A DNA stretch of 16,431 nt, taken from the NCBI GenBank assembly GCA_903916665.1, contig CAIWXP010000170.1:1-16431 (forward strand), given 5' to 3'. The position numbers and the translations under genes are program-made. The stretch is from Candidatus Iainarchaeum sp. (GTDB lineage: Archaea; Iainarchaeota; Iainarchaeia; Iainarchaeales; 0-14-0-20-30-16). Under the pieces are notes generated by a model. That model worked only from the letters and a program-made list of their open reading frames with translations, did no database searches and was not told the DNA's origin. Shown here one piece after another: positions 1-16,431 of this stretch. Every line of letters begins with the position of its first letter. Position 1 is the stretch's first letter.

Positions 1-9
1 ATTAATTTT

Positions 10-957
10 TTATTTTCTAAATGGTCTCATTAATTCTTGTATTCTTTTTACTCTAGCAGGTCTTTTTCCAGAAATAAATCTTATTGGTGTTGAATGTGAA
101 TCAAAAACAGGACTTAAACGTTCTCTAACATGTATTCTGTGCAACATATAATCTGGAAAATCAATTTTATTAGCTCTAACAAAATCTTGTACTTCTCTTA
201 ATGGTATATCATGTCTATATCTTAACGCATCTAAAACTGCTGATCTGGTAGAGTAATCACTCGGTTTTAAATATTCTAAAAATTGTTTTTTATCGGTTAA
301 TTTCTTTCTAATTAAAATTGCTTGTAGAATATGTTTTTTTGCACCTGAATTTGCAACCTGTAAAAATCTTTCATAGTCTTGTTTTGTTAAATAATTACAT
401 TGACTAGTTAATAGTGCACGACCAGCAGAATCTGCAACTAGATTATTTGAATGGTTTAACAACAATTCAATTTCTTCTTTTGTTGTTTCTGCGTGTCTAA
501 CCAAAGCATAGGCCGCACCAGTCATAACATCTTGACTAGCTAAATTTAAATGATATTCCAAAAAATCTTTACTTAATCTATGCGATAATGCACTTCTAAT
601 AAATTGATTTGAATACCTTGCAATTTGCCATTCTATTTCTTTTAATTTTCCTTGATCTATTGCATCATTTTGTAATCTAATTAGTGCCGATTTAACAGTT
701 CTTGGAAAAACACAGGTACCTCTTTTTGCAAAAGCGTCGGCTAAATTTTTATATAATTTTATAGGATCTTTTATTCTTGCTAGACCCATTAATACGACGG
801 CTGCAGGAGAAACCAATTCATATTTGATTTCACCATGAAATTTATTTTCCGGATCCTTTGCAAACGCCTCTAAAACATTATTTATTGTATCTTCGGCAGT
901 TTCTCCCAAAGATATATTTTTTCTTTTTATATAGTCTGTTATTAAATGCAAAGTCAT
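10..957 (-). CDS. Hypothetical all-alpha tandem-repeat protein (HEAT/LRV-like repeats) with a basic C-terminal tail
   Basis: Complete 315-aa ORF, ATG at 957 and TAA at 10-12. Residues ~131-283 contain about five ~30-31 aa repeats with a recurring pattern: DFLEYHLNLASQDVMTGAAYALV, EIELLLNHSNNLVADSAGRALL, DYERFLQVANSGAKKHILQAIL, QFLEYLKPSDYSTRSAVLDAL, VQDFVRANKIDFPDYMLHRI. The tail is basic (GKRPARVKRIQELMRPFRK). No catalytic motif recognised. The gene call is solid; the function is unknown. Confidence 0.6.
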   Translation of the reverse strand: MTLHLITDYIKRKNISLGETAEDTINNVLEAFAKDPENKFHGEIKYELVSPAAVVLMGLARIKDPIKLYKNLADAFAKRGTCVFPRTVKSALIRLQNDAIDQGKLKEIEWQIARYSNQFIRSALSHRLSKDFLEYHLNLASQDVMTGAAYALVRHAETTKEEIELLLNHSNNLVADSAGRALLTSQCNYLTKQDYERFLQVANSGAKKHILQAILIRKKLTDKKQFLEYLKPSDYSTRSAVLDALRYRHDIPLREVQDFVRANKIDFPDYMLHRIHVRERLSPVFDSHSTPIRFISGKRPARVKRIQELMRPFRK

Positions 958-988
958 AATAATAAAACCAACATAGCCTTTTTATGCG

Positions 989-1077
989 TTTATAAATTGC
1001 TAGTCTTTATATACGAAGAAAAATAGGCAAAGGTTTATATACTACCTATTCTCCAAAATTATAAGAAAGTTTATAAA
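989..1077. promoter_or_regulatory. Divergent promoter region carrying four TATA-box-like octamers (TTTATAWA)
   Basis: TTTATAAA at 989-996 is self-complementary and lies ~35 nt from the minus-strand ATG at 957. TTTATATA occurs at 1006-1013 and 1034-1041. TTTATAAA at 1070-1077 is preceded by purine-rich AGAAAG (BRE-like) and lies ~57 nt upstream of the tfb ATG. The tfb SD GGTGAT is at 1125-1130. Confidence 0.5.
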
Positions 1078-1133
1078 ACTTACTGATTCTAATTAATGAT
1101 TTTTAAAAAAGAAATAAAAACAAAGGTGATAAT

Positions 1134-2051
1134 ATGGTTGAAAATATTTGTAAAGAATGTGGTGCAAAAACATTTGTAACTGATAAAGAAACTGGTGAAA
1201 TGGTTTGTAAGAATTGTGGAACTGTTATTGAAGGGGATGCAGTTGATTTATCAAAGGAATGGAGAACATTTGATTCTGATGAATTTAATGATAAGGCTAG
1301 AACCGGTGGTCCTATGCAACACTCAAAATTAAATAAAGGTGTTAGCACAATGATCGAAAGAGGCGGAAGAGATGCTAGAGGTAACAAGTTAAGTGCAGAA
1401 ACTAGAGAACAAATGTATAGATTAATTAGATGGCATAAAAGAACTGCTGTTTCAAACTCAGTTCAAAGAAATTTATCTATTGCATTAACTGAATTAAGAA
1501 GAATGGCACAGTATTTGAATATTCCTGAATCATTGGTTGAACAAGCAGCTGTATTGTATAGAAAAACAGTTGAGAAAGAATTAATTAGAGGAAGATTAAT
1601 TGAAGCTGTTGTTGCTGCAGTATTATATGCTGTTTGTAGAACTGCAAATATTCCTAGAACATTAAATGAAATGGCTGAAGCTTCTGGTTTAACTAAAAAA
1701 GATATTGGAAGAAATTATAGATATTTAGTTAGAGAATTGGAAATGTCTGTTCCTTTAACAAATCCTATATATTATATTTCAAGATTTGCATCTGAATTAA
1801 ATTTATCTGGTGAAGTTCAAGAAGAAGCTAGAAAGATATTAAATGATGCAATATTAAAAGGTTTAATTTCTGGAAGAGGCCCTACGGGTGTGGCGGCAGC
1901 TGCTGTATATATTGCTGCTTTGTTAAAGAATGAGAAAAGAACTCAAAAGCAAGTTGCAAATGTTGCAGGCGTAACAGAAGTTACTATTAGAAATAGATAT
2001 AGAGAATTAAAAGAAAAATTAAACCTAGAAGTGGAAGACGAACCGCAATAA
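1134..2051 (+). CDS. tfb: Transcription initiation factor IIB (TFB)
   Basis: N-terminal Zn ribbon CKECG-x15-CKNCG. Two cyclin-like repeats follow (RNLSIALTELRRMAQYLNIP...; ISRFASELNLSGEVQEEARKIL...GRGPTGVAAAAVYIAA) with a C-terminal HTH (QKQVANVAGVTEVTIRNRYRELKE). GGTGAT lies 3 nt upstream of the ATG. Confidence 0.95.
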   Translation: MVENICKECGAKTFVTDKETGEMVCKNCGTVIEGDAVDLSKEWRTFDSDEFNDKARTGGPMQHSKLNKGVSTMIERGGRDARGNKLSAETREQMYRLIRWHKRTAVSNSVQRNLSIALTELRRMAQYLNIPESLVEQAAVLYRKTVEKELIRGRLIEAVVAAVLYAVCRTANIPRTLNEMAEASGLTKKDIGRNYRYLVRELEMSVPLTNPIYYISRFASELNLSGEVQEEARKILNDAILKGLISGRGPTGVAAAAVYIAALLKNEKRTQKQVANVAGVTEVTIRNRYRELKEKLNLEVEDEPQ

Positions 2052-2058
2052 ATAAATT

Positions 2059-2090
2059 GAGGATTTTTCCTCTCTCTTTTTTTATTTTTT
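2059..2090 (+). terminator. Short hairpin plus long oligo-T tract downstream of tfb
   Basis: GAGGA (2059-2063) pairs with TCCTC (2068-2072) around a TTTT loop. TTTTTTTATTTTTT follows at 2077-2090. Archaeal termination depends mainly on oligo-T. Confidence 0.45.
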
Positions 2091-2145
2091 ATCCAAAAAA
2101 CGAAAGTATATTTATACTCTTCCGTACTAATATATTTGTGATTGG

Positions 2146-2454
2146 ATGACTGACCCAAGAGCAACAAAAAAGATTTATGATTTAGCTGGTTGGTTATTCT
2201 TGATAATTGGTCTAGTTTTGCTAATTATAATTAAAACACAAATTATACAAATTAATGCAAACTTATTATCTGGAATGCTTGTTTGGATTTTAATATCGCT
2301 GGTTTTTTTGATATCAATTATTTTTTCATTAATACAACTATTCAAACAATTTACATTGACCTCTATTTTCTGTTTTGCAATATCTGGAATTATATTTTTA
2401 GTTACTTGCACAATATTAATTGAAAATATAATGATTCTTGTAATAGTTCATTAG
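2146..2454 (+). CDS. Small integral membrane protein, unknown function
   Basis: 102-aa ORF with three to four long hydrophobic segments (WLFLIIGLVLLIII; MLVWILISLVFLISIIFSLI; IFCFAISGIIFLVTCTILI). A TATA-like AAAGTATATTTATAC lies ~30-40 nt upstream. No recognisable domain. Confidence 0.5.
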   Translation: MTDPRATKKIYDLAGWLFLIIGLVLLIIIKTQIIQINANLLSGMLVWILISLVFLISIIFSLIQLFKQFTLTSIFCFAISGIIFLVTCTILIENIMILVIVH

Positions 2455-2460
2455 AAACCA

Positions 2461-3627
2461 TTATTTAAATTCGATAATTTCCATTCTATCAATTGCATCT
2501 TTTGATAATGAATCAATATCTAATTCTTTTTCCAATTCTTTTACTTTATGCAAATCAGCCTTTGTTGTTGGGTGCTTAGGGGTAAAAAGAGTACAACAAT
2601 CTCCTTGTGGGATTATTGATGTTTCATAGCTTCCTATTTGTTTTGCAATTATAATTATTTCTTCTTTGTTATAACCAACCAAAGGACGCAAAACAGGTAT
2701 GGTAATTGCTTCTTGAATAGTACACATATTATCCAATGTTTGTGAACTTACTTGCGCCAACGCTTCTCCTGTAACCAGCGCTTTTATTTTTTCTTGCTTT
2801 GCTAACAATTCTGCAATTCTTAACATAAATCTTCTGTATAAAACAATTCTTTCTTCTGGTGGCGTTTTCATTTTAATTTCCATTTGTATTTTATAAAACG
2901 GAACAATATATAATTTAGATTTGGGTTGATATTTTAATAATAATTTACAAAGATCCTTTGATTTTATTATACTAGCATCATTGGTTGCTGGCACACTATG
3001 ATAATGAATATAATTTAATTCACAACCTCTTTTTAACATTAAAAAACTTGATACTGGTGAATCAATACCAGCACTCATTAATGATAATAATTGCCCTGAA
3101 CAACCCACTGGCAAACCATCAATTCCTTTTATAACCTCAAAATAAATATAGGTTCCTTTTTCTCGCATCTCAATGAATATTTCTTTATCCGGGTGAGAAA
3201 GATTTGCTTTTCTATCTACAACATTTCCAATATCTTTTGCTATTTCTTGACTTGACAATTTAACTGTATTATCATGTCTTGCCCTTACTGCAAAGGTTTC
3301 ATTTTCTTTTATCCAATCAATATAATTCTTTTCAACAAATTTAATAATTTCTTCTAAAGATTTTGTTTCTAAAAAATAGGCTGGTGATAGAGATGAAATT
3401 CCAGGAATATTTTGTATAATATTTGTTGCATCAATAACATTTTTTGTTTCTAGAAATAATTTATCATGGGTTGTAATTAATTTGTATTTTATCTTTTCAC
3501 GCGCTAGTGCACACTCTATATTATTAGACAATTTTCTTATAAATAAATCTCTTACACTTGAAGACTTAATAAAAAGCTCACCAAATGAAATTAATATGCC
3601 ATTCATAGTTTCACAATCAATATACAA
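2461..3627 (-). CDS. thiI: tRNA sulfurtransferase ThiI (tRNA 4-thiouridine synthase): THUMP plus PP-loop ATPase, no rhodanese domain
   Basis: 388 aa. The N-terminus has the ferredoxin-like/THUMP pattern (ILISFGELFIKSSSVR...). PP-loop motif is LMSAGIDSPVSS. The conserved C-terminal motif is GDCCTLFTPKHP. The ATG at 3606 (MNGILISFGE...) is a plausible alternative start. Confidence 0.9.
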   Translation of the reverse strand: MYIDCETMNGILISFGELFIKSSSVRDLFIRKLSNNIECALAREKIKYKLITTHDKLFLETKNVIDATNIIQNIPGISSLSPAYFLETKSLEEIIKFVEKNYIDWIKENETFAVRARHDNTVKLSSQEIAKDIGNVVDRKANLSHPDKEIFIEMREKGTYIYFEVIKGIDGLPVGCSGQLLSLMSAGIDSPVSSFLMLKRGCELNYIHYHSVPATNDASIIKSKDLCKLLLKYQPKSKLYIVPFYKIQMEIKMKTPPEERIVLYRRFMLRIAELLAKQEKIKALVTGEALAQVSSQTLDNMCTIQEAITIPVLRPLVGYNKEEIIIIAKQIGSYETSIIPQGDCCTLFTPKHPTTKADLHKVKELEKELDIDSLSKDAIDRMEIIEFK

Positions 3628-3630
3628 ATA

Positions 3631-3650
3631 ATTAATAAATATTTATTAAT
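3631..3650. promoter_or_regulatory. Perfect 20-bp AT palindrome in the thiI / wHTH-regulator divergent intergenic region
   Basis: ATTAATAAATATTTATTAAT is identical to its reverse complement. It sits 4 nt from the thiI ORF start and ~37 nt upstream of the ATG at 3687. It is a candidate symmetric TATA/BRE element or an operator. Confidence 0.4.
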
Positions 3651-3686
3651 CGGAAAGATTTTAAACACTTGTTATATTATGTATTT

Positions 3687-4157
3687 ATGCATAATAAACA
3701 TGTTGGAATATTATTCATTGTTGTGGCAGGAATTTTAGGATTAATTATTTTTCTTTTTAATAATGCATTAAATAAAATTGTTACCGATACTTGTACCGAA
3801 GGGCCTACCTGTCCTATGTATAGCACAATTGCATTTAGCACCTATTTGAGTATTGGTATGATAATAATTGTCATTTTAGCAGGTTTTGCGTTTATTTTCT
3901 TTTTCAAAGACAATCAAAAACAAACAAAAAAAATAGATGAATCTGCATATCAAACAATAATGAAAACATTAAAAGAAGACGAAAAATTAACATTAAAAAC
4001 AATCATTGCTAACGGCGGCACAATTTTTCAATCAGATTTGGTTGAAAAAACTAATTATCCAAAGGTTAAAATAACAAGAATCTTAGATCATTTGGAATCA
4101 AAAGATATTATAGAAAGAAAAAGACGTGGAATGACCAATGTTGTTATTCTAAAGTAA
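3687..4157 (+). CDS. Membrane-anchored winged-helix (MarR/TrmB-like) transcriptional regulator, COG2512-like architecture
   Basis: Two TM helices (ILFIVVAGILGLIIFLF and YLSIGMIIIVILAGFAFIFFF) flank a loop TDTCTEGPTCPMY. The C-terminal ~65 aa is a wHTH (LTLKTIIANGGTIFQSDLVEKTNYPKVKITRILDHLESKDIIERKRRGMTNVVILK). The ORF track starts at TTG 3669; the first ATG is at 3687. Confidence 0.7.
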   Translation: MHNKHVGILFIVVAGILGLIIFLFNNALNKIVTDTCTEGPTCPMYSTIAFSTYLSIGMIIIVILAGFAFIFFFKDNQKQTKKIDESAYQTIMKTLKEDEKLTLKTIIANGGTIFQSDLVEKTNYPKVKITRILDHLESKDIIERKRRGMTNVVILK

Positions 4158-4210
4158 TTGTATGCTTGAGCAAAGCGAAACATGCTTGTTTTCTTTGGAC
4201 AGACGGTGTA

Positions 4211-4229
4211 CTTTCTTTGGGAAAGAAAG
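4211..4229 (+). other. Perfect 8-bp stem / 3-nt loop hairpin inside an unusually GC-richer intergenic segment
   Basis: CTTTCTTT-GGG-AAAGAAAG. No oligo-T tract follows it. It is embedded in 4158-4299, which also carries three pairs of short direct repeats (see findings). Confidence 0.4.
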
Positions 4230-4311
4230 GCCTCGTGAAACTAGTTACAAACAAGACTATAATCTCTGTTACAAATATATCTAATTATTAAATATTGGTT
4301 TGAGGGGTTTT

Positions 4312-4911
4312 ATGACTAAGAAAAACTGCTGCAAAAATAATAACAAAGATGCTGCAAAAAAAGGAATATTGTTTGGGCTATTAGCGCACTTGCCTTGTAT
4401 TGCACTAATTATAATTACAATAATTGGAATAAGTCTAGGGGGTACTTTACTTACAACTTTTATGAGTTCGTATTTGTTTTATGGCTTAATTGGATTATCT
4501 TTTGTTTTAGTTACTATATCTGCGATAATTTATTTGAAGAGACAAAATTCTTTGAATATTGAGGGTATAAAAGATAATTGGAAATATTTAGCAATATTAT
4601 ATGGAATTGCAATTATAATAAATATTCTATTCCTAACAGTTATATTTCCATACTCTACTAATCTAGTTAGCGCATCACAAAATAAAATTACATTTGCTGA
4701 AAATTTACAAATAATTAATTTGCAAGTTAATATTCCTTGTGCAGGACACGCAATATTAATTAGTAGTGAATTAAAAAAAGATTTAGGAATAAAAAATGTT
4801 GAATATAATTTTCCTAGTTCGTTTAAAATATCCTTCAATCCCAAAGAAACAACAAAACAAAACATCCTAAATAATCCCATATTCAAAGAATACTCTGCAA
4901 AAGAGATATAA
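4312..4911 (+). CDS. Three-TM membrane protein: cytoplasmic CC motif, in-membrane HLPC motif and a C-terminal HMA-like (ferredoxin-fold) domain with C-x-x-H. A MerT/MerP-like metal relay protein
   Basis: The SD GAGGGG at 4302-4307 precedes the ATG at 4312; the ORF track begins at TTG 4300. The N-terminus is MTKKNCCKNNNKDAAKK. TM1 is GILFGLLAHLPCIALIIITIIG. The C-terminal segment QIINLQVNIPCAGHAILISSELKKDLGIKNVEYNFPSSFKISFNPKETTKQNI aligns by eye to the HMA beta-alpha-beta-beta-alpha pattern, with PCAGH in place of MxCxxC. It ends 22 nt upstream of copA. Confidence 0.6.
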   Translation: MTKKNCCKNNNKDAAKKGILFGLLAHLPCIALIIITIIGISLGGTLLTTFMSSYLFYGLIGLSFVLVTISAIIYLKRQNSLNIEGIKDNWKYLAILYGIAIIINILFLTVIFPYSTNLVSASQNKITFAENLQIINLQVNIPCAGHAILISSELKKDLGIKNVEYNFPSSFKISFNPKETTKQNILNNPIFKEYSAKEI

Positions 4912-4933
4912 ATAATAAAAGAGTTGATGATTT

Positions 4934-7096
4934 ATGAATAAAAATTTTGGTATCAAAGGAATGCATTGTAGCAATTGCGCACAAACTATTGAAAAGGGAT
5001 TAAAGAGTGAAGCTGGGATAAAAAATGCAAATATTAACTTTGCATTATCTAATTTAAATTTAGATTTTGACGAATCAAAAACCAATATAACCAAAATTAA
5101 AAATAAAATTAAATCTTTAGGTTACCAAGCAGAAGAAGAAAATGATTTTCAAAAATTAGAAGAAGAACAGAAAAACTATTATAAAAAACGTTTAATAGTT
5201 AGTGTGATTTTTGCAATACCTGCTTTTATAATCGGCATGTTATTAATGTGGTTAGGTATTGATATTCCATTTAGAAATTTTATTTTATTTATATTGGCCA
5301 CACCAATTCAATTTTATATTGGTTATGATTTTTACAAAAGCGCATTTAATGCGCTAAAAAATAAAACTGCAAACATGGATTCATTAATTGCTCTAGGAAC
5401 TAGCGCAGCCTATTTTTTTAGTGTCTATAGTATATTTTTTGCTCCACAATTAGGACAATATTTTGAAACTTCTGCGATATTAATTACTTTGGTAATATTG
5501 GGAAAATATTTAGAAGCAAAGGCAAAAGGAAAAGCTTCTGAAGCCATAAAAAAATTATTAGATTTAAGCCCAAAAATGGCAATTGTAATTAAAAATGGCA
5601 AAGAATTATCATTATCTATTGACAATATTAAATTAGGAGATATTGTATTGGTAAAACCAGGAGAAAAAATACCTATTGATGGAATTATTATCTCTGGAAA
5701 TACATCAGTAGATGAATCCATGATAACTGGAGAAAGTATGCCCATTGAAAAAATAATAAATGATTTTGTTATTGGTGGAACAATAAATAAATTTGGGACA
5801 ATAAAATTTAGAGCAACAAAAATTGGAGAAAACACAACATTAAGTAATATAATAAAAATAGTTCAAGAGGCACAAACTAAAAAAGCACCAATTCAAAGAT
5901 TTGCAGACAAGGTTTCAAAATATTTTGTGCCTGTTGTAATTTGTCTTGCAATAATAACTTTTATAATTTGGTGTTTTGTATTTGGTAATTTCTCATTTGG
6001 TTTAATTAATGCAATTTCAGTATTAGTTATTGCATGTCCTTGTGCATTGGGGTTAGCGACACCTACTGCGATAATGGTATCAACAGGAAAGGCAGCAAAT
6101 AATGGTTTTTTAATAAGAACTCCTGAAACTTTAGAAATTATTCACAAAGCAAAATACATTGTTTTTGATAAGACTGGAACAATAACAAATGGTAAACCAA
6201 TTATTACAAATATTATCGAAATAAATGCTACCAAAAAAGAAGTTTTAGAAATTTCTGCTAGTCTGGAAAATCATTCTGAACATAGTTTGGCCGAACCAAT
6301 AATTAATGAAGCAAAAAAACAAAATTTAAAATTAAAAATAATAACTAATTTTGAAGCATTGCCTGGTTATGGCATTACTGCAAAAATAAATACTGAAAAA
6401 TATTTTTTAGGAAATATTAAATTTATTTTAAAAAATAAAATAGAAATAAAAAATAGAAAACAAATTGAAGAATTGGAATCACGGGGAAATACTGTTATGA
6501 TTTTAACAGATAAAAAAAATATTTTGGGGCTAATATGTGTTGCAGATACAATTAGGGACAATGCAAGAAAAACAATTGATACGTTACATAAATTAAATCT
6601 TGAAATCTATTTAATTACTGGTGATAATATACGGGTCGCAAATGCACTCGCAATACAAGCAGGAATTAAAAATGTTTTTGCAGATGTTTTGCCACAGGAT
6701 AAATTAATGCATGTAAAAGAGTTGCAAAAAAAAGGAAAAGTAATTATGGTTGGTGATGGTATAAATGATTCTCCTGCTTTGACACAGGCCGATATTGGAA
6801 TAGCAATGGGTACTGCAAGTGATATTGCAATTGAAAGTGGAAATATTGTTTTATTAAAGAATGATTTGGAAAATATTCCCAGAGCGATAAAATTAAGTAA
6901 ATTAACAATTTCAAAAATCAAACAAAATATGTTCTGGGCTTTGGCCTATAATGTTATTGGAATACCTATTGCTGCGGGCGCTTTATACTTTACAACTGGT
7001 TGGCTATTATCTCCAATTATTGCCAGTATAACTATGGCACTAAGTTCGATAAGCGTAGTTGGAAATTCAATATTGCTAAAATATAGGAAATTATAG
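4934..7096 (+). CDS. copA: Copper-translocating P1B-type ATPase (CopA)
   Basis: 720 aa with one N-terminal HMA domain (GMHCSNCAQTIEKGL). Other motifs: TGE (MITGESMP), the CPC transmembrane metal site (ACPCALGLATP), the DKTGT phosphorylation site, HP-region sequences, and the GDGINDSPAL hinge. Confidence 0.95.
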   Translation: MNKNFGIKGMHCSNCAQTIEKGLKSEAGIKNANINFALSNLNLDFDESKTNITKIKNKIKSLGYQAEEENDFQKLEEEQKNYYKKRLIVSVIFAIPAFIIGMLLMWLGIDIPFRNFILFILATPIQFYIGYDFYKSAFNALKNKTANMDSLIALGTSAAYFFSVYSIFFAPQLGQYFETSAILITLVILGKYLEAKAKGKASEAIKKLLDLSPKMAIVIKNGKELSLSIDNIKLGDIVLVKPGEKIPIDGIIISGNTSVDESMITGESMPIEKIINDFVIGGTINKFGTIKFRATKIGENTTLSNIIKIVQEAQTKKAPIQRFADKVSKYFVPVVICLAIITFIIWCFVFGNFSFGLINAISVLVIACPCALGLATPTAIMVSTGKAANNGFLIRTPETLEIIHKAKYIVFDKTGTITNGKPIITNIIEINATKKEVLEISASLENHSEHSLAEPIINEAKKQNLKLKIITNFEALPGYGITAKINTEKYFLGNIKFILKNKIEIKNRKQIEELESRGNTVMILTDKKNILGLICVADTIRDNARKTIDTLHKLNLEIYLITGDNIRVANALAIQAGIKNVFADVLPQDKLMHVKELQKKGKVIMVGDGINDSPALTQADIGIAMGTASDIAIESGNIVLLKNDLENIPRAIKLSKLTISKIKQNMFWALAYNVIGIPIAAGALYFTTGWLLSPIIASITMALSSISVVGNSILLKYRKL

Positions 7097-7105
7097 CAAT
7101 ATATT

Positions 7106-7113
7106 TTTATATA
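7106..7113 (+). promoter_or_regulatory. TATA-box-like element upstream of the DsbC-like gene
   Basis: TTTATATA lies ~47 nt upstream of the ATG at 7160. The SD GGTGGT at 7151-7156 is 3 nt from the ATG. This suggests an independent promoter downstream of copA. Confidence 0.4.
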
Positions 7114-7159
7114 GATAGAACATTTTTCTTTATACTTATTTTATATTTAAGGTGGTAAT

Positions 7160-8332
7160 ATGGCAAAGAAAGAAGTTAAAGTAAAAAAAGAACATACTGG
7201 CAAATGTTGTGAAAACGTTTGGATGTATGTTAGTATTGCTTTAGGTATCGCTTTTATAATTGCATTGGTATTTGCAATTGTAGGTGCTGCTAAAGCTAGT
7301 TCTGGAACTACAGGAATTGGAGCAAATAATGCTGCACAGGTAGTTTTAGATTTAATGAAAAAAACTCAAGGCATTGATGCAAATGTAATTGGTGCTGTTG
7401 AAGTAAATGGATTATATAAAATCACATTAAATGCAAAAGATCAGAATGCGGATATTTATGTTACATTAGATGGACAAAATATAATGCCTGGTAATGCAGT
7501 ATTTAATGTAAAAGATATTGAAAATACTGCTGTGACTGATAAAAATGCACCCGTTGATCAAAACACAACTCCTGCAACTACACCAACAGTATATACTTTA
7601 CCAAAAATGATTGGTCAAATGCCTGTTGAAGGAAACACAGCATCAAAAATAACTGTTGTTGAATTCTCAGATTTCCAATGCCCTTTTTGTGGTATGGCTT
7701 TTGGTGCTCCTTGGACTGCAGAATATAAAACATCACAATATGCATCAATAATTGGTGGAACACAAAAGATAGAAGAATTAGCATTAGCTGGTAAAATCGC
7801 TTTTGTACATTTCCCTGTTGCATTTTTAGATGAACAAAGCCCAACAAAGGAATCACACAAAGCATCAAACGCAGCACTATGTGCTAGAGATCAAAACAAA
7901 TATTTCGAAATGCACAATGTGTTATTTAACGCACAAACAAAAACAGAAAACGATGGAAAATATGAAACAGATAAATTAAAATTATTGGGTGCTAAAGTTG
8001 AAGGTTTAGACTTGAATGTATTTAATTCTTGTTTAGATTCTCAAAAATATTTCTCAACAATAGACGCAATAACTCAAGATGCAAGTGATACTTCAAAAGC
8101 AAATGTTGGTGGATTTGGAACTCCTGCATTTTACATTGTTGTTGACGCATCAATAGGAAAAGCAAAATTAGAAAGTGTTTTAACACCAATCAGAGCAGAA
8201 GTTGTAAAAGCACAACCTAAAGATACAACTAGTTATACTTTTGCACCTACAGCAGATGGTTTAAAATATGTAATTATTGCAGATCCAGAATATGCAGTAA
8301 TGCAAGTAGTAATTAATGGTTTAACTGCTTAA
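7160..8332 (+). CDS. Membrane-anchored thiol:disulfide oxidoreductase/isomerase: DsbA-family thioredoxin fold with CPFC active site and a DsbC-N-like domain
   Basis: 390 aa. The N-terminal cytoplasmic segment is MAKKEVKVKKEHTGKCCENVW, followed by a TM helix (MYVSIALGIAFIIALVFAIVGAA). A segment resembling the DsbC N-terminal dimerisation domain follows (VEVNGLYKITLNAKDQNADIYVTLDGQNIMPG). After a Thr/Pro linker comes the thioredoxin-like domain with ITVVEFSDFQCPFCG and the cis-Pro region GTPAFYIV. Confidence 0.8.
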   Translation: MAKKEVKVKKEHTGKCCENVWMYVSIALGIAFIIALVFAIVGAAKASSGTTGIGANNAAQVVLDLMKKTQGIDANVIGAVEVNGLYKITLNAKDQNADIYVTLDGQNIMPGNAVFNVKDIENTAVTDKNAPVDQNTTPATTPTVYTLPKMIGQMPVEGNTASKITVVEFSDFQCPFCGMAFGAPWTAEYKTSQYASIIGGTQKIEELALAGKIAFVHFPVAFLDEQSPTKESHKASNAALCARDQNKYFEMHNVLFNAQTKTENDGKYETDKLKLLGAKVEGLDLNVFNSCLDSQKYFSTIDAITQDASDTSKANVGGFGTPAFYIVVDASIGKAKLESVLTPIRAEVVKAQPKDTTSYTFAPTADGLKYVIIADPEYAVMQVVINGLTA

Positions 8333-8350
8333 TATTACGCAGAAATCAAT

Positions 8351-8391
8351 ATGTTGCAAAAAAGCTTTGCAACATTTATTTTTCTTTTTTT
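8351..8391 (+). terminator. Intrinsic-terminator-like hairpin plus T-tract after the DsbC-like gene
   Basis: Perfect 10-bp stem: ATGTTGCAAA (8351-8360) pairs with TTTGCAACAT (8366-8375) around the loop AAAGC. T-rich TTATTTTTCTTTTTTT follows at 8376-8391. Confidence 0.6.
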
Positions 8392-8406
8392 ATTTAATTG
8401 ATTTTT

Positions 8407-9045
8407 ATGAATACTAAGTTTGATAAAATATTTTTTATTTTAGATAAAGAAATTCCAAAATATAATGTTCCTGTTATTGATTTGATTAAAGTACAAACCA
8501 ATGATCCTTTTAAAATTTTAATAGCAACTATTTTGAGCGCAAGAACAAAAGATTCGACTACTCACAATGCAGCAGAAAAATTGTTTTCAAAAATCAAAAC
8601 ATTTGATGATTTCAATAAATTTTCACAACTACAAATTGAGAAATTAATTTATCCTGTTGGTTTCTATAAAACCAAGGCTAAACACTTGAAACTTTTGCCA
8701 GAAGCAATAAAACAATTTAATAACAAAATACCTCAAACTATTGATGAACTAATTAAACTTCCTGGTGTTGGAAGAAAAACAGCTAATTTGGTTATGAGCG
8801 TTGCTTTTAATGAAGATGCAATTTGTGTTGATACACACGTTCACAGAATTAGCAATAGAATTGGTTTTATTAAAACAATTACTCCTTTCGAAAGCGAAAT
8901 GCAATTACGAAAGATATTACCAATAAAATACTGGAAAAAGATAAATTTTTATTTTGTTGCCCAAGGACAAAACATCTGCTTGCCACGAGGCCCAAAATGT
9001 AATATCTGCCCAATAAACAAATATTGTGAAAAACATATTTTATAA
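8407..9045 (+). CDS. nth: Endonuclease III (DNA glycosylase/AP lyase, HhH-GPD family with a [4Fe-4S] cluster loop)
   Basis: HhH-GPD motif LPGVGRKTANLVMSVAF with the catalytic Lys, and Asp in VDTHVHRI. The C-terminal C-x6-C-x2-C-x5-C is CLPRGPKCNICPINKYC. The ORF track begins at TTG 8398; the first ATG is at 8407 (MNTKF...). Confidence 0.9.
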   Translation: MNTKFDKIFFILDKEIPKYNVPVIDLIKVQTNDPFKILIATILSARTKDSTTHNAAEKLFSKIKTFDDFNKFSQLQIEKLIYPVGFYKTKAKHLKLLPEAIKQFNNKIPQTIDELIKLPGVGRKTANLVMSVAFNEDAICVDTHVHRISNRIGFIKTITPFESEMQLRKILPIKYWKKINFYFVAQGQNICLPRGPKCNICPINKYCEKHIL

Positions 9046-9085
9046 CTATTTAATCTTTTATATTTAACAATACATATATAAATAA

Positions 9086-9107
9086 CATATGAACTATATT
9101 TCATATG
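9086..9107. promoter_or_regulatory. Inverted repeat overlapping the start codon of the ArsR-family gene (candidate autoregulatory operator)
   Basis: CATATGAA (9086-9093) and TTCATATG (9100-9107) are exact reverse complements separated by CTATAT. TATA-like TTTTATATTTA at 9056-9066 and ATATATAAA at 9074-9082 lie just upstream. No SD is visible, so the mRNA may have a short leader or none. Confidence 0.45.
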
Positions 9108-9413
9108 ACTAATTGTTCATGTGATTCATTCTTTGTAAACTTTAGTAATAAGGCTAGACTTAATATTATGCTTTTATTAAAAACTAGGGCCTGTGATGTT
9201 ACTACTATTAGTAGAAATTTAAAAATAGAACAAAGTTTAGTTTCGCACAATATGACCAAATTATTATCCTGTAATTTAGTGCAATCAAAAAGAGAAGGCA
9301 AAACTAAGATATATAGTTTAAATAAAAAAGTAGCTTTACCAATTTTAGATATTTATGAAAAAAACATTTTAAAAAATTGTTGTAGTATTTGTAAAAATGA
9401 AAAAAAGAAATAA
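9105..9413 (+). CDS. ArsR/SmtB-family winged-helix regulator, cysteine-rich (7 Cys)
   Basis: 102 aa. The HTH core ACDVTTISRNLKIEQSLVSHNMTKLLSCNLVQSKREGKTKIYSLN matches the ArsR pattern (xCDLxxxLxxSQSxVSHHLxxLxxAGLVxxRREGRxxxYxL). There is an N-terminal CSC pair and a C-terminal CCSIC cluster. The gene ends 11 nt before the iscS ATG. Confidence 0.85.
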   Translation: MTNCSCDSFFVNFSNKARLNIMLLLKTRACDVTTISRNLKIEQSLVSHNMTKLLSCNLVQSKREGKTKIYSLNKKVALPILDIYEKNILKNCCSICKNEKKK

Positions 9414-9424
9414 AGGTGATTTTT

Positions 9425-10606
9425 ATGACTAAGATTGTATATTTAGATAATGGTGCAACAACGCAGATTGATCCTGAAGTGTTAAAAGCTATGCTACCTT
9501 ATTTCACAGAGGCCTATGGCAATGCAGCATCATTACACGCAAAGGGAGTGGAAGCTAAGGATGCTTTGGAAAAAGCAAGAAAAGTTATTGCAAAAAGTAT
9601 AAATGCAGAACAAGAAGAAATAATATTTACTTCTGGTGGAACAGAATCAAATAATTTTGCTTTGAAAGCAATTGCCTTTGCAAACAAAGATAAAGGTAAT
9701 CATATTATTACAACTAAAGTGGAACATAAATGTATTTTAGAAACCTGTAAATGGTTAGAGGCGCAAGGATTTGAAATTACTTATTTAAATGTTGATAAAG
9801 ATGGTTTTATTAAATTAGATGAATTAGAAAATTCAATAACAAAAAAAACTATTTTAGTTTCTGTTATCCACGGCAATAACGAAATTGGAACAATAATGGA
9901 TTTACAAAGTATTGGAAATATTTGTAAAAAAAATGATGTTTATTTTCACACAGATGCTTGCCAAAGTTATACTAAAACAGAAATAGATGTTAAAAAACAA
10001 AACTTAGATTTAGTAACAATTAACGCACATAAAATACACGGACCCAAAGGTGTTGGTGCATTATTTGTTAAAAAAGGAACAAAAATAAAACAATGGCAAC
10101 ATGGTGGAGCGCACGAATTTAATTTAAGAGCAGGAACAGAAAATGTTTCTGGTATTGTTGGATTTGCAAAAGCTGTTGCCATATCAGATAAAAAACACAT
10201 TGAATATGTAACAAAATTAAGAGACAAATTAATTTCAGGAATGTTAGAAATACCAGATGTAATATTAAACGGACCCACTGGTAATAAAAGACTTTGTAAT
10301 AATGCAAACTTTTCATTCAAAGGTATTGAAGGGGAAGCAATTGGTGGTTATTTGGATTCTTTTGGTGTTTGTTCATCAACGGGTTCTGCATGTTCATCAA
10401 TTAAACTAGAACCAAGCTATGTTTTGAAAGCGATAGGAAAAACTAATGAACAGGCCAATGGTTCGTTAAGATTAACTTTAAGTAAATACACAACAGAAGA
10501 AGAAATTGATTTTGTTTTAAAAAAAATGCCAGAGATAGTAAAAAAATTAAGAAGTTTTTCTCCAATTTATAAGGTGGTTAACTATGTACTCAAAAAAAGT
10601 AATTAA
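9425..10606 (+). CDS. iscS: Cysteine desulfurase, class V aminotransferase (IscS/NifS type)
   Basis: N-terminus is IVYLDNGATT. The PLP-lysine motif is NAHKIHGPKGVGAL. The active-site Cys loop is SSTGSACSS, and the C-terminal motif is SLRLTLSKYTTEEEID. The SD GGTGAT at 9415-9420 is 4 nt from the ATG at 9425; the ORF track starts at GTG 9416. Confidence 0.92.
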   Translation: MTKIVYLDNGATTQIDPEVLKAMLPYFTEAYGNAASLHAKGVEAKDALEKARKVIAKSINAEQEEIIFTSGGTESNNFALKAIAFANKDKGNHIITTKVEHKCILETCKWLEAQGFEITYLNVDKDGFIKLDELENSITKKTILVSVIHGNNEIGTIMDLQSIGNICKKNDVYFHTDACQSYTKTEIDVKKQNLDLVTINAHKIHGPKGVGALFVKKGTKIKQWQHGGAHEFNLRAGTENVSGIVGFAKAVAISDKKHIEYVTKLRDKLISGMLEIPDVILNGPTGNKRLCNNANFSFKGIEGEAIGGYLDSFGVCSSTGSACSSIKLEPSYVLKAIGKTNEQANGSLRLTLSKYTTEEEIDFVLKKMPEIVKKLRSFSPIYKVVNYVLKKSN

Positions 10607-11291
10607 TATTTTTAAAAATCCAAAACATGTTGGAAAATTAAATGACGCAAATGGTATTGGTGAAGTTGGCAATATCAAATGTGGAGATATGATGAAAGTA
10701 TATTTAAAAGTAAAAAATAACATCATTGAAGATGTTAAAGTTGAAACCTATGGTTGTGTTGCAGCTATCGCTGCTAGTGATACAATGTGTAAATTAGTAA
10801 AAGGAAAAACATTGGAAGAAGCAGAAGCATTAACCTATAAAAAAATAGTTGAAGACCTGGGAGAAATGCCCAAGATAAAATATCATTGTTCTATCATGGG
10901 TACAGAAGCATTACACAAAGCAATTAAAGATTATAGAGATCATCACAAAAATGAAATTAATAAAGGAGTTGGTAAAATGAAATATGATGAAAAAACTACA
11001 TTGGCAAAAGCATTGGATGCTATTGATGGACCAGAAATATTAGCTAAATATCATGTTCCTTGTTTAGGTTGTCATTTTGCATCTCAAGAATTAAATTCAT
11101 TAACATTAAAGGATATTCATGATGCCTACGGTGTTGATTTGAAAAGTATTTTAAAAGACCTTAACAATTCTTCTTTGGAAAAGAAGAAACAAGAAATAAA
11201 AACACCCGCAAAGAAACTAATTGCAAAAAAAGTAATTAAAAAAACAGTTTCAAAAACAAAAACTACAAAATCAAAAAAGAGTAAGAAATAA
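10584..11291 (+). CDS. iscU: Fe-S cluster scaffold IscU/NifU-N fused to a DUF1858-like CxxC (redox disulfide) domain and a lysine-rich tail
   Basis: The IscU core carries the three cluster Cys (NIKCGDMM, YGCVAAIAASD, KYHCSIMG). Residues ~134-196, TLAKALDAIDGPEILAKYHVPCLGCHFASQELNSLTLKDIHDAYGVDLKSILKDLN, resemble the DUF1858 / hybrid-cluster-protein-associated redox disulfide domain. The tail is KKKQEIKTPAKKLIAKKVIKKTVSKTKTTKSKKSKK. The SD GGTGG precedes the ATG, and the gene overlaps the iscS 3' end by 23 nt. Confidence 0.88.
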   Translation: MYSKKVINIFKNPKHVGKLNDANGIGEVGNIKCGDMMKVYLKVKNNIIEDVKVETYGCVAAIAASDTMCKLVKGKTLEEAEALTYKKIVEDLGEMPKIKYHCSIMGTEALHKAIKDYRDHHKNEINKGVGKMKYDEKTTLAKALDAIDGPEILAKYHVPCLGCHFASQELNSLTLKDIHDAYGVDLKSILKDLNNSSLEKKKQEIKTPAKKLIAKKVIKKTVSKTKTTKSKKSKK

Positions 11292-11300
11292 TTTTCTTAC

Positions 11301-12047
11301 CTATAATATTTTTTTAATTTCATCAAAATTAATTATACTATATTCTGGTTTTAAAGCTTTTATTTCTTTATCGTATTTTCCTAGTAATATATCATTTGCA
11401 GAAATGCCTTTTTGTAATAATAAAGATATGGGATTTTGTCCTGCATATTTACCACAATAAAGTAAAATAGTATTCATTTCTGCGTTGTGTGCGCCTTTAA
11501 TATCAACATCTAATCTATTTCCAACATAATAGGATATTTTAGGGTTTGCATTTAATTTTTCTAATGCTCTTTTATACAATATTGGATTTGGTTTTATCTC
11601 CAAAATATCTTTAGACGCAAAAAAACAATCTTTAAAATAATGATCTAAACCAATTACTTGTAATTTATCAATTTGCTTTTCTGGGGGCCCAGTTGTTACT
11701 ATTCCTAATTTATATCCTTTTTTTATTAAATAATCTAATGTTGATTTTACATGAACATTTGTTTGAAGTGATGCCAATTTAATTAATCTATATCTTTTTA
11801 TTCCTGCATTAATTATAGTCTTATTTGTTATTCCATAATCATAGCACAAAAGATTAAAATCTAGTTCACTAACTTTTTTATTTTTTCTTATTTCGTGTAA
11901 TTTTTGTAATGCTTTATTAGGGTCTGTTTCTGGCAAACTGGCATTTATCATAGAAATTATTGATTGATATAAAACAGTTTCAATAAAATCAGATGTTGGT
12001 ATTAGAGTATCATCAATATCAAATAATACTGCTTTATTATTAGTCAT
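11301..12047 (-). CDS. HAD-superfamily hydrolase (subfamily IA-like phosphatase)
   Basis: Motif I is LFDIDDTL (DxDxT). Motif II is GIVTTG. The motif III Lys lies in EIKPNP. Motif IV is YVGNRLDVDIKGA. Substrate cannot be assigned from sequence. Confidence 0.85.
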   Translation of the reverse strand: MTNNKAVLFDIDDTLIPTSDFIETVLYQSIISMINASLPETDPNKALQKLHEIRKNKKVSELDFNLLCYDYGITNKTIINAGIKRYRLIKLASLQTNVHVKSTLDYLIKKGYKLGIVTTGPPEKQIDKLQVIGLDHYFKDCFFASKDILEIKPNPILYKRALEKLNANPKISYYVGNRLDVDIKGAHNAEMNTILLYCGKYAGQNPISLLLQKGISANDILLGKYDKEIKALKPEYSIINFDEIKKIL

Positions 12048-12053
12048 ATATAA

Positions 12054-12884
12054 TCACTTTTTCTTTACTTTAACAAATTCCATTGTTCCTGGTGGTAAAC
12101 ATTGAATAATTTCATCCAGAGTAATTTCTTTTTGTTGTTCTTTATCTAATTTTTTATATATTTGTTTTCCTATTTCTCCTTTTTTATCTTTTCCGGGAAC
12201 TACTTCTGCAATCATTTTTATTCCTTTGTGCATCAATAATTTTTCAGAACCAATAAAAACTCTTAATTTAGAATTAGTTTTATCTAATTTAGAAATATCG
12301 CAAATACCAATAGCTAATTTCATTTGTATTTTCTTAAAGAAATTCTTTTCTCCTCTAATTACAAATGCCCCTTGAGATAATGATTCTCCAGATTCTGCTG
12401 TTTTTGAAACCTGATCGGGATAAACAAAATACACATCAACACTTGCAAAACCCAGATTCCATGCTTTTGAAAAAACACTAGCAAATAATGCACAATCTTC
12501 TAGATCGTCTTTCTCTGCCTTTTGACCTTGCTTTAAAATAATATGCGCAGATCCTTGAATTGTACTGTGAAATAATAAATCATCTTTTTCCAAATGATTT
12601 TTAACAATGTATTCATTGCTTTGAGAATCTTTTCCTCCAATTATTAAAAAATCATTTGTTGTAAATCCCCAATGATATTTTTCATACCATAGAGTTTTCT
12701 TTTTTTCCTGGGTTTCTTTCTTTTCTATTTTTTTACTAGATAGGTTTTCTAATCTTTTTTCCATATCTTTAACTGCCACGTCTAAACCTATTAATTTTCT
12801 TTTCATTTTTTTATATTCATTAAAATAATCCTGGGCACTTTTATTTACAGGATCCTTAATACTTATTGCTACTTCTTGAGACAT
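12054..12884 (-). CDS. NFACT/RqcH-family protein containing only the C-terminal coiled-coil helix, NFACT-R (DUF814) and NFACT-C-like regions
   Basis: 276 aa. KSAQDYFNEYKKMKRK matches the conserved ENAQxYFKKYxKxK segment of FbpA/RqcH. The DUF814 core is FLIIGGKDSQSNEYIVKNHLEKDDLLFHSTIQGSAHIILKQG...VDVYFVYPDQVSK...GAFVIRGE. No NFACT-N or HhH region is present. The gene ends 6 nt upstream of the HAD gene, so the two are probably an operon. Confidence 0.8.
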   Translation of the reverse strand: MSQEVAISIKDPVNKSAQDYFNEYKKMKRKLIGLDVAVKDMEKRLENLSSKKIEKKETQEKKKTLWYEKYHWGFTTNDFLIIGGKDSQSNEYIVKNHLEKDDLLFHSTIQGSAHIILKQGQKAEKDDLEDCALFASVFSKAWNLGFASVDVYFVYPDQVSKTAESGESLSQGAFVIRGEKNFFKKIQMKLAIGICDISKLDKTNSKLRVFIGSEKLLMHKGIKMIAEVVPGKDKKGEIGKQIYKKLDKEQQKEITLDEIIQCLPPGTMEFVKVKKK

Positions 12885-12964
12885 AATAAAACCTTTATTT
12901 TGTTTTTTATGTTCCTGCTATAAGTTTTGCAAAAAACTTATTAACAAGGCCATAACAAAACCTT

Positions 12965-12972
12965 TTTATATA
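12965..12972 (+). promoter_or_regulatory. TATA-box-like element upstream of the KaiC-like gene
   Basis: TTTATATA lies within CCTTTTTATATATATATAAC, ~55 nt upstream of the ATG at 13027. The SD GGTGAT at 13018-13023 is 3 nt from the ATG. Confidence 0.4.
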
Positions 12973-13026
12973 TATATAACATATATGTCTTGACTATGTA
13001 TTTATAGTTTGTGCTTAGGTGATGTT

Positions 13027-13773
13027 ATGAACGTTATTACTAGAATCCCTACAGGAATACCTGGACTAGATGAATTAATTGAAGGAGGATTTCCTAAGAA
13101 ACGATCTTTTTTGGTATCGGGTGCAACTGGTGCAGGAAAAACTATTTTTTCAATGCAATATCTATATCAAGGAGCCTACCTTTATGGAGAACCGGGCATA
13201 TATGTTACTTTGGATGAGCGTCCAGATTTAATTAGAGAAGATATGTTAAAATTTGGTTGGAATATTAAAAGGCTAGAAGACGAAAAAAAAGTAGTTATAC
13301 TAGATGCAACAGTAACGAGATTAGGTTTAGATTCTGGAGAACAGGCAACCTACAATGAAACTTCTTTTGATCACAAAAAATTATTATTAGAAATTATTAG
13401 ACAGGTTAAAGAAACCAATGCAAAAAGAATTGTTATTGATAGTATTGCAACTTTAGGTGTTTATTTCAAAGACCCGGATCAAGTAAGAGAAGCAATTTTA
13501 GAAATGATTTATATTTTTTCAAAATTAGGATTAACTGCAGTATTAGTTTCGGAATTAGATCAAAACACAAATAAATATAGTAAATACGGTGTTGAAGAAT
13601 ATGTTGCAGATGGTGTTTTTGTTTTAAAATATTTGGATACTGGAATACAGGGTATAAACAGAACATTACTAATACGAAAAATGCGTGCAACAAAACATTC
13701 TAGTGAAATACATCCTTTGGAAATTACAGATACGGGAGTAACTGTAAAAAATATTGATGATTATAATTTATAA
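13027..13773 (+). CDS. Single-domain KaiC-like / RecA-superfamily ATPase (COG0467 type)
   Basis: N-terminus is RIPTGIPGLDELIEGGFP. Walker A is VSGATGAGKT and Walker B-like is RIVIDSIATL. The C-terminus is typical of KaiC/RadA-like proteins (RTLLIRKMRATKHSSEIHPLEITDTGV). The ORF track starts at TTG 13009; the ATG at 13027 has the same SD spacing as tfb. Confidence 0.85.
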   Translation: MNVITRIPTGIPGLDELIEGGFPKKRSFLVSGATGAGKTIFSMQYLYQGAYLYGEPGIYVTLDERPDLIREDMLKFGWNIKRLEDEKKVVILDATVTRLGLDSGEQATYNETSFDHKKLLLEIIRQVKETNAKRIVIDSIATLGVYFKDPDQVREAILEMIYIFSKLGLTAVLVSELDQNTNKYSKYGVEEYVADGVFVLKYLDTGIQGINRTLLIRKMRATKHSSEIHPLEITDTGVTVKNIDDYNL

Positions 13774-13793
13774 TTCTATTTGGAGGAGTTTAA

Positions 13794-16091
13794 ATGATAA
13801 AGAAAGAAATTTTATTTTTTAAAGAAATAAATAAAACCATGATACCTGAAGTTGGTGGAAAGGGTGCAAATTTAGGAGAAATGTCAAATCATAAATTTCC
13901 AATACCCTATGGTTTTGTTGTTACATCCTATGCCTATGAAAAAAATGCAATTGATTGTAAAATATTAAAAAAAATTGAAGAATTAGAAAAAAATGTTGAT
14001 GTAAATAATATGAAAGAATTGAATAAAAAAAGTGAAGAATTAAAAAAATTAATAATGGGTTCAAAAATAAGTTCAGAATTACAAACTAAAATTACAACTG
14101 CCTACGATAAACTAGGAAAAAATGTTTTAGTTGCAGTTAGAAGTTCAGCAACTGCAGAAGATTTACCTGGTGCAAGTTTTGCAGGACAACAGGATACATT
14201 TTTAAATGTTCAGGGTAAAGATAAATTATTAGAATATGTAAAAAGATGTTGGGCATCATTATTTAATCCGAGAGCTATTTTTTATAGACACAAACAAGGC
14301 TTTAATATTGAACAGGTTAAATTAGCAGTTGTTGTTCAACAACAAATTGGCTCAGAAATTTCCGGAATAATGTTTACTGCAAATCCAACCACAAGTAATG
14401 TAAGCGAAATTGTTGTTGAAGCTGTTTATGGTTTGGGAGAAGCAATTGTTTCAGGTAGTGTAACACCAGATACATTTATTATTGATAAAAAAACAATGAA
14501 AATAAAAACAAGAGCAATTAGTAAACAAACTTGGAAATTAATTAGAGATATGAAAGGAACAACAAAAAAAGAAACTGTTGCAACAAACATACAATCAAAA
14601 CAAAAAGTTTCGGATGCAATTGTTTTACAATATGCAAAAATTGGTGCTGCCATTGAAAAACATTATAAATGTCCACAGGATATTGAATGGGCAATAGAAA
14701 AAAATAAATTATATATCGTTCAAGCAAGACCAATAACTACATTGAATGCAGAAAATAAACAAACTAGTACAGGAAGTAGTATTACTGCCAAAGCAATTTT
14801 ATCTGGATTAGGAGCTAGTTCAGGAATAAAATCAGGTCCTGTAACAATTGTTCATAATTTAAAAGAATTGGATAAAGTAAAAACAGGAGATGTAATGGTT
14901 ACAAAAATGACTACTCCTGATATGGTTCCTCAAATGAAAAAAGCCATTGCAATTGTTACTGATGAGGGAGGAATAACCTGTCATGCAGCAATAGTTTCTC
15001 GTGAATTAGGAATTCCTGCCGTTGTAGGAACAGAAACTGCAACTAAAGTATTAAAAGATAAGGAAATAATTACTGTTGATGCAAATAATGGAAAAGTTTA
15101 CAAAGGACAGGTAATCCATAAAGACAATGTTGTTGAAATGCACAAAGAATTAAATTTAAAAAGTTTTGATTTTGTAACATCAACAAAAGTAAAAGTAAAT
15201 TTAGCATTTAGTGATGCGGCACAAAGAGCTGCCGATACACACCCAGACGGAATTGGATTAATGCGAGCAGAACATATTTTAACGGCTGCAAAAGAACACC
15301 CTTATTATATGATAAAAAAAGGAAAATCAAAGGAATTACAAACTCTTTTAGAAACAGAATTAGAAAAAATTATGAAGCTATTCAAAAATAAGCCTGTTTA
15401 CTATAGAACTTTTGATGCACGAACAGATGAATATAGAAATATTAAAGGTGGAGAATTTGAACCTAAAGAAGATAACCCTATGCTAGGTTGGCACGGAATA
15501 AGAAGAGATTTGGATGAGCCTGAAATGTTAAAAACACAGTTTAGAGCAATTAGATCTTTAATTAAAAAAGGCTACACAAACATAGGTGTGATGGTTCCAT
15601 TTACACAAAATGTAAAAGAATACATAGAAACAAAAAAGATTGCAGAATTTGTGGGTTTAAGACCCCATAAAGATTGTTTCTTTGGTATTATGGTTGAAAC
15701 TCCTGGCTGTTCTTTAACAATTGAGGAATATATTGATGCAAAAATAGATTTTGTAAGTTTTGGAACCAATGATCTAACACAATTGACTTTGGGCTTAGAT
15801 AGAAACAACGATAAAATTCAAAAATGGTTTACTGAATTACACCCTGCAATATTAAAACAAATTGCCCATGTAATTAGCTATTGTAAACCTGTTGGTGTAA
15901 GAACCTCAATTTGTGGTCAAGCTGGATCAAACCCAATAATGGTTAAAGAATTAGTTAAGATGGGAATTGATAGTATTTCTGCAAATATTGATGCTGTTGA
16001 AAAAATAAGAGAAACAGTATACAATACAGAAAAAGAAATGATTCTTGATGCTGTTAAGAAACAAACTCTTTTAAAAAAGGCTAAATTCTAG
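13794..16091 (+). CDS. ppsA: Phosphoenolpyruvate synthase (pyruvate, water dikinase)
   Basis: 765 aa. The N-terminal ATP-grasp region has GGKGANLGEM and VAVRSSATAEDLPGASFAGQQDTFLNV. The phosphohistidine swivel domain has GGITCHAAIVSRELGIPAVVG. The C-terminal PEP-utilising TIM barrel has GIGLMRAEH, MVETP and SFGTNDLTQ. The SD GGAGG lies upstream. Confidence 0.95.
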   Translation: MIKKEILFFKEINKTMIPEVGGKGANLGEMSNHKFPIPYGFVVTSYAYEKNAIDCKILKKIEELEKNVDVNNMKELNKKSEELKKLIMGSKISSELQTKITTAYDKLGKNVLVAVRSSATAEDLPGASFAGQQDTFLNVQGKDKLLEYVKRCWASLFNPRAIFYRHKQGFNIEQVKLAVVVQQQIGSEISGIMFTANPTTSNVSEIVVEAVYGLGEAIVSGSVTPDTFIIDKKTMKIKTRAISKQTWKLIRDMKGTTKKETVATNIQSKQKVSDAIVLQYAKIGAAIEKHYKCPQDIEWAIEKNKLYIVQARPITTLNAENKQTSTGSSITAKAILSGLGASSGIKSGPVTIVHNLKELDKVKTGDVMVTKMTTPDMVPQMKKAIAIVTDEGGITCHAAIVSRELGIPAVVGTETATKVLKDKEIITVDANNGKVYKGQVIHKDNVVEMHKELNLKSFDFVTSTKVKVNLAFSDAAQRAADTHPDGIGLMRAEHILTAAKEHPYYMIKKGKSKELQTLLETELEKIMKLFKNKPVYYRTFDARTDEYRNIKGGEFEPKEDNPMLGWHGIRRDLDEPEMLKTQFRAIRSLIKKGYTNIGVMVPFTQNVKEYIETKKIAEFVGLRPHKDCFFGIMVETPGCSLTIEEYIDAKIDFVSFGTNDLTQLTLGLDRNNDKIQKWFTELHPAILKQIAHVISYCKPVGVRTSICGQAGSNPIMVKELVKMGIDSISANIDAVEKIRETVYNTEKEMILDAVKKQTLLKKAKF

Positions 16092-16127
16092 CCTTTTTAC
16101 CTTTTTCTTTTTACTTCCTTTTTTTAT
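16074..16127 (+). terminator. Hairpin overlapping the ppsA stop codon, followed by an extended T-rich region (convergent terminator zone)
   Basis: AAAAAGGCTA (16074-16083) pairs with TAGCCTTTTT (16089-16098) around the loop AATTC. ACCTTTTTCTTTTTACTTCCTTTTTTT follows. On the other strand, the same region could terminate the minus-strand ORF ending at 16131. Confidence 0.5.
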
Positions 16128-16130
16128 ATT

Positions 16131-16431
16131 TTATAATATTCCTCTAAGTTTAATGCTAGATATTGAAATATTATTTTTCGATGCTATTTTTACTATCTTT
16201 TTATGAATTAAATTAATATATTCTAAATTCACTTTTGTCATATATTTTATCCATATTTTTGTTATTTTATCAATATTAAAATTATCTGTATTTTTGTATT
16301 TGTTGTATAATTTTAAATTTTTTTGTTTTAAAACTTTTAATAATTCAAAAAACCATCTTGAATTTGGTAAAATAGTTGCCAATCTTCCTGCCACTCTATA
16401 TGCTCCACCAATTTTAGCAATTTTATCAAAA
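16131..16431 (-). CDS. Unknown-function ORF, probably truncated by the window edge
   Basis: The ORF track gives 87 aa from GTG 16394. The same frame stays open with no stop to the window end (upstream residues FDKIAKIGGAYR). The product is Lys/Asn/Ile-rich with no recognisable motif. Whether the gene starts at GTG 16394 or beyond the window cannot be decided here. Confidence 0.35.
   Translation of the reverse strand, partial: FDKIAKIGGAYRVAGRLATILPNSRWFFELLKVLKQKNLKLYNKYKNTDNFNIDKITKIWIKYMTKVNLEYINLIHKKIVKIASKNNISISSIKLRGIL

Follow-up and report, generated by a model that had tools for sequence, protein, structure and literature searches.

A putative copper-homeostasis unit with a membrane-tethered winged-helix regulator in DPANN and other uncultivated archaea

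Genes and features of the locus

The window is a 16,431-nt stretch of DNA from Candidatus Iainarchaeum sp. Four co-oriented ORFs were confirmed within 3631-8332, encoding a winged-helix (wHTH) regulator, a three-TM protein (TM3), CopA and a membrane-anchored oxidoreductase (Table 1). The same-strand run comprises eight genes, reaching 11291 and including nth, ArsR, IscS and IscU, so co-orientation was no evidence for a unit.

A previous sequence-only reading had described these four genes and their Cys/His motifs, all of which were borne out by ORF and motif inspection. The motifs KNCCKNN and GKCCENV both directly precede TM1, as stated there. It had also noted that a TRASH-domain regulator and a soluble CopZ were missing, and neither was found among the scanned proteins of 3631-8332 and its immediate flanks.

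Table 1. Positions of the genes and predicted control elements in the window
Feature	Position	Strand	Remarks
TATA-like box of regulator gene	3659..3666	+	TTTTAAAC; read from sequence; ~25 nt before ATG 3687
Regulator ORF	3669-4157	+	likely true start ATG 3687, giving 156 aa
Membrane-tethered winged-helix regulator, 156 aa (predicted)	3687..4157	+	N-terminal two-helix hairpin, C-terminal DUF7343/MarR-like wHTH
Candidate sensor loop codons	3792..3818	+	C36-T-E-G-P-T-C42-P-M44 (CTEGPTCPM); between the two helices
Putative promoter-operator of structural genes	4236..4273	+	in register with family consensus
Palindrome	4236-4249	+	TGAAACTAGTTACA; sequence match
TATAAT	4258-4263	+	sequence match
Half-site GTTACA	4268-4273	+	sequence match
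TM3 ORF	4300-4911	+	likely true start ATG 4312, giving 199 aa
TM3, 199-aa MerT/MerP-like membrane protein (predicted)	4312..4911	+	three TM helices, external HMA-fold domain
CopA	4934-7096	+	22 nt after TM3
Membrane-anchored DsbA-like oxidoreductase	7160-8332	+	Thioredoxin_4/DSBA domain, CPFC

CopA scored 624 bits against TIGR01511 (cutoff 397) and contained the Pfam domains E1-E2_ATPase, Hydrolase and HMA, together with the motifs GMHCSNC, CPC, DKTGT, YN..GIP and MALSS. Its sequence places it among the P1B-1 ATPases, which export Cu(I)/Ag(I), and it has a single N-terminal HMA domain.

The regulator and its putative operator

The regulator matched Pfam DUF7343 (46.5 bits, E=3.2e-12; cutoff 27.6), and two hydrophobic TM segments were predicted. 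Its AF2 model (pLDDT 84) consisted of helices at residues 3-35 and 43-72 and a wHTH at 85-155, and Foldseek matched it to MarR/TFIIE-type wHTH domains. The Cys loop would lie at the tip of the hairpin on the extracytoplasmic side, and the charge distribution agreed with an outside loop. A TTTAAATA-type box at equal spacing precedes most wHTH homologues, of which 909 were found. The position of the TATA-like box suggested that the regulator transcript is leaderless.

The family pattern of the loop is C-x-[H/E]-G-x-x-C-P-M. Across 39 homologues C36, G39, C42 and M44 were invariant and H38 was at least 90% conserved; the window regulator has E at position 38, likewise P0294, L063 and L072.

The loop might instead be a dithiol/disulfide switch of an envelope redox or disulfide-stress sensor, with copper acting indirectly. 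The two invariant Cys, six residues apart, would face the oxidising side of the membrane, oxidised MarR was among the fold matches, and DsbA-like genes occur occasionally in the regulon. E. coli MarR is inactivated through Cu(II)-driven Cys oxidation. The loop also conserves His/Glu along with an invariant Met, however; these are typical Cu(I) ligands that a disulfide switch does not need, and the regulon consists almost wholly of metal-binding and metal-transport proteins. We consider a pure redox sensor unlikely and favour a sensor of the metal itself.

The stretch between the regulator gene and the structural genes contains a conserved palindrome of 14 bp, a TATA box and a further, third half-site. 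Of the 104 wHTH genes, 80 had the 12-bp palindrome GAAACTAGTTTC no more than 1.5 kb downstream, at a median distance of 24 nt past the stop codon, and another 5 had it upstream, in the divergent region. The 944 kb of loci contained 93 matches, where shuffled sequence gave 3.0. The family consensus was T-GAAACTAGTTTC-A, N, T.ATAAG, N2 and GTTTCA at +31; the order palindrome, TATA box, GTTTCA half-site was fixed, and the third half-site was in register at 76/87 sites. The operator TGAAACTAGTTTCA was not found in the literature searched.

In the window, the palindrome was the sole match at one mismatch or fewer (expected 0.07). Both right half-sites carried the identical T-to-A change. Taken with Glu38, this variant operator could reflect altered specificity or decay.

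The palindrome goes with the regulator gene, not with TM3: it was absent from the TM3 loci showing no wHTH gene, with Fisher p=2e-5 for the 7 of these that had at least 300 nt of upstream sequence. The genes after it were overwhelmingly thiophilic-metal genes, the first being TM3 (~51), HMA/CopA (11), a small Cys-rich protein (~10) or a DUF411/CopG-like protein (1). A membrane-bound regulator had been proposed as part of the system, and the regulator is indeed linked to a conserved operator.

The regulator, TM3 and CopA co-occur across phyla

A TM3-centred scan of 31 distinct species-level loci found the wHTH gene in 23 and CopA in 22. A count centred on the wHTH gene used 29 long metagenome loci, each reaching 4 kb or more downstream. 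The loci are not fully independent, because many host organisms are related and the synteny with ThiI neighbours is partly inherited. TM3, CopA or HMA genes were present in 24 of the 29, and both TM3 and CopA in 15; about 17% of the long wHTH loci had no copper gene nearby. One close wHTH homologue (L041) was accompanied by neither TM3, CopA nor the operator. Where TM3 was missing, its slot was filled by CopZ-like or HMA-DsbD_2-cupredoxin proteins.

Homologues of the regulator and TM3 (the 162-aa and 200-aa proteins of the sequence-only reading) flanked copA in most loci, in Aenigmarchaeota, Woesearchaeota, Pacearchaeota, Micrarchaeota, Nanoarchaeota and Iainarchaeota as well as in Methanofastidiosa-labelled MAGs. 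The suggestion that CopA has non-canonical partners was upheld, and these two are real recurrent partners; their Cys/His/Met positions proved invariant or nearly so.

Inherited synteny of related small genomes might in principle produce such adjacency with no functional coupling. Blocks of ThiI, nth, ArsR, IscS/U and PPDK are indeed syntenic among close relatives, and ThiI-type genes recur beside the cassette. But the trio was retained across phyla with wholly different flanking genes and in varied orientation (divergent in L019, L025 and L028), the cassette was gained or lost as a unit on a fixed backbone, and a common operator ties the regulator to the structural genes. Mere inheritance is therefore a highly improbable account, and functional coupling is preferred.

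TM3 contains a CC pair (residues 6-7), HLPC (26-29) and PCAGH (142-146). H26, C29, P142, C143, G145 and H146 were invariant in 60 family members, and the H26-x-x-C29 pair sits in TM1. The C-terminal domain matched CopA-N and MerP (TM-score 0.74-0.83), and in the model its C143 and H146 occupy the canonical CxxC positions of the HMA fold. In relatives the N-terminus takes one of two forms, the CC tail or a complete HMA domain. The charge distribution fits an N-in/C-out arrangement, consistent with a cytoplasmic CC tail and an external C143-x-G-H146 domain.

The family is small: a set of 1.84 billion representatives yielded only 347 clusters. Some members carry fused cupredoxin or FtrD-like domains. 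TM3 also occurs beside ZIP or ArsP-type permeases, and without CopA, so that action through CopA is not required.

The protein resembles MerT-MerP and MerTP fusions in its three TM helices, in a TM1 ligand pair by Pro and in the external HMA-fold domain; long forms have an extra, NmerA-like cytoplasmic HMA. The window protein gave a collinear but weak match to NCBIfam MerTP_fusion (NF033556; E=2.5e-7), and 32/60 family members matched this profile. On this basis the cassette could be mer-like, with TM3 importing mercury or some other thiophilic metal in the manner of MerT/MerP. Against this, the match scored 30.5 bits where the cutoff is 180, and Pfam MerT did not match TM3 at all. The defining Cys-Cys pair of TM1 is replaced by H-x-x-C, the cytoplasmic TM2-TM3 loop has no Cys pair, and the external site is C-x-x-H rather than CxxC. 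No mercuric reductase (MerA) was identified among the annotated neighbouring genes; the partner is a P1B-1 Cu(I) ATPase or, in two bacterial-labelled contigs, a CsoR/RcnR-family repressor gene followed directly by TM3. A MerT-like relay, an importer by precedent, would also fit poorly in an export operon. This reading appeared quite improbable, and a role in copper handling is preferred for TM3.

Uncharacterised COG2836-type membrane proteins, HMA-DsbD_2-(DUF2318/cupredoxin), belong to the Firmicutes CsoR regulon (PMC4938975). In the TM3-less loci they occupy the operon slot of TM3, between regulator/CopZ and CopA, and follow the same plan of cytoplasmic HMA, intramembrane His/Cys motif and external metal-binding domain. 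Their TM helices number at least six, against three in TM3, and hhalign aligned only the HMA domains, detecting no homology of the membrane parts.

The oxidoreductase and the proposed mechanism

The oxidoreductase has one TM segment, a Thioredoxin_4 domain (E=2e-11) and CPFC. It was rightly described earlier as a membrane-anchored CPFC protein, but the DsbC-N-like domain assigned to it was weakly supported: Pfam gave 15 bits for the DsbC_N/DsbG-like N-domain (cutoff 25), and the NCBIfam DsbG match (E=3.8e-6) lay far under its cutoff. C174, C177, C241, C291 and T321-P322 were invariant in orthologues, and the CC tail was present in only 8/11 close ones. Like DsbA/BdbD and ScsC, it combines Thioredoxin_4/DSBA and CPFC with a cis-Pro (GTP) and a TM anchor; it differs from them in the N-terminal region, insertions and a C-terminal extension, and in a position independent of the cop cassette. 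No ScsB/DsbD partner was found in the window.

All four genes had been suggested to form one module in which the export of Cu(I) may be coupled to Cu buffering and disulfide repair outside the cytoplasm. Copper mis-oxidises envelope thiols, ScsC and DsbC are protective, and Salmonella ScsC is linked to copper tolerance. Canonical DsbA-like genes (Thioredoxin_4, CPFC, TM-anchored) lie between TM3 and CopA in L036, L077, L112 and L114, and one overlaps the copA end within an operator-headed operon in L046. In L002 and the window, the Dsb gene begins about 63 nt past the cassette, so read-through is possible.

However, this gap holds T-runs, a TATA-like stretch and an SD, and there was no operator upstream of the gene. 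Relatives without TM3 and CopA (L043 and L041) retained the order ThiI, Dsb, nth/ArsR, IscS, IscU, and another orthologue (L042) was in an unrelated context. Only 4/31 TM3-centred loci (within 8 kb) and 3/29 wHTH-centred ones had any Dsb-like gene. The 390-aa protein is also of another subtype than the operon-embedded enzymes, having an extra N-domain and inserts.

A four-gene module is accordingly unlikely, the oxidoreductase did not hold up as a member in the window, and the earlier interpretation is upheld in part. The enzyme is mainly a conserved backbone neighbour and no core regulon member, best explained as a separate housekeeping envelope enzyme of the lineage. The proposed copper/thiol coupling was not supported for this gene; the five loci above indicate such a link in a minority of lineages.

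The archaeal cop cluster of Sulfolobus, Pyrococcus, Thermococcus and Ferroplasma consists of a CopR/CopT (HTH + TRASH) regulator, a CopZ/CopM/CopT chaperone and CopA (PMC7830388). In the present unit, too, the regulator gene is grouped with genes for a P1B-1 Cu(I) ATPase and a chaperone-like protein, and predicted regulator sites lie at the structural-gene promoter. Its regulator, however, has no TRASH domain and is neither Lrp-like nor soluble; it combines a DUF7343/MarR-like wHTH with a two-helix membrane hairpin whose Cys/His/Met loop would face outwards. In place of the chaperone there is an integral membrane protein.

Among bacterial membrane-tethered one-component regulators, ToxR and CadC similarly hold a winged helix at the membrane with an extracytoplasmic sensor in one polypeptide. 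The archaeal protein differs in having the hairpin first and the wHTH last, two TM helices instead of one, a sensor loop of 7-9 residues instead of a folded periplasmic domain, a MarR-like rather than OmpR-like wHTH, and TBP/TFB promoters. TM3 may be compared with the membrane-anchored copper chaperones CupA (S. pneumoniae) and CopL (S. aureus) and the periplasmic CusF: all are accessories encoded with CopA that handle Cu(I) at the membrane surface (predicted for TM3). Their folds are different (cupredoxin, DUF1541 and OB), they are singly anchored or soluble, and in none of them are sites spread over both membrane faces and the membrane interior.

We propose that the regulator, made from its own leaderless promoter, would enter the membrane as a helical hairpin. 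The outer-tip loop would bind Cu(I), or be oxidised by copper, and the change would reach the cytoplasmic winged helix by way of TM2 and the linker. A winged-helix dimer would occupy the palindrome and the GTT(T/A)CA half-site bracketing the TATA box, most likely repressing by TBP/TFB blockage, and metal would lift repression of TM3-copA transcription. CopA would then export Cu(I). TM3 would play an accessory part. One ligand pair would face the cytoplasm (CC, or an HMA domain), a second would lie within the membrane (H-x-x-C in TM1) and a third, an HMA-like C-x-x-H, would be exposed outside. It would most likely serve as a membrane-integrated chaperone, the inside face feeding Cu(I) to CopA, CopZ-like, and the outside face receiving or buffering Cu(I), as MerP, CusF or CopL.

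No published description of a regulator-TM3-CopA unit was found, and we regard it as a variant of the archaeal cop cluster that has so far gone undescribed. With a probability of roughly 0.7, positions 3687-7096 would represent a homeostasis regulon for Cu(I)/Ag(I), one of a type that occurs widely among DPANN and in a few other uncultivated archaea.

Linkage of the regulator, TM3 and CopA genes

The four ORFs of the sequence-only reading, which had proposed a four-gene copper/thiol module at 3631-8332, were all real in this archaeal fragment of about 28% GC, and every Cys/His motif quoted from them was found. No source names were recorded for the window proteins. The shared orientation of the genes proved uninformative by itself, because the same-strand run goes on through nth, ArsR, IscS and IscU to 11291.

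Features of the window, with strand where recorded
Feature	Position	Strand	Remarks
TFB	1134-2051		
ThiI (tRNA 4-thiouridine synthase)	2461-3627	-	adjoins the cop cassette
Regulator (wHTH)	3687-4157		start best placed at ATG 3687; 156 aa
T-run and hairpin	4186-4224	+	T-run TTTTCTTT; 8-bp-stem hairpin CTTTCTTT GGG AAAGAAAG; possible termination signals
Putative operator	4236-4249		TGAAACTAGTTACA; in register with the family layout
TATAAT	4258-4263		in register with the family layout
GTTACA	4268-4273		in register with the family layout
TM3	4312-4911		from ATG 4312; 199 aa; three TM segments
CopA	4934-7096		
Dsb390 (DsbA-like oxidoreductase)	7160-8332		
Hairpin and long T-run	8352-8392	+	right after the Dsb390 stop; perfect hairpin TGTTGCAAA...TTTGCAACA
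ArsR/SmtB, IscS and IscU	9105-11291	+	
Pyruvate phosphate dikinase (PPDK)	13794-16091		

A TM3-centred scan, with each GTDB species represented by one genome, gave 32 loci (31 distinct), whose six-frame ORFs were searched with the window proteins and family profiles. The loci were labelled Aenigm-, Woese-, Pace-, Micr-, Nano- and Iainarchaeota and Methanofastidiosia, with a few others including two bacterial. Among the 31 loci, which like those below were partly interrelated, a wHTH homologue was present in 23 and the CopA core in 22; any Dsb-like gene occurred in 4, adjacent in L036 only (L numbers denote loci from other genomes or metagenomes). A wHTH-centred metagenome scan gave 80 loci; counts were made on the 29 that extended 4 kb or more downstream. 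Any copper gene was present in 24 of these, CopA in 21, TM3 in 18, TM3 and CopA together in 15, and a Dsb-like gene in 3. These counts showed that the wHTH, TM3 and CopA genes are genomically linked, and answered yes, for the 162-aa and 200-aa partners, to the earlier question of whether homologues recur beside copA.

At loci lacking TM3, its slot was filled by a small HMA protein and/or an HMA-DsbD_2-cupredoxin protein, a type known, uncharacterised, from the Firmicutes CsoR regulon (PMC4938975). TM3 also occurred alone with CsoR, with ZIP or with ArsP-type permeases. On two bacterial-labelled contigs (L024, L029) it lay directly after a CsoR/RcnR-family metal repressor, which is an independent link to metal-regulated expression. 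At L080 and L096 (downstream of TM3) and L047:8073-9233, the place of CopA after wHTH-TM3 was taken by a ZIP-family transporter or by an ArsP-type permease whose N-terminus is rich in Cys and His. In some lineages, then, metals other than copper may be handled by the regulon.

The three proteins of the cassette

CopA was clearly of the P1B-1 type (TIGR01511, 624 bits against a cutoff of 397; TIGR01525, 636 against 346), and its motifs CPC (expected in TM4), YN..GIP (TM5), MALSS (TM6), DKTGT and GMHCSNC were all found, as was the N-terminal HMA domain.

The start of the regulator was preceded by a TTTTAAAC box 25 nt upstream, as in the regulator homologues. In the protein, two hydrophobic helices are followed by a DUF7343 winged helix at the C-terminus (PF24034, 46.5 bits against a cutoff of 27.6). 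The Pfam scores for MarR (21.6, cutoff 24.6) and MarR_2 (23, cutoff 27) fell just under the cutoffs. Pfam and NCBIfam gave only DUF7343/MarR-like matches and no TRASH domain. This and the two TM helices ruled out the archaeal CopR/CopT type, which is soluble, with an Lrp/HTH domain and a C-terminal TRASH domain. The 909 homologues were typically 150-176 aa long, about 50% identical over the full length, and were named 'MarR family' or 'uncharacterized membrane protein' in their sources.

Among 39 regulator sequences, C36, G39, C42 and M44 were invariant and H38 was conserved in at least 90%; position 38 is Glu in the window, in the homologue P0294, and in L063 and L072. The AlphaFold model (pLDDT 84) placed the Cys loop between two long helices (3-35 and 43-72), followed by a linker and a wHTH domain (85-155) with a fold close to MarR- and TFIIE-type domains. 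Because the wHTH domain must be cytoplasmic to reach DNA, we infer that the Cys loop faces the extracytoplasmic side. Two tandem wHTH paralogues were present in each of L063, L072 and L104, at least one with the Glu loop variant (CTEGxxCPM). In L063 and L072 the putative operator stood ahead of the second copy, an arrangement suggestive of autoregulation or of subfunctionalisation.

TM3 fell into no Pfam family, DUF5518 giving only a sub-threshold match. A word-based search found eight relatives only. When 1.84 billion representatives were searched exhaustively with a profile, 347 clusters (at 50% identity) were recovered, and TM3 is therefore a small family. H26 and C29 in TM1, and P142, C143, G145 and H146, were invariant in 60 members. 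The Cys, His and Met positions that the sequence-only reading had proposed to test for conservation were thus invariant, or almost so, in both TM3 and the regulator.

The AlphaFold model of TM3 (pLDDT 75) showed three long helices and a beta-alpha-beta-beta-alpha-beta domain, with its strands and helices at 133-198 (pLDDT about 88). Foldseek matched this domain to CopA N-domains, MerP and ATP7B domains with TM-scores of 0.74-0.83, and C143 and H146 superposed on the classical CxxC positions of HMA domains. The C-terminal domain was thus predicted to have the HMA (PF00403) fold with the metal site in the beta1-alpha1 loop. In place of GMxCxxC its motif is IPC[AS]GH (C-x-x-H); Pfam gave no HMA match to the window TM3, and a PDB profile search reached only E=0.005-0.04.

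Six Lys precede TM1, four basic residues lie in the TM2-TM3 loop, and the charges are neutral elsewhere. Together with the signal-peptide-less N-terminal HMA domain of the longer relatives, this fits an N-in/C-out topology. That canonical HMA domain stands exactly in place of the window MTKKNCCK. Among relatives the CC tail alternates with an HMA domain, and it is plausibly a metal site. Cupredoxin or FtrD-like domains are attached at the C-terminus of some relatives.

Kinship with mercury transporters was considered. NCBIfam MerTP_fusion matched the window TM3 collinearly (E=2.5e-7, 30.5 bits against a cutoff of 180) and also matched 32 of the 60 members. Pfam MerT gave no match to the window TM3 at E<=0.1, and NF010314 MerT matched 1 of 60 members. 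MerT is marked by two vicinal Cys in TM1 and by a second Cys pair in the cytoplasmic loop between TM2 and TM3. TM3 has the invariant H26-x-x-C29 in TM1 and a loop, KRQNSLNIEGIKDNWK, without Cys, and was rejected as a MerT by these pairs. Annotation of the neighbours by Pfam and by profile search, with queries other than MerA (mercuric reductase, the operon partner of MerT), gave no MerA-like gene; the partners were CopA, HMA proteins and CsoR. Homology of the membrane part to DsbD_2/CcdA was also rejected, as hhalign against HMA-DsbD_2 proteins aligned the HMA domains alone.

A putative operator after the regulator gene

A palindrome, GAAACTAGTT(T/A)C, was spotted in the intergenic DNA of the window and several loci. 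With at most one mismatch allowed, 944 kb of loci contained it 93 times, where shuffles averaged 3.0, and the window contained it once (4237-4248; 0.07 expected). It lay within 1.5 kb downstream of the wHTH gene in 80 of 104 cases, at a median of 24 nt past the stop codon, and in the divergent upstream region of 5 further wHTH genes. The palindrome was absent from the TM3 loci showing no wHTH (L010, L011, L015, L016, L024, L029, L034 and L040; Fisher p=2e-5, with 7 of these taken as having at least 300 nt upstream). It therefore tracks the regulator.

The 87 aligned sites had a fixed layout of T-GAAACTAGTTTC-A, xACAAT, a TATA box (T.ATAAG) and, in 76 of them, a GTTTCA half-site at +31 to +36, with the ATG about 20 nt farther on. 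Both right half-sites of the window element share a T-to-A change, as do those of L072. With this operator and Glu38 in the loop, the window copy is a variant. A divergent regulator subfamily (L001, L005, L007, L028) kept ATGGTTTCA repeats around the TATA box. The sites bracket the TATA box, a position which suggests that the regulator represses by keeping TBP/TFB off the promoter.

The relatively GC-rich 142-nt spacer after the regulator gene (4158-4299) gave no Rfam match and no tRNA, and as a whole folded no better than shuffles (z-score -0.40), so a structured RNA was rejected. In L002 a methyltransferase gene sits in this spacer.

The first gene after the operator was TM3 in about 51 cases, an HMA protein or CopA in 11 and a small Cys-rich protein in about 10, with one DUF411/CopG-like gene also found. 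The operator was associated with the regulator gene, and the regulon content was metal-related. The small Cys-rich proteins included products of 46-65 aa (CPIC...YC[RK]LCGM...FCCxxC; L021, L051, L060, L067, L092, L113), which are candidate small metallochaperones. Because Pfam support for TRASH domains was non-significant (E=0.15), they are described only as treble-clef/zinc-ribbon-like. In L083, L084, L094 and L120 the first ORF encoded a protein of 68-89 aa that has a single TM helix and a tail rich in Cys and Gly (e.g. SCSCGCGGACNGNCGIEGCNC); these proteins match no Pfam family and look like membrane-anchored metallothioneins. In L046 the palindrome was followed by a DUF411/CopG-like gene (5052-5516, + strand; Pfam E=1e-22), whose product bears a TM anchor and the motif CGCC, and the opposite strand carried an operon of CopZ, HMA-DsbD_2, CopA and a DsbA-like gene.

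The oxidoreductase, the flanking genes and a proposed mechanism

Dsb390 was a TM-anchored protein with CPFC, matching Thioredoxin_4 (44.8 bits, cutoff 23.2) and DSBA (27.6, cutoff 25.6). Its N-domain matched weakly to DsbC_N (15 bits against 25) and NCBIfam DsbG (26.3 against 124, E=3.8e-6, residues 66-179). C174-P-F-C177 and T321-P322 were invariant among orthologues; the full-length ones (355-393 aa) conserved CPFC, two further Cys and the cis-Pro.

Apart from L042, where the context was unrelated, the orthologues lay in a fixed backbone, ThiI(-)/Dsb/nth/ArsR/IscS/IscU/NFACT(-)/KaiC-like/PPDK. The genes ahead of Dsb varied, from none in L043 and wHTH only in L041 to wHTH, methyltransferase and TM3 in L002 and wHTH, TM3 and CopA in the window. 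No operator lay in the 63-nt gap after copA, which held T-runs, an SD and a TATA-like stretch. The fixed backbone with its variable cassette, and this operator-less gap, argued that Dsb390 is a neighbour and not a core member of the module, contrary to the sequence-only reading. The K-x-CC-x-N motif noted in both it and TM3 did not hold up as a link either; the cytoplasmic CC tail was present in 8 of 11 Dsb390 orthologues, and nothing else linked the two proteins.

The wider copper/thiol link was not supported for Dsb390 but holds for a minority of lineages, in which canonical DsbA-like genes lay inside the operon (L036, L077, L112, L114) or overlapped the end of copA (L046), more commonly than chance suggests. 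In the Scs (suppressor of copper sensitivity) system, the thioredoxin ScsC and its DsbD-like membrane partner ScsB are encoded in one operon; no DsbD-like gene was seen among the scanned window ORFs.

The hairpin and T-run after Dsb390 resemble an intrinsic terminator and may end a transcription unit. Beyond it, the ArsR/SmtB regulator (N-terminal CSCD, C-terminal CCSICK) stops 2 nt before IscS, which overlaps an IscU with a long C-terminal extension and Lys-rich tail. Relatives retain this block, possibly an isc operon that senses metals or Fe-S. ThiI, or a shorter ThiI_fer+THUMP gene, adjoined the cassette in the window lineage and in distant ones (L001, L005, L007, L013, L030), and in L030 a ThiI-type gene lay between the regulator and TM3. 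This may reflect ancestral synteny or a sulfur-trafficking link. The PPDK gene of L041 (12274-15104) had an intein (Intein_splicing/LAGLIDADG matches) that the window gene lacks.

In the mechanism that we propose, the regulator would sense external Cu(I) at its hairpin tip, by binding or by Cu-driven oxidation, and would then let go of the operator or hold it differently, allowing TM3-copA expression. CopA would export Cu(I). TM3 would act as a membrane-integrated chaperone, CopZ-like inside and MerP/CusF/CopL-like outside, with a relay across the membrane possible through its TM1 His/Cys pair. The Cys/His pairs replacing CxxC might avoid dead-end disulfides on the oxidising side.

A bolder reading, at a rough probability of 0.45, is that the wHTH family is an archaeal membrane-tethered one-component metal sensor, detecting extracytoplasmic Cu(I) by a 9-residue Cys/His/Cys/Met loop and controlling a TBP/TFB promoter by direct action at the TGAAACTAGTTTCA operator. 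TM3 would then serve as a minimal Cu(I) conduit or chaperone of three helices, bearing ligand pairs on either side of the membrane and within it, and both with CopA would form the principal DPANN copper-defence regulon, replacing TRASH-CopR.

The archaeal cop cluster consists of a regulator, a chaperone and CopA (PMC7830388). The window cassette follows the same logic with another class of regulator, another operator and another accessory protein. In the searched literature none of these three was described, 'DUF7343' and the operator sequence appeared in no paper, and no description of an archaeal membrane-tethered one-component metal sensor was found. The papers on DPANN and CopA merely listed genes, and those on MerTP and DsbD_2 did not describe this system.

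To our knowledge, almost all that is known of archaeal copper regulation comes from CopR, a soluble TRASH-domain protein, in cultured thermophiles. For the DPANN radiation, the evidence points to a different sensor architecture, membrane-tethered and apparently outward-facing, to which a sharply conserved operator belongs. The system is directly testable, since its DNA site, ligand residues and regulon members have all been defined, a rare situation for unculturable organisms. The external HMA fold with Cys/His for CxxC offers a useful lead for designing metal sites that work in oxidising compartments. The findings give a probable role to the DUF7343-type membrane regulators and the unannotated TM3 family, and suggest a way for very small cells to sense toxic Cu(I) ahead of its entry.

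Follow-up and report, generated by a model that had tools for sequence, protein, structure and literature searches.

Described membrane-tethered and copper-responsive regulators

Transmembrane transcription regulators (TTRs) are defined as single polypeptides that combine a predicted DNA-binding domain with at least one predicted TM region (Demey et al., 2023; PMC10269533), and include ToxR, TcpP and CadC, membrane-resident one-component regulators with the DNA-binding part inside and the sensing part outside. In these proteins an OmpR-type winged helix at the N-terminus is followed by a single TM helix and a folded periplasmic domain, and none of them is known to be a metal sensor. Their extracytoplasmic cysteine pairs matter for activity, and in CadC and ToxR/TcpP the periplasmic pairs act as redox switches (see PMC3096576). 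Archaeal TTRs are cited in the TTR survey for motility and pilin control only, and the words copper and metal do not occur in it (PMC10269533). ArnR/ArnR1, which acts on the archaellum of Sulfolobus acidocaldarius, is an archaeal membrane-anchored transcription regulator. ArnR responds to starvation; its HTH is N-terminal and is followed by a HAMP-like region and by TM helices at the C-terminus. We know of no Cys loop in this protein and of no link to metals.

Among copper regulators, archaeal CopR/CopT (Saccharolobus, Pyrococcus, Halobacterium) is a winged-helix protein whose gene adjoins copA/copZ and whose target is the cop promoter. It is soluble, combines a TrmB-like winged helix with a C-terminal Cys-rich TRASH domain and senses copper in the cytoplasm. 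CopY (Enterococcus hirae and Streptococcus) is a small cytoplasmic winged-helix protein of the BlaI/MecI family with a C-terminal CxCx4CxC, encoded first in its cop operon (copY-copZ-copA or copY-cupA-copA); this repressor binds the closely spaced half-sites of a short palindrome, the cop box TACAnnTGTA, and is released by Cu(I). CsoR lacks a winged helix: it is an all-helical tetramer of the cytoplasm, with a trigonal Cys2-His Cu(I) site formed between subunits. In the literature searched, metal-sensing transcription factors are soluble and read the cytoplasmic metal pool, extracellular metal sensing is ascribed to two-component systems or anti-sigma factors, and no membrane-tethered metallosensor is named in the accessible portion of a 2024 review of bacterial metal sensing. 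Nothing relevant was found in the literature on DUF7343, on the operator sequence reported below, on DPANN copper regulators or on membrane-anchored one-component copper sensors.

Architecture of a DUF7343 protein with a predicted outward Cys loop

The window (the whole stretch of DNA analyzed, 16,431 nucleotides) contains an ORF on the + strand at 3669-4157 that is open from TTG 3669 and spans 162 aa. The original prediction had placed the gene at these coordinates; the ORF was verified, but its start is likely ATG 3687. Homologues begin with M-[KR]-N where ATG 3687 aligns, and a TATA-like box, TTTTAAAC (3659..3666, +), lies ~27 nt upstream of this ATG as the putative promoter of the regulator itself, with TTTAAA(T)A-type boxes present ~22-30 nt 5' of the regulator ATG in 75 related loci. 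TTG 3669 is therefore probably not the true start, and the homologue N-termini together with the box spacing make a 156-aa protein (3687..4157, +) from a leaderless mRNA likely, with transcription predicted to begin near ATG 3687. Residue numbers below are counted from this ATG unless the 162-aa ORF is named.

As had been predicted, two hydrophobic helices surround a short loop. Kyte-Doolittle hydropathy in 19-mer windows peaks at 3.12 in transmembrane helix 1 (3702..3758, +; residues 6-24) and at 2.84 in transmembrane helix 2 (3846..3902, +; residues 54-72), and the two lie within helices 3-35 and 43-72 of a single-chain AlphaFold2 model (mean pLDDT 81). In the model a helical hairpin, with the Cys pair (36-42) at its tip, leads through a disordered linker (73-84) into a winged helix (85-155). 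The predicted extracytoplasmic hairpin tip (3759..3845, +; residues 25-53) has a net negative charge; its loop (residues 25-51) is 27 residues long in all 37 aligned homologues, and N25 is invariant. K+R averages 1.8 over the six N-terminal residues, 1.3 in the loop, where D+E averages 1.9, and 5.7 across the first 20 residues after TM2, a distribution that fits an N-in/C-in topology with the loop probably outside, in line with the orientation that had been deduced from the positive-inside rule. The segment after TM2, correctly described as Lys-rich and as leading into the wHTH, is a flexible linker (3903..3938, +; residues 73-84) with pLDDT <50 at residues 76-80. It differs in length among homologues, and how so disordered and variable a segment could relay a conformational signal rigidly is hard to picture.

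At the turn of the modeled hairpin lies a candidate metal/thiol site, C36-T-E38-G-P-T-C42-P-M44 (3792..3818, +). Variable loop cysteines would have spoken against the original prediction; C36 and C42, together with G39 and M44, were instead invariant in 37 homologues (48-84% identity), and more distant relatives also retain the Cys pair in the same loop. The C-x5-C-P-M motif proposed at first is thus conserved but incomplete: the fuller family motif is C-x-H-G-x-x-C-P-M (consensus C-[ST]-H-G-P-[ST]-C-P-M), and the protein in this window has Glu at position 38, where at least 90% of the 37 aligned homologues have His. Among family proteins with C-x5-C (n = 158), His occupies position 38 in 136 and the Met is present in 143; Glu, Met and Cys, potential metal ligands as well, are among the substitutes for this His. 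In distant relatives C-P-F, C-P-L or C-P-A replaces C-P-M/H, so a third and fourth ligand are not found throughout the family. Only the ligand types underlie the inference of metal binding, and the C-x5-C pair at the extracellular hairpin turn could be merely a structural disulfide.

The C-terminal part forms the complete wHTH that had been expected (3939..4154, +; residues 85-156; AlphaFold2 pLDDT 85-90), with a putative recognition helix and wing KVKITRILDHLE...ERKRRGMTNVVILK. Pfam DUF7343 (PF24034) matches residues 102-161 of the 162-aa ORF above its cut-off (E 3.2e-12; 46.5 bits, cut-off 27.6) over 60 of the 62 profile positions, and a search of the genome confirmed the match. The MarR models PF01047 and PF12802 remained under their cut-offs (21.6 bits against 24.6, and 23.0 bits against 27, respectively), and precomputed PF01047 matches occur on many homologues, from which the family is taken to be MarR-like in fold. 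The MarR-type architecture, with flanking N- and C-terminal dimerisation helices, is not met, as the AlphaFold2 model has only a winged-helix core after the disordered linker. A Foldseek search of the PDB returned only generic MarR/ArsR/TFIIE-type winged helices (E>=3.5e-3) and no match to the hairpin-plus-wHTH architecture.

The protein meets the TTR definition, and its Cys loop recalls the cysteine pairs of CadC, ToxR and TcpP. In contrast to these regulators, two TM helices come first, only a 27-residue loop is outside and the DUF7343/MarR-like winged helix is C-terminal; with this reversed domain order, the second TM helix and no Trans_reg_C match in the Pfam scan, ToxR/CadC-like membership is not met. 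Neither the protein nor the whole genome has a match to the TRASH domain (PF08394 or a YHS-like Cys motif), which sets the regulator apart from the CopR/CopT type, as does a proposed sensing site outside the membrane. Membership in CopY or BlaI-MecI is not met either: these families, with their Penicillinase_R-type winged helix, are absent from the Pfam matches up to E 0.1, the C-terminus (...NVVILK) lacks cysteines, and the cop box is unrelated to the operator described below. Likeness to CsoR is confined to the likely ligand set (two Cys and one His, possibly shared between protomers), and the CsoR/RcnR helical bundle (PF02583) has no match in the genome.

Downstream copper-export genes and a conserved putative operator

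The regulator family is large and confined almost wholly to DPANN-type archaea, with 911 homologues at E<=1e-3 in the protein collection and relatives encoded in 573 GTDB species genomes. Its genes are tied to copper genes in one direction. Copper genes (CopZ, HMA-membrane proteins, CopA) lie downstream, co-oriented and no more than 4 kb away, in 46 of 57 loci, and CopA itself does so in 42 of these 57, whereas copper genes lie upstream in 1 of 52 (the counts cover related loci with enough sequence). The co-occurrence with copA that the original prediction had put forward as a check is therefore present, and orthologues are not mostly found beside unrelated genes, which would have refuted it. 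CopA also follows the regulator in 59 of 80 GTDB loci, and loci without downstream copper genes carry DUF411/CopG-like, cupredoxin or Met-rich proteins. In a phylum sample tallied by hand, ~40 of ~73 full-length family matches were within 10 kb of a P1B ATPase match, where about 2% would be expected by chance. Because the loci come from related genomes, the neighborhood counts are not independent events.

In the window, the first gene after the putative operator (4312..4911, +; ORF open from TTG 4300) encodes a MerTP-like membrane protein, which has CC at the N-terminus, the motif HLPC within TM1 and, at the C-terminus, an HMA-like domain containing C-x-x-H. It has a weak NCBIfam MerTP_fusion match (E 2.4e-7, below cut-off), and homologues lie between the regulator and CopA in 24-26 of 80 loci. 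The next gene (4934..7096, +) encodes CopA, a Cu(I)-type P1B-1 ATPase (TIGR01511, 624 bits, cut-off 397) with the motifs GMHCSNC, CPC, YN, MALSS and DKTGT. A membrane-anchored DsbA/thioredoxin-like protein follows (7160..8332, +; Pfam Thioredoxin_4, 2e-11, and DSBA, 3e-6) and is a probable operon member, judged by its orientation after CopA only.

A conserved site, TGAAACTAGTTTCA-N-TATA-N-GTTTCA, occurs 3' of the regulator gene in 70 of 81 loci (as TGAAACTAGTTTCAtAcaat...TtATAAggtGTTTCA, within 100 nt of the stop codon in 45). The window's copy (4237-4272) falls within 4158-4311, one of the two stretches that had been proposed for binding assays. It comprises a putative operator palindrome, GAAACTAGTTAC (4237..4248, no strand assigned; family consensus GAAACTAGTTTC), the predicted TATA box of the cop promoter, TATAAT (4258..4263, +), which aligns with TtATAAgg at family consensus offset 22-29, and a third half-site, GTTAC (4268..4272, +; consensus GTTTCA), at the offset seen across the family, +31 counted from where the palindrome starts. 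Putative operator half-sites thus bracket the TATA box. This copy is off consensus in that GTTAC replaces GTTTC in two half-sites. The first gene of relatives starts at +51/52 from the palindrome start, and by inference the cop transcription start is predicted near 4288. An extra 80-nt GC-richer spacer (4158-4236) separates the regulator gene from the putative operator here; searches of the GC-richer spacer at 4158-4299 with Rfam and ARAGORN gave no match to a structured RNA or tRNA.

Related loci totaling 980 kb contain 79 copies of the operator pattern, nearly always directly 3' of the regulator gene and 5' of the first copper gene; for the exact 12-mer, ~0.06 occurrences are expected in this amount of sequence. 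Within its own 975-kb genome the window's copy is the sole intergenic match, and a second match (C13:8789) falls within a helicase-like ORF and is probably due to chance; the reversed control pattern gave 9 matches per strand. The sole genomic match to GAAACYRGTTTC lies 5-112 nt 3' of a strong orthologue in G027, G040, G043 and G044, and 685 nt 3' of one in G018. As a regulon test across 215 genomes this degenerate pattern was too noisy, with CA, TG and CG centers, and the scan is informative only for exact TA-centered sites adjoining strong orthologues. Co-variation of half-sites 2 and 3 (GTTAC with GTTAC) held in only 3 of 6 cases and gave no signal.

The other stretch that had been suggested for binding, a perfect 20-mer palindrome at 3631-3650, was rejected as the operator of this regulator. 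It has no counterpart in other loci, being absent from 75 related upstream regions, and 7% of block-shuffled, composition-matched windows yield a palindrome as long; it may be part of the divergent promoters of thiI and the regulator. The GAAAC operator was found neither in the regulator's own promoter region nor in the 75 related upstream regions, from which we infer that the regulator is probably expressed constitutively.

In a second group, subfamily B, the loop is C-x4-C-Q-H-E, the recognition helix is KLKSHRILQRL and the regulator is usually divergent from the copper genes. Here 16 of 17 loci match GAAAC[CT]-N14-18-GAAAC[CT]; the site takes the form GAAACCAT-[TATA-like]-GAAACC in 15 loci, and 13 sites are within 150 nt of the regulator gene. 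This site is related to that of subfamily A and also flanks the TATA box of the copper operon. It differs along with the loop and recognition helix, so site and regulator type change together, and bracketing of the predicted TATA box is a property of the whole family.

A proposed copper switch and its alternatives

Four observations, namely the architecture, a Cys/Met motif kept throughout the family, an association with copper genes in one direction and a conserved putative operator, lead us to propose that this protein is a membrane-tethered, copper-responsive one-component regulator of the cop promoter. We assign this reading a probability of roughly 0.6, a figure that applies to this core claim and not to all steps of the mechanism combined. 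There are no experiment or expression data, and Glu at position 38, GTTAC in two half-sites and the extra spacer of the window's copy count against the reading. Because the family is conserved across DPANN directly before copper-export genes and together with a conserved DNA site, it very probably represents a copper switch of a kind not described before. In the proposed mechanism, the two-helix hairpin would anchor the protein, with the short N-terminus and the C-terminal winged helix in the cytoplasm and the tip reaching ~ten residues past the membrane on the outside, where it would present Cys36, Cys42, Met44 and, at position 38, Glu in place of the His found in most relatives. Probably dimerized through the membrane helices, the winged helices would bind the GAAAC/GTTTCA half-sites that bracket the TATA of promoter 4237-4272, which would drive the MerTP-like gene, copA and probably the DsbA-like gene. 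That the protein binds the 4237-4272 operator is likely, albeit inferred without binding data. Without copper, the bound protein would most likely impede TBP/TFB or RNA polymerase; once Cu(I) binds to the outward tip, or copper drives its oxidation, the packing of the membrane helices could change, the grip on the closely spaced half-sites weaken and the operon turn on. Direct copper sensing by the hairpin tip is inferred, at odds that we consider only slightly better than even. For Cu(I) binding that alters DNA binding the support is indirect, namely the invariant Cys/Cys/Met set with His and the linkage to CopA/CopZ.

The sign of regulation is similarly uncertain, with repression inferred by a narrow preference. 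The protein could, with lower probability, be an activator like ToxR, CadC or TcpP, in which copper, or a disulfide formed under its action, pairs the hairpins and a dimer on the palindrome recruits TFB/TBP. Those characterized tethered regulators are transcription activators, and the palindrome of subfamily A, at about -51 to -40 and directly upstream of BRE/TATA, occupies the usual place for archaeal activators. The flexible linker would suit induced dimerisation better than rigid-body signaling, and the two boxes, cTTATAAgg at cop and the TTTAAATA type at the regulator, are not the same, so the former could be weaker and need help. However, the third half-site, at about -20 to -16, falls past the TATA box but short of the start site, and the half-sites of subfamily B closely flank the TATA, both of which are typical of occlusion repression. 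A different signal is also conceivable, if unlikely: the loop might be a thiol-disulfide switch for oxidative or copper-catalyzed envelope disulfide stress that controls both copper export and disulfide-handling genes. The two cysteines are the only loop residues conserved in all subfamilies, and F, L or A may stand after C-P in distant relatives; DsbA-like, thioredoxin-like, glutaredoxin and DsbD_2-type proteins recur in these operons, and the redox-active periplasmic Cys pairs of CadC and ToxR/TcpP offer a precedent. Against a pure disulfide switch stand the strict linkage to Cu(I) ATPases and HMA chaperones, and the near-constant His and Met of the main subfamily, with position-38 substitutes that are mostly metal-capable.

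It is harder to maintain that the protein regulates the cop promoter without being the sensor, its Cys pair serving as a structural staple while a partner supplies the signal or proteolysis frees the winged helix. The partner might be CopZ on the inside, or a co-encoded membrane protein acting through an outward HMA-like or cupredoxin domain. The loop of merely 27 residues, the metal-binding domains on those co-encoded proteins and a disordered Lys-rich linker that would be an accessible protease site are all compatible with such an arrangement, and ToxRS and TcpPH are known co-component pairs among membrane-tethered regulators (PMC13042144 and PMC11323476). Yet the operon partners vary by locus (MerTP-like, HMA-DsbD_2 fusion, or CopZ only) while the loop motif stays constant, and no protease gene recurs in the regulator neighborhoods examined. 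Least credible of all is that adjacency reflects conserved gene order only, with a soluble factor binding the site and the membrane protein tethering DNA or binding another protein. Binding data are absent and ArsR-family genes occur in 11 of 80 loci, which leaves some room for it; but such genes are missing from most loci, no CsoR or TRASH-type regulator was found in the window's genome (83% complete), the site stands between regulator and copper genes in 70 of 81 loci from several DPANN phyla (as labeled in the records), and its type switches with the regulator subfamily even where gene orientation flips.

Returning to the copper-responsive regulator as the preferred reading, the case supplies a regulator, a probable operator and a single target promoter, and is small enough for tests in vitro or in a laboratory host; a short sensor hairpin with a defined 36-bp promoter could also become a compact biosensor part. 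If copper is indeed sensed outside and acted upon at the DNA inside, this would be the simplest possible transmembrane metal switch. It would also give a DUF7343 winged-helix protein its first proposed function and add, for the first time, an archaeal membrane-tethered regulator that acts outside motility control. To our knowledge, characterized regulators are almost lacking in DPANN archaea. As a tentative generalization, which we hold with less confidence than the reading for this locus, the family may be the main copper sensor of DPANN archaea, a membrane-tethered metalloregulator that would read outside Cu(I) directly via a Cys2-His/Met knuckle, without kinase, sigma factor or soluble partner, and would control a single promoter by bracketing its TATA with GAAAC sites.

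Membrane topology and the cysteine loop

The regulator ORF was confirmed at 3669-4157 on the + strand. All close homologues start with M-[KR]-N-[KR], aligned with ATG 3687, and a TATA-like box (TTTTAAAC, 3659-3666) lies upstream of this ATG, as does a TTTAAA(T)A-type box ~22-30 nt 5' of the regulator ATG in 75 related loci. On this basis the product is likely a 156-aa protein made from a leaderless mRNA, with the first six codons of the ORF probably untranslated. The original prediction described two hydrophobic helices around a loop of ~25 aa, a Lys-rich segment and a complete winged helix-turn-helix, and each of these elements was recovered. Hydropathy peaks at residues 6-24 and 54-72 (numbered from ATG 3687), the inter-helix loop is 27 residues long in 37/37 aligned homologues, and positive charge clusters in the short N-terminus and just past the second helix, the loop being net negative, in agreement with the proposed outward-facing loop. 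To bind DNA a winged helix has to be cytoplasmic, and this requirement fixes the topology. The C-terminal part passes the Pfam DUF7343 cut-off, and MarR models score just under theirs. An AlphaFold2 model (37-sequence alignment, mean pLDDT 81) shows a helical hairpin (helices 3-35 and 43-72) whose turn carries the motif C36-T-E-G-P-T-C42, followed by a disordered linker (residues 73-84) and a winged helix (residues 85-155). Both modeled hairpin helices run ~10 residues past the hydrophobic stretches, which would hold the Cys pair outside, away from the membrane.

A search of a large protein collection returned 911 homologues at E<=1e-3, most covering 96% of the length at ~50% identity; among the few with a name, the labels are MarR-family regulator, hypothetical protein or uncharacterised membrane protein. 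A search that used no word index gave 331 clusters (50% identity) at E<=1e-10, and a relative is encoded in 573 GTDB species genomes. The best 80 of these 573 species are nearly all DPANN-type archaea by recorded name (Woese-, Pace-, Nano-, Micr-, Aenigm-, Iain-, Undin- and Nanohalo-archaeota), with several under other labels such as Methanosarcinales. The predicted C-x5-C-P-M loop proved strongly conserved: across 37 homologues of 48-84% identity, C36, G39, C42 and M44 never vary, and at least 90% have H38. Among 158 C-x5-C family proteins, His occupies position 38 in 136 and Met follows C-P in 143; Glu, Met and Cys, also able to bind metal, are among the residues that replace His there. More distant cluster representatives retain the architecture and a Cys pair; the Cys spacing varies among them, and C-P is followed by M, H, F, L or A. 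The window regulator itself reads CTEGPTCPM (3792-3818) vs CSHGPTCPM in the family, with Glu for His at residue 38; P0002, a protein 84% identical to it, retains the His. An 80% identical relative (P0003, 140 aa, on a 958-nt contig) has lost both loop Cys and the Met (TSSHGTTWPTYS) and lacks its N-terminus; it may represent a degenerating copy or a misassembly.

Linkage to copper genes

ORF calling and clustering covered 80 loci taken from species-representative genomes. Two arrangements are typical: regulator, CopZ-like HMA protein, HMA/DsbD_2-type membrane protein (~500 aa) and CopA; or, as in the window, regulator, MerTP-like membrane protein and CopA. Pfam confirms the HMA, DsbD_2, cupredoxin, FtrD-like and thioredoxin assignments of the neighbours. 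When the count is limited to loci whose sequence extends 4 kb or more on the side in question, a copper gene lies within 4 kb downstream on the same strand in 46/57 loci, 42 of them with CopA itself, and within 4 kb upstream on any strand in 1/52 (CopA in that 1). Loci without a copper gene downstream carry DUF411 (CopG-like), cupredoxin or Met-rich proteins instead. The window CopA (4934-7096) carries GMxCxxC, CPC, YN and MxxSS, signatures of the Cu(I) type, and passes TIGR01511.

In 215 genomes sampled from the window's phylum, the genome's CopA is 1-6 kb away from 8 of the 10 strongest orthologues (E<=1e-50); these ten include the window itself and a same-genus genome without a CopA match. 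By hand tally, ~40 of ~73 full-length family matches in this sample have a P1B ATPase match within 10 kb, where chance proximity would be ~2% assuming one ATPase per ~1-Mb genome. Because the sampled genomes are related, there are fewer independent events than these counts suggest; the linkage nevertheless survives changes of gene order and orientation. The same-genus genome (G001, 80% complete) encodes a close regulator orthologue (C38:24515-24916, E 2.5e-54, residues 1-141 covered) and has no CopA match anywhere in its assembly, which may reflect an assembly gap or real loss.

The membrane protein encoded by the first regulated gene in the window (4312-4911) carries an N-terminal CC, HLPC in its first helix and a C-terminal HMA-like domain with C-A-G-H for CxxC. 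Its only family match is to MerTP fusion proteins, below threshold (E 2.4e-7). Family members in related loci frequently have 260-330 aa; in L009 (313 aa), the only one examined, a canonical HMA domain lies at the N-terminus. Several copper-operon proteins in other loci (L019 9256-9939 and related genes, cluster 20; L042 12648-13277) end in ...G-G-[SA]-M-V-G-G-C or ...GCGCGG, a tail that might bind Cu(I) or act in sorting.

A conserved, probable operator at the copper promoter

The sequence GAAACTAGTT[TA]C, read in several regulator flanks and in the window's downstream spacer, prompted a search with the pattern G[AT]AAC-NN-GTT[AT]C. It occurs 79 times in 980 kb, where ~0.06 copies of the exact 12-mer would be expected, and nearly all copies lie directly after the regulator stop, ahead of the first copper gene. 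A copy lies 3' of the regulator in 70/81 loci, and within 100 nt of the stop in 45 of those 70. In the aligned consensus, TGAAACTAGTTTCAtAcaat...TtATAAggtGTTTCAtt, the palindrome is joined by a conserved ATACAA occupying the BRE position, a TATA box and a third half-site, GTTTCA. Counted from the start of the palindrome, the downstream ORF very frequently begins at +51/52; this spacing would put the TATA centre ~26 nt before a leaderless start, the palindrome at about -51 to -40 and the third half-site at about -20 to -16. The window copy retains the exact family geometry, with the palindrome GAAACTAGTTAC at 4237-4248, TATAAT at 4258-4263 and GTTAC at 4268-4272, and has GTTAC for GTTTC in two half-sites. 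Transcription is predicted to start near 4288, which leaves a short leader containing GAGGGG ahead of ATG 4312. The preceding 80-nt spacer (4158-4236) is 43% G+C vs a window average of 28%, contains a hairpin (CTTTCTTTGGGAAAGAAAG, 4211-4229) and gave no Rfam or tRNA match; since the operator begins 2-30 nt after the stop in most relatives, this spacer is a lineage-specific insertion.

Elsewhere in the window's 975-kb assembly the pattern has just one further match, inside a helicase-like ORF. The sole genomic match to GAAACYRGTTTC falls 5-112 nt after the regulator in four other genomes (G027, G040, G043, G044) and 685 nt after it in G018. Because the site is unique or nearly so in these genomes, the regulon looks like a single promoter. 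Most loci have no operator upstream of the regulator gene, which is probably expressed constitutively for this reason. A few relatives do have one: L013 (1547-2094) has two tandem regulator genes with a site ahead of the second, L016 (7950-8495) has sites on both sides, and in L041 and L052 the site overlaps the regulator start, so that some lineages seem to be autoregulated.

Many weaker full-length matches in the phylum sample adjoin CopA in divergent orientation. Among 20 such loci fetched, 17 had a regulator match, 15 of which start with a conserved M-[ED]-[LVI]-K. These subfamily B regulators share the architecture of the window's type (subfamily A) but differ in the loop, C-x4-C-Q-H-E, and in the recognition helix, KLKSHRILQRL vs KVKVTRILDKLE in subfamily A; the divergent neighbour is a MerTP-like/HMA membrane protein or CopZ. 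GAAAC[CT]-N14-18-GAAAC[CT] matches 16/17 loci, once each, reads GAAACCAT-[ACATAT/TAATAT/TAATAG]-N-GAAACC in 15, and lies within 150 nt of the regulator gene in 13. The site is thus a 22-bp direct repeat of a GAAAC core around a TATA-like element. GTTTCA/TGAAAC half-sites bracketing the copper-promoter TATA box are common to both subfamilies; their spacing and symmetry differ with regulator type. In the absence of binding data, this covariation is the best available evidence that the regulator family itself binds these sites.

Proposed mechanism and relation to known regulators

The sequence data show the architecture, the conservation of the motif, a directional link to copper genes and a promoter/operator conserved alongside; that the regulator binds the operator is inferred (probability roughly 0.75). 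With less assurance, at slightly better than even odds, we infer that the outward tip binds Cu(I), with Cys36, Cys42, Met44 and His/Glu38 as ligands that two protomers might share, as in Cys2-His sites. Tip occupancy would alter the packing of the membrane helices, and this packing could decide whether two winged helices hold half-sites with centres only 7 bp apart. The flexible, variable-length linker favours control via dimerisation or avidity over rigid transmission. Alternatively, the outside C-x5-C pair could form a disulfide and act as a redox switch, as copper catalyses thiol oxidation and Dsb-like genes occur in the same operon. That the unliganded regulator represses is inferred, and only marginally the likelier case. 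We lean towards repression by occlusion because a bound protein would cover the TATA box; a weak point is that the subfamily A palindrome is at an activator-like position.

Membrane-tethered one-component regulators are already known as a class, and this protein qualifies as a transmembrane transcription regulator as defined in a survey of such proteins (PMC10269533). Neither copper nor metal is mentioned there, and the archaeal cases it cites all concern control of motility and pilins. The defining domains of ToxR/CadC, CopY, CsoR and TRASH-type CopR were each looked for and not found, and the regulator belongs to none of these families. Foldseek with the model returned generic winged helices only, literature searches on DUF7343 and on the operator sequence found no paper, and a 2024 review on metal sensing in bacteria names, in its searchable parts, no membrane-tethered metallosensor. 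As far as sequence analysis can go, the original prediction of a possible membrane-tethered copper sensor is supported, with the directional neighbour count, the single-copy-per-genome operator and the subfamily B comparison as added evidence. What appears to be new is a minimal, probably copper-binding sensor with a defined operator.

No CsoR-family or TRASH-domain match was found in the window's genome (83% complete). It encodes two further DUF7343 proteins, both membrane-tethered: one with two TM helices and no loop Cys that adjoins an ABC-transporter ATPase (C45:4015-4536; L085 1195-1716), and one with a signal peptide, a ~150-aa ectodomain and one TM helix (C93:4407-5180; L084 877-1650). 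Membrane anchoring therefore seems to be a general habit of the DUF7343 winged-helix family in this organism, which appears to use several membrane-anchored regulators, and the Cys loop marks the copper-linked branch.
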